A stretch of 64,000 nt of DNA from Puniceicoccales bacterium. Lineage in GTDB: Bacteria; Verrucomicrobiota; Verrucomicrobiia; Opitutales; UBA9783. Below, piece by piece: positions 1-64,000 of the stretch. The notes under the pieces were generated by a model that searched no databases, was not told where the DNA came from, and saw nothing but the letters and a program-made list of their open reading frames with translations. Position 1 is the stretch's first letter. Each line of letters begins with the position of its first letter. The DNA is taken from assembly GCA_031266455.1 (NCBI GenBank), contig JAISBA010000004.1, forward strand, positions 9,814-73,813. Direction: 5' to 3'. The position numbers and the translations under genes were made by a program.

Positions 1-396
1 TAAAGTGGACAATATTTGAGCGGCTTTGTGATCGCTAAGGAACCTATATGAATTCTCCTTTAAACAAGCAAGTTCTTGATCAGGAGGTAAAACTGTAATG
101 GCTCCGGCACAATCGGCACCCATTTCACGCAATAGTTCAAAAATGTTATCGGGAGATACCTGAAATAAATGAGCCAACTTTAGGCGAACAAGACCTTCCG
201 GGAGTAAGCCTGAGAAAAATGGTTTTACAACCTCATTTGCGAAAACTTGAATCTGTAATGGTAAAGCAGCCGAAATCGGTTGCGCCTTATCGTAATCCAA
301 ATAGGATTCGTCGTATTGGAAAGATAACTGCACCTTCGACCGAATTAGCTGACCTGCCAAAACATTATGTAGATAAACATACAAAATATCATCCAT
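1..396 (-). CDS. hipA: HipA-family Ser/Thr kinase toxin, N-terminal part only (gene runs off the left edge of the window)
   Basis: Absent from the ORF track because no stop lies inside the window. My minus-strand translation from ATG 396..394 is open to position 1: MDDILYVYLHNVLAGQLIRSKVQLSFQYDESYLDYDKAQPISAALPLQIQVFANEVVKPFFSGLLPEGLVRLKLAHLFQVSPDNIFELLREMGADCAGAITVLPP... The FFxxLLP(D/E) and E.G.D..GA.T..P motifs match the HipA N-terminal domain (E. coli HipA has FFDNLLPDS and EIGRDSVGAVTLIP). The start overlaps the stop of the upstream HTH gene (ATGGATGA). Confidence 0.65.
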   Translation of the reverse strand, partial: MDDILYVYLHNVLAGQLIRSKVQLSFQYDESYLDYDKAQPISAALPLQIQVFANEVVKPFFSGLLPEGLVRLKLAHLFQVSPDNIFELLREMGADCAGAITVLPPDQELACLKENSYRFLSDHKAAQILSTL

Positions 397-640
397 TTTT
401 TAAGCTCCACCGGTTATCGATGCGAACACCCAATCCTAAGGCGGCCAAAACTTTCAACATTTTACCCGTTTGTAACGTTTCTTTACCTTTTTCTAAATCA
501 ACGATAAATCGTCTCGCCGTACCGGAAATTCCAGCCAAATTAACTTGGGATAAATGCTGTGCTTTTCTTGTCAGGCGTACCCATTGACCAATACCTTGCA
601 CATCACGAATATACTCCGTTTTTATTGTGAATGTTCCCAT
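389..640 (-). CDS. hipB: XRE/Cro-type helix-turn-helix protein, HipB-like antitoxin
   Basis: 83-aa ORF. The segment GQWVRLTRKAQHLSQVNLAGISGTARRFIVDLEKGK looks like an HTH_XRE domain. It sits immediately upstream of the HipA-like ORF, with stop and start overlapping, which is the classic hipBA layout. Confidence 0.6.
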   Translation of the reverse strand: MGTFTIKTEYIRDVQGIGQWVRLTRKAQHLSQVNLAGISGTARRFIVDLEKGKETLQTGKMLKVLAALGLGVRIDNRWSLKNG

Positions 641-1090
641 TGTAGCACATTGTTTATTTTTCTACCCTAAGGTCAAGATAAAATTCCCGATCGGTATCTT
701 TTCAGGCATAATATTTATACAAAACCGTAATATAAAGTAGCAGGGCGGGAAGACGTCATGCAAGTGACACCCTTACATCTAATATTTGTATCCTTTGGAA
801 AAGATTTAACAAAAATTCCGATCTCTTTTCAGTTACCGAAACATCTTTTTGAATATTTACACCAAAAATAGATTGTACATTTCCACCAATGTCTGAAAAT
901 ATCGTATCTACAACCACGTATCTTACGTTTTGCCTTTTTCAAATTTCTACTCTCATTTGCATTTTATCCCACTGGGTACGAAGATTTTACATTTGTTGCT
1001 TGCATTATACGGAAAAGGTCTTATAAGAACGCATGAAGCATTTTTATAGGGTTGATGGGGATTTTTTACATAGGGTAGGTTGTTTGTTGT

Positions 1091-2965
1091 ATGGTGCAGA
1101 AATTTTTAAAGTACATCCTGAGGCAGTGGAAAAAGAATGGTCTCAGTGTACTACCCATACATCAAGATTTTTCCCGATACAATCTTGAAAAATTACGTCA
1201 GGATGCTTTTGCAGGATTGAGTGTTACTTTAATTGTCTTTCCCCAAGCTATGGCCTATGCTCTACTTGCAGGCTTACCCATTGAGTACGGACTATATGGA
1301 GCCACGGTGGCCACCTTTGTGGCTGCCCTATTTGCAGGTTCACGTTTTCTCAGTTTAGGGCCAACCAACGCCACGGCAATACTCCTCGCAAATTCTTTTG
1401 CAACGTTAGGTATCCCAGTGGAAAAAATGCCTATTTTTCTTCCTACACTTCTCGTACTCACAGGCAGTTTTTTAATTTTGAGTGCATTTTTTAACCTTGC
1501 AAATATGGTGCAATACGTTTCGCGAAGCGTAATTGCCGGATATGTAACCGCGGTTGTCTTCATAGTGATTGTCAACCAAATACACAATGTTCTCGGATTC
1601 AACCTAGCGACGATTCAGGACAATGCTTTCACATTCATAGATACATGTTCAGCTACCTGGAACAGTTTACCAGGTATTGAAAAATCTTCCGTGTTTATCG
1701 GTTTAATAACCCTATATATCCATCGATTTATAAAAACAAAATTCCCCAAATCTCCCGTTGCATTCACCATCATTATCCTAGCATGCCTTACGTACATTTT
1801 GCAAAAGACAATGGATATTCACGTCCAAGTATTGACACCCATCGATGTGAGTGCATGGCATACATCGTGGGTCGGCTTTAGTTTAGATAACTTAAATCTT
1901 ATGGCGGACTCGGCTTTAATACTAAGTTTTATCTGCCTGGTCGACAGCACCGTCGTGTTGAAAACTTTATCATCGCGTATCGGCCAAAAATCGAATGTGA
2001 ATCAAATGGCTTTCGGATTAGGGCTTGCCAATATTTTCTGCGGTCTTTTTTCAGGCATGCCCGCTTCTGCATCTTTGGTACGATCGTCCACAAATTATAC
2101 CAGTGGTGCCAGGACTTCATTTGCAAGCCTATTTTGTGGGTGCTTTTGTCTCCTGTGCATCGCTTGTTTAGGACCATTTTTTCATTACATCCCCAAGGCT
2201 GGCCTTGCAACGCTCATCATTATTTTAGCTTGTAGCCTTTTGGATAAACATATCCTGAAAGTGGTGATTACTTCGACTCGATCCGACGCATGCGTGTTTT
2301 TTGTAACTCTTATTGCTGCCTTCCTGTTTCCCCTCAGTACAGCCATTTATATAGGGGTATTTTTGTCCATTGCTTTGTTCTTAAAAAAAGCCGCCGTACC
2401 TGCATTTTTTGAATGCATCTACGACGAGAACAATGAAATTAGCGAAGTTGACCTAAATACTCCCCTCCTCAAACAAACAGAAATCACAATCATACACATG
2501 GAAGGTAACTTATTTTTTGCTTCTTCAGAAATCTTTCGGGATCAAATGAGGATGATAAGCGAAAGGCCTTCTTTAAAAATTATTATCCTCAAAATGCGCA
2601 ATGTGATGCATATCGACGCAACTTGTATCCTTGCTTTGGAAGAATTGCTGTATTACATGTACTGCAACAAACGTGTCTTGATTTTAAGTGAAGTTAACAA
2701 ATATATCCTCAAAGCGCTTCAACGCTCTAAGCTAATCGAATTCATAGGATTAGAGAATATTTTTACCGATAAACGCAACCAACCCAATTTATCAACAGCC
2801 CTGGCTTTAAAACACGCACAAAACATTATGGGAGATAAGAATTTCTATGTCCGTGTTTTAGTGGTTAATAATAAAAAGAAATATACTCAAGCAACCGCAG
2901 AAATGTGCTCAGAGCCACAGCAAAAATCATCGCCTCAAAGCATTCAAGGTGCTGGAAAGCTGTAA
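1091..2965 (+). CDS. SulP-family inorganic anion (sulfate/bicarbonate-type) transporter with C-terminal STAS domain
   Basis: 624 aa. The N-terminus DAFAGLSVTLIVFPQAMAYALLAGLPIEYGLYG is the SulP signature region. It has many hydrophobic segments and a C-terminal soluble region (IIHMEGNLFFASSEIFRDQ...) of STAS type. Confidence 0.85.
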   Translation: MVQKFLKYILRQWKKNGLSVLPIHQDFSRYNLEKLRQDAFAGLSVTLIVFPQAMAYALLAGLPIEYGLYGATVATFVAALFAGSRFLSLGPTNATAILLANSFATLGIPVEKMPIFLPTLLVLTGSFLILSAFFNLANMVQYVSRSVIAGYVTAVVFIVIVNQIHNVLGFNLATIQDNAFTFIDTCSATWNSLPGIEKSSVFIGLITLYIHRFIKTKFPKSPVAFTIIILACLTYILQKTMDIHVQVLTPIDVSAWHTSWVGFSLDNLNLMADSALILSFICLVDSTVVLKTLSSRIGQKSNVNQMAFGLGLANIFCGLFSGMPASASLVRSSTNYTSGARTSFASLFCGCFCLLCIACLGPFFHYIPKAGLATLIIILACSLLDKHILKVVITSTRSDACVFFVTLIAAFLFPLSTAIYIGVFLSIALFLKKAAVPAFFECIYDENNEISEVDLNTPLLKQTEITIIHMEGNLFFASSEIFRDQMRMISERPSLKIIILKMRNVMHIDATCILALEELLYYMYCNKRVLILSEVNKYILKALQRSKLIEFIGLENIFTDKRNQPNLSTALALKHAQNIMGDKNFYVRVLVVNNKKKYTQATAEMCSEPQQKSSPQSIQGAGKL

Positions 2966-2967
2966 AC

Positions 2968-4398
2968 ATGAAGCACCCTTCTTTTCTGGAACAATATAGC
3001 CGTTTGGCTCAAATATTTCAGAAAAAGGATTTGGACAGTAGAGTGGTCAATTTTTTAGATACGCATGCGGGTGAAACTTTGTTCGTAGCTTGTTCCGGCG
3101 GATCTGATTCCCTATGCCTCTTATACCTTATAAGGTTGCATTGGCCACAAAATACTTGCGTCTTACTTCATTACAATCATAAAGTGCGACAAGCCTCCGA
3201 TAGGGAAGCAAATCATATGCGTTCATTGGCCCAACAATTGGATGTGCCCATAGAAATTGGCGAACGGGATTTAAGTCAGTCGGCAAAGGATGAACAACAG
3301 TTAAGAAATTTACGCTACAACTACTTTACACACGTGCTCAATCGACATCGAGGTCGATGCTTAATTTTGGGACAGCATCAGGACGATCTGTTCGAAACAT
3401 TTCTCATGCGATTTGTGAGAGGGAGTAGCCTGGAAGGGTTGGTAGCCCCAAAACCTGTTCAGTATTTCCCAAATCATCAAGTTCGATTGCGTCCTTTACT
3501 CACGCTTTCCAAAACCCAAATCACGGAAGCGTGCAATGCACTTAATATACCCTATGTGACCGATGAAACAAATGCGAACACCATTTATTTACGTAACCGT
3601 GTACGACATCACTTGCTGCCTTGTATGGATCGCATTTTTGGGAAAAATCAATGGCGTTCAGGATTCCAAAAAACATGTGAGCTTGTTTTAGAACAACAAC
3701 AAGGTGTAGATACCATTTGCGATCTTTATCGGTTCAAGGAAAAATTAACCCAAACGTCCATTGCAAACAAATGGATTACATCCATGCCACTTTACCTGCA
3801 GCGTAAATTTATTACGGAATGGTTCATGTCTTTTGGCATCAAAACGATTACATTTTCGATGGTCGAAAAAACACTTCGTGCTTTAAAACATGGGATTGAA
3901 TATTATTACCTGACTCTTAATTCCCAATACCGCATTTGCATTAAAGACGGGAAAATACAATGTCAATCGTACTTATCTTCCCGCGGTAACAAGCTGCACA
4001 TGTACTTTCCAATTGCAAGTCACATCTATTTTCCTCATAAAGCTTGCTTAAGTGGATCTTTTAAAAACTTGTCCGAAGCCGATAAAGAAAAAATCTTTTC
4101 TGGATATTATGCGGATGCAGATTGCACATTTTTAGATGCTGAAAAATTAACACAAAAATTGCATGTACGATCTTGGCAACCGGGAGATCGCTATCGTCCC
4201 ATTTATTTCGACCATGAAAAAAAAATTAAAAATTTATTTGTAGAACGTAAAATAAATCATTCCACTAGACACCAAGTGCCTGTTATTTGCGATGATAACA
4301 ACCAAATCATTTGGATTCCAGGATTACCGCCTGCACACTATTTTAAAGTGGAACCGCAAACAAAATTATCTGTTTTTTTAACTTATAAAATTTGGTGA
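2968..4398 (+). CDS. tilS: tRNA(Ile)-lysidine synthase
   Basis: PP-loop motif VACSGGSDSLCL. The length and C-terminal domain are typical of TilS. The track ORF starts at 2905 but overlaps the SulP gene. The ATG at 2968 (MKHPSF...) lies 3 nt after the SulP stop and is the likelier start. Confidence 0.85.
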   Translation: MKHPSFLEQYSRLAQIFQKKDLDSRVVNFLDTHAGETLFVACSGGSDSLCLLYLIRLHWPQNTCVLLHYNHKVRQASDREANHMRSLAQQLDVPIEIGERDLSQSAKDEQQLRNLRYNYFTHVLNRHRGRCLILGQHQDDLFETFLMRFVRGSSLEGLVAPKPVQYFPNHQVRLRPLLTLSKTQITEACNALNIPYVTDETNANTIYLRNRVRHHLLPCMDRIFGKNQWRSGFQKTCELVLEQQQGVDTICDLYRFKEKLTQTSIANKWITSMPLYLQRKFITEWFMSFGIKTITFSMVEKTLRALKHGIEYYYLTLNSQYRICIKDGKIQCQSYLSSRGNKLHMYFPIASHIYFPHKACLSGSFKNLSEADKEKIFSGYYADADCTFLDAEKLTQKLHVRSWQPGDRYRPIYFDHEKKIKNLFVERKINHSTRHQVPVICDDNNQIIWIPGLPPAHYFKVEPQTKLSVFLTYKIW

Positions 4399-4420
4399 AA
4401 TAGTATAAAACTATGTCAAA

Positions 4421-6466
4421 ATGAAAAAAAAGGTAAATAGCTCTGATAAGAACAACCTTCAACAGAAATCGTTTAAGCCTAAAAGTTTTCTCGTATGGGG
4501 AATCATTTTGTTATTTTTGTTACTCTTAAATTCTCTGGCATTGACCCCGGAAGGTAGACTTAATCTCACCGTATCGCAAGTGTTAACGATGGCTCGGCAA
4601 CACCTCATCGAAAATGGTGAAATTCAATCGGATGCCACCGGAGGACATCAGTGGTATAAAATGAAAGGTCGTTTGAAAAATGATGTTGAAAAAATTTACA
4701 GCATTTTACAGGACGACGCCACTAACATTTGGGCTAAGCAAATGAGAGGTCAGGGAACGCGTAACGCAGTTTCGCTGCCCCTTCATTTTGAAGCTACGGG
4801 ACGACTCACCGACGCTCGATTTAATGAGCTGTTAGATGGTAATTTGGGCTTCCAATTTAAAGAGCGTCCCGCGAGTACGTTGTTATCTTCTATCCTTATT
4901 AATGTCCTACCTTTTTTGATTATTTTAGGGGTTTTGTATCTCCTATTTATGCGACAAGTTCGCATGGCCGGGAAAGGGGCCATGGGATTTGGACGCAGTC
5001 GGGCACGGTTATTGCAGGAGGATAAGAAGAAAGTTACATTTAAAGAAGTGGCCGGATGCGATGAGGCTAAAGAAGAGGTGAAAGAAATTGTCGACTTCCT
5101 TAAAAATCCAAAAAAATTCCAAGAAATTGGGGGGCGTGTACCCAAAGGATGCTTAATGGTTGGAGCCCCAGGTACGGGTAAGACACTTTTGGCTAAAGCA
5201 ATTGCCGGAGAAGCCGACGTACCTTTCTTTAGCATTAGCGGCTCCGATTTTGTGGAAATGTTTGTGGGGGTTGGCGCATCACGCGTAAGGGATATGTTTG
5301 AACAGGGGAAAAAGAGTGCGCCCTGCCTCATTTTCATCGACGAAATTGATGCCGTTGGCCGTCAACGGGGCGCCGGACTCGGCGGTGGCAATGATGAACG
5401 AGAGCAAACGCTTAACGCGCTGCTGGTGGAAATGGATGGATTCGAATCGCGGGAAGGGATCATTTTGATGGCTGCGACCAACCGACCTGACGTTTTAGAC
5501 AGTGCACTTTTGCGTCCCGGGAGATTTGACCGACAAATTGTTCTGGACTTACCGGATATTCATGGTCGCGAGCAAATTTTGCAGGTTCACGCTAAAAAAA
5601 TAAAGTTGAGCCCGTCGGTCGATTTGAAAGTAGTCGCTCGCAATACATCTGGATATTCGGGTGCCGATCTTGAAAATCTTTTAAACGAAGGTGCGCTTCT
5701 GGCAGCTCGTCAGTCTAAGAAAGTGGTGGAGCCGATTGATTTGGACGAAGCGCGCGATAAAATCTCCTTTGGTCGAGAGCGTAAAAAATTGATGGATGAT
5801 AAGGACAAGCGCATCGCAGCTTACCATGAGGCCGGTCACGCTATCGTGCAAGGTGTCATTGACGATGGATTGCTTCCCATACACAAAGTTACGATAGTTC
5901 CCAGAGGACAGAATTTAGGGAGTACCATGATGTTGCCTTCAAAGGACATTTTAAATTATTCCAAGCAACAGGCACTCAATCAAATTTGCTGTTCCTTGGG
6001 AGGCCGTATTGCGGAAGAACTCATTTTTAAAGAACAAACGAGTGGCGCTTCTGCCGATATTCGTTCCGCCACCAAATTAGCTCGCAAAATGGTTTGCGAC
6101 TGGGGCATGAGTGATATGGGACCCTTGGCATTTGGCGACAATCAGGATCACATCTTTTTAGGACGCGAAATTGCCCGTGAGCAAAATTATAGCGAGCAAA
6201 CCGCACAAACCATTGATGCAACCGTTGCAAAAATCGTACGCTCTCAATACGATCGAGCCGTTGAGATTTTAACGGAAAAACAAGATTGCCTGGAATCTTT
6301 GGCGCAGGCCTTGCTGAAGCATGAAACGTTGGAAGGTAAGTATGTATACGAAATACTGGAACACGGAACCCTTGTTTCAGAAGTTGTAATACCTCAGGCG
6401 ATTAAAGTAGAACCTGTATCCGACATATCCCTAGTACCCGAGTTGAAACCCGAAGGAGCCGTTTAA
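4421..6466 (+). CDS. ftsH: ATP-dependent zinc metalloprotease FtsH
   Basis: N-terminal TM segments, AAA+ Walker [14 protein letters not shown], Walker B IIFIDEID, and zinc site HEAGHA. The tilS-ftsH neighbourhood is common. Confidence 0.95.
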
Positions 6467-6471
6467 CCATC

Positions 6472-7050
6472 GTGACTTCCGTTCAAATATGTGCGTATGG
6501 CGCACCGGTACTTCGCAAAAAAGCGGTACACGTAAAGCAATTCGATAAACGTCTCCAAGAACAAGTGGATCGCATGCTGCAAATCATGTACAGCGCAAAA
6601 GGTATTGGGCTTGCTGCCCCTCAAATGGGAGAAACGCAGCAAGTCGTCGTTATCGATTTGCAAATGGAACCCAATAACGAAATGGTTACTTTGGATGATA
6701 AACCAATTCCTTTACAATTAGTTCAGCCATTAGTGTTGGTCAATCCCTCCTTCTATCCCGTAGGCGACATTTTAACGTTAGGCAAGGAAGGGTGCCTTTC
6801 CATTCCCAACGTCTGTGGACACGTTAACCGCTACCTAAAGATTTTTGTAAAATACCAAGATATTGAGGGAACATCTCACGAACTTACCTGCGAACGCTTG
6901 CTGGCACGTTGCATCCAACATGAAGTGGATCACTTAAATGGAATTTTGTTTGTGGATCGAATTTCAAAAACGGAACGCAAGGAAAATGCAGCTACTCTAA
7001 AAGCGCTGAAAGTTTGTGGAGGCCTTATTAAATATGAAAATATTCAGTAA
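6472..7050 (+). CDS. def: Peptide deformylase
   Basis: All three Def motifs are present: GIGLAAPQ, EGCLS and HEVDHL. GTG start at 6472. Confidence 0.9.
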   Translation: MTSVQICAYGAPVLRKKAVHVKQFDKRLQEQVDRMLQIMYSAKGIGLAAPQMGETQQVVVIDLQMEPNNEMVTLDDKPIPLQLVQPLVLVNPSFYPVGDILTLGKEGCLSIPNVCGHVNRYLKIFVKYQDIEGTSHELTCERLLARCIQHEVDHLNGILFVDRISKTERKENAATLKALKVCGGLIKYENIQ

Positions 7051-7324
7051 CTAGCTTCATTCACCGCATGATCTCTCTATTCTAAGTAATAACAGATCTT
7101 ATGGGGTTTTCTTCCATCTTACCAAATAACCAGTCATTTTAGACAATAAACATATGTTCCACGACTCTCACTTACCAGCCGCAAAGGCTATTTTTAGATT
7201 CTCTGGTTGTTCGGTGTCGTATCTTATATAGGTACTACTTAAAATTGTGCCTAACTGCAGTTCAAGTTTCACATGTTTTAAGCTTGGCTTTTAAAAAGAT
7301 GAATGATTCAGTAAAATACTGAAG

Positions 7325-7900
7325 ATGGAGGCGATTATCATCAGTTTAGCTATCGGCTATTTCTTAGGAGCTATCCCTTTTGGCTTTTTAATCGCCAAAG
7401 CTCACGGCATTTGTATTTTTCAGACAGGTAGCGGAAGCCCAGGGGCAACAAATGTATTGAGAATTCTAGGCAAAAAAGCAGGGTATAGCGTATTTCTGCT
7501 GGATGCTTTTAAGGGATGCGCAGCCGTTTACTTCGGAATACTCTTTAATGAACCTTATTTAACGCTTTTGGGCGCTTTATTAGGGCATAGATTTTCTTTT
7601 TTTACCTATTTTAAAGGCGGTAAAGGGGTGGCTACACTCATCGGTGGCTTAGCATTTTTAATACCCATTCCACTGATACTAGGCTTGATCGTCTGGTTGA
7701 GCATTTTTAAATTAACCCACTACGTATCGCTAGCCTCCGTCATTTTTGTGGTTACCTTACCGTGCTTTAACTTTCTGTGCAATGAGGCTCCTGTACAACA
7801 AAAACACGCCTTACCTCTGATGGTGTTTGCAGTCATTGTTGTGTGGCTGCATAGGGCCAATTTGAAGCGTCTTTTGTCAAGCAAAGAACACCGTTTTTAG
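7325..7900 (+). CDS. plsY: Glycerol-3-phosphate acyltransferase PlsY
   Basis: 191-aa polytopic membrane protein with GSGSPGATNVLR (PlsY GSGNxGATN motif) and FKGGKGVAT. Confidence 0.85.
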   Translation: MEAIIISLAIGYFLGAIPFGFLIAKAHGICIFQTGSGSPGATNVLRILGKKAGYSVFLLDAFKGCAAVYFGILFNEPYLTLLGALLGHRFSFFTYFKGGKGVATLIGGLAFLIPIPLILGLIVWLSIFKLTHYVSLASVIFVVTLPCFNFLCNEAPVQQKHALPLMVFAVIVVWLHRANLKRLLSSKEHRF

Positions 7901-7908
7901 CGACCCTC

Positions 7909-8622
7909 ATGGCTCTTATTGTACAAAAATTCGGTGGTAGCGTATTAAATAGTGAACGGAAATTTACAAAAATAGCGCACTCCATTGCATCTTTACATCG
8001 ACAAGGGCACCAACTTGTGGTCGTTGTATCCGCACTCAAAGGAATAACCGATCGTCTACTACGTCAAGCCCAACGCATAAATCCTCACATGCCAAAAGGG
8101 CAAAGTTTAGACTTACTCCTATCTCTTGGCGAACAACAATCGTGTGCACTCTTAGGCCTCGCACTCAACGCCTGCGATATACCCATAAATGTAAAAAGCG
8201 GAGCCCTCGTAGGCTTGCAAAGGACAAAAAAACATCAATGGCATGTGGATGTTTCACATTATCTAGAGGTACTCAAGAAAAATGTTATTGTCGTCAGTGG
8301 ATTTCAAGCTTTAGATGAACATAATAATTTAATTACTTTAGGGCGCGGAGGTTCCGATTTAACTGCCCTTATTTTATCACACGCCCTCAAGGCAGACCGT
8401 TGTCAGTTGATAAAAGATGTACCCGGTATCGCTGCAATAGATTCTCAATGTTCCTCCAAAGGAAGGACCTTTTTTTCCCAACTGAGCTTAAATGACCTGC
8501 TCACAATTTCCCAAAGCGGTTCAGACATCGTTCAAACACAAGCAATTCAGTTTGCACAACAATATCACGTTAACTTTGAAGTTACCGATTTACACAATCA
8601 GGGTACGTACGTGTATGCATAA
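7909..8622 (+). CDS. Amino-acid-kinase family protein, aspartokinase-like catalytic domain without ACT domains
   Basis: MALIVQKFGGSV, VVVVSALKGITDRLL, LGEQQS and TLGRGGSDLTA follow the aspartokinase catalytic core order. At 237 aa there is no room for the two C-terminal ACT regulatory domains. Confidence 0.6.
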   Translation: MALIVQKFGGSVLNSERKFTKIAHSIASLHRQGHQLVVVVSALKGITDRLLRQAQRINPHMPKGQSLDLLLSLGEQQSCALLGLALNACDIPINVKSGALVGLQRTKKHQWHVDVSHYLEVLKKNVIVVSGFQALDEHNNLITLGRGGSDLTALILSHALKADRCQLIKDVPGIAAIDSQCSSKGRTFFSQLSLNDLLTISQSGSDIVQTQAIQFAQQYHVNFEVTDLHNQGTYVYA

Positions 8623-8733
8623 ATCAGTATTCTATCCAAAAAAATGATAAAAATATCCCAAGTCTAACTAACTACCTTTACATTTTTCAGAAGAACAGAC
8701 ATGGAAAATACTAAAATATTCAAAATTAATTTA

Positions 8734-8819
8734 TGGTGCTCGGGACGGGACTTGAACCCGTACGACCTTACGGTCAGAGGATTTTAAGTCCTCAGCGTCT
8801 ACCATTCCGCCACCCAAGC
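8734..8819 (-). tRNA. tRNA-Leu (anticodon UAA), type II long variable arm, CCA encoded
   Basis: The reverse complement is GCTTGGGTGGCGGAATGGTAGACGCTGAGGACTTAAAATCCTCTGACCGTAAGGTCGTACGGGTTCAAGTCCCGTCCCGAGCACCA. The acceptor stem pairs GCTTGGG with CCCGAGC. The anticodon stem is GAGGA/TCCTC with loop CTTAAAA, and a GGTTCAAGTCC T-arm is present. Confidence 0.9.
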
Positions 8820-8992
8820 AACACAGTGAACAGAAAAATGAAAAAGCAACTTATTTTCAACGCAAAAAAGCAACTATTTTGTAAGATCTTTTTGCCCAAG
8901 ATCAAATGTCGTAGGCTCCAAATACCTTTCCTTTATATTCAGATGTAAATAGTGCCTTTAATAGTGTTAGTTACACACAAAAATGTTGTCAT

Positions 8993-10396
8993 TTGCAAAA
9001 TTTTATTTGTAATAAAAAAATGGGCTTCCTATTGTACCTAGGTAGAGGTTTTGTATTGTGCGTAAGCATAGGTTGCTATTTTTCCATAGTCCCCGTATCC
9101 ATAGGTTGGGTAGGATTAACAACGTGCGCGTGGCTACACTACTGTTTTGACCAAAAATTTAAGTCAACATTTTACAATTTTCACAAAAGAATACCCTTTT
9201 GGAAACCTGCATATTGCATTGTTTTTGTGGTATTTTTTGGCATTATATATTCTAATGCCCCCTTAGCAGTGAGTAGTTACGGATTTAGAAAATATGCCTA
9301 CTTTCTATTATTTATTTTCTTATTACCCTACTTTTACTACGATAAAAAATCCGCATCCCTATTATTAGGCAGCTTTGTCATCGGTAGTCTATTATGCCTT
9401 CTTTGCAGCGTTTTGTTTCACCGACATAGATACCATATGAATCCAATTGCCGTAAGCTTATTTTTTGCTCTCTTGCTCCTTTGGACTCAATTGATTTTGT
9501 ACCGCACATCTAAACAGCAAACCATTTGCATATGTTTCATAGGAATGTTTTGTTATTATTTACTCTATATCAATACGGAAAAAACAGGGTTCGTTGTATT
9601 TGTAATCGGATACAGTTTAATGATACTTCTTTTTCTAAAAAAGTATTTTCTGCGCTCACTTTTATCCATACTACTGGTTGGCCTAATTGTCGCTTGTGCC
9701 TACAAAAAACCCACTGCTCTATTAAGGCGTGTTCAAAGCTTTGCACACTCACAGTATAATACGATACTTGCTGTGTTAAAACCACAATACAATGCTTGTA
9801 AATTAAATTATTCAAAAGTGATACAGTTATTCAGGCAAAAATTTATGAGGCAAAAAATCTGCTCCCTCAAGCAATCTCTAATCTATCATCTTTATAATTA
9901 TATGGATGTAAAACTTTTTAAACAGTCTTCACCGCACCCGCAATTAAATTATATACACTTAGATTGCTGGGGAATTTCATTTGATGCCTCCAAACAATTT
10001 GATGCCTCCAGTTCAGAACGTTTAAAAATGGCACACCAATGTCTCATTTTAATCAAGCAAAAGCCGCTTATGGGTCACGGGACCCATTCTTTCAGGGCAT
10101 CGCTGATGTGTGAGTACCACCAACCCCACAATGAATGGTTACATATTTGCGTCCAGTGGGGGTTATTAGGAATAATTGCATTTACGTATTGGTTTGGTTA
10201 CAGTTTTTATTATGGCTGGAAACACAGATGTAGTTTTTACGGCCAAGCACTTATTACCTTAAATGGTGCTTACCTCATTGCCGGCTGTTGCGATTCCGTG
10301 TTTTTTTCAGCCAGTTATAGATTCACATATATATTCCTGTTTTGTGCAATCGTGGCAAAGCTCGCAGAGAAAGAGTTGAAAGAAGTTAAGCAGTAA
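8993..10396 (+). CDS. O-antigen ligase / Wzy_C-family polytopic membrane protein
   Basis: About 10 hydrophobic segments. A loop reads GHGTHSFRASLMCEYHQPHNEWLHICVQWGLLGII, resembling the O-antigen ligase H...H.N..L....E/Q.G..G region. The start is uncertain: TTG at 8993 or ATG at 9020. Confidence 0.55.
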   Translation: MQNFICNKKMGFLLYLGRGFVLCVSIGCYFSIVPVSIGWVGLTTCAWLHYCFDQKFKSTFYNFHKRIPFWKPAYCIVFVVFFGIIYSNAPLAVSSYGFRKYAYFLLFIFLLPYFYYDKKSASLLLGSFVIGSLLCLLCSVLFHRHRYHMNPIAVSLFFALLLLWTQLILYRTSKQQTICICFIGMFCYYLLYINTEKTGFVVFVIGYSLMILLFLKKYFLRSLLSILLVGLIVACAYKKPTALLRRVQSFAHSQYNTILAVLKPQYNACKLNYSKVIQLFRQKFMRQKICSLKQSLIYHLYNYMDVKLFKQSSPHPQLNYIHLDCWGISFDASKQFDASSSERLKMAHQCLILIKQKPLMGHGTHSFRASLMCEYHQPHNEWLHICVQWGLLGIIAFTYWFGYSFYYGWKHRCSFYGQALITLNGAYLIAGCCDSVFFSASYRFTYIFLFCAIVAKLAEKELKEVKQ

Positions 10397-10770
10397 AGAA
10401 AATTTACAAAATTTCGGATAAGCATTCACTCAAAGATCAATAGATAACGGCCACAATACATGTTAACATTTGCAAAACAATACAATATTTCTTCTGAAGG
10501 CGCCTTTTTGTGGTTTTATGATGCCCCTACAAGTGAGAAAACTAATTACTCGATTTTTTAAGAGTTCATTTCTATGTTCCTTAGAATCTTTGTATAGGTA
10601 GAAAGTGCTGGACTTTTAACACAAAGGTCAATGCAAACATATGTTTATGTGACGAAGTTCATATTAGTTTCTTAGCTTCATACGCTTTTTGAGTTAAAGC
10701 CACCTTTACTTTTCTTCGTTTATATTTGGCAGAAAGTAAGTTTTTGGACCTAAAGTAACCTCTCCCAACA

Positions 10771-12108
10771 TCACCTTTTCTTCAATGTGAGTGCGAAAAA
10801 TATGCCTCCCAAAATGGATGTTACGACAAATGAAATATAAGCGGCATTCCATCCCCAATACTTGGCAATCGTTGGAACTCCAATACCCACGCATCCACCG
10901 GCCAAATAACCCACCGTGCCCGTTAATCCTGCAGCGGCAGCGGCGGCTTTTTTGGAACCAAATTCGGCACCTGATAATCCGCCTAAAGTCTGAGGTCCAT
11001 AAATCAAAAATCCCGTAACAGCCCAAAACATTGTATCCACAACCGGACTCGACATCCACGCACTCCATAAAGGATCTTGAACAACGCTGGTAAGAATCCA
11101 ATAAATTCCAATAACGACGCCCAATAAAATCATCATGTAAGCACCGCAAACACCTCTTCGACTCGGCATATATTTGTCCGTAAACCAACCCACAAATAAA
11201 CCCCCCAACAATCCACCTGCTTCCAAAATGGCAACTTTACAACCGGCTACCATGACGCTACTTTGTTGCGTCTGGGCAATGATGGTAGGTCCCCAGCAAA
11301 AGTATCCCATTCTTACAAAATAAACAAAAAAGTTGGCAACGCAAACCATCCACAAACGATAATTAAACAGAATATGTTCTTTAAAAACAGTAAAAAAACT
11401 CTCGTGCGCATCTGACAAAGGAATCTCCTCTTCAACTTGCAAACCTTCATAAACTTCTACGGATGGCAATCCCAAAGACTCGGGCGTATCTCTTAAACGA
11501 TCCCACAACCAAATTGCAATGGCAAAGCAAATGATGGACGGAACAATAAAAAGATAACGCCAGGAGTAACATTCCAACAACCAAGCACCTCCCAATAAAA
11601 TGCAGATGCTGCCTAATTGATGCGAAGCGTTTACGATCCCCCACCGCATGCCCAATTCACGTGGACCGAACCACTGGGTTAGGGTTCTGGCAACAGAAGG
11701 CCAACCCATCGATTGAAAACAAGCGCTTATGGCCAACATCAAACCAAACCAAAATGCCGAATGACAGCACCCTGCAATTAAACTGACCAATGCGGCGCAT
11801 GCCAAACCAACGGGCATAAAGTAACGGGCATTGGAACGGTCACAAATAGCTCCACTTACAAATTTAAAAATACCGTAAATAATGGAAAAAACAGAAAACC
11901 CCCAACCCACCGCTTCGGCACTGAAAGGGAATTTCGGAGACGTTTTAGCCATTGAAAAATTTTGTCTTACGAGGTAAAAGGAAGCGTATCCTACGATGAG
12001 GCCGTACGTAAGTCTACGGCGCCAATACGTATATTCCCGACTCACGACATCTGCCGTTTTGCAATTATTTTCGGTTGTTTCGTAAGGACGTACACTTTGA
12101 GACATCAA
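10771..12108 (-). CDS. MFS organophosphate:phosphate antiporter (UhpC/GlpT-like sugar-phosphate transporter)
   Basis: 445 aa with 12-TM appearance. The N-terminal WRRRLTYGLIVGYASFYLVRQNFSMA and the later DRSNARYF and GPRELG are typical of the GlpT/UhpC family. Confidence 0.8.
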   Translation of the reverse strand: MMSQSVRPYETTENNCKTADVVSREYTYWRRRLTYGLIVGYASFYLVRQNFSMAKTSPKFPFSAEAVGWGFSVFSIIYGIFKFVSGAICDRSNARYFMPVGLACAALVSLIAGCCHSAFWFGLMLAISACFQSMGWPSVARTLTQWFGPRELGMRWGIVNASHQLGSICILLGGAWLLECYSWRYLFIVPSIICFAIAIWLWDRLRDTPESLGLPSVEVYEGLQVEEEIPLSDAHESFFTVFKEHILFNYRLWMVCVANFFVYFVRMGYFCWGPTIIAQTQQSSVMVAGCKVAILEAGGLLGGLFVGWFTDKYMPSRRGVCGAYMMILLGVVIGIYWILTSVVQDPLWSAWMSSPVVDTMFWAVTGFLIYGPQTLGGLSGAEFGSKKAAAAAAGLTGTVGYLAGGCVGIGVPTIAKYWGWNAAYISFVVTSILGGIFFALTLKKR

Positions 12109-12240
12109 AAAATCCTCTTGTTTTTTTATTGGCGGTCTTAAATCCTACAATCAAAAGAAATCATAGTTTACACAAAAAACTCTTTGCAAATCTTTTTATT
12201 GAAAATGTGATCTCTGCTCATGAAGAACGTTTTATATTAC

Positions 12241-13479
12241 TTACGCATTGCTTCGCTTCTTCCGAGCAACCTTAGCGTTATAAAAATGGACCCTGGGAGC
12301 TTTTTTAGTCTTTTCACTTTCGGGTACTTTAGCAGGCTCGAAATCGGGCCAAAAAACTTTCGCCGACGTCACTGGAATTTCCTTTTGAATACACTTTTCA
12401 ATATGTCTTAACAGGGATTTTTCTCCAGAATCGCAAAATGAAAAAGCACATCCCCTATTGCCGGCACGCCCCGTTCGTCCAATACGATGCACGTAACCGT
12501 GAGGTTCCTCAGGTAAATCGTAATTAATTACATGCGTAATATCCGCCACATCGATACCGCGTGAGGCCACATCGGTGGCTACTAGGACACGTATGGCTCC
12601 CAATTTGAACTTATTCAACGCCTTTTCGCGCTCCCGTTGCGATTTATCTCCATGGATGGCAGACGAAGCCACCTCCCCTCGCTTTAATCCTTTGCAAACT
12701 CGATCGGCAGCGAACTTAGTACGAGTGAAAACCAACACGCGTTTGCAAGCATCGTGTTTTAAAATATTGTGCAACAGTTCCTGTTTTTGCGATTTCTGTA
12801 CAAAAAATAAACTTTGCTCAATATTTTTGGAAGCCGTTGCAGGTGGTGTGATGTCTATACGTACGGGATGATTTAAAAATTGATCCGACAGGTGTTCTAT
12901 TGCTTTGGGTAACGTTGCTGAAAATAACAAAGTTTGTCGGCATTGGGGTAACTGCTTAACAATACGCTCTATATCCGGTAAAAATCCCATATCTAACATG
13001 CGATCCGCTTCATCTAACACGCAACACTGAACATATTTCAGCGAAAAACACTTTTGCTGCAAAAGATCCAAAAAGCGGCCTGGCGTAGCCACTAAAATAT
13101 CAACCCCTTGATGCAGCATGCGTATTTGAGGCTTTTCATTAACGCCACCAAAAATAACACCGTATGTTAACTTTAAGTATTTCCCATAATCTTTTAGTTT
13201 TTTGTGGATTTGCGCGGCCAATTCTCTCGTGGGTGTTAAAATAATCGATCTGGGCAAATGCCAATTTTTCGAAATAGGGTCTTCGTTTAAACGATGCAAC
13301 AAAGGTAAGACAAATGCAGCGGTTTTACCGGTTCCCGTTTGCGCGATACCTAAAAAATCGCTCCCAGCTAATACATGCGGTATGGCTTGTTGTTGTATCG
13401 GCGTTGGCGTCTTGTAAGATTGTTCCGACAACGCTTTTAAAATAGATGCATCAAGATTTAAATCTGAAAAATGAGTCAT
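12241..13479 (-). CDS. rhlE: DEAD-box ATP-dependent RNA helicase (RhlE-like)
   Basis: Q-motif region TPTPIQ, motif I AQTGTGKT, motif II DEAD, motif III SAT, motif VI HRIGRTGRAG, and a basic C-terminal tail. Confidence 0.85.
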   Translation of the reverse strand: MTHFSDLNLDASILKALSEQSYKTPTPIQQQAIPHVLAGSDFLGIAQTGTGKTAAFVLPLLHRLNEDPISKNWHLPRSIILTPTRELAAQIHKKLKDYGKYLKLTYGVIFGGVNEKPQIRMLHQGVDILVATPGRFLDLLQQKCFSLKYVQCCVLDEADRMLDMGFLPDIERIVKQLPQCRQTLLFSATLPKAIEHLSDQFLNHPVRIDITPPATASKNIEQSLFFVQKSQKQELLHNILKHDACKRVLVFTRTKFAADRVCKGLKRGEVASSAIHGDKSQREREKALNKFKLGAIRVLVATDVASRGIDVADITHVINYDLPEEPHGYVHRIGRTGRAGNRGCAFSFCDSGEKSLLRHIEKCIQKEIPVTSAKVFWPDFEPAKVPESEKTKKAPRVHFYNAKVARKKRSNA

Positions 13480-13515
13480 GGTAACAAATAAAAATTGAAC
13501 CCTGACTTTAAATGC

Positions 13516-14685
13516 TTATTCTGTCAAGTCCATTTCTTGAGGAATAGATAAAGGTATTTTGAAAGGTGTTTGCTGACGAAAGGTACACCATAAACGTGTT
13601 GGCTTATCACTGTAAGCGCTAGAATGACTTTTTTTCCATGGTTTTTTTACGCAATCCCAATGCCATATGACTACATCTCCATTACCAAACGCTTGCATAT
13701 GCTCATTGAACTGTTTTATATCCCCTTGTGAATCCAAAGATACCAGAGAATCCACAGACCGATTATCTCTGATTAATCCAGTCTGAATTCTTCGACGATA
13801 GTCTGCTTCCGTTGGGCTTTCCGGCCAATTCGTTAAAAAAATATATCGCAATTCGGGATCAGGATTTGCATTATACCGTGGACTAAAAAAATATATGCGT
13901 CTTTGCTGCCTCAGAAAATCATCGAAAATAACCTCTTCTTGTGGATTTATTCCTTCTTTACGTTTTCTTTCCGCGTACAATAACAACAATTCATTGAATC
14001 CTTGAAAAACAAAACGCTCCACCAAGCTCTCAATCTTCCAAAAGACAACACCCCCGCTGATGCGGGCAAATCCATGTTCACTGTCTTGATCTATGGCCTG
14101 TGGATCAAAAATATATCGCGTATCAACCCAACCCACGCCTCCGTGTGTTGGAAAGTACAAATTTGCGCCAATGATTTCCTGATCGATACCCTCACATTCA
14201 TCAAATAAAGGAGCTAAACTCTTCACAACGATAAGATCAGAATCCAACCACAAAAAACTATTAATACTTCGTACGCTTTCCGGCAACAGGTCTGAAAACC
14301 AGATATCCGGAAATAATAAGCGTAGATTAACCAATCGACTCCATCCATCGCTTTTAATCCGGTCTGCAAAGTCCATCAAATCTATCTGTCCACCATCTAT
14401 CGTTGGCATTGATTTCCATTGAGGATCCTGTAAATTTACCAGAAAAACCGTACACCGTTCGTCGGACATAGCTTGTAGTTTATCAGCATCTTCGAAGGAT
14501 ACACCATCCATAAAAATAATGACTTGCAAAGTGCTGCAAGGATTGCTGTTTTTTATGGATTGTACAGCAACAGCCGTTGTCACGACATATTTCCCATTGG
14601 TTGTTAACACATAATTTTGGACCGCAGCGACCCAAGTTGTCCATTGCACACACAAGATAACTCCCAATAGAAACGGAATTTTCAT
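13516..14685 (-). CDS. Putative exported GT8-like (GT-A fold, DxD) glycosyltransferase
   Basis: The N-terminus MKIPFLLGVILCVQWTTWVAAV looks like a signal peptide. FLWLDSDLIVVKSL resembles the GT8 'LYLDxDxxV' DxD motif. VIWHWDCVKKPWKK resembles the GT8 C-terminal 'H..G..KPW' motif. This is a motif-level call only. Confidence 0.45.
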   Translation of the reverse strand: MKIPFLLGVILCVQWTTWVAAVQNYVLTTNGKYVVTTAVAVQSIKNSNPCSTLQVIIFMDGVSFEDADKLQAMSDERCTVFLVNLQDPQWKSMPTIDGGQIDLMDFADRIKSDGWSRLVNLRLLFPDIWFSDLLPESVRSINSFLWLDSDLIVVKSLAPLFDECEGIDQEIIGANLYFPTHGGVGWVDTRYIFDPQAIDQDSEHGFARISGGVVFWKIESLVERFVFQGFNELLLLYAERKRKEGINPQEEVIFDDFLRQQRRIYFFSPRYNANPDPELRYIFLTNWPESPTEADYRRRIQTGLIRDNRSVDSLVSLDSQGDIKQFNEHMQAFGNGDVVIWHWDCVKKPWKKSHSSAYSDKPTRLWCTFRQQTPFKIPLSIPQEMDLTE

Positions 14686-14918
14686 GCCTACTTATCAAAA
14701 ATTACCTTACCCACAACGTATGAAAATCTAATCGTTTCATCTTACACAAACAACAGAATATTGGATCCATTTCGCTCATATCCAAGTAATTTTTAAAACT
14801 TATACATTAATAAATCAAACAAATATGTTTGAAATTTTTCATAATAAGTACTTAAATGATCTAGTTTTTATGTTCTGCACACTTCACGTGACTTTCAGTC
14901 ATTGCTCCCAACATACCT

Positions 14919-15206
14919 ATGAATAATTCAACGGATCCACAACAGAAGCAATTAAATCAGGTACACGCGGCTAAAAACTCTACTGAACTTATGAAGCAGA
15001 TCATAAAACCTAATGCGCAGGATTTTAAATGTAAAATCTCCGAAAACATGCAAGCTACCACAGCGACCCTACCACCTCCTAAAGTCACATCTGACATTAG
15101 GCCTGAAAAAGTTAAAATGGCTCAAAAATTGATTCAAAATCCACATTATCCCACACCGCGACATCTGGATGAAATTGCAGACGCTCTGCTGGATGAGGTA
15201 GAATAA
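14919..15206 (+). CDS. Small hypothetical protein with FlgM-like (anti-sigma-28) C-terminus
   Basis: 95 aa with a low-complexity N-terminal half. The C-terminus DIRPEKVKMAQKLIQNPHYPTPRHLDEIADALLDE parallels the FlgM C-terminal pattern (VR.EKV..lK.aI.sG.Y.vd...iAd.ll). Confidence 0.3.
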   Translation: MNNSTDPQQKQLNQVHAAKNSTELMKQIIKPNAQDFKCKISENMQATTATLPPPKVTSDIRPEKVKMAQKLIQNPHYPTPRHLDEIADALLDEVE

Positions 15207-15370
15207 CCGCTTGCATGCCTATGCGTACGACTAAATTACCCAAGTTTTTGCCTGTTCAAAAACAACGCGATGATTGGGCAACATCTAAATTTAGATACCG
15301 ATGAAAGCGCAATAATAGTTGCAAAAAAAGTTAGACATACCCCCCTCATCCAATATAGAAAAGCACTCTC

Positions 15371-16786
15371 ATGAAGATTTATTTAATGGGAATCTGCGGC
15401 ACTGCCATGGCTCACGTAGCCTTATTGCTCAAAGAATTAGGGCATTCAATCGTAGGCAGCGATACGCAATTTTTTGATCCTATTGCCGACCTGCTCGTGA
15501 AAAATCAGATAGAAACCTACACAGGATTCGATGTGCAGCGACTACAAACATTAAAACCCGATTGTATCATCGTGGGGAATGTGATCTCTCGTGGAAATCC
15601 AGAAATTGAATATTTACTCAACGAACCCATTTGTCCCCTTTACTCTTTCCCACAATTTTTAGAACAATACATTATTCCGCAGCGTCCAACTTTTGTTGTA
15701 ACGGGAACCCACGGCAAAACTACCACAACCGCCCTATTAACCTACCTGTTAAAGCAGTTTTGTAACCCAGGCTACCTGATTGGAGGATTACCCAATAATT
15801 TTGAACATGGTGCTTCTTTGGGCGACGCGAAAGCTCCATTTGTATTGGAAGGCGACGAATACGATACGGCATTTTTTGATAAAAAAAGTAAATTTTTTCA
15901 CTATTGGCCGCATACGCTCATCATTAACAACATCGCATTTGACCACGCAGATATTTTTGACAACCTCAAATCCATTCAACGTACATTTTACCAACTGACA
16001 CGTATGGTCCCTTCGCACGGACACATCGTTATGAATGGCGACGACCCGAAAGTGATGGAATTACTTCCATGCGATTGGACGCATACGCATTGCGTAGGGT
16101 TTGAAAATCAAAATGAATGGCAAATTAAAAACTTTACAGACACTCTCCATGGTAGTCAGTTCGACTTATACCAATCGGAAACATGCATCTTTGCCAATAT
16201 TTGTCTCCCTTTATTGGGCCGATTTAATGCCCACAACGCCGCCTTAGCAATCGTTGCCTGTTACGTGAATCAACATACCGCCATAGATATGCAACGCCTT
16301 ACGCTTTTCTTGGGTGTTCGCCGGCGTCAATCCATGCTCTTCGAGTCCGAACAATTGACAATACTGGAAGATTTTGCCCACCACCCAACCGCCATACAAT
16401 CCATGCTGGAAACGCTCAAATTACATTATCCACACCATTACTTGATTGCCTGCTTTGAACCCGCGTGTAACACCAGCGCATCTACCTGGTTTGCGCAACA
16501 AGCTTACCCAACTTTTTATCGCGCCGATGAAGTTTGGATTGCTCCACGAAAAGCAAACATCTACTGCGACCAATTTATTCAACCTTTAATACCCATGGAT
16601 TCTGCTCAAGTTAGGCAAACATTACAACAAAACGGGATTAAGGTAAATACATTCGATTCACTCAATGAACTTATTGCCCGCATTGAAGGATTGACACCCA
16701 TGGCCCCCACACTTTTATGCTGCTTTTCAAATGGCCGACTGTCCACTTTATTGGCCGATATGCAACCTAGAAAGCAGAAGCACTAA
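15371..16786 (+). CDS. mpl: UDP-N-acetylmuramate:L-alanyl-gamma-D-glutamyl-meso-diaminopimelate ligase (murein peptide ligase)
   Basis: The N-terminus MKIYLMGICGTAMAHVALLLKELGHSIVGSD, then GNVISRGNPEIEYLL and VTGTHGKTTTT, track E. coli Mpl closely (ILGICGTFMGGLA...GHEVTGSD, GNAMTRGNP, GTHGKTTT). A MurC paralogue cannot be fully excluded. Confidence 0.8.
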   Translation: MKIYLMGICGTAMAHVALLLKELGHSIVGSDTQFFDPIADLLVKNQIETYTGFDVQRLQTLKPDCIIVGNVISRGNPEIEYLLNEPICPLYSFPQFLEQYIIPQRPTFVVTGTHGKTTTTALLTYLLKQFCNPGYLIGGLPNNFEHGASLGDAKAPFVLEGDEYDTAFFDKKSKFFHYWPHTLIINNIAFDHADIFDNLKSIQRTFYQLTRMVPSHGHIVMNGDDPKVMELLPCDWTHTHCVGFENQNEWQIKNFTDTLHGSQFDLYQSETCIFANICLPLLGRFNAHNAALAIVACYVNQHTAIDMQRLTLFLGVRRRQSMLFESEQLTILEDFAHHPTAIQSMLETLKLHYPHHYLIACFEPACNTSASTWFAQQAYPTFYRADEVWIAPRKANIYCDQFIQPLIPMDSAQVRQTLQQNGIKVNTFDSLNELIARIEGLTPMAPTLLCCFSNGRLSTLLADMQPRKQKH

Positions 16787-16797
16787 TCTTCATCGTC

Positions 16798-17733
16798 ATG
16801 GATAACGACATTTCAAACGCAGCAGAATTGTATAATTCTGGAGAATTGTTTTTTCGAGAACTTTTTGTAAAATGTGGTGAAGATCCTAACCGACAAGGAC
16901 TCCTAAAGACACCTCACAGGGTCGTCCAAAGTTTTCTTGAATTGACACAAGGCTACCATCAATCGGCACAAGAAATTCTTAACGACGCATTGTTTGATTG
17001 CGATAACGATGCGCCTGTCTACATCCAAAAGATTCCATTTTATTCCCTCTGCGAACATCACCTATTACCTTTTTTTGGGCACTGTGATATTACCTATTTA
17101 CCCAACAAAAAAGTCATCGGTTTGTCGAAAATACATCGTATTATAGACATGTTTTCCAAAAGACTCCAAATTCAAGAACGTCTCACATACCAGATCGCTA
17201 ATACGCTGCTTGAACTTACGCACGCCCAAGGTGTACGCGTCGAAATGCAGGCAGAACATCTATGCATATCCATGCGCGGAACGCACAAAATAAATTCCAC
17301 CACTTTTACTTCCAGCTGCTGCGGAAAACCCTGCCCTGAACGTAATCCAACGCATACAGACCTATGGCCTACGGCGGAACTTCAATTTCAAACTAAAGAA
17401 TTTCCTATCTCGCTCGGATGCTTTCCAAAAGAATTTCAGGAGGCCACATCCGTACAAATCCAAGCCGAGGTAAAATTTCTAACACCGCCGCAAGCGTGCA
17501 AGAGCGACCGCATTGAAGATACAATTTGTTACGATCACTTATCTCAACTGCTGTACGCGTGTTGCTTCAAGAAACATTTCAACCTTATCGAACATTGCGG
17601 CTATGAAGCCTACAGTACTTTAAAAAAATTCTTTAAACTCAAGAGCATATCTCACCTCCTGCGCTTAAAATTAACAAAAAAACTAACGCATGAAGACTTA
17701 CAACAAAGCGCTTTTCAGATAGGTGATTTTTAA
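16798..17733 (+). CDS. folE: GTP cyclohydrolase I fused to a C-terminal dihydroneopterin-aldolase-like domain (FolE-FolB fusion)
   Basis: Residues 1 to about 185 are FolE: DPNRQGLLKTPHRV, LCEHHLLPFFG, SKRLQIQERLT, EHLCISMRG. Residues from about 195 to 311 align by eye to FolB. LGCFPKEFQEAT matches IGVYDWEQTIEQ, ACKSDRIEDTICYDHL matches AAKSDDVADCLSYADI, and there is a late LKLTKK lysine. Confidence 0.7.
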   Translation: MDNDISNAAELYNSGELFFRELFVKCGEDPNRQGLLKTPHRVVQSFLELTQGYHQSAQEILNDALFDCDNDAPVYIQKIPFYSLCEHHLLPFFGHCDITYLPNKKVIGLSKIHRIIDMFSKRLQIQERLTYQIANTLLELTHAQGVRVEMQAEHLCISMRGTHKINSTTFTSSCCGKPCPERNPTHTDLWPTAELQFQTKEFPISLGCFPKEFQEATSVQIQAEVKFLTPPQACKSDRIEDTICYDHLSQLLYACCFKKHFNLIEHCGYEAYSTLKKFFKLKSISHLLRLKLTKKLTHEDLQQSAFQIGDF

Positions 17734-17739
17734 AATATC

Positions 17740-17826
17740 TGGTGGTGGGGGAGCGATTCGAACGCTCGAAAGGGAACCCCTGACAGATTTACAGTCTGCA
17801 TCCTTTAGCCACTTGGATACCCCACC
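17740..17826 (-). tRNA. tRNA-Tyr (anticodon GUA), long variable arm, CCA encoded
   Basis: The reverse complement is GGTGGGGTATCCAAGTGGCTAAAGGATGCAGACTGTAAATCTGTCAGGGGTTCCCTTTCGAGCGTTCGAATCGCTCCCCCACCACCA. The acceptor stem pairs GGTGGGG with CCCCACC. The anticodon loop is CTGTAAA, and a GTTCGAATC T-loop is present. Confidence 0.9.
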
Positions 17827-17983
17827 TTTGGCTAAATACGGTAGTTGCTTTTTCCCCTTTGCCAAGTGTTTTTTCCAAAAATCTTATCCACACCCCAGGC
17901 AAGCATTTTGGAGGTTAATTTTCTCATTTATTACAAAAATAAAAGCTTGAAAAAATTACTTGAGACCTATACAGGTATAACGC

Positions 17984-18628
17984 ATGTATACTTGTCATCA
18001 TATCTCTACGTTGGTTGGCCAAAAAGCCCCCAATTTTACCGCAAATGCGGTTATTAACGGTAATCAGATTGTTGAAAATTTTTCTCTAGAAAAGTATTTA
18101 GGGAATCAATACATCGTACTGTTCTTTTATCCAAAAGATTTCACATTTGTATGTCCCACCGAGCTGCACGCTTTCCAAAGAACCATAAAAGAGTTCGAAA
18201 ATCGGTCAACCCAGATCATCGCATGCTCTACCGACAGTGAATTCAGTCACTGGGCATGGTTGCAAATGCCTAAACAAGAAGGAGGCATTCAAGGCGTAAC
18301 TTACCCTATCGTTGCCGATGTTAACAAAACGATCACCAACGATTACGGAATTCTTGCAGGCACTTGTTATTACGACGAACAAGATCATTTGCAGGCGGAA
18401 GGAACATTGGTTGCCTATAGAGGCTTATTTCTCATCGATAAACAAGGTATCATTCAACACCAGATGGTTAATAATATGCCCTTGGGCCGTTCCGTATCAG
18501 AAACCTTGCGCGTGGTAGATGCGCTACAACATTTCGAAATGTGCGGAGAAGTGTGTCCCGTTAACTGGCACAAAGGTGAATCAGGCATACAACCAACCCA
18601 TGAAGATTTAAAAGACTTTTTTAGATAA
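17984..18628 (+). CDS. ahpC: Typical 2-Cys peroxiredoxin (AhpC/Prx family)
   Basis: Peroxidatic Cys motif DFTFVCPTEL and resolving Cys GEVCPVNW. Confidence 0.85.
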   Translation: MYTCHHISTLVGQKAPNFTANAVINGNQIVENFSLEKYLGNQYIVLFFYPKDFTFVCPTELHAFQRTIKEFENRSTQIIACSTDSEFSHWAWLQMPKQEGGIQGVTYPIVADVNKTITNDYGILAGTCYYDEQDHLQAEGTLVAYRGLFLIDKQGIIQHQMVNNMPLGRSVSETLRVVDALQHFEMCGEVCPVNWHKGESGIQPTHEDLKDFFR

Positions 18629-18945
18629 AACGCGCATTTGCCTTTTACATTCCAAAAATCTATAATTTTATACTATAAAAAAGGGAGCGTGCGTTTATTG
18701 ATACCCATGAAGGCAAGTTTCGTTTTCATGTTTACGTACGATCGATCATCCTACCTTTCCTATGTTTTGTTTGGGCGATGTTTTAGATAAGCTATTCCCA
18801 CGATAGATACAGATTTTTGGAATGCTCGTTGAGTTTTTGGGCATTTCTTGAGAAGTTCGTTGCAGAATAGGAGGAGTGGCAAAAAAATTTATTTGAAAAA
18901 ATAGCTTTTCAAGAGGCGTAAAATGCTGTTACAATCCTAAAGGTT

Positions 18946-20142
18946 ATGAGCAGTGTAAAACTGATAAAAGATGTGGCGGTTGAAGGTAAGCGGGTATTTG
19001 TGCGCGTTGACTTTAATGTTCCCTTAGATGCCCAAGGCAACGTATCGGACGAAACGCGTATCGTTGCGGCTTTACCAACAATTCAGTTCTTGTTAGAACG
19101 CGGTGCAAAGGTTATTCTGGCAAGCCATTTGGGACGGCCCAAAGGTCAAGTGGTAGCCAAGTACAGTCTGAGACCCGTAGCCCAAACTTTGGCAACAAAA
19201 CTCAATCAACCGATTTTATTTCTAGAAGACTGCATTGGAGAGGTTGTGGAAGAAGCTGTTCAGGAAATGGCTGAAAACTCAATTGTCTTGCTGGAAAATT
19301 TACGCTTTCACGCAGAAGAAGAAGCCAATAATCCCGAATTCTCCAAATCTTTAGCACGATTGGCAGATGTTTACGTGAATGACGCTTTTGGAACCGCGCA
19401 TCGCGCGCACGCTTCCACCGTCGGCATGGTTGAATTTGTACCTCAAAAAGCCGTTGGCTTTCTCATCGAGAAGGAATTGCAATATTTGGAGCAGAAAGTA
19501 GGGAATCCCGATCGACCATTTTGCGTCATTTTGGGGGGCGCTAAAGTAAGTGATAAAATCCACGTGATCGATGCTTTGCTTGATAAAGCCGATCGTATAC
19601 TGATTGGCGGGGCCATGGCCTACACATTCGCCCTAGCGCAGGGCCAAACGGTGGGAAGTAGCTTGGTGGAGCACGACAAGGTTGAATTGGCGTTGCAACT
19701 TTTGCAAAAAGCTAAAAGCAAAGGAGTTGCATTATGTTTGCCGGTAGATACAGTGGCCACCGATAAAATGGATAGAGAAGGTCGCACTTTGGGTACACTT
19801 AAAACATTCCACGGTTCTATAGATGAAAGTTGGGAAGGCGTCGACATAGGTCCCGAAACGATAGAAATTTATACAAAATTTATTCACGAAGCCAAAACAA
19901 TTTTGTGGAATGGTCCCGTGGGCGTGTTTGAAATAGAAGCTGCTGCCGTAGGAAGTATCAAAATTGCCCAAGCGATGGCTACTTCTACCGGGACCACCAT
20001 TGTGGGCGGAGGCGACTGCGTCAAAGCGATCCACCAAAGCGGATGTGCCCAACAAATATCATTTCTAAGTACCGGCGGGGGCGCTAGCCTCAAATTGCTG
20101 GAAGGTAAGGCATTACCGGGGTTAGAAACCCTAAAACAATAA
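18946..20142 (+). CDS. pgk: Phosphoglycerate kinase
   Basis: [31 protein letters not shown] and STGGGASL motifs. 398 aa. Confidence 0.95.
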
Positions 20143-20170
20143 ATAATTTTTTTATCTAAAGGAGAAAAAT

Positions 20171-20938
20171 ATGCGTCGTTATTTAATTGCAGGCAACTGG
20201 AAGATGAACAAAACAGCGAGAGAGACACAGTCTTTCTTCGAAGAATTGTCATCTCATTTAACGCTTCCCACCCAAAGTGAAATCCTCATTTGTCCACCTT
20301 TTACATCAATTCCCGAAGCTTACCGTCATTTGAGTGGGTCTATCGCATTAGGAGCCCAAAATATTCATGCAAAAGCATCGGGCGCTTTTACGGGAGAAAT
20401 TTCTTTATCCATGTTGGCCGAATGGAGTGTCACATACGTTATCCTAGGACACAGCGAACGTCGAACGTTGTTTAGCGAAACGGATGCATGCATCCATGAA
20501 AAGGTGAAAACTGTACTTCAAGGTCGTCTTAAGCCTATTTTGTGCGTTGGAGAAACGCTGGCAGAAAGGCAATCGAAACAGGGGGCATTCGCGGTGATTG
20601 AAAGAGAATTGACAAGCGGATTGAAAGATATTTCTGCCGAAGATATGCGTGCCGTTACTATCGCTTACGAACCCATTTGGGCCATTGGTACCGGTGAAAC
20701 GGCAACCCCAGAAATTGCACAAGAGATACACCACTTTATAAGACAATGGTTGAATACGCACTACAATGCAGACATTGCGGAACAGGTTCGTTTACTGTAT
20801 GGAGGTTCTCTTAAACCAAGCAACGCAAAGGAATTGTTATCAAAACAAGACATCGACGGAGGTCTTATCGGAGGGGCTGCGCTGGAGGCAAAATCACTTG
20901 CAGAACTCGTTCGCGTTGCCGAAGAACTTTCGCATTAG
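20171..20938 (+). CDS. tpiA: Triose-phosphate isomerase
   Basis: AGNWKMN, ILGHSERR, AYEPIWAIGTG and GGSLKP motifs. It lies directly downstream of pgk. Confidence 0.95.
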   Translation: MRRYLIAGNWKMNKTARETQSFFEELSSHLTLPTQSEILICPPFTSIPEAYRHLSGSIALGAQNIHAKASGAFTGEISLSMLAEWSVTYVILGHSERRTLFSETDACIHEKVKTVLQGRLKPILCVGETLAERQSKQGAFAVIERELTSGLKDISAEDMRAVTIAYEPIWAIGTGETATPEIAQEIHHFIRQWLNTHYNADIAEQVRLLYGGSLKPSNAKELLSKQDIDGGLIGGAALEAKSLAELVRVAEELSH

Positions 20939-21154
20939 ATCCTAATATAACCATTCAATATCACCGCTTACATGCCAAGTTGATAACACGGTTCCTCGAA
21001 TCAATTTAGGAATCTATCGTAAATATTACGTGTAAAATGGCCTCACAGGAGTGCGTCTATTTATTTGCTTTGGGTCGGTAAAGAAAAGAACCATGCAGCT
21101 TTCGCAATAGGGGTAATACGCGTTTTCAAAAATATCCAATGCACTATGATTCAT

Positions 21155-21658
21155 TCATCGTTGGCCAGCACGTTGATCCAAACTGAATAAGGCTGCGGGA
21201 CGATCTCCAACAAACTTCAATTGATCCACAATCATTTGGACCGTATTCTCTTCCTCAACTTGTTCTTTAATGAAGTAATGCAAAAATTCCTGAGTCGCAT
21301 AGTCTTTTTCTTCCACCGACAAAGCGTACAAACGATGAATATTTTGCGTATTGTCTAATTCAGCTTGGTAAGCTTTTTCAAAGGCTTGTAAAGGCGTTGT
21401 TATCATAAAATCGGGCTTGATTAAATCGCGCAAGCAAATTTTGCCGTGACGCTCATTGATGAAGTGATAAAATTTCATCGCATGCGTAAGCTCTTCTTCG
21501 TACTGTTTACGCATCCAATGTCCAAATCCCGTAAATACGGTTGCGTCCAATACCGCAGCCAATCCTAAATAAATGTACGCCGAATCAAATTCGTGATGCA
21601 TCTGCAAATTTAATCCCTCTTCTATTTTTTGACTTAATTTCATATCATTTCTTTCCAT
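21155..21658 (-). CDS. ftn: Non-heme ferritin (Ftn-like)
   Basis: Ferritin-like four-helix pattern: LNLQMHHEFDSAYIYL, EEELTHAMKFYHFINERHG, and the later QAELDNTQ and KEQVEEE. The real start may be the internal ATG at 21643 (MKLSQKIEE...). Confidence 0.8.
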   Translation of the reverse strand: MERNDMKLSQKIEEGLNLQMHHEFDSAYIYLGLAAVLDATVFTGFGHWMRKQYEEELTHAMKFYHFINERHGKICLRDLIKPDFMITTPLQAFEKAYQAELDNTQNIHRLYALSVEEKDYATQEFLHYFIKEQVEEENTVQMIVDQLKFVGDRPAALFSLDQRAGQR

Positions 21659-21839
21659 TATTTATTGTTCTCCATAGGCAAAATTACACGTGAAATACCC
21701 ACCTTGCGAGTAACGAAAACGTGGTAAAATTTTCAGTGATTTCCAATGCTTCCTACCTTAAATCTTTAATTTAAAAAAAGGAAACTTTTTTACAAAAATT
21801 TTTTGACCTTATGGGAGAAGTTGGGCAAAATGCCCTTCT

Positions 21840-23033
21840 ATGATTATAAAACCAAAAGTTCGTGGGTTTATATGCATTACGGCACATCCGGAGGGGTGCA
21901 TGTCGCACATTCAAGAGCAAGTTGACTATGTACGCGCACAAAAGCCGTTTAAAAATGCCCCTCGACGCGTTCTTGTGATAGGCGCTTCAACGGGATATGG
22001 GGTGGCCAGCAGAATCGTTGCGGCCATTGGTGGACATGCGGATACTTTCGGTATTTTTTACGAACGCCCCGGTGAAGATAATAAATCGGCTTCAGCCGGA
22101 TGGTACAATTCGATAGCTTTTGAAAAAGTGGCGCAAGCGTATGGCTTAAAAGCTTTTTCCATGAATGGGGATGCTTTTTCTAAAGATTTTAAAAATAAAG
22201 CCGTTAAAGCATTGAAAGAAAAAATGGGTCCCGTCGATTGCATCATTTATAGCTTAGCGGCTCCCCAAAGGGTAGATAGCACAGGAGATGTTTACAAATC
22301 TGTCCTAAAACCTGTTGGCCAAAAATTTTCCGGAAAAACGGTTAATACCGACAAAGCCGAAGTGTTTGAAACCACCCTTGAATCCGCCACGGAAGATGAA
22401 ATATTGCACACACAAAAGGTTATGGGGGGTGAAGATTGGGAAGGCTGGGTCCGTTTGTTGGAGCAGGAAAAATTATTGGCAAAGGGTGTAACAGCTCTGG
22501 CCTACTCTTATATAGGGCCTGAAATCACGTGGCCCATTTACAAAGACGGAACCATTGGACGTGCCAAAAAACATCTGACTCAAACGGCGGAAACATTAAA
22601 TCAATTTTTGCATAATCGGTTGCAAGGACGGGCACTTATCTCGGTGAACAAAGCGGTTGTTACGCAAGCGAGTTCTGCAATCCCGGTGGTTCCTCTGTAC
22701 ATTTCAATCTTATTCAAGGTAATGAAAGAAAAAAGACTACACGAAGATTGTGTTCAACAAATATACCGCTTGTTTGCTGCGTTGTTTGATAACCCATCCT
22801 TTAAAAAAGAGAGCGAAACTTGTATTAGATTAGATGACTTGGAATTGATGCCCGAAGTCCAATCGGAAGTAAAGGCAATTTGGCAAAAAATCAATTCCGA
22901 TAACCTGCTCACATTGAGTGATTTTCGTGGGTATCAAGAAAATTTTCTGAAACTTTTCGGGTTTGGATTCAAAGCTGTTGACTACGAACAAGATATTGAT
23001 CCAAAGCGTACCTTTTTAAACTTAATGGACTGA
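21840..23033 (+). CDS. fabV: Trans-2-enoyl-ACP/CoA reductase FabV
   Basis: The N-terminus MIIKPKVRGFICITAHPEGC is nearly the canonical FabV start. It is followed by GASTGYG, and the 397-aa length is typical. Confidence 0.85.
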   Translation: MIIKPKVRGFICITAHPEGCMSHIQEQVDYVRAQKPFKNAPRRVLVIGASTGYGVASRIVAAIGGHADTFGIFYERPGEDNKSASAGWYNSIAFEKVAQAYGLKAFSMNGDAFSKDFKNKAVKALKEKMGPVDCIIYSLAAPQRVDSTGDVYKSVLKPVGQKFSGKTVNTDKAEVFETTLESATEDEILHTQKVMGGEDWEGWVRLLEQEKLLAKGVTALAYSYIGPEITWPIYKDGTIGRAKKHLTQTAETLNQFLHNRLQGRALISVNKAVVTQASSAIPVVPLYISILFKVMKEKRLHEDCVQQIYRLFAALFDNPSFKKESETCIRLDDLELMPEVQSEVKAIWQKINSDNLLTLSDFRGYQENFLKLFGFGFKAVDYEQDIDPKRTFLNLMD

Positions 23034-23037
23034 TTGC

Positions 23038-23895
23038 ATGCGGGATGACGTTTGCAAAGAACTAAAAAATTTGCTAAACATTCAAGCAACCCTCTACGAA
23101 AAAAGCACATTTCCGTTAGATGCGGATGTCTTACAAAAATTCTTACAAATAGCCCACGATGCTGTTACAGAAGAATCCGTTTCCGTAGCAAGTCAAACAA
23201 TCTCAATGCCGCCCAACCCACCACCGACGCAGGAAGATTTAATACCTACATCGGAACAATTAATTTTACCCTCAGGTCCCAAACAAGAGCGTTGGCAGTG
23301 GCTAAAAAATCGCGTTTTAGCATGCCCTACTTGTCTATCGCACGTGCATCCGGGCAAAAAAGTTGTATTCGGAAGCGGCAATTTAGATGCGGACCTATTC
23401 TTCTGCGGCGAGGCTCCGGGAGCTGACGAAGAAGAGCAAGGGGAAGTTTTTGTCGGACGAGCCGGGCAACTTTTGACAAAAATTATTGAAGCAATGGGCC
23501 TCCCCCGTTCCCATGTGTACATTGGCAACATTATGAATTGGCGTCCCGAAACTCCCAATAGGATCGGGAACCGTCCACCCACGCAGGCAGAAATGGAATT
23601 TTGCTTGCCTTACCTCAAGGGGCAAGTAGACATTGTCCAACCCAAAGTAATCGTTGCTTTGGGAGCCACCGCGGTGAACGGTCTACTGGGACATGATGCT
23701 TCAAGACGCATGCGCGATTGTCGCGGGCAATGGTTTTCCTTCCACACTATTCCTCTGCTGGTCACTTACCATCCTTCTTATCTACTACGTAATGCCACTA
23801 AAGAAGCCAAAAGAGTCGTCTGGGAAGATATGCTATATGTTATGGAATTTCTCCACATACCCATTTCTGACAAACAAAAACGCTACTTTCTTTAA
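23038..23895 (+). CDS. Family-4 uracil-DNA glycosylase (Fe-S type) with about 95-aa N-terminal extension
   Basis: CPTC...H cluster ligand region, motif A GEAPGADEE, FVGRAGQLL, and motif B TYHPSYLLR. Confidence 0.8.
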   Translation: MRDDVCKELKNLLNIQATLYEKSTFPLDADVLQKFLQIAHDAVTEESVSVASQTISMPPNPPPTQEDLIPTSEQLILPSGPKQERWQWLKNRVLACPTCLSHVHPGKKVVFGSGNLDADLFFCGEAPGADEEEQGEVFVGRAGQLLTKIIEAMGLPRSHVYIGNIMNWRPETPNRIGNRPPTQAEMEFCLPYLKGQVDIVQPKVIVALGATAVNGLLGHDASRRMRDCRGQWFSFHTIPLLVTYHPSYLLRNATKEAKRVVWEDMLYVMEFLHIPISDKQKRYFL

Positions 23896-24424
23896 GAAAT
23901 GTTTTTGCGTACGTAATCCATGTGCACTTGGGTTATTTGTTTAGTTTCAAAATAACACACTTGCGAACCGTATTTATCATCCTCTCTTGGATACGAAGGC
24001 AAAACTATTTGATATTATCTATACTTTTATCTCTATTGAAATCCCATTATAATTCTCGCTTTACCAGACGATAATTTCAGCACACTAAATAATGAACAGA
24101 AAATAAAACTGGAGTACAATTAATATACCTAACAAAATGTAAGTACCGTATACAAATCCGCTGCGAATGCGTTGAGCCCGTGAAGTGTTTTGAGATTTTT
24201 GCACCTTATCAAAGGCAAAGCAATGCGTAATATCTTTTGGGTTCCCCATGATTTTAATAAATAACAGATTGCAGCCATCTCACAAATCAATAATGCCATT
24301 TTTACATTTTCATGTATGAAGTGGTAACAAAAACCAAGTTGTTTTGTGAAAACGCAACATAGAACCCTGGCCAAAGGCATTTTACGGTCTAAAGATTTCT
24401 ACCCACCGAAACAAAGGCTTTTGT

Positions 24425-26959
24425 TCACATTTCAGAAGAAACCAACAGGGTATGAGAAAGATCCGATTGTAAATACACTTTGGATCGCTCAAAAAGTTCT
24501 TCTAAGGATACACTATCGATGGCTTTTGCATAATTCAACCAGGCATCTTGAGGTAAATCAAACAACTCATTGATGCCGGCGTAAAATGCCTTTTTGGCGA
24601 TTGTTTGCAAACGTGTTTGCTGGCTCACTTTAAGATGCGATCGACATAGGTCAAATTCTTTAGAAGATATCTGACGGTCCAAAACACGTTGCGTCGCTTT
24701 GAATATTTCTGCTTCAACTGTCTTCAAATGGGATGCCTGAGTACTTGCAAACAAACACAACATACCTCGATTTAATCCCGTTAAACGCGTGGCTCCAACC
24801 GTATAAGCCAAACCTAATTTCTCCCTGACTTCGATAACAAATTGGCTCGACAAGCCATTGAATAATTCTTCCAAATAGTCGGCCACATAATAGTCTTTTG
24901 AACCTATACCTGCCATTGGGTAAGCCTGGAAAACCATCGATTGCTCTTTGTTTAATTGGCATTCGCAGTACCGTTCGGAAGTAAAAAAGATTTCATCGGA
25001 CACTTTTTCAAAACAATTTTCCGAAATTCCATCACCGATGGGCTCCAATAATTTTATTAACTCATCCGTAGGCAGCGGACTGACCGCCGATATGACGCAA
25101 TTGGGGCCAACAAAAATTTTTCTAAAATAATGCCAACAGTGTTCCAATCGCAGCGCTTTTACGTCGTCCTCAATCCCATACTGACCTACGGCGTAGGGAT
25201 GTTGTCCAAAAAATTGATGACGCATTTTTTTAAATCCCACATAAAATACATCATCCATCATCTCCTGAATGGAAGCCAGTTGAGAAGCTTTTTCAATTTC
25301 AAATGTTTCCTCTTTAAATCGAGGCATACGCAGCGCTTCCCCCAATAAATGACATCCCATAGCCGTGTTTTGGGGTAAAGATTCAAAAGCCAATCCTATG
25401 TGATTAATCCCCGTAAAACTATTAAACTGGCCTCCTATGGCGTCAACGGCTTCCGCAATTTCACGTGCCGTATGCTTTTCGGTATCTTTCATCAACAAAG
25501 AAGCCACCAAATGCGAAATACCTCGTTGATGTTCCGGTTCGTACAAAGCCCCCCCCAAACTGAGTACCTGCACGTGCGTTTTTGGGAAAGATGGATTATA
25601 CTGCATCACCAAACGTACGCCATTGGGTAAGGTTATCGATTCCACAGGCTGCGTACGTATCTCCGTAGATTTTTTAAAAAAAACCTTTTCCAATGCTTTT
25701 GGCTCCAAAGATACTTTGGTGCAAGTTGCTGGCTTTAAATATTTGCTCACAATTGCCTTTACACTTTTTGCATCCAATTGTTTCAATTGTTCCAAATAGT
25801 GCTTCGAGTACTGCAGATCTCCCAGGCAGGTGTCAGCCCATCCTAAATGGTGAGCTTGCCCCGATACCGTTTTTTGAGTATCTATTTCCGATACAATTGC
25901 TTGCTTAAGCGCCTTCTGCACGTGCTTTGTTTCAATAGCTGCTTCCGCCATACACTGCAAATTTTTCGATAAAAATTCCTCCACGCAAGCACGTTTTTCT
26001 CCATCACATACGTACTGTATCCAAAATAATCCTTGATCAGCCATCCAGGTGGATACATCGATGGAATAAACGTATCTTAACTCTTCTCTCAATTTTTGAT
26101 ACAGCAGCGAGCTGTCACCGCAACCCAGTACATTGGATAAAACTTGTAACTTAGCTCCATCCTTGTGACCCAACCCTGGAATTTTAAATGCCAACACTCC
26201 ACGTACCAATTGGTAGTCTCCATAAAAACGTTCCACCCTTTCCGCCATTTGGAAAGGTTCTCGAGTAATTAAAACCGGTTGCAAACTTTTTGGCAAACAG
26301 GTGGAAAAATAATGATTCACCCTTTCTTGAATCCATTCAAACGACAAATTACCCACAATAACCAACGTCATGTTATTGATGGGATAGCGCTTACGCCAGT
26401 ATTCAACCAAATCTTCACGCGTCAATTGTTCAAAAATACTTTTAATGCCGATGATGGGGAATCGATAGGGATGCTTACGAAATGCGTTTTCAAATACCAC
26501 TTGATTGAGTCGATCCTCCGGATCATCGTTGCACATGTCGATCTCACGCAAAATCACCTTTTTTTCCTTAAGCATTTCTTCGGATGGAAATGTGGGATGC
26601 AACAGCATATCGCTTAAAATATCCAAACCCAATTCCGCAGATTCCGATGAACCATCGTAAGTATAAACGGTTCTATCAAACGACGTGTAGGCATTGAGAC
26701 TGGCTCCCGAGGCTTGTGCTTCCGAAAAGATATCCGCGTACGTACGCCGCTCCGTCCCTTTAAAAACCATATGTTCCACAAAATGAGAAATACCCGCACC
26801 CAAATATTTGTCTTCGTGAATACTGCCTGTTTTTACCCACGCTTGAATTGCAACCAAACCGGTGTGATCAACGGGTAAAAAAATGACCTTGAGTCCATTG
26901 GAAAGTGCAAAGCAACACGGATGATAGATCAAAAATTCTTCAAATGAACACATATCCAA
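24425..26959 (-). CDS. M16-family zinc peptidase, double (fused active + inactive M16 halves)
   Basis: HxxEH zinc motif in ISHFVEHMVFKGT, then EREVILREI-like KEKKVILREI. A second half has a degenerate site (ISHLVASLLMKDT). The track start is TTG at 26959, and ATG at 26953 is an alternative. Confidence 0.8.
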   Translation of the reverse strand: MDMCSFEEFLIYHPCCFALSNGLKVIFLPVDHTGLVAIQAWVKTGSIHEDKYLGAGISHFVEHMVFKGTERRTYADIFSEAQASGASLNAYTSFDRTVYTYDGSSESAELGLDILSDMLLHPTFPSEEMLKEKKVILREIDMCNDDPEDRLNQVVFENAFRKHPYRFPIIGIKSIFEQLTREDLVEYWRKRYPINNMTLVIVGNLSFEWIQERVNHYFSTCLPKSLQPVLITREPFQMAERVERFYGDYQLVRGVLAFKIPGLGHKDGAKLQVLSNVLGCGDSSLLYQKLREELRYVYSIDVSTWMADQGLFWIQYVCDGEKRACVEEFLSKNLQCMAEAAIETKHVQKALKQAIVSEIDTQKTVSGQAHHLGWADTCLGDLQYSKHYLEQLKQLDAKSVKAIVSKYLKPATCTKVSLEPKALEKVFFKKSTEIRTQPVESITLPNGVRLVMQYNPSFPKTHVQVLSLGGALYEPEHQRGISHLVASLLMKDTEKHTAREIAEAVDAIGGQFNSFTGINHIGLAFESLPQNTAMGCHLLGEALRMPRFKEETFEIEKASQLASIQEMMDDVFYVGFKKMRHQFFGQHPYAVGQYGIEDDVKALRLEHCWHYFRKIFVGPNCVISAVSPLPTDELIKLLEPIGDGISENCFEKVSDEIFFTSERYCECQLNKEQSMVFQAYPMAGIGSKDYYVADYLEELFNGLSSQFVIEVREKLGLAYTVGATRLTGLNRGMLCLFASTQASHLKTVEAEIFKATQRVLDRQISSKEFDLCRSHLKVSQQTRLQTIAKKAFYAGINELFDLPQDAWLNYAKAIDSVSLEELFERSKVYLQSDLSHTLLVSSEM

Positions 26960-27019
26960 CTTATTTCATTGTCTCAAAAAAAGCCACTCCTGTAAAGTTG
27001 AAAACCTCCTTTTATAATT

Positions 27020-27053
27020 CAAAAAATAAACCCTACGTGTTCTCGTAGGGTTT
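27020..27053 (-). terminator. Rho-independent terminator downstream of the 139-aa Cys/His-rich gene
   Basis: The minus-strand transcript reads AAACCCTACG-AGAACA-CGTAGGGTTT followed by ATTTTTT. This is a perfect 10-bp stem (27028-27037 / 27044-27053) starting 21 nt after the stop codon. Confidence 0.75.
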
Positions 27054-27073
27054 ATAAATTTTGTAAGTCTTCG

Positions 27074-27493
27074 TTACCTATTCGGGCAATCCGGCGTGTG
27101 CACCATTCCTTGTCCTGTGAATATCATTGGACAATGTGGACAATGGTGACTGCGATCAGGATCATTCGGGCAATTTGGACCATGACCTCTTGACATAGGA
27201 ACATGACAATACGGACAATCACGATCAGGATCATTCAGGCAATCCGGCATATGGTTTCCTTCTATCATACCACAATGTGGGCACATCGCATGAGGATCAT
27301 TCGGACAACCCGGCATATGATTTCCCATTGACATGGGAACGTGGCAATGTGGACACATCGCATAAGGATTTTGAGGGCAATCCCATTCATCGTGCCCTTC
27401 TTGACCACAATGCGGACATACTACAGCCAGTCCCGGTAATGTCGCCATTAATTTAAATGCAATTAAACAAAGATATTTTTTCATGCAGTTCAT
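27074..27493 (-). CDS. Cys/His-rich tandem CX2C...H...C (zinc-knuckle-like) protein with putative signal peptide, 5 units
   Basis: The 139-aa ORF starts MNCMKKYLCLIAFKLMATLPGLAVV. Five units follow: CPHCGQEGHDEWDC (exact CX2CX4HX4C), CPHCHVPMSMGNHMPGC, CPHCGMIEGNHMPDC, CPYCHVPMSRGHGPNC, CPHCPMIFTGQGMVHTPDC. It ends in CPNR. Two paralogues lie at 33.6 and 34.1 kb. Its own terminator and a conserved upstream region support a real gene. The start is ATG 27493 or ATG 27484 (MKKYL). Confidence 0.7.
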   Translation of the reverse strand: MNCMKKYLCLIAFKLMATLPGLAVVCPHCGQEGHDEWDCPQNPYAMCPHCHVPMSMGNHMPGCPNDPHAMCPHCGMIEGNHMPDCLNDPDRDCPYCHVPMSRGHGPNCPNDPDRSHHCPHCPMIFTGQGMVHTPDCPNR

Positions 27494-27560
27494 CTTGTTA
27501 ACTTTTTTAATATTAGCAAGCTTTTTGTTAATCTTTTTTATAAATTACTTTTACTAAATT
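27494..27560 (-). repeat. Conserved upstream (promoter-bearing) segment 'P' of the Cys/His-rich gene family, copy A
   Basis: Copy A reads cttgttaacttttttaatattagcaagctttttgttaatcttttttataaattacttttac. It recurs at about 85-90% identity by eye at 33777-33840 and 35610-35670. It contains TATAAA on the gene strand. Confidence 0.7.
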
Positions 27561-27775
27561 AAAACTTTAAAATAAGTTAAATATTCATTAAACACAAATT
27601 ATTTTTCTTACGTTACAACGCCCACCCTAACGCTTATTGAACATTTTTAATGCTTTACCTAAACGCCATATCGCTTTTCTACTTCACATTTCATATTGCA
27701 GTCCGTACATCAATAATCGAAGCTTTCGTTGAAAGACCGTAGGTTTATGAGGAAACTTTTACACATCTTGCTTCA

Positions 27776-29248
27776 TTATTGGGATAAGAGCTCCCTTAAA
27801 AGGCGGTCCACCTCACTTATAGGAACCTTTCCTTGCGTATGCTTTACAACTTGCCCTTTTAATACATTCAAAGCCTTTTCCTTTCCAGAACGAAACTCTT
27901 CGGCAGGTTTGGGGAAAGCATCTATAATTTCCGCACACATTATCTTTAAGGCATCCACATCTACAGAAATTTCTAACCCTTTATCTTTCACAATCTTCTG
28001 TGGATCTTCGCCTGTCTTAAAGGTAGCATCAAATACCTCTTTTGCGCTCTGTTTAGATAGGATACCTGAATCCACCAACTCTACCAACGCTGCAACTTGG
28101 CGAGGATCCATTTTCAAATTCTTCCAGGCTTGATGCATATCTTCTGCGGCAAGTTCTCTCAATAAATCATTTACAATCCAATTGGCAATACCCAGAGGAT
28201 TTTTAGCATAAAAGCCCAAAGCGGATTCAAAAAAATCGCTCAATCTTTTATCGGGGCAAATGACGGAAGTCACCGTATACGGCAATTGTAACGTCCGCAA
28301 ATAACGTTCCTGCTTGTCGAAAGGAAACTCCGGCAAAGTTTTTTTCTGAGCCTGAATATCTGCTTCCGATAAACAAATTGGACATAAATCTGGATCCGTA
28401 AAATAACGGTAATCGTGGGCATCTTCTTTGGATCGCATGACAAAACTCTCAGACTTATCGGCATCCCAGCGTCGCGTCTCCTGCACAACGGCTTGCCCCC
28501 GTTCAATGGCGTACAGTTGTCGATTGATTTCGTGTCGAACACCGTTGCACACCCCCGAAATCGAATTCAAATTCTTCAACTCAACTTTGGTCCCTAAGCT
28601 GGTTGTTCCTTGAGGCCTTACGCTGATGTTTGCATCGCACCGCAATTGTCCTTTTTCCATATCGCAATCGGAAGCATCCACGTACTGCAAATGCATGACC
28701 AAAGATTTTAAATAGGCAAAAACCTCTTCCGGAGAATGCATATCGGGCTCGGATACAATTTCGATAAGCGGTGTCCCCGCACGATTGTAATCGATCCAAG
28801 ATATTTGCCCCAAATGGGTTAATTTACCTACATCCTCTTCCAGATGAATTCGATTCAAAGCTACCTTACGATGTTTTCCTTGAATATTTCTGGCAGGACC
28901 CTCAAGTTCAATTTCGACATGTCCACCGAGACATAAGGGCTGATCGAATTGGGAAATTTGATAATTTTTAGGAGAATCTGGGTAAAAATAATTTTTACGA
29001 TCCCACTTGCATTGGCGTGCAATCTCGCAGTCAAATACCAATCCCACCTGCACCGTTTTCAAAACGGCTGCCTTATTGAGTACGGGTAAAGAGCCTGGTA
29101 ATCCCAAAACAACTTCATCCACCAGGGTATTCGGCTCAACACCATAACGATAAGGTGCTCGCGTAAACAACTTCGATTGCGTCTTTAGTTGAACGTGAAC
29201 TTCTAACCCAATAACAGCTTCGTATTGCGTCATATTAAAACAGATCAA
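27776..29248 (-). CDS. gatB: Asp/Glu-tRNA(Asn/Gln) amidotransferase subunit B
   Basis: YEAVIGLEVHVQL start, a typical GatB core and a C-terminal YqeY-like tail. It overlaps the gatA stop by 4 nt. Confidence 0.95.
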   Translation of the reverse strand: MICFNMTQYEAVIGLEVHVQLKTQSKLFTRAPYRYGVEPNTLVDEVVLGLPGSLPVLNKAAVLKTVQVGLVFDCEIARQCKWDRKNYFYPDSPKNYQISQFDQPLCLGGHVEIELEGPARNIQGKHRKVALNRIHLEEDVGKLTHLGQISWIDYNRAGTPLIEIVSEPDMHSPEEVFAYLKSLVMHLQYVDASDCDMEKGQLRCDANISVRPQGTTSLGTKVELKNLNSISGVCNGVRHEINRQLYAIERGQAVVQETRRWDADKSESFVMRSKEDAHDYRYFTDPDLCPICLSEADIQAQKKTLPEFPFDKQERYLRTLQLPYTVTSVICPDKRLSDFFESALGFYAKNPLGIANWIVNDLLRELAAEDMHQAWKNLKMDPRQVAALVELVDSGILSKQSAKEVFDATFKTGEDPQKIVKDKGLEISVDVDALKIMCAEIIDAFPKPAEEFRSGKEKALNVLKGQVVKHTQGKVPISEVDRLLRELLSQ

Positions 29249-30711
29249 AGATTCGGAATTTTAAGGTTAAAGGGATGATGCTTTTCAAATGTGTACGCCA
29301 TCGACAACAAAGTTGTTTCTTCCCACGGTTTTCCAATGAGCTGGCATCCTATGGGTAACCCTCTATTGGTAAAACCGCACGGAAAAGAAATTGCAGGTAA
29401 TCCAGCCAAATTAACGGAAATTGTATAAAGGTCGCTCAAGTACATTGCCAATGGATCGCTCGTCTTTTCTCCTTTTTTAAAAGCCGGCACAGGTGAAGTA
29501 GGTGTCACTAAGACATCTACTTCCGCGAATGCACGCATAAAATCATTGTAAATAAGCCGCCTTACTTTTTGAGCTTTGCCGTAAAACGCGTCGTAGTAAC
29601 CACTACTAAGGACGTAAGTTCCCAATAAGATGCGACGCTTAACCTCTTCACCTAACCCTTCGCTCCTGGACTGATCGTAAACTTCATCAATATTCTTTGC
29701 ACGTGGACTACGATAAGTGTAACGAATGCCATCGTAACGGGCTAAATTGGAAGATGCTTCAGCGGTGGCGATGATATAGTAAACGGGAATCGCATATTCC
29801 AGGGAGGTTAAATGAACCGGTTTTACAATGTACCCTTGAGCTTCATAAAAATGAATTGCCTTTTCAACCGAAGATTTTACTTCCGAATCCAAGCCTTCTC
29901 CAAAATACTCTTCCGGAACTCCCAATATCCATTTTTTCCCTTCACTGGACTGTACAGCGGCTAAGTAATCCGGAACATGCATGCGTGCACACGTCGAATC
30001 TTTAGGATCGGCTCCCGATAAAACTTGCAAAAGGGCCGCAACCCCTCCTGCGGTGCGCGCCAACGGACCCGCTTGGTCCAATGAGCTTGCATAGGCAACC
30101 ATTCCATAGCGACTGATGCATCCGTAAGAAGGCTTCAATCCTACAACTCCGCACATGGAAGCCGGCTGACGGACAGATCCCCCCGTATCCGTTCCCAATG
30201 ACAAAGAGACCTCGCCTGCGGCAACGGCAGCCGCACTTCCAGAACTACTACCCCCCGGGACTCTATCTAAGTCCCACGGATTACTCGTCACTTGAAAAGC
30301 AGAATTCTCGGAAGAAGAGCCCATGGCAAATTCATCCATATTAAGTCTTCCCCACAAAACAGCTCCGGCATCCTTTAATTTTTTCACCACGGTTGCATCA
30401 TAGGGACTCACAAAATGTTCCAATATACGACTTCCACAGGTCAAACGTTGACCTTTTTCGGCAAAAATATCCTTAAGTCCCACCGGCACACCGTCTAGTC
30501 TACCGAGACTTTGTCCTCTGGAACGACGCACATCGGATGCTTCAGCTTCAGCAAGCGTCTTTTTTTCATCAAAATTCAAAAATGCCTTTAGGGATTTATC
30601 AATCGCGTACGTGCGTGCGATGAAAGCCTTTGTTAACTCAACGGATGAGAATTGTTTTTTCTCCAATCCCTCACTTAATTGTTCAAACGTACCCCAAATA
30701 AGGTTTTCCAT
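29245..30711 (-). CDS. gatA: Glutamyl-tRNA(Gln) amidotransferase subunit A
   Basis: Amidase signature GGSSSGSAAAVAAG and GTDTGGSVRQPAS. Confidence 0.95.
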   Translation of the reverse strand: MENLIWGTFEQLSEGLEKKQFSSVELTKAFIARTYAIDKSLKAFLNFDEKKTLAEAEASDVRRSRGQSLGRLDGVPVGLKDIFAEKGQRLTCGSRILEHFVSPYDATVVKKLKDAGAVLWGRLNMDEFAMGSSSENSAFQVTSNPWDLDRVPGGSSSGSAAAVAAGEVSLSLGTDTGGSVRQPASMCGVVGLKPSYGCISRYGMVAYASSLDQAGPLARTAGGVAALLQVLSGADPKDSTCARMHVPDYLAAVQSSEGKKWILGVPEEYFGEGLDSEVKSSVEKAIHFYEAQGYIVKPVHLTSLEYAIPVYYIIATAEASSNLARYDGIRYTYRSPRAKNIDEVYDQSRSEGLGEEVKRRILLGTYVLSSGYYDAFYGKAQKVRRLIYNDFMRAFAEVDVLVTPTSPVPAFKKGEKTSDPLAMYLSDLYTISVNLAGLPAISFPCGFTNRGLPIGCQLIGKPWEETTLLSMAYTFEKHHPFNLKIPNL

Positions 30712-30712
30712 G

Positions 30713-31003
30713 CTATAAAACCCGTGGGACTACAATTTGTTTTTCTTTCATTTCCGGAGCGTTGCGAGATAAAAAATCAACGCCATCTTCGGGGTATTCC
30801 GGAATATCTTCGGCCCAAAAATTACCCTCGTGAGAAAAAGAATGCACCCTCGGTTCTAAATTTTCCACACCTGCTTCGCATACCTTTGAACAGTATCCAA
30901 CAATATCTTGCAATTGATTTAAAAACGTTTCACGCTTATGCCCGTCGAGCTCAATACGGGCTAACTTAGCCAAATGATCGATATCGATCTCCGAATGCAT
31001 CAT
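30713..31003 (-). CDS. gatC: Asp/Glu-tRNA amidotransferase subunit C
   Basis: 96 aa with IDHLAKLARIEL (GatC N-terminal pattern). It sits immediately upstream of gatA, and its start overlaps the pheT stop by 4 nt. Confidence 0.85.
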   Translation of the reverse strand: MMHSEIDIDHLAKLARIELDGHKRETFLNQLQDIVGYCSKVCEAGVENLEPRVHSFSHEGNFWAEDIPEYPEDGVDFLSRNAPEMKEKQIVVPRVL

Positions 31004-33414
31004 ACAGCCTGCTTTCTTATTTGATAGGTATAATCTTTTTCCAAACAGCCCTGCAATTTTTCAAAAACATCGTTCACTTGCTCATCCGTCAGGGTTCCCA
31101 TATGTGAATCAAATACGAGTGAAAATGCAAGACTTTTTTTCTTACTATGTGTCGTATCATAGAAAACGTCAAAAATGTTTACACATTTCAATTGCATCGG
31201 ATGTTGCATGATTTTTCGAACCGATTTTTCAATATTTTGGCGCACCGCCTCAGCCAATGTATCCGCGTCTACCAACAGAGCTAAGTCCTTACGCACAGCG
31301 GGGTATTCCGAATAGATCTGAAACCATTTGTGATCTTTTATGTGTAGTTTGTCAGGCATCCAACAACATTCGCCCGCCAAAACAACCGCTTCTTTAAACC
31401 ATCGACGCGTAAAATTTAAATTCACGTATCCAAAATTGGCTTCAAAGCCGCGCTGTTCCCATGCACCTACGTTTCCGGCGTAATCTTTCTGCCACAAGGC
31501 ATCCACCTGTTTTGTAGTACTTTGCATTACTTCGTTCGTCCCCCCACAAGCCACCATCATCGAACGCACCCATGCCTGCGCATCGTAAAAGTCAAATGAA
31601 GGGACTTCCTTCCACCGTTTAACGTCGGCCGGACATACCACGAACGCACTCGCAAACAACTCGCATAATTGGCCATCCTTTTGAACTCGGAATATGCGGC
31701 CCGATTCAAATAAACGTTCCACATCGTTGCCGTGGTGTCTGTTATCGCACAAAGCATTCAACAGTCCCGGAATGAGAGAAAAACGTAAACATGCATGCTC
31801 AGCACTTAACGGATTGAATACCTTCAATGCTTCTTTCGGTATTAAATTTTCGCCCAAAGAAGCCGGTTGCAAACTATCCGTGTAGCATTCTAAAAATCCG
31901 TGTGCGGATAAAAGTTGCGCGTGTCTCTTTTTCAAGAGATATGTATTTGAAGTACTCAGGCAACATGCGGGACCTTCAGGCATTTTAGAAGGGATAGAGT
32001 CGGTTCCAAACAAACGCAGAAACTCTTCAACCAAATCCACTCCCTGCGCAACATCGGCCCGATGGGTAGGGATTGCTACTTCCCAATGTTCATTGTCACA
32101 AGGTACAACCTCAAAACCTAATTTTTTTAGGGTGTCGACAAAAAATTTCGGATCCACATGAAAACCTAACAATCTTTCCACCTGAGAAAATTCAAATTTT
32201 ACTTTACGCAACGAAACGGCATCGGATCCCGCAACCACACACTGCTCGCATACAATTTTATCGTCCATGGATAACAATAATTGGACGGCCCTGCACAAAG
32301 CTTCTCGCGCATGCGTTTTATCCACGTAGCGTTCAAAGCGGTAGGAGCTATCTGAACTTAAATCCAATTTGCGAGAGGACATGCGTATACTATCCGCTTG
32401 AAAATGAGCACTTTCCAAAAAAACAGTCGTTGTGGTTGTTTTAATTTCACTTTCCTCACCTCCCATAATACCCGCAATCGCTAATGGCTTATCGCGGTCT
32501 GCAACAAGTAAAGTATTTTCCGGCAAAGACCTCGTAACTCCATCCAACGTTCTAATACATTCTCCCATACGCGCACCCCGTACACAAATACGATCCCCGC
32601 GTATGAGATCCCAATCAAAAGCGTGTAACGGTTGACCTCTTTCCAAGAGTACAAAATTGGTCACATCGACCACGTTATTAACGGGACGTAAGCCCACCGA
32701 TTGCAGTGTATTTTTCAACCAATCCGGACTAGGCCCTACGTGCACGTTTTTCAAAAGGCAACCCGCATAATAATCGCATCCATCCGAATTGAGTTCCACC
32801 GATATATTTTTTATGGGAGGCAAATCCAGCAAACATTCGGGATAAATAATGGGTAAATCCAGCGCAGCACTCAATTCTCTCGCTATTCCCAAATAACTTA
32901 AACAATCCCCACGATTTGAGGTAATGGATAGATCCATAACCGTATCGCTTTGATCCACAAAAAGCTTTGCCAAAGGCTCTCCCACATTTGGATGCAAGTC
33001 ATTGAGAATGTACAAACCTGCACTCTCCTTACCCAACCCCAATTCGTTGGCACTGCACATCATACCGCAAGATTCAACATCTCGTATGCGTGTCTTTTTT
33101 AAAAGGGTCTCTCCCAATTGCGCACCCGGTAAAGCAACGGGGACCACATCTCCTTCTTTAAAATTTGTCGCTCCGCAAACAATTTGCAACGAACGATTTC
33201 GCCCAATATCTACCTCACAAACACTTAGTCGATCGGCATGGGGATGTTTTTCCTTTTTTAGAACACGACCTACAACCAAATCACCCTTGCCGCAATATCC
33301 AATCGCCTCCACATTTTCTACTTCGAAACCCAGTCCTATCAAGATTTCGCACAATTCCATCGAAGACTGCTTAAAATGGACATACCATCTTAAGGTATTT
33401 AAAGCGATTTTCAT
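31000..33414 (-). CDS. pheT: Phenylalanine--tRNA ligase beta subunit
   Basis: 804 aa. It has an N-terminal tRNA-binding (EMAP/OB) domain with VVGRVLKKEKHPHADRLSVCEVDIG, B3/4 and B5 regions, and a C-terminal FDX-ACB-like domain. No pheS is adjacent. Confidence 0.9.
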   Translation of the reverse strand: MKIALNTLRWYVHFKQSSMELCEILIGLGFEVENVEAIGYCGKGDLVVGRVLKKEKHPHADRLSVCEVDIGRNRSLQIVCGATNFKEGDVVPVALPGAQLGETLLKKTRIRDVESCGMMCSANELGLGKESAGLYILNDLHPNVGEPLAKLFVDQSDTVMDLSITSNRGDCLSYLGIARELSAALDLPIIYPECLLDLPPIKNISVELNSDGCDYYAGCLLKNVHVGPSPDWLKNTLQSVGLRPVNNVVDVTNFVLLERGQPLHAFDWDLIRGDRICVRGARMGECIRTLDGVTRSLPENTLLVADRDKPLAIAGIMGGEESEIKTTTTTVFLESAHFQADSIRMSSRKLDLSSDSSYRFERYVDKTHAREALCRAVQLLLSMDDKIVCEQCVVAGSDAVSLRKVKFEFSQVERLLGFHVDPKFFVDTLKKLGFEVVPCDNEHWEVAIPTHRADVAQGVDLVEEFLRLFGTDSIPSKMPEGPACCLSTSNTYLLKKRHAQLLSAHGFLECYTDSLQPASLGENLIPKEALKVFNPLSAEHACLRFSLIPGLLNALCDNRHHGNDVERLFESGRIFRVQKDGQLCELFASAFVVCPADVKRWKEVPSFDFYDAQAWVRSMMVACGGTNEVMQSTTKQVDALWQKDYAGNVGAWEQRGFEANFGYVNLNFTRRWFKEAVVLAGECCWMPDKLHIKDHKWFQIYSEYPAVRKDLALLVDADTLAEAVRQNIEKSVRKIMQHPMQLKCVNIFDVFYDTTHSKKKSLAFSLVFDSHMGTLTDEQVNDVFEKLQGCLEKDYTYQIRKQAV

Positions 33415-33422
33415 GCCTCGAA

Positions 33423-33451
33423 AGTAAAATCTTTGAGAACAATTTTGTCAA
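33423..33451 (-). promoter_or_regulatory. Candidate sigma70-type promoter for pheT-gatCAB (TTGACA-N17-TTTACT)
   Basis: The minus strand reads cgcgTTGACAaaattgttctcaaagatTTTACTttcgaggcATG. The -35 is a perfect consensus and belongs to repeat U. The -10 is weak (4/6) and lies only 8 nt from the ATG, implying a near-leaderless mRNA. Sequence-pattern call only. Confidence 0.3.
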
Positions 33452-33494
33452 CGCGAATTTAAATTGTAAACTATTCGAAAATTTCCTAATCAAC
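33445..33494 (-). repeat. Repeat 'U' copy 1 (50 bp); other copies at 33843-33894 and 35675-35726
   Basis: Copy 1 is ttgtcaacgcgaatttaaattgtaaactattcgaaaatttcctaatcaac. Copy 3 is ttgtcaacgcgaatttaaatcgtaaactattcgaaaatttcccaatcaac. Copy 2 is ttgtcaacgtgaatttaaatcgcaaaccactcgaaagttttccaatcaat. Confidence 0.85.
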
Positions 33495-33533
33495 TAAAAA
33501 ACACTCCTGTACAGTTGAAAACCTCTCTATAAT

Positions 33534-33567
33534 TCAAAAAACAAACCCTACAAAAGATGTAGGGTTT
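33534..33567 (-). terminator. Rho-independent terminator downstream of the frameshifted Cys/His-rich paralogue
   Basis: The minus strand reads AAACCCTACA-TCTTT-TGTAGGGTTT followed by GTTTTTT. It is the homologue of the 27020-27053 hairpin, with a compensated stem change (G:C to A:T). Confidence 0.7.
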
Positions 33568-33589
33568 ATAAATCTTGTAAGCCTTCACA

Positions 33590-33776
33590 TTACCTATTCG
33601 GGCAACCAGGCCTATGATGTCCTCCACGTTCACCACACTGTGAGCACATACGATCAGGACAAATTGCTTTCATTATGCCCATCGTGACCACAATAGGGAC
33701 ATGTCATAGCCATTCCTGGCAGTGTCGCCATTAATTTAAATGCAACTAAATAAAGATATTTTTTCATATGGCTCAT
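33590..33776 (-). pseudogene. Frameshifted two-unit paralogue of the Cys/His-rich zinc-knuckle-like family
   Basis: My translation gives (MSH)MKKYLYLVAFKLMATLPGMAMTCPYCGHDGHNESNLS* and then, in another frame, CPDRMCSQCGERGGHHRPGCPNR*. Removing one T from the run at 33661-33663 (gene strand AATTTG) restores CPYCGHDGHNESNC, an exact CX2CX4HX4C unit, and one continuous ORF. The length is not a multiple of 3. Confidence 0.7.
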
Positions 33777-33819
33777 TCTGTTAATCTTTTTAATATTAGC
33801 AAGCTTTCTATTAATCTTT

Positions 33820-33849
33820 TTTATAGATTACTTTTTACTTACTTGTCAA
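33820..33849 (-). promoter_or_regulatory. Candidate promoter TTGACA-N18-TATAAA of the frameshifted paralogue
   Basis: On the minus strand, TTGACA is at 33849..33844 and TATAAA at 33825..33820. The spacing and boxes are the same as the 35652-35681 copy. Confidence 0.45.
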
Positions 33850-33894
33850 CGTGAATTTAAATCGCAAACCACTCGAAAGTTTTCCAATCAATTT

Positions 33895-33954
33895 CTACCA
33901 ACGAATACGAACACATCCATTCTGACCCACTAAACGTTCTTGCGTCTTGTAATC
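33895..33954 (-). pseudogene. 60-bp fossil copy of the 3' end of the 35727-37625 gene
   Basis: The reverse complement translates to DYKTQERLVGQNGCVRIRW*. The intact gene ends DYKTQERLAGQNGCVRIRW*. It directly follows repeat U copy 2, as in the intact locus. Confidence 0.85.
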
Positions 33955-34040
33955 AATTGGGAAAAATGACCTAGTCCACTGGAAAATGTAAAACAATACG
34001 GGTTATAGGTCAAAAATTCTTCAAACGAACATACGTCCAA
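33951..34040 (-). pseudogene. About 90-bp fossil copy of the 5' end of the M16 peptidase gene (source 26868-26959)
   Basis: The reverse complement TTGGACGTATGTTCGTTTGAAGAATTTTTGACCTATAACCCGTATTGTTTTACATTTTCCAGTGGACT... matches M16 TTGGATATGTGTTCATTTGAAGAATTTTTGATCTATCATCCGTGTTGCTTTGCACTTTCCAATGGACT... The ATG is lost (ATATGT to GTATGT) and there are indels further in. Confidence 0.8.
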
Positions 34041-34112
34041 CTTGTTTTATTGTCTCAAAAAAACCAGTACTGTACAGCTAAAAACCTCCTTTTATAAATT
34101 TTGTAAGCCTTA

Positions 34113-34511
34113 TTACCTATTCGGACACCTAGGCTTATGGTTTCCTCCAAATTTACCACACTGCGGACACTTCGAATTCGGGTGAGTACAATCTCTTGCA
34201 TTATGGTTTCCTTCACAATATGGACATGTATAGCGAGAACACCTAGGCTTATGGTTTCCTCCAAATTTACCACACTGCGGACACATCGAATTTAGATGAA
34301 TACAAGCTCTTGCATCATGGATTTTTCCACAATATGAACATGTAAAGCGAGGACACCTAGGCATATGGTTTCCTCCAAGTTTACCACACTGCGGACACTT
34401 TGAATTCGGATGGACACAAAATTCTGCAGCATGTGTTCCTCCACAATATGGACATGTATAGCGAGAACACCTAGGCTTATGGTTTCCTCCAAATTCAAAA
34501 CACTCTGGACA
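34113..34511 (-). repeat. Intragenic tandem repeat, 114-bp (38-aa) period, about 3.5 copies
   Basis: The protein units are CPECFEFGGNHKPRCSRYTCPYCGGTHAAEFCVHPNSK, CPQCGKLGGNHMPRCPRFTCSYCGKIHDARACIHLNSM, CPQCGKFGGNHKPRCSRYTCPYCEGNHNARDCTHPNSK and CPQCGKFGGNHKPRCPNR*. The DNA motif acacctaggcttatggtttcctccaaatttaccacactgcggaca recurs every 114 bp. Confidence 0.9.
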
Positions 34512-35546
34512 CATCGAATGGACGCAAACTCCCGCAGCATGCCTTTCTTGATCACAATATGGGCATATATAATGAGGACAACAGGGCATATGTCCAACTT
34601 CACCGCACTGCGGACACATGTAGCCCGGACTATTTGGACAATCCGGCCTATGGTTTCTTCCAAATTCACCACACTGCCGACACTTACTTATTGGACAATC
34701 GAACACATGAAATCCTGCCATGGGCCTAAGGCAATGCGGACACATGGGCTCACCGTAGTATGGGTAAATCGGACACCCGCGCACATGAGGTCCTGTCATG
34801 AGAACACGACAATGCGGACATATGGACACCTTGTCGTGTAGGCAGCTCGGACACCCGGATGCATGAGGTCCTGCCATGGGAATATGACAACTCGAACACA
34901 TGGACACATTGTAGTATGGGCAATCGGGCGTATGAGGTCCTGTCATGGGCTCAAGGCAATGCGGACATTCGCGATTAGGATCATTCGGACAATCCGGTAT
35001 ATGTCTTTCCGATATGGGAACATGACAACGCCGACACATGAGCACATTGTAGTATGGGCAATCGAGCGCATGAGGTCCTGTCATGGGCTCAAGACAATGC
35101 GGACATTTGCGATTAGGATCATTCGGGCAATCCGGTATATGACTTCCCAATATAGGAATATTACACTGCTGGCATATCGGATTAGGATAATCAGGACAAT
35201 CTCTTACATTATGAATTTCTCCACAATGTGAACATGTACAGTCAGGACAAGCAGGCCAATGGTTTCCTCCAGATCTACCACAGTACGAACATCTTGAACA
35301 AGTATTCATTCTTTCATGATCTTTCGGATATTCATAGGAAAGATAATCGGACCTATGGCTTTTATAGGAAAGACAATTGAAACTATAGCTTTCTTTATGG
35401 CCACCACAGTGCGAACATCTTGCATTTGGATGGGCACAATCCCTTGCCTCATGCCCTCTTTGACCACAATACGGACACGCATAGTTAGGACAACAGTGCT
35501 TATGGTTAGGTACACATTCACCACAATGCGGACATACTTCAGCCAT
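34113..35546 (-). CDS. Giant Cys/His-rich array of about 24 CX2C...H...C zinc-knuckle-like units (477 aa); leader start codons lost, possibly decaying or cytoplasmic
   Basis: The intact 477-codon ORF has 72 Cys by my hand count. It includes exact CX2CX4HX4C units (CPYCGQRGHEARDC), CX2CX6HX3C units (CPQCGKFGGNHKPRC) and CX2CX7HX3C units (CPHCLEPMTGPHALDC). It ends in CPNR like both paralogues. The region homologous to the signal peptide is in frame upstream but both ATGs are ATA. Confidence 0.6.
   Translation of the reverse strand: MAEVCPHCGECVPNHKHCCPNYACPYCGQRGHEARDCAHPNARCSHCGGHKESYSFNCLSYKSHRSDYLSYEYPKDHERMNTCSRCSYCGRSGGNHWPACPDCTCSHCGEIHNVRDCPDYPNPICQQCNIPILGSHIPDCPNDPNRKCPHCLEPMTGPHALDCPYYNVLMCRRCHVPISERHIPDCPNDPNRECPHCLEPMTGPHTPDCPYYNVSMCSSCHIPMAGPHASGCPSCLHDKVSICPHCRVLMTGPHVRGCPIYPYYGEPMCPHCLRPMAGFHVFDCPISKCRQCGEFGRNHRPDCPNSPGYMCPQCGEVGHMPCCPHYICPYCDQERHAAGVCVHSMCPECFEFGGNHKPRCSRYTCPYCGGTHAAEFCVHPNSKCPQCGKLGGNHMPRCPRFTCSYCGKIHDARACIHLNSMCPQCGKFGGNHKPRCSRYTCPYCEGNHNARDCTHPNSKCPQCGKFGGNHKPRCPNR
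34899..35174 (-). repeat. Intragenic tandem repeat, 138-bp (46-aa) period, 2 copies
   Basis: CQQCNIPILGSHIPDCPNDPNRKCPHCLEPMTGPHALDCPYYNVLM is followed by CRRCHVPISERHIPDCPNDPNRECPHCLEPMTGPHTPDCPYYNVSM. The C..CHVP.S..H.P.CPNDP signature is shared with the 139-aa paralogue. Confidence 0.9.
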
Positions 35547-35651
35547 TCCTGGCAGTGTCGCTATTAATTCAAATGCAACTAAATAAAGATACCTTTTTAT
35601 GCCGTCTATTTTGTTAGCTTTTCTAATATTAGTAAGCTTTTTGTTAATCTT

Positions 35652-35681
35652 TTTATAAATTATTTTTTACTTATTTGTCAA
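35652..35681 (-). promoter_or_regulatory. Candidate promoter TTGACA-N18-TATAAA upstream of the 477-aa Cys/His-rich gene
   Basis: The minus strand reads cgcgTTGACAaataagtaaaaaataattTATAAAaag. The -35 is at 35681..35676 and the -10 at 35657..35652. It is conserved in the 33.8-kb copy. Confidence 0.45.
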
Positions 35682-35726
35682 CGCGAATTTAAATCGTAAA
35701 CTATTCGAAAATTTCCCAATCAACTT

Positions 35727-37625
35727 CTACCAACGAATACGAACACATCCATTCTGACCCGCTAAACGCTCTTGCGTCTTGTAATCCTTTTGTCCATTAC
35801 CTCCATTTCCAAATTGACCTAACATAGCAACCTGCTGCCCGGCATAATGACTCTCACTACCCCTTGTTGCCGGTACACCCATAGCTCCTCCATCACAACG
35901 AATTTCCAAAGAATGAACGTGGACCGTAGTTGCCTCACCTGCAGCTAGCTCTGAGGCTTGCCCGACATGGATGGAAACAATACCTCCACTTTGTACACCC
36001 TCGATTTTCTCCATTCTAAAAGTACCCGAACCTCCACCGTTTCCACTGATGCTAAAATCCGTCAAATATTGTACATCGAGATAGATTCTCATATTTTTTT
36101 GCGATTTTGTCCTCGCATCCATCTTTGACATCCAACTGTTCTCATTTACTTGATTCTCTGTAACGTTATGAGAAAAAGAAACACCGTAAGAATAGACGTA
36201 GTCTTTCTGTTTTCTGTCATTGTATATCATGTTTAATACAAAATTTCTAGTTTCCTTATCTTTAAGTTCCACGCATTGATTAAATCGAGGTAGGTTATGA
36301 GGGTTATCAGTTCTATAGACCAAAAATTCATTACTTGTTGCTGGAAACCTACTCATACGGCCGGTAACATTGGTGATGCGCGCTGGACCTGTCACATATA
36401 TAGGTGTTTTAGACCATATCCATCCTCTCCATGAATGATATTCTAAATTTAAATCACTCGTCTGTTCCACTGGGGTCCCCCAATCCCGATATTGTAAAGC
36501 AGGACTACCGCTTCCGCCTGCACCGATCGCTTCAATCGTAATGGTATGCACGCCTTCCGGAATCGCCCAAAAGTATTTCCCGGGCTGATCAAAAACAACT
36601 TGCCCATGATTTTGTTCGACAACAATATCGGTTGCTTCACAAACATCCTCCTCCATTGATATTTTAAGATCTTCCAACAAATGATCGTACGCTTCACTAC
36701 ATTTGTGCAATTTTTCTAGTTCACACGCAACATTTTGCTCGCGCATGGAAACGTACAACCAAAGTGTAAAAAAAGAATCTACATCGATGCAAAAATGCTT
36801 GTCTTTACAATTACACCACGTGACGTGTGGAGAGAACAAATTTAAATAAGGTTCGCAAAGGGGGTCCAAACGTTGCATTAATTTAACAACGTTACTCGCA
36901 ACATCATCAAATTCGGATAACCGCCTAAAGGCATCCCATGCAATATGACTTATCTTAAGTTTAGCTGAAAACTTGCAAGGGATGAGGATAAAAGTAGAAG
37001 ACTTACACATCAAAGGAAAAGACCAGGTATCGGTTGGGTGCAAAGATAAATCACCGCATTTATCCATAAGCAGATCATTAAAAAAATGCGCCGTGTAGTT
37101 CAGAACATTTAGGAAATCAGCTGCGGATAATAATGAAAGCGCTTCCATTAAGTGCTGTCGATGCGCCCGTATCGGTTCAATAAAATACTGATTCCAAATA
37201 TCGTGCACATTTTGGATATCTTTTTGCGTAATATCCAATGGAAGCCCTACTAAACAATCTTCGTTATCCTGATAGGCATAATGTTGTAACACGCAGTCAG
37301 GTTGCTTTATCAGATGTGGTAATGTGTGCTGAAAATAGGGATATCCCCATACATAATTGGCAATGCTACCACACACCCAATAACTCCCAAACTGAACGGC
37401 AAATGGGGGCGGAGATTTGTATTTTCGGTACAAATTCAGAACGTTCGGCAATTCTTCTGCGGAAAAAGACTTTCTACAAAAAATTTCTGCAGGAATGTAT
37501 AAAAAACCTTTATCTTTTTGATTATTTGAATCTTTTAAAACAAAAGTCGGACAATGGGGAAATGCAAACAGCATTTCGGTAGCCAAACACAAAGCTACAG
37601 TAAAACATTTACTGTACTTAAACAT
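35727..37625 (-). CDS. Hypothetical exported protein; unknown N-terminal about 340 aa plus C-terminal region with GAGGSGS / GNGGGSG / GNGGNG glycine clusters
   Basis: 632 aa. The N-terminus MFKYSKCFTVALCLATEMLFAF is hydrophobic and leader-like. The C-terminal part contains GKYFWAIPEGVHTITIEAIGAGGSGS, FSISGNGGGSGTF and GQFGNGGNGQ, and ends GQNGCVRIRW. This pattern is reminiscent of glycine-rich beta domains of phage, viral or surface fibre proteins. I recognised no catalytic motif. Confidence 0.6.
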   Translation of the reverse strand: MFKYSKCFTVALCLATEMLFAFPHCPTFVLKDSNNQKDKGFLYIPAEIFCRKSFSAEELPNVLNLYRKYKSPPPFAVQFGSYWVCGSIANYVWGYPYFQHTLPHLIKQPDCVLQHYAYQDNEDCLVGLPLDITQKDIQNVHDIWNQYFIEPIRAHRQHLMEALSLLSAADFLNVLNYTAHFFNDLLMDKCGDLSLHPTDTWSFPLMCKSSTFILIPCKFSAKLKISHIAWDAFRRLSEFDDVASNVVKLMQRLDPLCEPYLNLFSPHVTWCNCKDKHFCIDVDSFFTLWLYVSMREQNVACELEKLHKCSEAYDHLLEDLKISMEEDVCEATDIVVEQNHGQVVFDQPGKYFWAIPEGVHTITIEAIGAGGSGSPALQYRDWGTPVEQTSDLNLEYHSWRGWIWSKTPIYVTGPARITNVTGRMSRFPATSNEFLVYRTDNPHNLPRFNQCVELKDKETRNFVLNMIYNDRKQKDYVYSYGVSFSHNVTENQVNENSWMSKMDARTKSQKNMRIYLDVQYLTDFSISGNGGGSGTFRMEKIEGVQSGGIVSIHVGQASELAAGEATTVHVHSLEIRCDGGAMGVPATRGSESHYAGQQVAMLGQFGNGGNGQKDYKTQERLAGQNGCVRIRW

Positions 37626-38315
37626 GCAGAGCTATCATTTTTTAACAAAAAACTTTTTGTCAACTCCTAAAGTTATTAAAAATATTTCAAAAGATAGCTT
37701 TGCCATCGATATTGGTGCACACACAGGAGATACAACCGTTCCTATGGCTATTGCCACTGGATATTAATACTCGGGCTAGAACCCAATCCATACGTTTTTA
37801 AAATTTTGGAACGTAATTCACAACTCAATAAAAATCTTGCGCAGATCATTCCACTGTGCTCTGCTGCCACTTTAGAAAACGGGACATTTGAATTTAACTA
37901 CTCCGATGCGTCTTTTTGTAATGGAGGATTTTTATCTAAAATTCAGACAAAATCCCATCATCATTCTCATAAATTAACGGTAAAAGGCATAAATCTTTCA
38001 ACTTATTTAAATGAAAATATGAAAGCGTACTTACCAAAGTTAAATTTCGTTAAAGTCGATACGGAAGGATACGACAAAGATGTCTTATTGAGTTTAACCC
38101 ATATTATAAAAAGCTATCGTCCCATTATTATGGCAGAGTGTTACAAACGTTTAACAAAAGAAGAACGTTTCTCACTATTTAACATTTTTGAAGATTTTGG
38201 TTCTTACAAACTATTCAAATTAGATGACAATGGTCACGTTTCAACCATTCACATTCCGTCGGGGGAAATGATGCTGAGTGAACCACATTTCAATTTTATC
38301 GCTCTACCCGAGTGA
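37624..38315 (+). pseudogene. FkbM-family methyltransferase, frameshifted (two reading frames)
   Basis: Frame A from ATG 37624 reads MQSYHFLTKNFLSTPKVIKNISKDSFAIDIGAHTGDTTVPMAIATGY* with a stop at 37765. Frame B, open from 37698, reads ...ILILGLEPNPYVFKILERNSQLN...VKVDTEGYDKDVLLSL... The motifs DIGAxxGdtt, EPnP and K.D.EG.E...L are the FkbM methyltransferase pattern. The shift lies near 37759-37765. Confidence 0.7.
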
Positions 38316-38364
38316 TTTAAAATCACGCATCCAATTTAATAATCAAATGCAAGTGGACGAGCAT

Positions 38365-39330
38365 TTATTTTAATTCTCGACGATAAGCATCGTGCAGTCT
38401 AAATAGTCCAACACAATTTCTGCTTTCGTCAAAAACCGGCAGCACGCTCAATTGGCGAGGTCTGTCTTCCATTAGGCGTACCGCATCTCCCAAATGTAAG
38501 GAAGTCGCAACGGTGATGGGATGTGTTTGCATGATATTTTTGGCAAATACCTGCTCTATGTCTTGACAGGATTGCAAGCATCGACGAATATCCCCATCCG
38601 TAATTAATCCCAATAATCGCTTATTTTCATCCAAAACAAATGCCGCTCCCAAAGGTTTTTCTGTCATCTCAATGACAACACGACGTAAAGAAGCTTCCGA
38701 GGGAACGCAAGCCACCTGCGCTAGAGGACAGGTGAATTCGCCCACCGTCTTGCACAAATTCTTTCCCAATTGCCCACCGGGATGAAACTTAAAAAAGTCA
38801 TTCTTTTGAAAGCCTCTTGCCTCCATCAATGCGCAGGCCAGGGCATCTCCCAAAGCTAGGGCAACCGTCGTACTCGACGTAGGTACGAATCCCAATGGAT
38901 CTGCTTCACGAACAATGGAGGCATCCAAAACAAAATCTGCCTGCCTGGCTAAAGGAGAGGCCAAATTACCCACCAAGGCAATAATGGGTGAATTAAATTG
39001 TTTCAAAATCGGCATTAAACGCAACACCTCTTCCGTACTGCCACTGCGCGACAACAAAATGCTTGGATCCCCCTCCGAGTAAATGCCAAAATCCCCATGC
39101 ATAGCTTCAGCCGGATGTAAAAATACAGCGCGCGTTCCCGTACTGTTGAACGTTGAGGCCAACTTTTGGGCAATATATCCTGACTTCCCGATGCCAGTAA
39201 ATACCACCTTGCCCGGGTGATTTAAAATGACGGAAACAACTTTCGCAAAAGATACTTCATCAAAACGCTCATATATTCTTGAAAGGCTGGCAATTTCTTC
39301 GGCTAAAACTTTCTTACCCACACAATGCAT
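38365..39330 (-). CDS. kdsD: Arabinose-5-phosphate isomerase (KpsF/GutQ/KdsD family; SIS + tandem CBS)
   Basis: SIS motif GIGKSGYIAQKLASTFNSTGT and SRSGSTEE, plus a C-terminal CBS pair. 321 aa. Confidence 0.85.
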   Translation of the reverse strand: MHCVGKKVLAEEIASLSRIYERFDEVSFAKVVSVILNHPGKVVFTGIGKSGYIAQKLASTFNSTGTRAVFLHPAEAMHGDFGIYSEGDPSILLSRSGSTEEVLRLMPILKQFNSPIIALVGNLASPLARQADFVLDASIVREADPLGFVPTSSTTVALALGDALACALMEARGFQKNDFFKFHPGGQLGKNLCKTVGEFTCPLAQVACVPSEASLRRVVIEMTEKPLGAAFVLDENKRLLGLITDGDIRRCLQSCQDIEQVFAKNIMQTHPITVATSLHLGDAVRLMEDRPRQLSVLPVFDESRNCVGLFRLHDAYRRELK

Positions 39331-39337
39331 ACAAAGC

Positions 39338-39565
39338 CTAGAAACTTAGCGACGTATTTCTTGTGGAACACTTACGGCAACATTGTTCTTCACAATTATC
39401 CACGTTAAAGTATATTTCGCCACAGTGCTTGCAATAAAAAACATGGCGCAACTTCAATGGGGCATAATCCTTTAGAACGCGTCTTTCAAAACCTGTTTGC
39501 CAAACAACAAATAGAATGATCGTTGCACAATAGAAAAGACTTAAGCAATACTCTAAAGATCCCAT
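39338..39565 (-). CDS. Small hypothetical membrane-anchored zinc-ribbon protein
   Basis: 75 aa with one hydrophobic helix (CLSLFYCATIILFVVW), then CKHC...x18...CRKC. It is wedged 7 nt upstream of kdsD on the same strand, downstream of rplQ. Confidence 0.4.
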   Translation of the reverse strand: MGSLEYCLSLFYCATIILFVVWQTGFERRVLKDYAPLKLRHVFYCKHCGEIYFNVDNCEEQCCRKCSTRNTSLSF

Positions 39566-39637
39566 TTCAATAAAAATCTCTCTCCCCCAAGAGCTCCTTC
39601 AGAATGCTTAATATTCGTTGCCAATAAGTTTTTAAAT

Positions 39638-40123
39638 TCACTTACCCGTAGGATTTTTATCCTCAGAAGCACTTTCTGCTCCACTGACTTCGGCAGGCTT
39701 TAATTTTTTAGATACAGACTTCCTACGGTGTTTTTCGCCCACCTGATGCGATACGTATTCAATAAGACCCATAGGTGCCCCATCGCCTACACGAGGTACC
39801 AATTTATAAATACGCGTATACCCACCTGAACGATCTAAAAATTGCTGAACATCCTCCGTAAATAACTTACGAATGGCTATCCTACTACGTACGCGCGCAA
39901 GAGCCAAACGACGAAAGTGCAATTTTTCCTCCACATTCTCCGCTTTTGAAGCTTTTTTTGCCAAAGTAATTACCTTCTCGGCAAATGGACGCAAGGCTTT
40001 TGCCTTCACCAAAGTTGTTTTAATTCTTCCGTATGTAAATAATTGAGTTGCCAAGTTTGCAATCAAAGATTCACGGTGTTCCTTCTTTACACCCAACTCA
40101 AAACGATGCTTTGTGTGACGCAT
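39638..40123 (-). CDS. rplQ: 50S ribosomal protein L17
   Basis: MRHTKHRFELG...HRESLIANLATQL matches the L17 N-terminus. It follows rpoA and has a roughly 40-aa charged C-terminal tail. Confidence 0.9.
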   Translation of the reverse strand: MRHTKHRFELGVKKEHRESLIANLATQLFTYGRIKTTLVKAKALRPFAEKVITLAKKASKAENVEEKLHFRRLALARVRSRIAIRKLFTEDVQQFLDRSGGYTRIYKLVPRVGDGAPMGLIEYVSHQVGEKHRRKSVSKKLKPAEVSGAESASEDKNPTGK

Positions 40124-40136
40124 AATTTAACACTTT

Positions 40137-41141
40137 TTAAATAATAGTTGAAGTTGTATCCAGCAAACGTTCATCAATTTTCATGCCCAAAGACAACCCC
40201 AATTGCTCTAATTTTGCCTTAATTTCATTCAAAGATTTTTTACCAAAATTTCGATATTTTAACATTTCCGCTTCCGTCTTACGCGCCAACTCACCTACCG
40301 TCAAAATATTTGCGTTGTTTAAGCAATTGGCAGCACGTACGGAAAGTTCAATCTCATTGACGCTCATATTTAATAACTTGCGCAAGCGATTTTGTTCCTC
40401 ACTGACTTCCTTTTTCTTGTCTTCAAATTCAAATTCCTGCATCGTAAAGCGATCGAACAACTTTAAATGATGTAAAAGGATGACCGTTGCTTCCTTCAAA
40501 GCTTCTTCGGGAGTAATGCGACCATCCGTTGTAATCTCCAAATACAACTTATCAAAATCGGTCATCTTCCCAACACGGGTACTTTCAACATTATATTTTA
40601 CCAAACTAACCGGACTAAACAAGCAGTCAATTGGAATAATGCCAATCGGTTGGTCTTCTTCCTTATTGTCATCCGCAAGACGATATCCACGTCCTACAAC
40701 GACTTTCAATTCAGCCCGAAATCGTTGTTCTTTGCTTAACGTACAAATAATTTGCTCCGGATTGATGATCTCCATACCAGGTGCCAATTGAATATCTCCA
40801 GCAATCACTTCACCCCTACGTGTAACATCGATATGCAATACAACGGGCTCACGTTGCGTACTTTTAAGAAGAATTTTTTTCAAGTTTAGTACGATTTCTG
40901 TAATATCTTCAACAATACCCTCACAGCTTTGAAATTCGTGATTAATTCCTTCTATTCTAATGGAAGCAATTGCGGCACTTTCAATGGAACTCAACAAAAC
41001 TCGACGCAGTGCATTGCCTATTGTATGTCCAAAACCTTTTTCAAAGGGATCTGCGATGAAACAAGCAAACGTGGGGGTTGCCGTTTCCTCTACCTTTATC
41101 AATCGGCTGGGTAATTCAAATTTTCCTAATCGTTTAGCCAT
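40137..41141 (-). CDS. rpoA: DNA-directed RNA polymerase subunit alpha
   Basis: GHTIGNALRRVLLSSI in the NTD, and a CTD with ELSVRAANCLNNANILTVGEL. Confidence 0.95.
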   Translation of the reverse strand: MAKRLGKFELPSRLIKVEETATPTFACFIADPFEKGFGHTIGNALRRVLLSSIESAAIASIRIEGINHEFQSCEGIVEDITEIVLNLKKILLKSTQREPVVLHIDVTRRGEVIAGDIQLAPGMEIINPEQIICTLSKEQRFRAELKVVVGRGYRLADDNKEEDQPIGIIPIDCLFSPVSLVKYNVESTRVGKMTDFDKLYLEITTDGRITPEEALKEATVILLHHLKLFDRFTMQEFEFEDKKKEVSEEQNRLRKLLNMSVNEIELSVRAANCLNNANILTVGELARKTEAEMLKYRNFGKKSLNEIKAKLEQLGLSLGMKIDERLLDTTSTII

Positions 41142-41158
41142 GAATTTACTAGTTAAGA

Positions 41159-41764
41159 TTAACGACTGTAGTACTCTACAATCAATTGTTCATTAATTTC
41201 AGGAAGCATCTCTTCTCGCGTAGGATGTCGATTTACAACCCCATTGAAGGCATCCGGCTGTACCGACAACCATGCGGGACAATTACGATAATGAGTATCC
41301 TCCAAATTACGCGTTGCCAACTGCCGTGAAGAAACTTTTTCACTCATTGCAACCATGTCGCCCGGACTGCAGCTAAAGCTAGCGATATTCACCTTGCGTC
41401 CGTTGACGCACACGTGTCCATGCCCTACCAATTGCCTCGCCGCACGTCTGGTTCTGGCAAATCCTAGCAAATAAATCACGTTATCCAAGCGACATTCGAG
41501 CAAACGTAAAAACGCTTCGCCCGTAATACCTCGCATGTTCTTAGCTTTCAAAAAAGTCAAATGGAATTGCTTTTCAGATAAACCAAACATAAAACGCAAT
41601 TTTTGCTTCTCGTTGAGCCCCAGAGAATAATCGCTAACTCGTCTCTTCAAACGGGCCCCATGCATACCGGGCAAATAAGGCTTCTTTTCGTACGCTTTAT
41701 TCAACGGAAAAACAGCCATCTTAAAGCGACGATTAATACGAGTCGTAGGTCCAATATAACGCAT
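41159..41764 (-). CDS. rpsD: 30S ribosomal protein S4
   Basis: MRYIGPTTRINRRF start and an S4 RNA-binding domain (RLDNVIY..GFA.TRRAARQLV.HGH). It sits in the alpha-operon position. Confidence 0.95.
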   Translation of the reverse strand: MRYIGPTTRINRRFKMAVFPLNKAYEKKPYLPGMHGARLKRRVSDYSLGLNEKQKLRFMFGLSEKQFHLTFLKAKNMRGITGEAFLRLLECRLDNVIYLLGFARTRRAARQLVGHGHVCVNGRKVNIASFSCSPGDMVAMSEKVSSRQLATRNLEDTHYRNCPAWLSVQPDAFNGVVNRHPTREEMLPEINEQLIVEYYSR

Positions 41765-41782
41765 CTTAAAAATCTTTAAATG

Positions 41783-42298
41783 TTAAACCCTTCGTCTCTT
41801 GGGAGAACGGCACCCATTATGAGGAACAGGGGTAACATCCCTAATACTCAAAACAGTTAATCCTAACGTTTGCAATGTTCTAATTGCAGAATCACGTCCC
41901 ATACCGGGCCCCTTGACTTCAACTATAATTTCTCTTAAACCGTGCCCCATGGCGATTTTAGCAGCTTCCGTGGTTACCACTTGCGCTGCATAGGCCGTCG
42001 ATTTTCGCGATCCTTTAAAATTACAACGTCCAGCACTTGACCAAGCCAATACATTCCCATGCATGTCAGAAAATGCAACCTTCGTATTGTTAAAGGAAGC
42101 TAAAATGTGACAAACCCCCATGGTAATATTTTTACTACTTTTGGCACGCTTAATTTTTAAACCCTCTTCTAATCCTTCCTGAACCAATAAAGAACTAGCA
42201 CTTTCTTTTTCAACCGTACCTTTTGCATCCTTATCGGAAACCGTAACGGATCCTGCTTCTACTTTTTTTTCAGACTTTAAATTTTCATCCATAAACAT
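41783..42298 (-). CDS. rpsK: 30S ribosomal protein S11 with about 45-aa N-terminal extension
   Basis: The core [18 protein letters not shown]...[11 protein letters not shown]...[11 protein letters not shown] is S11. The track ORF adds an acidic/lysine-rich N-terminal stretch. There is no closer in-frame ATG before the conserved basic segment except M60, which would truncate it. Confidence 0.9.
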
Positions 42299-42313
42299 TT
42301 TTTGTTCACAACG

Positions 42314-42688
42314 TTACTTTTTCGTGACCACGCCCACCGTTTTTCGAGCCCCTTTACGCGTACGCGCATTTGTTTGTGTACGCTGACCACGTACAGGTAA
42401 ACCTCTCAAATGGCGCAACCCACGATAGCACCGAATCGCCTGCAAACGTTTAATGTTTCCAATAATTTCTCGCCGTAAATCACCTTCAATCTTATAACCC
42501 GAATGCGTAATTGCTTCGGTAATCTTATTGAGTTCTTCTTCATTTAAATCACGTGCCCGTTTGTTCGGATCCAACTTGGTTGTCCTAACGATTTCCAATG
42601 CACGCGTTAATCCAATGCCGTAAACGTAACGCAACGAATAAGCCAATTTTTTATTTCCTGGTATTTCAACTCCGAGTAAACGAGGCAT
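42314..42688 (-). CDS. rpsM: 30S ribosomal protein S13
   Basis: [26 protein letters not shown] is canonical S13. Confidence 0.95.
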
Positions 42689-42739
42689 AATAATCTACTT
42701 TTATTCTATAACTTTTGTTGTAATGTTAAAAGGAATGCG

Positions 42740-43504
42740 TTAATTTTTTAGACTTGTCAATATTTCTGGTAAATCTTTTGTAATTAACACGGTATGTTCA
42801 AAATGTGCGCAATAATTACTATCTTGCGTGACAATCGTCCACCCGTCCGATAAAGTTTTTATCGCCGGAGACCCCAACGTTAACATAGGTTCAATGGCAA
42901 TAACCATGCCTGCACACAACAAAGGCCCACTCTGTGGCGCACCGAAGTTAGGCACCTGAGGTTCTTCGTGCATTTCTCGGCCCACGCCATGCCCCACCAA
43001 TTCACGTACAACGCCCAAGTGATTTTTTTCGGCAAAAGATTGAACAGCCCACGAAATATCTCCCACCCTATTGCCTGCACGCGCTTGCTCTATGCCTTTA
43101 TAGAGAGCCTGTTCTGTCACCGTAAGTAAATTTTTAACCGGCTCTACCAATTCCCCTATTCCAACAGTACACGTATTATCCCCAACAAACCCATTGTAAT
43201 TGAGCGCCACATCCAGGCTTACAATATCGCCCTCCTTCAAAATTTTTTCCTTATTTCCAATCCCATGCACCAATTGCTCGTTGACAGAAACACACATGTA
43301 AGCGGGAAATTCCTTGCCTTTGCGACCATAACCATAAGTCGAACTCACGGCGCCACTTTCTTCCATAACTTTTTTGGCAATTTGATCCAAATCGTAGGTG
43401 CTTACCCCCGGCTTAACCGCTTTTTTTACCTGATCAAGTACCCATGCGGCACAAGCTCCCGCTTCCCGCATTCTAGTAATATCTTGATCCGTTTTCGCAA
43501 TCAT
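42740..43504 (-). CDS. map: Type I methionine aminopeptidase
   Basis: VHGIG, the D..D metal ligands (DIVSLDV..NGFVGD), HGVGREMHE and IAIEPM. It lies between secY and rpsM. Confidence 0.9.
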   Translation of the reverse strand: MIAKTDQDITRMREAGACAAWVLDQVKKAVKPGVSTYDLDQIAKKVMEESGAVSSTYGYGRKGKEFPAYMCVSVNEQLVHGIGNKEKILKEGDIVSLDVALNYNGFVGDNTCTVGIGELVEPVKNLLTVTEQALYKGIEQARAGNRVGDISWAVQSFAEKNHLGVVRELVGHGVGREMHEEPQVPNFGAPQSGPLLCAGMVIAIEPMLTLGSPAIKTLSDGWTIVTQDSNYCAHFEHTVLITKDLPEILTSLKN

Positions 43505-43532
43505 CCTAATTTCATTTACTCTGATTCCTTTA

Positions 43533-45047
43533 TTAAAGCAATGTCGTATTTAAAATCCATGCCAACAATCCCATAACAAATAAAACAAGCACCGACATCC
43601 ACAGCAACCGCAAACTTTTGTCTTCCGTATCGGCCAATCTTTGAATTTGGGACATGAAGGTGAACCGTCCTTTCAGCTTACCTTTTGCCAAAAATCCATC
43701 ATAATTTCTTTGCAACAAATAAGTTTCCAATTGCTTGATGGTATCCAATAAAACACCTACCGTAATTAAAGTTCCAGTACCTCCAAAAAATAAGGCCACT
43801 TTGTAAGGTATTTTGTATAAGAAATACAGCAAATCTGGAAATAAAGCTATGACTGTCAAAAATATTGCACCCGCCAAAGTCAATCGGGTCATGACAAAAT
43901 CTAAAAATTGAGCCGTACCGTCGCCAGGTCGTACACCTGGGATATATCCGCCATTCTTTTTTAAATCATCCGCCACTTGCAGCGGCTTAAACATGATGGA
44001 AACCCAAAAATAACTAAAACCCAATATTAACAAACCGTAAACCGTATAATATAATCCAGACCCCTGCATAAGAATCATGGACCATTTTTGAAATACGCTG
44101 ACATCGAATGCGGCTCCCAAATAGGCTAATAGTTGTTGGGGAAACATGATGAGAGCACTGGCAAAAATCACCGGCATTACCCCTGCGTAATTTACTTTTA
44201 GAGGCAAAAACGAACTCTGTCCTCCATACATTTTACGTCCCACAACACGCTTTGCATACTGAACAACAATCTTCCTCTGGGCCTGCGTAACCGCAATCAT
44301 CGCAGCCACTACGGCAAATAGTAAAACAATCATAAGCAAGCCCTGAAAAAGGCCAAAATGTGTTCCATCTTCCAGTCCCAAAGGTTTTACAAACAAACTT
44401 CCAAATAAATATACGCTTTGAGGTAACCCAGATAGTATACCCACCGTAATCAACAGAGAAATACCATTGCCTACACCGCGTTGCGTAATCTGTTCACCCA
44501 ACCACGTCAAAATGAGCGTTCCTGTCGTTAGCAGCAATGTGGATATAAGCAAAAATGAAAAACCACTGGATAAAGCGATGGGGCCGTAGGTATTCACATC
44601 AAACCCCGGAAATAATTTATCCGGGTAATTAGTAAACGCCATCATCAGTAACCATCCCTGAATAAAACAAATGATTAAAGTGAGATACCGCGTATACTGC
44701 ATCAACCGTTGACGCCCAAATTCTCCCTCCTGTTGTAACTTGGCTAGAGAAGGTAGCATGGCCCCTAACAATTGGAATATAATTGACGCACTGATGTAGG
44801 GCATAATCCCAAGACCAAAAATCGCACCTTTTAGAAAAGCCCCCCCCGTAAATAAGTTGTACAATCCTACCAATTGCCCTCCGCCTAGCATTTTTTGACC
44901 TTCAAAAAAAGATTTTAAAGTTGTGGGATCAATGCCGGGTAATGGAATATTACAACCTATTCTTGCAACAAAGAGTAAAGATAAGGTAAACACGATCCTT
45001 TGCTTTAATTCTGGAATTTTTAAACAATTTAAAAAGGCAGCAATCAT
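43533..45047 (-). CDS. secY: Protein translocase subunit SecY, with about 43-aa C-terminal extension containing an extra hydrophobic helix
   Basis: Canonical SecY runs from IPELKQRIVFTL to the usual end LLQRNYDGFLAKGKLKGR. It is then followed by FTFMSQIQRLADTEDKSLRLLWMSVLVLFVMGLLAWILNTTLL. Confidence 0.9.
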   Translation of the reverse strand: MIAAFLNCLKIPELKQRIVFTLSLLFVARIGCNIPLPGIDPTTLKSFFEGQKMLGGGQLVGLYNLFTGGAFLKGAIFGLGIMPYISASIIFQLLGAMLPSLAKLQQEGEFGRQRLMQYTRYLTLIICFIQGWLLMMAFTNYPDKLFPGFDVNTYGPIALSSGFSFLLISTLLLTTGTLILTWLGEQITQRGVGNGISLLITVGILSGLPQSVYLFGSLFVKPLGLEDGTHFGLFQGLLMIVLLFAVVAAMIAVTQAQRKIVVQYAKRVVGRKMYGGQSSFLPLKVNYAGVMPVIFASALIMFPQQLLAYLGAAFDVSVFQKWSMILMQGSGLYYTVYGLLILGFSYFWVSIMFKPLQVADDLKKNGGYIPGVRPGDGTAQFLDFVMTRLTLAGAIFLTVIALFPDLLYFLYKIPYKVALFFGGTGTLITVGVLLDTIKQLETYLLQRNYDGFLAKGKLKGRFTFMSQIQRLADTEDKSLRLLWMSVLVLFVMGLLAWILNTTLL

Positions 45048-45056
45048 GACTCCAAA

Positions 45057-45503
45057 TTACATCTCAACCAACCGACCACCCGCAGCTTCCAGTTTAGACT
45101 TAGCACTGGCGGTAATTTTATCCACTTTAACGGAAAACGCACGCGTAATTTCTCCATCCCCTAGCAATTTTATAGGCATCGTTTGGGTACAGATCAATCC
45201 TGCCTGAAATAAGACATTGCAATCTACAACACCTGAAAAATCTTCGGCTAATTTCTCTTCCAAATCCGCTAAAGAGATCAGTTGATAGTGCGCTTTAAAC
45301 TTTGCATTATTAAAACCTCTCTTGGGGAAACGACGATAGATCGGAATCCCCGAAAAATTAGTAGGCGTAGAATACCCAGAACGGGCATTCCCTCCCTTAT
45401 TTCCACGAGAAGAAGTCTTCCCATGACCACTTCCACAGCCGCAACCCAAACGTTTTACTTTCTTCGAACGGTCCGCAGTTCTTGGCAACTCACTTAACTT
45501 CAT
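45057..45503 (-). CDS. rplO: 50S ribosomal protein L15
   Basis: MKLSELPR...GCGCGSGHGKTSSRGNKG is the L15 N-terminus. I prefer ATG 45503 because the track start at 45554 overlaps rpsE by 29 nt. Confidence 0.9.
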   Translation of the reverse strand: MKLSELPRTADRSKKVKRLGCGCGSGHGKTSSRGNKGGNARSGYSTPTNFSGIPIYRRFPKRGFNNAKFKAHYQLISLADLEEKLAEDFSGVVDCNVLFQAGLICTQTMPIKLLGDGEITRAFSVKVDKITASAKSKLEAAGGRLVEM

Positions 45504-45525
45504 CCCTAAAGCTCCTCCAATCAGT

Positions 45526-46092
45526 TTACACGCTTCCTTGATCAACGCCCGCACTTCTCAGAGCCATCACCTGCTCTTTTGTACGTAATTTCAACAAGGC
45601 ATCCAACGTTGCACGTACCATGGCGAGATGATTATTGGAACCCAATGACTTGGATAACACATCTTTCACACCAATTACTTCCAATACGGCCCGAACACCT
45701 CCCCCTGCAATAACACCGGTACCTGGGCAAGCGGGTTTCAAAATAACATGCCCGCCGTCTGAACATCCCGTGATAACATGCGGAATCGTAGTGTTGAGTA
45801 AAGAAACTTGAAAAACTCTCTTCTTGGCGTTTCCGCTAGCTTTACGAATAGCATCCGATACTTCTTTAGATTTACCCTGACCAATACCTATCAACCCATT
45901 TTTGTTACCCGCTACCACTAAAACTCCAAAACTAAAACGACGGCCTCCTTTGACAACTTTGGCACAACGATTAATATGGACCACTTTTTCGCTCCAACCT
46001 TGAATCGGTTCCGAAACAAGCAATTCAGATTGACTTCTTAAGCCTTCAAATTCTCGCGTAAAACTACTTTCTTCTTTGACCTTCGTAATCAT
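45526..46092 (-). CDS. rpsE: 30S ribosomal protein S5
   Basis: INRCAKVVKGGRRFSF...VVAGNKNGLIGIGQGKSKEV is S5. I prefer ATG 46092 (MITKVKEE...) because the track start at 46140 overlaps rplR. Confidence 0.9.
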   Translation of the reverse strand: MITKVKEESSFTREFEGLRSQSELLVSEPIQGWSEKVVHINRCAKVVKGGRRFSFGVLVVAGNKNGLIGIGQGKSKEVSDAIRKASGNAKKRVFQVSLLNTTIPHVITGCSDGGHVILKPACPGTGVIAGGGVRAVLEVIGVKDVLSKSLGSNNHLAMVRATLDALLKLRTKEQVMALRSAGVDQGSV

Positions 46093-46102
46093 AAATATTT
46101 TA

Positions 46103-46465
46103 TTAAAAATGAATGCCTTGCGCTCTAACAGCCTCCGCAAAAGCTTTTACGCAACCCTGATACGAACGACCGGAACGATCAAAAACAACCGACAGGGTAC
46201 CCTTTGTTTTCAAATAAGCTCCAAAAGCTTTTCCAAAAACCTCTGAACCGGAATAATTAGGCTTCAAATGTTGTTCTTTTAAATCCTTCGACAAAGAAGA
46301 TAACGCTTCTAGAGTTTTTCCAACCGTATCATCTATGCATTGCGCATACATGTGCTTATTGGAAAGACGTAACGCCAAACGGGGTCGCTCCAGAGTACCC
46401 TTTACCTTTGAACGAATTCTAAAACGTCGATTTTTTTCCAAACGCTGCTTTTCAAATAATTTCAT
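46103..46465 (-). CDS. rplR: 50S ribosomal protein L18
   Basis: RRFRIRSKVKGTLERPRLALRLSNKHMYAQ is the L18 pattern. Confidence 0.95.
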   Translation of the reverse strand: MKLFEKQRLEKNRRFRIRSKVKGTLERPRLALRLSNKHMYAQCIDDTVGKTLEALSSLSKDLKEQHLKPNYSGSEVFGKAFGAYLKTKGTLSVVFDRSGRSYQGCVKAFAEAVRAQGIHF

Positions 46466-46473
46466 ATCTTCAA

Positions 46474-47010
46474 CTAAGCCTTTTTCTTACCTTCCTTATG
46501 ACGAACAAATTCACCTGAAATGCGCACCCCTTTGCCCTTATAAGGCTCAACTGGATAATAATATTTAATGTGTGCGGCAACTTGTCCAACCAAATGTTTA
46601 TCGGCACCTTCCACGTGAACCTTCGTACCATCTTTAACTTGAATTGCAATACCTTCGGGAATTTTGTATTTTATGGCATGGGAAAACCCCAAAGATAAAT
46701 CCAATAGGTTGCCATTTAGAACGGCTTTAAAGCCTACACCTTGTATTTCCAAATCTTTAGAAAATACCTCCTGTACCCCGCGGACCATGTTTGCCAGTAT
46801 GGAACGCGCTGTACCGTGCATGGCCTGCGACAGGCGGTCAGATCCCAAAGGAACGACGGTTAACGTATTGGAATCCTGCTGAATCTTAACGCAAGTAGCA
46901 AACGTCTTTTTTAGAACACCTTTAGGTCCTGTTACCGTAACCTCTGAACCCATAATACTTACCTGAACCTTATCTCCCAAAACAATGGGCAGCTTACCCT
47001 TCCTGCTCAT
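46474..47010 (-). CDS. rplF: 50S ribosomal protein L6
   Basis: MSRKGKLPI...V.V.GPKG is the L6 start. ATG 47010 is preferred over the GTG at 47019 used in the track. Confidence 0.9.
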   Translation of the reverse strand: MSRKGKLPIVLGDKVQVSIMGSEVTVTGPKGVLKKTFATCVKIQQDSNTLTVVPLGSDRLSQAMHGTARSILANMVRGVQEVFSKDLEIQGVGFKAVLNGNLLDLSLGFSHAIKYKIPEGIAIQVKDGTKVHVEGADKHLVGQVAAHIKYYYPVEPYKGKGVRISGEFVRHKEGKKKA

Positions 47011-47012
47011 AC

Positions 47013-47402
47013 TTACCACACTTTACAGATTAACTCACCACCCACACGCATTTGTCTAGCCTGTTGCCCGCTTAAAATACCTCTCGATGTAGACAAAATA
47101 CATATGCCTAATCCACTCAACACACTTGGAATTTTATCTTTCCTGACATACCAACGTGCACCCGGCTTACTGCAACGTTTTAGAACATTTAAAACCGAAA
47201 TCCCCTTTACATACTTCAATTGAATTTCCAAATTTTTAAACCCATTTTCGTTGCAAATCTCATTTACATTCGCAATATAGCCTTCTTGTTTTAAAAGCAA
47301 AGCCACCTCTTTACGCATATTTGAAAATTGTGCTTTACACGCCGATTTTTGCGCACGAACCGCATTACGAATTATCGTCAAAAAATCACCTATCGTATCC
47401 AT
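47013..47402 (-). CDS. rpsH: 30S ribosomal protein S8
   Basis: MDTIGDFLTIIRNA, and an ending of ...GGELICKVW. Confidence 0.95.
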   Translation of the reverse strand: MDTIGDFLTIIRNAVRAQKSACKAQFSNMRKEVALLLKQEGYIANVNEICNENGFKNLEIQLKYVKGISVLNVLKRCSKPGARWYVRKDKIPSVLSGLGICILSTSRGILSGQQARQMRVGGELICKVW

Positions 47403-47406
47403 ATTT

Positions 47407-47712
47407 TCACCAAGAAGCCTTTGTTACACCCGGCAGTAAACCCTTCAATGCAAATTCACGCAAAGTTAAACGCGAAACACCAAATTTCCTAAAGTATCCA
47501 CGCGCACGCCCTGTAATTGAACAGCGATTCCGCACACGCACACGTGAAGAATTTCTAGGCAACAAAGACAATTCACGTTGAACTTTAAAAAATTCATCAT
47601 CCGAAACCTCTAAATCTAATAACTTAGACTTCAATGCCTGACGTTTCTCCAAATGTTTCTCAACCAAACACACACGCTTTTTATTCCGCTCGACAGAAGA
47701 TTTTTTCGCCAT
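47407..47712 (-). CDS. rpsN: 30S ribosomal protein S14 (long, non-zinc form)
   Basis: 101 aa ending in [21 protein letters not shown]. It has one Cys only, so it is the C-minus type. Confidence 0.95.
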
Positions 47713-47720
47713 AAAATTCC

Positions 47721-48281
47721 TTACTTCCTAAATACTACGCCTAATCCTTCCAATAAACTTAAACCCTCTTTGTCGGAACGCGCAGTCGTTACGATGGCAA
47801 TATCCATCCCAATATTCTGCCGATTGCTGGATTCCACCTTAATTTCTGGGAAAATAGTATGATCTACTATACCCACATTTAAATTACCTCGACGATCCAT
47901 TTTCTTGGACACACCCCTAAAATCCCGAATCACCGGCAATGCAATGTTGATTAAACGATATAAAAAGTCGTACATGCGATTTCCTCGCAAGGTTACTTTA
48001 ACGCCGTTGGGTACCCCTTGTCGCAGTTTAAAATTTGAAATACTCTTTTTGGCCTTCGTAATCAAAGGCTTCTGTCCAGTTATCAGGCTCACTTCCTTAA
48101 CCAATTGTTCCACATGTGCCTTATCGGCATCCGCATTAATTCTAGAATTTAAAACAACCTTCTCAACCTTTGGCACAACGTGAATATTGCCATAACCAAA
48201 TTGTTTTTTCAAATTTGGAACCACTTGCTTAAAATAATAATCCTTCAATGCAGGTACCATTTTCATTTGATTACTTTCCAT
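47721..48281 (-). CDS. rplE: 50S ribosomal protein L5
   Basis: [34 protein letters not shown] is the L5 pattern. Confidence 0.95.
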
Positions 48282-48306
48282 TTAAAAACATCCTTTATAT
48301 ATCCCA

Positions 48307-48579
48307 TCACTTCACCAAAGGTGCTGACCGCTTTTGAGTTCTTCTCTCCACTTCCGCCAAGGACATAACATTGGAATAATGAATCGGCATTTCTTTTTCC
48401 ACAATGCTTCCCGTAGCATTCTCCTGCGTCTTCTTCAAATGCTTTTTGCGCAAATTGACACCTTCCACAAGCACCTTCTGCGTTTCGCGAAAAACTTTTA
48501 AAATTTTCCCCTTTTTTCCCTTGTGAGCCCCCGAAATAACAACAACCTCACTGTCTTTTTTTAAATTATACTTCATCAT
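48307..48579 (-). CDS. rplX: 50S ribosomal protein L24
   Basis: A KOW motif ([24 protein letters not shown]). It overlaps the rplN stop by 4 nt. Confidence 0.9.
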
Positions 48580-48941
48580 ATAACCTCTGGAGCCAACGAA
48601 ATAATCTTCATAAAATTCTTTTGACGTAATTCACGAGCGATGGGACCAAATACACGTGTCCCCTTCGGGTTGTTATTACCATCAATAATGATGCAGGCAT
48701 TTGTATCAAACCGCAAAAAACTCCCATCTTTGCGAGCAATGGGATGTTTGGTTCTAACAATTACAGCACGCACAACACTTCCCTTTTTTACACTTGCCTC
48801 CGGAGTACTTTCTTTAACGGCCGCAATAATTATGTCCCCCACTTTAGCGGTACGTTTATTTTGACCTAAACGACGGATCATGGCTACATGTTTTGCCCCC
48901 GTATTATCCGCAACCTCCAATCGACTATTCATCTGCAACAT
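48576..48941 (-). CDS. rplN: 50S ribosomal protein L14
   Basis: [17 protein letters not shown], and an ending of ...IISLAPEVI. Confidence 0.95.
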
Positions 48942-48950
48942 AACCCACCT

Positions 48951-49220
48951 TTACGCTTGAACTTTTTCCAATACACGAACAACGCGCCAACGCTTCATGT
49001 GACTCAGAGGACGTGTGGACATAATCTCTACCCTATCTCCCACATTGCAAACGTTATCAGCATCGTGGACATGTAATACCGTTTTACGCTTTATCTCTTT
49101 ACGATAAAGGTTATGGGGCCGTTTATAAAAGAAAACGACCTTAATCGATTTATCTCCCGAACGACTTGCAACGCTTCCCACCAAAATTTTACGCTGCTTT
49201 CTCTCTACCAAACGATTCAT
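48951..49220 (-). CDS. rpsQ: 30S ribosomal protein S17
   Basis: LVGSVASRSGDKSIKVVF...HVHD..N....GD.V.I...RPLS..K.W. Confidence 0.9.
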   Translation of the reverse strand: MNRLVERKQRKILVGSVASRSGDKSIKVVFFYKRPHNLYRKEIKRKTVLHVHDADNVCNVGDRVEIMSTRPLSHMKRWRVVRVLEKVQA

Positions 49221-49244
49221 ATATACAAACGCATTTTCTATATT

Positions 49245-49439
49245 TTAAGCCTGCGTAATCTGCCGAGACAATGCCATCTTCATGCGTGCTATGTCTTTGC
49301 GTAAGCTGCGCATCACCGAAGGACTTTTAAGCTGCCCCAATCCTTTTTTCATTCGCAATTCAAAATACTGTTGCGAAAACTCAGCAACTCGTTCACGCAT
49401 TTCTCCCGGTGTTAACTTTAAAATGTCCTTAGTTTTCAT
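49245..49439 (-). CDS. rpmC: 50S ribosomal protein L29
   Basis: 64 aa. The L29 pattern LRMKKGLGQLKSPSVMRSLRKDIARMK, and it sits between rplP and rpsQ. Confidence 0.9.
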   Translation of the reverse strand: MKTKDILKLTPGEMRERVAEFSQQYFELRMKKGLGQLKSPSVMRSLRKDIARMKMALSRQITQA

Positions 49440-49452
49440 TACAAAATCTTAC

Positions 49453-49884
49453 TCAAAAACGTTGCACCAAAGTTTCTCGACTTAGAAAACGGCACCGAAG
49501 GCCCAATTTTCTATCCGCCAAACTCATGGCTTCCCTGGCTATGGCCAACGAAATTCCCGCCAATTCAAACAAAATAGCACCTGGTTTTGCCACGGCTACC
49601 CAATATTCTACATTTCCCTTACCTTTGCCCATACGTGTTTCAGCGGGCTTCTTTGTGATTGGTTTTTGGGGAAATACACGCATCCACATTTTCCCTTTTC
49701 TTTTTAAATGTCGGTTAATTGCAACGCGCGCAGCTTCCAATTGTGCGGCTGTAATTTTTCCTCGTTCCATAACCTGAATGCCAAAATCTCCAAAAGCTAA
49801 CGCGCTACCCCTTTTCGCATTACCGTATATACGCCCCTTCTGGACTTTACGATATTTTGTCTTAGCTGGAAGTAAAATCGCCAT
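49453..49884 (-). CDS. rplP: 50S ribosomal protein L16
   Basis: [15 protein letters not shown]...FGDFGIQ...RMGKGKG. Confidence 0.95.
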
Positions 49885-49896
49885 ATAAACCCTACT

Positions 49897-50520
49897 TTAA
49901 TTATTACCGTGACAAATCCAACATTTTACGCCAATGGTGCCGTAAACGGTTTGCGCTTCGTTAAAACCATAATCCACGTCGGCACGTAACGTATGCAAAG
50001 GCACACTTCCCGCCCGCTGCGACTCCGTTCTCGCGATTTCAGCCCCACCTAAACGACCGGAACACTGCACACGAATACCTTTGGCACCCATGCTCATTGC
50101 CAATTGAATGGCCTTTTTCATGGCGCGTCTAAATGAAACTCTTTTCTCCAATTGCAGGGCAACATTTTCCGCCACCAGTTGAGCTATTAAGTCGGGATTC
50201 TTAAGATCTTGCACGTCCAACAAGACATCTTTGCACACCAACTTTTGCAACTGATCCTTAATTTTTTCAAGTTCCTGACCTTTCCTGCCGATAATAATCC
50301 CCGGACGACCACTTAAGACGGTAATTCTGATGCGAGAGCCCGCACGTTCCAACAAAACATCTTGTACGGAAGCATAACGTAACTTTTTGTGTAAAAACTC
50401 GCGAATCTTGTAATCTTCGGCAATCCACAAAGCATAACGCCCCCCTGCGGCATACCAACGCGAACGCCAATCTCTACGTACCGAAAGACGAAAACCAATA
50501 GGATTTACTTTTTGTCCCAT
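49897..50520 (-). CDS. rpsC: 30S ribosomal protein S3
   Basis: MGQKVNPIGFRL start, a KH domain and GRLGGAEIAR. Confidence 0.95.
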   Translation of the reverse strand: MGQKVNPIGFRLSVRRDWRSRWYAAGGRYALWIAEDYKIREFLHKKLRYASVQDVLLERAGSRIRITVLSGRPGIIIGRKGQELEKIKDQLQKLVCKDVLLDVQDLKNPDLIAQLVAENVALQLEKRVSFRRAMKKAIQLAMSMGAKGIRVQCSGRLGGAEIARTESQRAGSVPLHTLRADVDYGFNEAQTVYGTIGVKCWICHGNN

Positions 50521-50523
50521 AAT

Positions 50524-50883
50524 TTACTTCTTACCATCTTTTTCAATCTCATCCTTGGAGGTCAATACAATTTTGATATGACTTGTCCGTTTTCGAATAG
50601 GATGGGCTGATCCGCGCGCAACCGCTTGAAACCTTTTGATGGCTGGCCCCTCATTCACAATGGCTTCCGACAAGGTTAACTGGTCCATGGATAAATTAAA
50701 ATTATTTTCAGCATTTGCCACGGCACTTTTTAAAGTTTTAAACATCAAACGAGCCGATTTTCTAGGAATCCATCTTAAACTTTGCAAAGCACCATCCGCA
50801 GACATACCCACTAAATTTTTCGCCAAAGCACGCACCTTTAATGGGGAAATTCGCACGTATTTTGTAATAGCTTGAACTTTCAT
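50524..50883 (-). CDS. rplV: 50S ribosomal protein L22
   Basis: [27 protein letters not shown] and [11 protein letters not shown]. Confidence 0.95.
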
Positions 50884-51155
50884 AAGGCCTTTTGGGTATG
50901 AGGATTATGCGATTTAAAAGTCCGTGTCGGTGCAAATTCACCCAATTTGTGTCCTACCATATTTTCCGTAATGTAAACCGGGAAAAAACTTTTTCCATTG
51001 TGCACATTAAAATTTAAACCCACAAACTCCGGTGTAATGGTGGACCGACGGGACCAAGTTTGAATGGGCTTTTTATTCCCGGATTTTTGAGATAAATCCA
51101 CCTTATCCATCAATTTTGGATCCACAAAAAAACCTTTCTTCAACGAACGTGCCAT
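50880..51155 (-). CDS. rpsS: 30S ribosomal protein S19
   Basis: [12 protein letters not shown]...[20 protein letters not shown]. Confidence 0.95.
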
Positions 51156-51162
51156 AATCTCT

Positions 51163-52005
51163 TTATCCTCTTTTTACTTTCTTTCCATTACGACGTATTA
51201 AAATATATTTATTGGTAACATTCTTACGTTTCCGTGTGATGTAACCTTTCGCAAGTTGTCCCCACGGCGACACCGGATGATTCCCTCCGCCTGTCTGACC
51301 ACCTCCCATAGGATGATCTACGGGGTTCATGGCTACCCCCCTAACACTGGGTCGACGACCCTTCCAACGCTTACGGCCCGCTTTTCCAAGAATTACATTC
51401 TGGTGATCAATATTACCTACCCTGCCAATCGTGGCCCGACAGCGCGCATCCACCAAACGGATTTCGCCACTGGGCATTTTTAAAGAAGCGTATCCATCTT
51501 CAAGACTCACCAATTCTAATCCAACACCAGCTCCACGGGCCAATTGAGCCCCTTTGCCCGGAATCAATTCAACCGCATGCACCTTCATAGCCAACGGAAT
51601 ACACGACAACGGGAAATTCATTCCAATGCGATAATTGGAAACAGGTTTATCCAAACTCACCACGGAATCACCGATCGCCAGGCCTTCGGGCGCTAAAATA
51701 TAACGCTTTTCTCCATCAATGTACTTCAAAAGCGCCAAATGCGCAGAACGGTTTGGATCATATTCTATGGACTCTACTGTTGCGGCAACATTATACTTAT
51801 CTCTTTTAAAATCAACCAAACGATACAAACGTTTGTGCCCACCTCCACGATGACGACACGTAACACGTCCGTAACAGTTACGCCCACGATTGTATTGAAA
51901 ACCCTCCGTTAATTTTGGTTCCGGTTCTTTTTTGGACGTCCACGACTTATTTTTTACCAAAAATCGCTGTCCTGGCGTCAAAGGCATACTTTTTATCAAT
52001 ATCAT
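51163..52005 (-). CDS. rplB: 50S ribosomal protein L2
   Basis: [12 protein letters not shown], and [18 protein letters not shown]. Confidence 0.95.
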
Positions 52006-52018
52006 ACCAATTTTACCC

Positions 52019-52321
52019 TTACATCATATCAATCTTATAGCCTTTTGCCAAAACAACCATCGCTTTTTTCATACCTCCCACATAACCGGGACGAGTACGC
52101 CGCGTGCGACTGCGCCTTACTTTAGCTTTCCTATTTAAAATCCGAACCTTTTTGACCTTCACCTTGAACGCGTTTTCCACCGCCATTTTTACTTCTGAAC
52201 GGTTTGCTTCTCGAACAATTTCAAAGGTATAACATGTATCTTTCGACGTTAATAAGCTTGCTTTCTCCGTTACCCTACTCTCTTTTACTACTTTACAAGG
52301 CTCTATCATAGCAACTTTCAT
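52019..52321 (-). CDS. rplW: 50S ribosomal protein L23
   Basis: TEKASLLTSKDTCYTFEIVREANRSEVKMAVENAFKVKVKKV. Confidence 0.9.
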   Translation of the reverse strand: MKVAMIEPCKVVKESRVTEKASLLTSKDTCYTFEIVREANRSEVKMAVENAFKVKVKKVRILNRKAKVRRSRTRRTRPGYVGGMKKAMVVLAKGYKIDMM

Positions 52322-52328
52322 ATTTCCA

Positions 52329-52952
52329 TCAACCCATTCGATCTAAAAATAAGAGTAATGCACGTTCGGTGACCAATATGCTGGCATAACGGCACAAATC
52401 CAACGCATTCAAAGAGGACGTATCAACCGTATATACACGATCTAAATTGCGCGCAGACAGCAAAATGTTTTTTTCAAATTCGTTATCAATCAACAAAATT
52501 TTACCCTTAACCATCCAATTATGCAACCATTGTACCATTAAAGAAGTTTTAGGACAATCAAACTGCCTTAATCCCTCAAAAACCGATAACTTACCTTCGG
52601 AAACCGTATCAAACAAAGCACGTTGCAGGGCCAATTTTTTTTCCTTTTTATTGATGGAAACAGAAAAATCTCGCGGCTTTGGACCAAAAACAACACCTCC
52701 TCCTCGGCAAATTGGACTTCTTTTTTCACCTCGACGCGCCATGCCAGTCCCCTTCTGCCGGTAGGGCTTTTTCCCAGACCCTTGCACATCACCGCGCGTT
52801 TTTGTACAAGCATTCCCATGGCGCAAATTGGATTGATAAGCCAATATTACATCTTTCAATGTTTGAAGACCCTGATTTTTTTCAAATGTAGGAATGTTGT
52901 ACTCTCGTTCTTCTCGAAAAACGCCATCAACACCATAAAAATTAACCTTCAT
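52329..52952 (-). CDS. rplD: 50S ribosomal protein L4
   Basis: TKTRGDVQGSGKKPYRQKGTGMARRG..RSPICRGGGVVFGPKPRDF. Confidence 0.95.
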   Translation of the reverse strand: MKVNFYGVDGVFREEREYNIPTFEKNQGLQTLKDVILAYQSNLRHGNACTKTRGDVQGSGKKPYRQKGTGMARRGEKRSPICRGGGVVFGPKPRDFSVSINKKEKKLALQRALFDTVSEGKLSVFEGLRQFDCPKTSLMVQWLHNWMVKGKILLIDNEFEKNILLSARNLDRVYTVDTSSLNALDLCRYASILVTERALLLFLDRMG

Positions 52953-52963
52953 ACGCTTTTCCC

Positions 52964-53596
52964 CTATGCTCGCTTGGCTTGCCTTATCATGACGAAACTC
53001 CCTTTAAAACCAGGAATGCTTCCCTTTACCAAGATCAAACCTTTTTCTGGCACCGTTCTAACAATCACTAAATTCTGTACAGTCGTACGTACTGCCCCCA
53101 TATGTCCCGGCATTTTTTGATTCTTGGTGATATGCCCCATGCGACGAAAATGACCAAATCCACCACCACGTCTGTGCGACATGGAGCCGTGAGTAGCGCG
53201 TCCTCCGGCAAAATTATAACGCTTCACAAGTCCCTGAAAGCCCTTGCCCTTCGATTGGGCAATGATGTCAACTTTTTGGCCCTCCTTGAAAAGATCAACC
53301 CCCAATGTCTGCCCCAATGAAAAACGGCCTACATCTTCTGTGGTAAATTCTCTAAAGGAAGCCAATTTATCCTGCACTCCAGCTTTTCCCAAATGACCTA
53401 TAACGGACTTACCCACATGGTTTTTTTCCTGATAGGCAAATTGTATCCCATTGTATCCATCTGTTTTTTTCGTCTTAATCTGAGTAATTTTACAGGGTTC
53501 CGCCAAAATGACCGTAACAGGCAACAAACAACTGTTCTTGTCAAACAACTGCGTCATACCTATTTTTTTCCCTACAATTAATAATCTATCTTGCAT
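52964..53596 (-). CDS. rplC: 50S ribosomal protein L3
   Basis: GKKIGMTQLF...PVTVI, and GKGFQG..KR..F.GG.ATHG. Confidence 0.95.
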   Translation of the reverse strand: MQDRLLIVGKKIGMTQLFDKNSCLLPVTVILAEPCKITQIKTKKTDGYNGIQFAYQEKNHVGKSVIGHLGKAGVQDKLASFREFTTEDVGRFSLGQTLGVDLFKEGQKVDIIAQSKGKGFQGLVKRYNFAGGRATHGSMSHRRGGGFGHFRRMGHITKNQKMPGHMGAVRTTVQNLVIVRTVPEKGLILVKGSIPGFKGSFVMIRQAKRA

Positions 53597-53687
53597 AACA
53601 TTAAGCGGTCTATCGTCGTTTTCCTATACCATACCTACACTTGACACAAAATAAATACACCTTTCCTGTCAACGTTATTTAAAAAAT

Positions 53688-53996
53688 TTAAAGATGAATT
53701 GCAATCTCGATACCTGCGGGCAGATTCAACTTCTTCAAATCGTCCACCGTTTGTGGCGTAGGATCTATAATTATAATCAGGCGACTGTGGGTACGTAGTT
53801 CAAATTGATCCATAGATTTTTTATCGACGTGCGGCGAACGATTCACCGAAAATCGTTCAATTTTAATAGGCATGGGAATAGGTCCACAAATTCTGGAACC
53901 CGACCTCTTGGCCGTATCAACAATTTCAAACGTAGACTGATCGACCGTACGATAATCAAATCCTTTTAACTTTATTCTAATTTTTTGCCCAGCCAT
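53688..53996 (-). CDS. rpsJ: 30S ribosomal protein S10
   Basis: [17 protein letters not shown]...GPIPMP...[21 protein letters not shown]. Confidence 0.95.
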
Positions 53997-54043
53997 CTGA
54001 ATTCTTTCTTTAATTTTTTGCGAATATTTTATCCCACATCCTA

Positions 54044-56194
54044 TTACGACCTTGCCGGTGCGCGTGATACAGTTTCAACAATTTTAGCCAATAAACTTGC
54101 CGGGACCTGTTCAAAATGCGAAGGCTCCATCGAATAAGAAGCACGTCCTTTTGTCAGAGAACGAACATCCGTTGCGTAACCAAACATCATCTCCAAAGGA
54201 ACAAAAGCCATAATAATACCCGCAGTTCCCTTGGTTTCCATTCCTTGTATTTGTCCACGACGACGGTTTAGGTCTCCCATAACATCCCCTTGATATTCTT
54301 CGGGGGTTGCCACTTCAACTTTCATGATGGGCTCCAAAAGAATTGGATTTGCCTTCTTCATCGCATCTTTGAAAGCAAAAATTCCAGCCATTTTGAATGC
54401 CAATTCCGAAGAATCTACCTCGTGGAAACTACCATCCACAATACGAACTCTAAAATCTACGACAGGATACCCGGCCACAACACCATTTTGAGCCCCTTCC
54501 ATAAGGCCTTCCTGCGTCGGTTTTATAAACTCACGAGGGATAACGCCTCCGACAATTTCATTGACAACTTCAATGCCTTTGCCTTTTTCAAGCGGCTCAA
54601 GTTTAATGACAACATGCCCGTATTGTCCGCGACCTCCACTCTGACGAATAAATTTACCTTCACCCTCTGCAAATTGAACAATGGTTTCACGGTAAGCAAT
54701 TTGAGGACGACCCGCATCCGCCTCTACCTTAAATTCACGAAACAATCGATCTCTAATAATTTCCAAATGCAGCTCACCCATACCGGAAATCAACGTCTGC
54801 CCTGTTTCCACATTACTGCTGACCCTAAACGTAGGATCCTCCTCAGCCAAACGTTGTAATCCCATAGATAGACGTTCCTGATCCGACTTGGTTTTGGGTT
54901 CAATGGACATGCTGATAACGGGTTCCGGAAATGTTGGAGGCTCCAACTGCACATTTAAATCTTTATCGCATAAGGTATCCCCCGTCACAACCTCCCGAGG
55001 GCCAATTAAAGCACAAATATCCCCCGAAAAAGCCTCTTCTATGTCCGCCCGTTCGTTGGCTTTCATAACCACCAATCGGCTGATTCTTTCCTGCTTACGC
55101 GTACGTGGATTATATAAAACCATGCCCTTACGAACCACCCCGGCATACACACGATAAAAAATTAATTTACCTACGTAAGGATCCGTCATCAACTTAAATA
55201 CTAATCCCACAGGCTTACTACGATCGTCCGGCAAAATTTCCACCTTTTCTTCATCTCGATTACCTTGCGTAGGGGGCAAATCTAAGGGATTTGGCAAGTA
55301 ATCTACGATCGCATCCAACACCATTTGAACACCTTTATTCTTAAAGGCACTTCCCGGAATAACGCCCAAAAACTTCATCGACAGGGTTGCCCTACGCACC
55401 GCTCCTTTAATCGCATCGATGGATAAAACTTCACCATCGAGATATTTGACCGCCAAATCATCATCGCAATCTGCCAAAGTCTCTATCAATTGTTCTCGAT
55501 ATTGACGCGCCGACGCTACATATTCGTCAGGAATAGCAACGCTCTCGTAACGCATTCCATTGGGATCCTGCTCATCATAAACGTAAGCTTTTTCTTCAAT
55601 CAAATCAATAAGTCCACGAAAATTATCCTCCTGGCCAATGTTCAAAAACAATGGATGCGCATTGCCTCCCAATTTTTCACGAATATCTTTAACGGCATTT
55701 AGAAAGTTTGCACCCGTACGATCCATCTTATTGACAAAAGCCAAGCGAGGGACACGATACTTATCCATTTGCCGCCAAACCGTTTCAGATTGAGGTTGAA
55801 CTCCGGCAACCGCGCAAAAAACTCCCACGGCACCGTCCAATACACGCAGAGAACGTTCTACTTCCGCCGTAAAATCGACATGGCCTGGCGTATCAATAAT
55901 GTTAATACGATGAGGAATTCCTTCAAAAGGGCCTTTTTTATTTGTCCAATCGCAGCTAATAGCCGCCGCTGTAATGGTGATACCTCGTTCCCGTTCTTGC
56001 TCCATCCAATCGGTTACGGTTTCACCTTCGTGAACTTCCCCAACTTTATGCACTACCCCCGTGTAAAACAAAATACGCTCCGTCGTCGTGGTTTTACCGG
56101 CATCAATATGGGCGGCAATACCAATATTACGCAAGTATTCCAATGGATTCTTACGTTGGGGAGAATTTGCGTCGGAAAGATCTTCTTTGCTCAT
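54044..56194 (-). CDS. fusA: Translation elongation factor G
   Basis: G1 [25 protein letters not shown], and full domains II-V. 716 aa. Confidence 0.95.
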
Positions 56195-56216
56195 AATTTT
56201 ACTCTACCTACCTTAT

Positions 56217-56690
56217 TTAAGACCAACGCAAGTGCGCAAATGCGCGATTTGCTTGGGCCATACGATGAACTTCTTCTTTCCTCTTAACAACTTCTCCCGA
56301 ATTGTTATACGCCTCTATAATTTCACTTGCCAAGGTCTCCATCATGGCTCCCTTACGCTTGTTCGCGGTTTGGACTAACCAGCGAAAAGCCAAGCTTACC
56401 TGACGTTCATACCCAACTTCCATGGGAACTTGATAGGTAGCCCCTCCGACACGACGACTTTTAACCTCCAACTTTGGACGTATGTTTTCAAGTGCAGCCA
56501 ACAAAAAGTCCATAGGATCCCCTTTGCCCAAATTTTCGCTTACACGCTCAATGGCACCATATACAATGCGTCTTGCCAAAGATTTTTTACCGGAACGCAT
56601 AACGCGATTCGTCAATTGTTCAACCAATATACTTTTATAACGAGGATCTTCCTTTAATTTTCTACGTACTGCTCTTCTACGACGTGCCAT
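56217..56690 (-). CDS. rpsG: 30S ribosomal protein S7
   Basis: MARRRRAV...DPRYKS, GKKSLARRIVY, and an ending of AFAHLRWS. Confidence 0.95.
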   Translation of the reverse strand: MARRRRAVRRKLKEDPRYKSILVEQLTNRVMRSGKKSLARRIVYGAIERVSENLGKGDPMDFLLAALENIRPKLEVKSRRVGGATYQVPMEVGYERQVSLAFRWLVQTANKRKGAMMETLASEIIEAYNNSGEVVKRKEEVHRMAQANRAFAHLRWS

Positions 56691-56701
56691 AATTTAAAAA
56701 T

Positions 56702-57088
56702 CTACTTCTTTTTACTCTCTTTCGGCCGTTGAACACCATACTTTGAACGGCTACGGTGGCGCTTTTCAACTCCCTGTGCATCCAATGTGCCACGAACAAC
56801 GTGATACCGCACTCCCGGCAAATCGGGAACACGACCGCCACGCACCAATACCACACTGTGCTCTTGCAAATTGTGCCCCTCATCGGGTATGTAGGCAATA
56901 ATTTCCACACCGTTTGTTAAACGGACTTTGGTTACTTTACGAACAGCAGAATTAGGTTTCTTCGGCGTACGCGTCATCACTTGTACGCAAACCCCACGCT
57001 TGAATGGATTTTTTCCCAATGCAGGCGCTTTTGACTTTGCATAAACCCTTGCTCTCGACTTTAAAATTAACTGGTTAATCGTAGGCAT
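56702..57088 (-). CDS. rpsL: 30S ribosomal protein S12
   Basis: MPTINQLI start, PKKPNSA.RKV, and [17 protein letters not shown]. Confidence 0.95.
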
Positions 57089-57183
57089 CTTATATTAATT
57101 CTCAAGAAAATTAGCGTTAGCATCCCATACATTGCAAGTCTTTTTTGATAAAAAAGCAATTAAAGAACTCTTCGCGTTATGCA

Positions 57184-60100
57184 CTATTCAACTCCTTTGC
57201 TTTCAGATTCCTCGGTTGTTTCGCACAAAGACCGAATGGTCATATGGCGATATTTTGCCATCCCTGTTCCCGCAGGAATTAAATTACCCATGATAACATT
57301 CTCCTTAAATCCCTTTAATGTATCCATCTTTCCCAATGTTGCCGCTTCGGTTAGCACGCGTGTCGTTTCTTGGAATGAAGCTGCCGAAATAAAACTATCC
57401 GTTTCAAGGGAAGCTTTTGTAATACCCAATAAGATAGGCTCTCCTTCCGCAGGTTTACCACCCGCAATCAAAACTTTTTCGTTAGCGGCCAAAAAGTCCG
57501 CCCGATCCACCTGTTCTCCCCAGAAATAATCGGTATCACCCGGATCCGTCACGCGTACTTTACCTAACATACGTGCAATGATAACCTCCAAATGCTTGTC
57601 ATCAATGGTCACACCCTGCAAACGATAAACCTTTTGGATTTCCGTCAACAAATACTCTTGTAAGGCGTGTACCCCTAAAACTGTCAAAATTTCATGCGGA
57701 TCTGCAGCACCTTCCGTTAAACACTGACCCTTTTTTACCAAATCTCCCGGATAAACAATTAATTGCTTGCCGTGCGGAATTAAGTGCTCCTCGTTCTCTT
57801 CCGTCTCTGGATTTGTTATCAACAAGCGCTTTTTACCACGGACCATTCCCGAAGCCACCGATACAATGCCTTCAATCTTGGCTATTTCCGAAGCATCTTT
57901 GGGTCTCCGCGCTTCAAATAATTCGGCCACACGAGGTAGCCCACCCGTAATATCTTGGGTCCGAGACGCCGAACGTGGAGTTTTTGCCAGCAACGCTCCA
58001 GGATATATCTCATCGTCCACGTTAACGATGACCTGGGCGCCGACTGGAATAGCGTACGTAGCCAACACCTTATGAGTGTCCTTCTTGTCCACAATTTCAA
58101 TGGAAGGATTCAAATCTTCTTGGTGTTCAATGACAACACTCGTCATTTGACTACTAGAATCATCCACCGCACGGCGGATCGTAATCCCAGACATCATATC
58201 TTTAAAACGAACAATGCCTCCCTTTTCGGATAAAATCGGGATGTTATGCGGATCCCACATGGTTAAAACACTGCCACTTTCAATAAAATCACCGTCGGTG
58301 ACCGTCAAAAGTGAACCCGCAAAGATGTGAATCGTTTCAACTTCACGACCTTCCTCATCAATAATGCAGACGGTTCCCGTCTTGTTTAACACAATGGTTG
58401 CATCATCGGCCGTCTTTACGGTACGTAGTCCGCTATACTTAACTCGCCCCGAATGTCTTACGCGACTTTCTGGAGACTTTAACACTTGGCTTGCAACACC
58501 GCCAACGTGGAAAGTACGCATCGTTAATTGCGTGCCCGGTTCTCCAATCGATTGGGCGGCAATAATACCTACCGAAGTTCCCTCCTCAACCAAATGATGT
58601 GTCGACGGATCCAGGCCATAAGCTTTAGCGGGAATACAATCTTTGTTCATGTGGGTCAATGGAGATAAAACCTTTACGCGGACTATACCCATTTCTTCCA
58701 CTTGTTCGGCCATTTTCTTCGTAATGATTTCACCACGATGAATAATGACTTCTTCTGGATTGATCGGATTTACAACATTTTCACAAGAACAGCGTCCCAC
58801 AATCCGTTCCGACAACTTAACAATTTCCTCGTCACCTTCATAAACAGCTTGCTTCCATACACCTTTATTGTAATCCAAATTGTCGGTATCTGGCACAATC
58901 ACGCAATCCATCGCAACATCGCACAATTTACGCGTTAGGTAACCCGCATCTGCCGTTTTTAAGGCGGTATCCGCCATACCCTTACGAGCACCATGCGTTG
59001 AAATAAAATACTCAAGGACATTCAATCCTTCCCTAAAAGAGGACAAAATGGGCTGTTCGATAATTTCACCGGAGGGCTTAGCCATCAAACCACGCGCTCC
59101 ACACAACTGACGTACCTGTTGACGATTACCCCGTGCTCCCGAGTCCATCATCATGTACACCGAATTCACCTCCCCATCGCGCATATCTTCAAGACCTTTA
59201 AATGCCATCTTGGCAATTTCATCCGTGGCATTCGTCCAAATATCGATCACCTTATTGCATCGTTCACCGTTGGTGATAATACCTTTTTTAAATTGAGATT
59301 CAACTTCTTTAATCTTTTTGCGGCTCTTTTCAATAATCATCGGCTTTTCTTTGGGAACTACCATATCCTCAATGCTTATGGAAGCCCCTATCCTTGTGGC
59401 CATCAAAAAACCCATTTGTTTCAAAGAATCCAACACATGTACGGCCTCCGAACGATCTACCAAATTGTAAGCCAAAGCAATCAACTCGGATAATTTATTT
59501 TTACCTACCGGCTCATTGATAAAACCCATGCGCGTAGGCCAGATAGTGTTAAAGATTGCCCGACCAATCGTCGTGCGAATGAATTTAGCACCTTTATTGC
59601 CAAACTGTGTCGGCTTACCGTAGTCCGGATTTGGCATATCCACCCAATCGTGCAAGGTTAATATACTTTCGGCTTGTGCCATTAGTGCTTCCTGAATGCC
59701 GGACACAACGGGAGCACGAACCATTTTTGCAGGCTTTTCCGTTAAATTTAACGTCAAATAATAAATCCCCAACACAATATCCTGTGAAGGTGTTAAAACA
59801 GGTTTACCGCTCGAAGGAGCAAACATGTTATTCGTTGAAAGCATCAATAAACGCGCTTCCATAATTGCCTCCGTCGATAAAGGTACGTGTACGGCCATCT
59901 GATCTCCGTCAAAATCGGCATTAAACGCAGAACACACCAACGGATGCAAACGAATGGCATCACCTTCAATCAATACGGGTTCAAAAGCTTGTATGGACAA
60001 TCGATGCAATGAAGGCGCACGATTGAGCAACACCGGATGTCCCTTGGTAACTTCAGCCAAAATATCCCATACTTCCGGCGCCTTATTTTCGATCAATTTA

Positions 60101-61302
60101 CGTGCTGAACGCACCGTATGCGCAAACCCTAATTCTTTCAAACGACGAATAATGAACGGCTCAAATAAAATTAAAGCCATCTTTTTGGGCAAACCGCACT
60201 GATGCAATTTCAAATCAGGGCCAATCACAATCACCGAGCGACCACTGTAATCAACACGCTTACCTAGCAAGTTTTGCCGAAACCGACCCTGCTTACCTTT
60301 TAGCATGTCGCTTAACGACTTGAGAGGTCGATTTCCTGAACCCGTTACGGGACGCGCACCGTGGCAACCGTTATCAAACAGTGCATCCACGGCTTCCTGA
60401 AGCATACGTTTTTCGTTGTGAATAATCACATCGGGCGTTTTCAATTGCAGTAAATTTCGTAAACGATTGTTACGATTAATAACACGACGGTACAAATCAT
60501 TCAAGTCACTGGTGGCAAACCTTCCTCCTTCAAGGGGAATAAGTGGCCTCAAATCGGGCGGAATGACGGGAATAACATCCAATACCATCCATTCGGGTCG
60601 AGCACCTGATTGCAGAAAACCGTTCATCATCTTTAAACGTTTTGCCAGCTTTTTCTTAATTTGCTTCGAACGTGTATTGTAAATTTCCATTTGCATCGAC
60701 TCTACTTCAGCCGATAAGTCAATTTGTGACAACAAATCTTTAATAGCTTCAGCACCCATCTTGGCCACAAAAGCGTCTTCTCCAAATTCTTCTTGAGCCA
60801 CCTGGTATTCTTGTTCCGTCAATAATTGCTTTTCTTCCAAAGACGTACGACCTGCATCGATCACAATATAATTTTCATAATAAACGACTTTTTCCAAGTC
60901 ACGCATGGTCATTTCCAACAATAAACCAAAACGACTTGGCATTGTCTTTAAAAACCAAACATGCGCTACAGGAACGGCCAAATTGATATGCCCCATCCAT
61001 TCGCGACGTACACGCGATAGCGTCACTTCCACACCGCAACGATCACAAACAACCCCCTTATACTTGATACGTTTGTATTTACCGCAAGCACACTCATAAT
61101 CCTTAACAGGCCCAAAAATTCGCTGGCAAAACAATCCTCCCGATTCGGGCTTAAATGTACGATAATTGATTGTTTCAGGATTTTTTACTTCACCCTTAGA
61201 CCATCGACGAATGGTATCCGGAGATGCCACCGCAATACTTACCGAATCAAACCCTTGTTCTTCGTCAAAACCAAGTACTTCACGAACTTCTTCTCTAGTC
61301 AT
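57184..61302 (-). CDS. rpoC: DNA-directed RNA polymerase subunit beta'
   Basis: Zinc-binding C..C..C..C near the N-terminus (YECACGKYK...CDRCGVEV), the catalytic [12 protein letters not shown], and 1372 aa. Confidence 0.97.
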
Positions 61303-61310
61303 AACTCCTT

Positions 61311-64000
61311 TTAGAATCGAACGTTTTCTATGGGTTGTTGCTTAGATCCCAATCGTACATCCAAACATAAACCCTGCATTTCCTTTACCAAAACATTGAA
61401 AGATTGAGGTACACCCGCCTGTAGAGAATGATGCCCTTTTACGATAGCTTCGTACACACGCGTACGTCCCTGCACATCATCTGATTTTACGGTCAACAAC
61501 TCCTGCAAATTGTAAGCGGCGCCATAAGCCTCCAAAGCCCACACTTCCATTTCTCCGAAACGTTGACCTCCGTATTGCGCCTTTCCGCCCAATGGCTGCT
61601 GCGTAATTAAACTGTAGGGCCCGACCGCACGCGCATGAATTTTATTGGCAACCAAGTGATTGAGTTTCATCATATAAATGCAGCCCACCATCACTTTTTG
61701 AAAAAACGCTTCCCCCGTACAACCGTCGTACAAGGTTATTTTACCACTCTCCGGCAAATTTGCTTTTTTCAAATACGTACGAATGGTGCCTTCCGAAACA
61801 CCATCAAAAACCGGTGTTGCAATTTTGATACCCAAAACACGACAAGCCCAACCCAAATGCGTTTCCAAAACTTGTCCCACATTCATACGACTTGGAATAC
61901 CGAGTGGATTTAAAATGATATCCACTGGCGTCCCATCGGCCAAAAAAGGCATATCTTGCATGGGCACAATTTGAGCAACAACCCCTTTATTGCCATGGCG
62001 ACCTGCCATTTTATCACCCACTTGAATTTTACGCTTTACGGCAATGTAAACCTTTACATTTTTAATAGTACCCGTTTCTTCACCTTCTTCTTCAACGTGT
62101 TGAATTTTTGCCTCGTATTCTTCTTCCAAAAGTTCAAAACGTTTCTTAAATTGATTTAAAATTTCAACAATCTTAACTTTTACGGGAGATTGCTCTATCT
62201 GTAAACTATCAGGAGCCGAAGCCAAACGACGCAGCAAGGTTTTAGTAATTTTACGATTCGCCGGAATAATAATTTCACCCGTCCCCTGATGGATGATATT
62301 TAAAGGGATTTTTTCACCCAATAAAATATTGGATAACGCTTCCGTTAATTCTTCGCGTAAACGTTCCTTTGCAGTCCTCTGTTCTTCCGTAATTTTCTTA
62401 AGTTTTCGACGATAATCTACCGCTTCAACGGACTCTTCTTCATCTTCCTTATCGGCATGCACCGATGTCCGGACATCCATGACGATCCCCGAACAACCTG
62501 GAGGTGCGATCATTGAAGAGTCTTTAATATCAGCTGCCTTTTCACCAAAAATTGCTCGCAACAACTTTTCTTCCGGCGCCAATTCGGTTTCACTTTTGGG
62601 TGTAATCTTGCCCACCAAAATATCTCCCGGATGCACCTCGGCACCCACGCAGATAATACCGTTGCGATCCAAATTTTTAAGCGCTTCTTCGCCCACATTG
62701 GGAATGTCGCGTGTAATTTCCTCCGCACCCAATTTTGTATCACGCGCAGTCACTTCAAATTCCTCAATATGGATGGATGTAAAAACATCTTCCTTAACGA
62801 GACGTTCACTTAAAATAATGGCATCTTCAAAATTATAACCATTCCAAGGCATGAAAGCGACCAAGACATTACTTCCCAAGGCCAATTCGCCGTCTTGTGT
62901 TGCGGCCCCATCCGCCAAAATTTGACCTTTCTTCACCGCATCTCCCAAGCGCACCAAAGGTCTTTGGTTAAAACAGGTGGTTGCATTGGAACGAATAAAT
63001 TTGTACAAATTGTAGACGTAAATGCCTTTCTTGTGATCCGTCTTTAAAGACCTATCCATGCGCGATGGTAAAGTTCCACTCGTTGCAACAACTATATGTT
63101 TTCCATCGACTTCGACGACTTTCCCATCCGCTTCGGCAACCACCACGGTACGAGAATCTTGAGCTACTTTAGCCTCGAGCCCGGTCCCCACGAAAGGAGC
63201 CTGAGCTCGCAACAACGGGACCCCTTGACGTTGCATATTCGATCCCATCAAAGCGCGACCTGCATCATCGTGTTCAAGGAATGGAATTAGTCCCGTGGCA
63301 ACGGAAATCAACTGCTTTGGAGAAACATCCATATAATTAACTTCTTTGGGGTCCACTTCAATCACTTCAAATCTCCTACGCGCCGTAATTCTTCCTTCCA
63401 GACGACCTTCTTTATTAATGAAAGAATTAGCCTGCGCAACAACCACTTGTTCTTCTTGATCCGCAGTCAAATAGTGAACTTCGTCAGTTACCACACCTTT
63501 TTTAACTACCCTGTAAGGTGTTCCAATGAAACCAAATTCGTTAACGCTTGCATACGTCGTCAATGAATTAATTAAACCAATGTTGGGCCCCTCCGGCGTT
63601 TCGATAGGACAGATGCGTCCATAATGAGAAGCGTGTACATCGCGTACTTCAAAACCAGCTCGTTCGCGGTTCAATCCTCCCGGTCCCAATGCCGACAGAC
63701 GGCGCTTATGCGTTAGCTCGGCCAACGGATTAATTTGATCCATTAATTGCGACAATTGACTGCGCGCAAAAAAGTCACGTACAACGGTTGCCAAAGCCTT
63801 GGTATTCATTAAACGCTGCGGCGTAATGGCGTCCACCGTTTGATCGTACAATGCCATGCGCTCCTTCACAATACGTTCCGTACGCGATAATCCTAGACGG
63901 CACTGATGATATAGCAATTCTCCCACCGGACGTACCCTACGGCTTCCCAAATGATCGATGTCATCCACCACACCATTGCCCTTTTTTAAACTGCACAAAT
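61311..64000 (-). CDS. rpoB: DNA-directed RNA polymerase subunit beta, C-terminal about 895 aa (N-terminus beyond right window edge)
   Basis: The ORF is open to the window end, so the apparent M at 63998 is not the start. Rif-region-like [34 protein letters not shown] and GRHGNKGVV are present. The stop lies 8 nt before the rpoC start. Confidence 0.95.

Follow-up and report, generated by a model that had tools for sequence, protein, structure and literature searches.

The locus raises the question of what kind of protein is encoded by a 632-codon gene that stands just ahead of pheT in a Puniceicoccales genome, and whether this protein belongs with the Cys/His repeat genes lying beside it. We address both within the window, that is, the whole 64,000-nucleotide (64-kb) stretch of DNA that was analyzed, and by comparison with related genomes, protein families, and structures.

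A Conserved Gene between kpsF and pheT

The open reading frame given in a preliminary description of this DNA is indeed present and complete. An entry with the identical protein exists, annotated as hypothetical and assigned to a Puniceicoccales metagenome-assembled genome (MAG); otherwise only close orthologues were found. The order kpsF, FkbM (where present), the gene, and pheT is fixed in six related Puniceicoccales genomes; the MAG series to which these belong are probably derived from termite guts, a point that forms no part of the evidence. Because dN/dS across the six orthologues is 0.13–0.18 (all 15 pairs), next to 0.09–0.12 for pheT, this is a real gene under purifying selection and not a chance reading frame. 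Its GC3 is similar to that of the neighboring genes. A PADLOC scan of the protein gave no match, and scans of metagenome contigs for the gene, by DNA pattern and by protein, returned nothing. The gene and its parts are as follows.

37634..37663, minus strand: promoter-like site TTGACA-18-AATGAT; the TTGACA is kept in six of six orthologous loci
35727..37625, minus strand: the 632-aa gene, complete, 632 codons plus stop; the protein starts MFKYSKCFTVALCLATEMLFAF
37505..37625, minus strand: codons 1–40, ultra-conserved at the nucleotide level (third positions 82% invariant vs. 25–60% elsewhere)
37560..37625, minus strand: residues 1–22, a Lys-containing N-region and then a hydrophobic stretch, the only one in the sequence
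36606..37559, minus strand: residues 23–340, an orphan domain rich in Cys, His, and aromatic residues, with no recognized fold
36504..36605, minus strand: residues 341–374, first glycine-rich piece, beta strands and G-A-G-G-S-G (pLDDT above 90)
36057..36503, minus strand: residues 375–523, insert of about 150 aa, beta-rich, partly of low confidence
35730..36056, minus strand: residues 524–632, second glycine-rich piece with G-N-G-G-G-S-G, Gly clusters, and a terminal G-x-x-G-C-V-R-I-R-W strand (pLDDT 82–96)

The C-Terminal Half Is a Split Gly_rich_2 Domain

Scans of the whole protein with Pfam and NCBIfam gave a single, sub-threshold match, to Gly_rich_2 (PF21722; 12.9 bits for the entire protein and 17.2 when its C-terminal half is scored alone, with a gathering threshold of 24.3); this family had no mention in the literature searched. 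Its signature motifs are nevertheless all found in the C-terminal half: a strand with W-x-[IV]-P-x-G-V, then G-G-G-S-G, later G-x-G-G clusters, and a terminal G-x-x-G-x-V-x-I-x-[YW]. Among 1.84 billion representative sequences, phmmer found 18 matches at E ≤ 1e-3, which are confined to residues ~311–632 save for the orthologue P0002 and the repetitive, probably spurious P0018. The match to P0004 has an E value of 1.9e-25 over residues 339–631, and that to P0006 one of 9.1e-12. P0004 itself passes the Gly_rich_2 threshold (32.4 vs. 24.3 bits), all 11 members of our domain alignment (A2) match the family at E ≤ 0.1 (best 2.7e-8), and hhalign pairs the split domain with uninterrupted Gly_rich_2 domains at a probability of 97.5% (E 7.5e-12). 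As these relatives pass or match the family, and given the hhalign result, the homology is transitive and significant, and the C-terminal half (~341–632) can be assigned to the Gly_rich_2 class, with an insert of ~150 aa after the G-A-G-G-S-G strand. In the numbering of A2, the invariant residues are G15, W19, P22, G24, G36, G37, G197, G200, G272, G274, G275, G289, and G292. With the last two of these, and with V294 and I296 nearly invariant, the terminal G-x-x-G-x-V-x-I-x-W strand is kept.

The gap of about 150 aa noted in the preliminary description is genuine, since PGKYFWAIPEGVHTITIEAIGAGGSGS corresponds to residues 348–374 and FSISGNGGGSG begins only at about residue 524. Positions 3–29 of the Gly_rich_2 model fall on residues 348–374, and the remainder maps only past residue ~524; in P0004, model positions 33–137 correspond to residues 324–409. 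The insert therefore occupies the interval from model position ~29 to ~33, which in uninterrupted domains such as P0009 spans ~12 aa. Its motifs W-G-x-P and G-P-A-[RK]-[IV]-T-N-V, together with a W, are shared with a group of pilin-type relatives, so that the picture of a glycine-rich, fiber-like domain split by an insert stands, but the insert occurs beyond this protein: judged from these alignments, it defines a conserved subfamily of Gly_rich_2.

Structure prediction agrees in outline. In the AF2 model of the C-terminal half the core has a pLDDT above 90, whereas segments 89–115 and 133–176, and about a quarter of the model altogether, lie below 50. When this model was compared with solved structures by Foldseek, as had been proposed, the best PDB match was the fiber of cyanophage Pam3 (7ypx_A), with a probability of 0.97, but a weak E value (0.1) and TM-scores of 0.33–0.39. 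Twenty viral BFVD models match at E ≤ 1e-3, including mycobacteriophage minor tail, giant-virus collagen-like, and glycine-rich domain proteins. The first motif matches phrog_4474 (E 7.8e-6), with PHROGs matching nowhere else in the protein, and searches of PDB sequences with the single protein and with a profile of the C-terminal domain returned nothing meaningful.

The nearest relatives carry the same split module at their C-terminus, behind a prepilin-type N-terminal signal (N_methyl motif); P0004, P0005, P0008, P0011, P0012, P0017, P0019, P0020, and P0024 were the pilin-type relatives compared. P0012 passes TIGR02532 (21.0 vs. 16.3 bits). In the two relatives whose loci could be read, P0012 and P0019, the gene sits within a cluster of secretin, GspE/PilB-like ATPase (T2SSE), GspF/PilC-like platform (T2SSF), and pilin genes. 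A tblastn search of plasmids with P0012 gave no match. All members of the split subfamily are metagenomic proteins without names.

An Orphan N-Terminal Half behind a Probable Export Signal

The front half had been described as rich in Cys and aromatic residues and free of recognizable motifs, and closer analysis leads to the same view. Residues 23–340 contain 4.7% Cys and 12.9% W+Y+F, and 11 Cys are invariant in the N-terminal half of the six orthologues, including those of a W-C-N-C-K-D-K-H-F-C motif at residues 270–279. An exhaustive phmmer search of the 1.84 billion representatives found no homologue of this half outside the six closely related genomes, and comparison with Pfam, NCBIfam, and PDB sequences, including a search with a profile of the domain, gave nothing meaningful. 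The AF2 model of the N-terminal half, built on a three-sequence alignment, has a pLDDT of 29.7 and is unusable. A likeness by eye between LNxAVDLYRSEFG and LPNVLNLYRKYKS was dropped because hhalign shows no relation between the N-terminal half and pilin N-regions (probability 0.1%).

The hydrophobic N-terminus is confirmed as residues 7–22, the only such stretch in the protein (Kyte–Doolittle 15-mer mean 1.9). K3 and K6 precede these 15–16 residues, and residues 1–22 are invariant in the six orthologues except for residue 7. The stretch holds a Glu, a clear A-x-A site is missing, and no lipobox is present (V-A-L-C, with Leu at −1). Residues 1–22 are probably either a Sec signal peptide or a membrane anchor at the N-terminus, two forms that these features do not separate; an anchor in the inner membrane of a diderm cell would leave the protein facing the periplasm and not the outside. 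Neither Pfam N_methyl (PF07963) nor NCBIfam TIGR02532 detects a prepilin motif, and the N-terminal sequence K-C-F-T-V-A-L (with Y for C in orthologues) lacks both the Gly at −1 and the Glu at +5. A leader of similar kind (KKYFAVALCVAATM...VCAA/MED) was seen in the relative P0013, immediately ahead of the split domain.

The conservation of this region extends to synonymous sites, as listed above for codons 1–40. At 37596–37616 the region contains a perfect inverted repeat, TACAGTAAA-nnn-TTTACTGTA, which occurs once in the window. The fold of the region has a z of −2.82, and Alifold predicts three hairpins, with covariation absent. From the TTGACA-18-AATGAT site upstream, the gene would be transcribed as a nearly leaderless mRNA, with a predicted start near 37627.

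Frameshifts in Half of the Orthologues

Three of the six orthologues have one independent frameshift each, at codons 369, 397, and 463. Every broken copy has exactly this one lesion and no further stops, and the frameshifts of L001 and L002 are each present in two assemblies. The clustering within codons 369–463 is not significant (chance probability ~0.06 in a simple range calculation). In the frameshifted lineages dN/dS is not raised, and it is equal in pairs of intact genes and downstream of the frameshifts. We rejected the idea that the split genes make working two-part proteins: the downstream pieces would have no export signal, and gene callers merely chose the in-frame Met424 as a start. 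Because three of six lineages have recently inactivated the gene, it may be conditionally dispensable; with half of the orthologues broken, its function could also be in the course of being lost clade-wide.

The Cys/His Cassette Is a Recent Insertion

Downstream of the gene, in the direction of pheT, the window contains the following features.

35674..35725, minus strand: opening part of the ancestral spacer that separates the 632-aa gene from pheT, ending GTTGACAAA, with the cassette inserted directly after it
34113..35546, minus strand: 477-aa Cys/His repeat gene, a lineage-specific insertion and not a conserved partner
33973..34063, minus strand: stretch copied from the M16 peptidase gene, namely from its 5′ end (26892–26982), repeat D10, 85% identity, with the relic ORF MDVCSFEEFLTYNPYCF...
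33895..33954, minus strand: relic that duplicates the final 60 bp of the 632-aa gene (repeat D8), followed by a second spacer copy at 33842–33893 (D9)
33590..33776, minus strand: small Cys/His gene, degenerate and frameshifted, within the second tandem unit (repeat D2)
33444..33495, minus strand: third copy of the ancestral spacer (D9, 96% identity), running intact into the pheT start at 33414

The ancestral spacer was defined by alignment with the corresponding spacers of L001, L007, and L008, and recurs as repeat D9. That the last 60 bp of the gene and its 3′ flank were duplicated along with the cassette proved correct: 33818–33954 is a 91% copy of 35650–35786 (repeat D8), which includes these 60 bp and leaves a relic ORF ending ...DYKTQERLVGQNGCVRIRW. 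The promoter that had been placed at the stop codon for the large Cys/His paralogue is there as a TTGACA ~45 nt past the stop, but it belongs to the ancestral spacer and not to the cassette. The M16 peptidase 5′ end found in the cassette marks it as copied from the gatB/M16 peptidase site; it went into the ancestral spacer ahead of pheT and was then tandemly duplicated. The sole Cys/His gene seen in five other genomes is a small one that L001 and L002 carry at the gatB/M16 site. Between the 632-aa gene and pheT, none of these five (L001, L002, L004, L007, and L008) has a Cys/His gene, and pheT follows directly.

The preliminary description had also raised, as a pure hypothesis, that the two gene types function together; by the criterion it set, co-occurrence in other genomes, this is not supported. 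A partnership of the 632-aa protein with the adjacent Cys/His proteins, as a fiber with its metal-binding partner or as a co-secreted pair, would fit their common orientation, their distance of only 180 bp in this genome, and the co-duplicated 3′ end; against it, the two families do not co-occur at this position in any of the five other genomes, and the cassette, with its copy of the M16 5′ end, splits a spacer that is older than itself. The 477-aa paralogue moreover has its signal-peptide coding part still in frame with both ATGs changed to ATA, and this loss of start codons disfavors a co-secreted pair in particular; the second copy is frameshifted. We thus regard the partnership as barely credible, and read the adjacency as a recent insertion and tandem duplication of this genome, with no functional pairing. 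The Cys/His cassettes are mobile in this genome and are not to be taken for partners of the 632-aa gene.

Proposed Role and Alternative Readings

On balance, we consider it probable that the product is a lineage-restricted, exported two-part protein, and its role is most likely that of an exported binding or adhesion protein. The N-terminal hydrophobic segment would direct export, the Cys-rich domain would act as an extracytoplasmic stalk or anchor stabilized by disulfides or metal, and the C-terminal module would bind a ligand on another surface, be it a host, a partner cell, or a polymer. The gene may have originated from that of a pilus-tip adhesin, through exchange of its pilin module for the orphan domain.

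Three other readings have to be weighed against this one. The gene might be a decaying remnant in a shrinking genome, functionless and in the window simply not yet broken. The three frameshifted orthologues speak for this, as does the adjacent FkbM methyltransferase gene, which decays too (the copy in the window is truncated, that of L007 frameshifted, and that of L004 shortened, while L001 has it deleted). Yet selection close to that on pheT, the same in intact pairs and downstream of the frameshifts, the single lesion per broken copy, and the strong conservation of the promoter and 5′ region argue the other way, and we hold decay to be unlikely. It is very unlikely that the protein still serves as a subunit of a pilus or pseudopilus, carrying a divergent class III (prepilin-like) signal and placed, like its relatives, on a type IV filament. 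Conservation in the protein peaks over its first 40 residues, as in pilins, there is a loose likeness between K-[CY]-F-T-V-A-L and K-G-F-T-L-V-E, and the C-terminal module is common to pilin-type proteins; but the two diagnostic residues and any match to the prepilin models are missing, hhalign relates the N-terminal half to no pilin N-region, the conservation reaches synonymous sites and therefore may not reflect the protein at all, and pilus genes are absent from the 64-kb window. A leftover tail-fiber gene from a prophage or phage-derived particle is harder still to accept: the top structural matches are phage fiber and minor tail proteins and PHROGs match the first motif, but the position between kpsF and pheT is fixed in six genomes among housekeeping neighbors and away from any phage genes, by sequence the protein is closest to pilin-type proteins of secretion and pilus clusters and not to phage proteins, tblastn of the C-terminal domain against 50,697 phage records gave no match, and GC3 resembles that of the neighbors.

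The preferred reading of an exported binding protein can be carried further, to a decidedly unlikely but specific proposal: that the split module represents an undescribed class of type IV filament tip adhesins, here detached from the pilus, fused to a new Cys-rich anchor, controlled by 5′ hairpins, and silenced by frameshifts. The module would then be the bacterial counterpart of the ligand-binding domains of phage fibers and ALK, its fusion to the Cys-rich anchor would serve to bind a host or partner surface, and repeated frameshifts would switch it off when binding is disadvantageous. If the preferred reading is right, bacteria too would use the receptor-binding fold of phage fiber tips and ALK/LTK, as a cargo module of large pilin-like proteins in type IV filament clusters and, in this Puniceicoccales lineage, on a pilus-independent exported protein. 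A Puniceicoccales group that is uncultured and possibly host-associated would thereby gain a candidate adhesin and, with three intact and three frameshifted alleles, a natural on/off set for testing the ligand of the 632-aa protein.

Comparison with Known Systems

The Gly_rich_2 fold is the TNF-like beta-sandwich with a glycine-rich lattice of phage fiber tips and of the ligand-binding part of ALK/LTK. The 632-aa protein has in common with Gly_rich_2 (PF21722) the opening strand and W-x-V-P-x-G-V...G-G-G-G-S-G, the later G-x-G-G clusters, and the closing G-x-x-G-x-V-x-I-x-[YW], but alone it scores below the gathering threshold, and the ~226-position domain is not contiguous. The glycine-rich domain of ALK/LTK (PF12810; PDB 7LIR, 7LRZ, 7NX4) is of the same broad fold class and is found among the lower Foldseek matches, yet with a probability of just 0.04–0.16; the 632-aa protein has no PF12810 match, whereas its remote relative P0010 does, and ALK/LTK are eukaryotic receptor kinases.

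In Pam3 gp24 (PDB 7YPX) and Salmonella phage S16 gp38, TNF-like or beta-helix domains are combined with a polyglycine-rich receptor-binding tip, and the C-terminal glycine-rich module recognizes the host receptor (PMC9608196). In both, an N-terminal alpha-helical part precedes the glycine-rich module at the C-terminus, a layout shared with the 632-aa protein. Sequence identity to Pam3 gp24 is 10%, that is, none detectable, and the TM-scores reach only the values given above; in contrast to both phage proteins, the gene is not phage-borne, a trimerization or chaperone partner is not evident, and the N-terminal half is an unrelated Cys-rich domain of 320 aa.

An adhesive module at the C-terminus is also a feature of modular or minor type IV pilins such as Streptococcus sanguinis PilB and PilC, R64 PilV, and TcpB/CofB. 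Although the 632-aa protein differs from the modular pilin relatives in having neither a prepilin motif nor a pilin linker region, and its gene lies in the window between kpsF/FkbM and pheT with no pilus or secretion cluster, it shares with them the C-terminal split module, at 22–47% identity and with insert motifs such as G-P-A-[RK]-V-T-N-V.

Domain structure of the 632-aa protein

The gene examined here encodes an orphan protein with a novel form of a domain whose general type is known; the preliminary description of it is confirmed.

35727..37625, minus strand, 632-aa open reading frame, product beginning MFKYSKCFTVALCLATEMLFAF

An identical database entry is a hypothetical protein (locus tag LBJ78_00795) of a Puniceicoccales (Verrucomicrobiota) MAG. 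As had been noted from the sequence, the N-terminus is hydrophobic (residues 7–22, the sole hydrophobic stretch), the remainder of the N-terminal half is rich in Cys and aromatic residues (4.7% and 12.9% of residues 23–340), and two glycine-rich motifs, at residues 348–374 and from about 524, are separated by a gap of about 150 aa.

An exhaustive phmmer search (1.84 billion cluster representatives, E ≤ 1e-3) matched 18 proteins, best P0004 (E 1.9e-25, residues 339–631 of the query). All matches are confined to residues ~311–632 except those of the orthologue P0002 and of P0018, the latter repetitive and probably spurious. The Pfam domain Gly_rich_2 (PF21722) is present in most of the matches scanned, several of which exceed its curated threshold; in one, the ALK/LTK glycine-rich domain takes its place. 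Taken alone, the 632-aa protein stays under the Gly_rich_2 threshold (12.9 and 17.2 bits vs. 24.3); in an alignment of the split domain (A2), 11 of 11 members match it, and at the profile–profile level A2 matches uninterrupted Gly_rich_2 domains with a probability of 97.5% (E 7.5e-12). An AlphaFold model from A2 has a mean pLDDT of 74, with values over 90 in both glycine-rich pieces and under 50 in places within the insert. In the PDB, Foldseek found the cyanophage Pam3 fibre as best match to this model (7ypx_A, probability 0.97, E 0.1, TM 0.33/0.39), followed by the Bxb1 tail tip and, further down, entries for the ALK GRD. Of the BFVD viral models, 20 matched with E ≤ 1e-3; minor tail proteins of mycobacteriophages, a collagen-like protein of a giant virus and proteins named "glycine-rich domain-containing" were among them. 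The structure of a phage-fibre glycine-rich module resembles the ALK ligand-binding domain and the S16 gp38 adhesin (PMC9608196). This likeness, together with the Gly_rich_2 homology and the fold matches, supports the earlier guess of a glycine-rich beta domain like those of phage and giant-virus fibres.

In uninterrupted domains such as that of P0009, about 12 residues separate G-A-G-G-G-G-G from the G-A-G-G-N-G block that follows, an interval that spans 100–170 residues in the 632-aa protein and its ten nearest relatives. The W-G-x-P, G-P-x-[KR]-[VL] and W positions of the insert are conserved across these proteins, and P0005 shares G-P-A-R-V-T-N-V-T-G with the 632-aa protein; by these alignments, the insert is a feature of the whole subfamily.

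The N-terminal half was recognized by none of Pfam, NCBIfam, PADLOC and the PDB sequence set, nor did its profile find a match in the PDB; homologues were found in six closely related genomes and in no others, including by phmmer against the 1.84 billion representatives. AlphaFold gave no usable model from the shallow alignment (pLDDT 29.7). Eleven Cys are invariant across the six orthologues (25, 50, 85, 111, 124, 217, 257, 271, 273, 279, and 301), some of them within W-C-N-C-K-D-K-H-F-C (residues 270–279). Their conservation suggests disulfides or metal binding, which would in turn suggest an extracytoplasmic location. In the relative P0013, a hydrophobic leader of similar kind (KKYFAVALCVAATM...VCAA|MED) stands directly ahead of the glycine-rich domain, a likeness consistent with a putative Sec-type export signal in the 632-aa protein.

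Evolution of the gene and competing explanations

Five more orthologous loci were found, and in all of them the gene has pheT on one side and kpsF on the other, the latter in some cases accompanied by a divergent FkbM methyltransferase gene.

State of the gene in the orthologous loci (lesion codons in window numbering)
Window: intact, 632 aa; no lesion
L007: intact, 642 aa; no lesion
L008: intact, 635 aa; no lesion
L004 (= L009; ~7840): frameshifted; 2-bp deletion in the G-A-G-G codons of G-A-G-G-S-G, codon 369
L002 (= L003; ~7920): frameshifted; 1-bp deletion, codon 397
L001 (~11389): frameshifted; 1-bp deletion, codon 463

The three lesions might be read as those of a dying gene. The frameshifted copies contain no further stop codons, and dN/dS is 0.13–0.18 in 15/15 pairs of the six orthologues, unchanged in intact–intact pairs and downstream of the lesions, so the gene has been under purifying selection over most of the history of the clade; the neighbours have lower values still (pheT 0.09–0.12, kpsF 0.05–0.07). 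The inactivations are recent, recurrent and independent of each other, a pattern more in keeping with a surface protein that is useful under some conditions than with a gene that died long ago. An origin as a prophage remnant is unlikely: the viral fold matches speak for it, the constant chromosomal position against it, and GC3 resembles that of the neighbours, so that there is no sign of recent import.

A pilus subunit that is still functional is a further alternative of low probability. Relatives sharing the split module carry a prepilin-type cleavage/methylation motif (PF07963; P0012 also passes TIGR02532) followed by a conserved linker (alignment A4). This front end differs from that of the 632-aa protein, whose N-terminal half is unrelated to the pilin N-regions (hhalign probability 0.1%). 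The two relatives that could be placed on contigs (L005, 1–16602; L006, 1–11488) are both encoded last in a long cluster comprising a secretin, a GspE/PilB-like ATPase, a GspF/PilC-like platform protein, several small pilins and about eight small unknown ORFs. Because of the prepilin-type front end, the linker and these filament-type clusters, the relatives look like large "modular" minor pilins with the split glycine-rich module as cargo. In L005, genes for a ClpB-like AAA protein, a TraG/VirD4-type coupling protein and a RES-domain protein follow, an arrangement that suggests a mobile element with its own type IV filament.

At the same locus, the divergent FkbM-family methyltransferase gene (37806–38315, plus strand) is truncated in the window (169 aa, TTG start). 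L002 and L008 have an intact copy of 278 aa, L004 has one of 220 aa, and the copy of L007 is frameshifted; in L001 the gene is deleted. It is a second decaying gene. Between rplQ and kpsF, a 75-aa ORF (39338–39565, minus strand), also called at the matching position of L004, has a hydrophobic N-terminus, a C-x-x-C...C-C-x-x-C end and weak zinc-ribbon-like Pfam matches (E 0.01–0.03). From 24000 to 64000, the minus strand carries almost every gene (M16 peptidase, gatBAC, pheT, ribosomal protein operons, rpoBC), and the GC skew there is strongly negative. The sole Rfam match in the window is one tRNA (8737–8819, minus strand).

A conserved 5' region

Codons 1–40 and about 60 nt upstream (37505–37685, minus strand) are near-invariant at the DNA level in 6/6 loci, with 82% of third positions invariant in these codons as against 25–60% elsewhere. 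A perfect 9-bp inverted repeat, unique in the window, lies in codons 4–10 (37596–37616). The stretch folds better than shuffled controls (z = −2.82), and its consensus fold has three predicted hairpins, the AUG being paired in the first. No covariation was detected in these hairpins because there is almost no variation; the rare differences lie in loops or still allow pairing as G-U. A conserved TTGACA-18-AATGAT would place the predicted transcript start about 2 nt before the AUG, giving an almost leaderless message. The region could be an RNA switch or other RNA control element, an operator, or something else.

Origin of the Cys/His cassettes

The proximity of the Cys/His repeat-protein genes had led to the proposal that they form a functional unit with the 632-aa gene, its product being a partner of theirs. 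The co-duplication on which this drew is real: 33818–33954 is a 91% copy of 35650–35786 (repeat D8), with a relic ORF ending DYKTQERLVGQNGCVRIRW. In 5/5 other genomes, pheT comes 73–84 bp after the gene, and 0/5 have a Cys/His gene between the two; in L001 and L002 a small Cys/His gene is found instead with gatB on one side and the M16 peptidase gene on the other, where the window has a 139-aa copy (27074..27493). Alignment of the spacers shows the ancestral ...AATTCGCGTTGACAAA-GTTGCCC...ATG(pheT) cut in the window right after GTTGACAAA, twice, the uncut continuation being found only before pheT (33444–33495). Since the 5' end of the M16 peptidase gene has been copied downstream of the 477-aa Cys/His gene (repeat D10; a relic ORF), cassette and flank derive from the gatB/M16 site and were inserted here; a later tandem duplication carried the last 60 bp of the 632-aa gene along. 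A conserved functional pairing is not supported. The promoter said to abut the stop codon does have a −35-like box, but as a consequence of this insertion it is a hybrid: the box derives from the old spacer, and the remainder is upstream sequence belonging to the cassette itself.

The whole of 33415–35726 is a mosaic of three ancestral-spacer copies, two Cys/His cassettes, the M16 5'-end copy and the 3' relic of the 632-aa gene. One cassette has grown to 477 aa via 69/114/138-bp internal repeats, and the second is frameshifted. The signal-peptide codons of the 477-aa gene (…KRYLYLVAFELIATLPGMAEVCPHCG) are still in frame (35547–35620, minus strand); both ancestral ATGs are now ATA, and the called ORF therefore begins past the signal peptide. 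The mosaic is evidence that the cassette moves inside the genome along with its flanks.

A model for the 632-aa protein

Most plausibly, the gene would have arisen from a pilin-type gene whose pilin module was replaced. Its product may be exported via the N-terminal hydrophobic segment, with the Cys-rich domain serving as a putative anchor or stalk. The split TNF-like/glycine-rich module, presumably ligand-binding at the tips of the relatives' type IV filaments, would likewise bind a ligand here, which is its role in ALK and at the tips of phage fibres.
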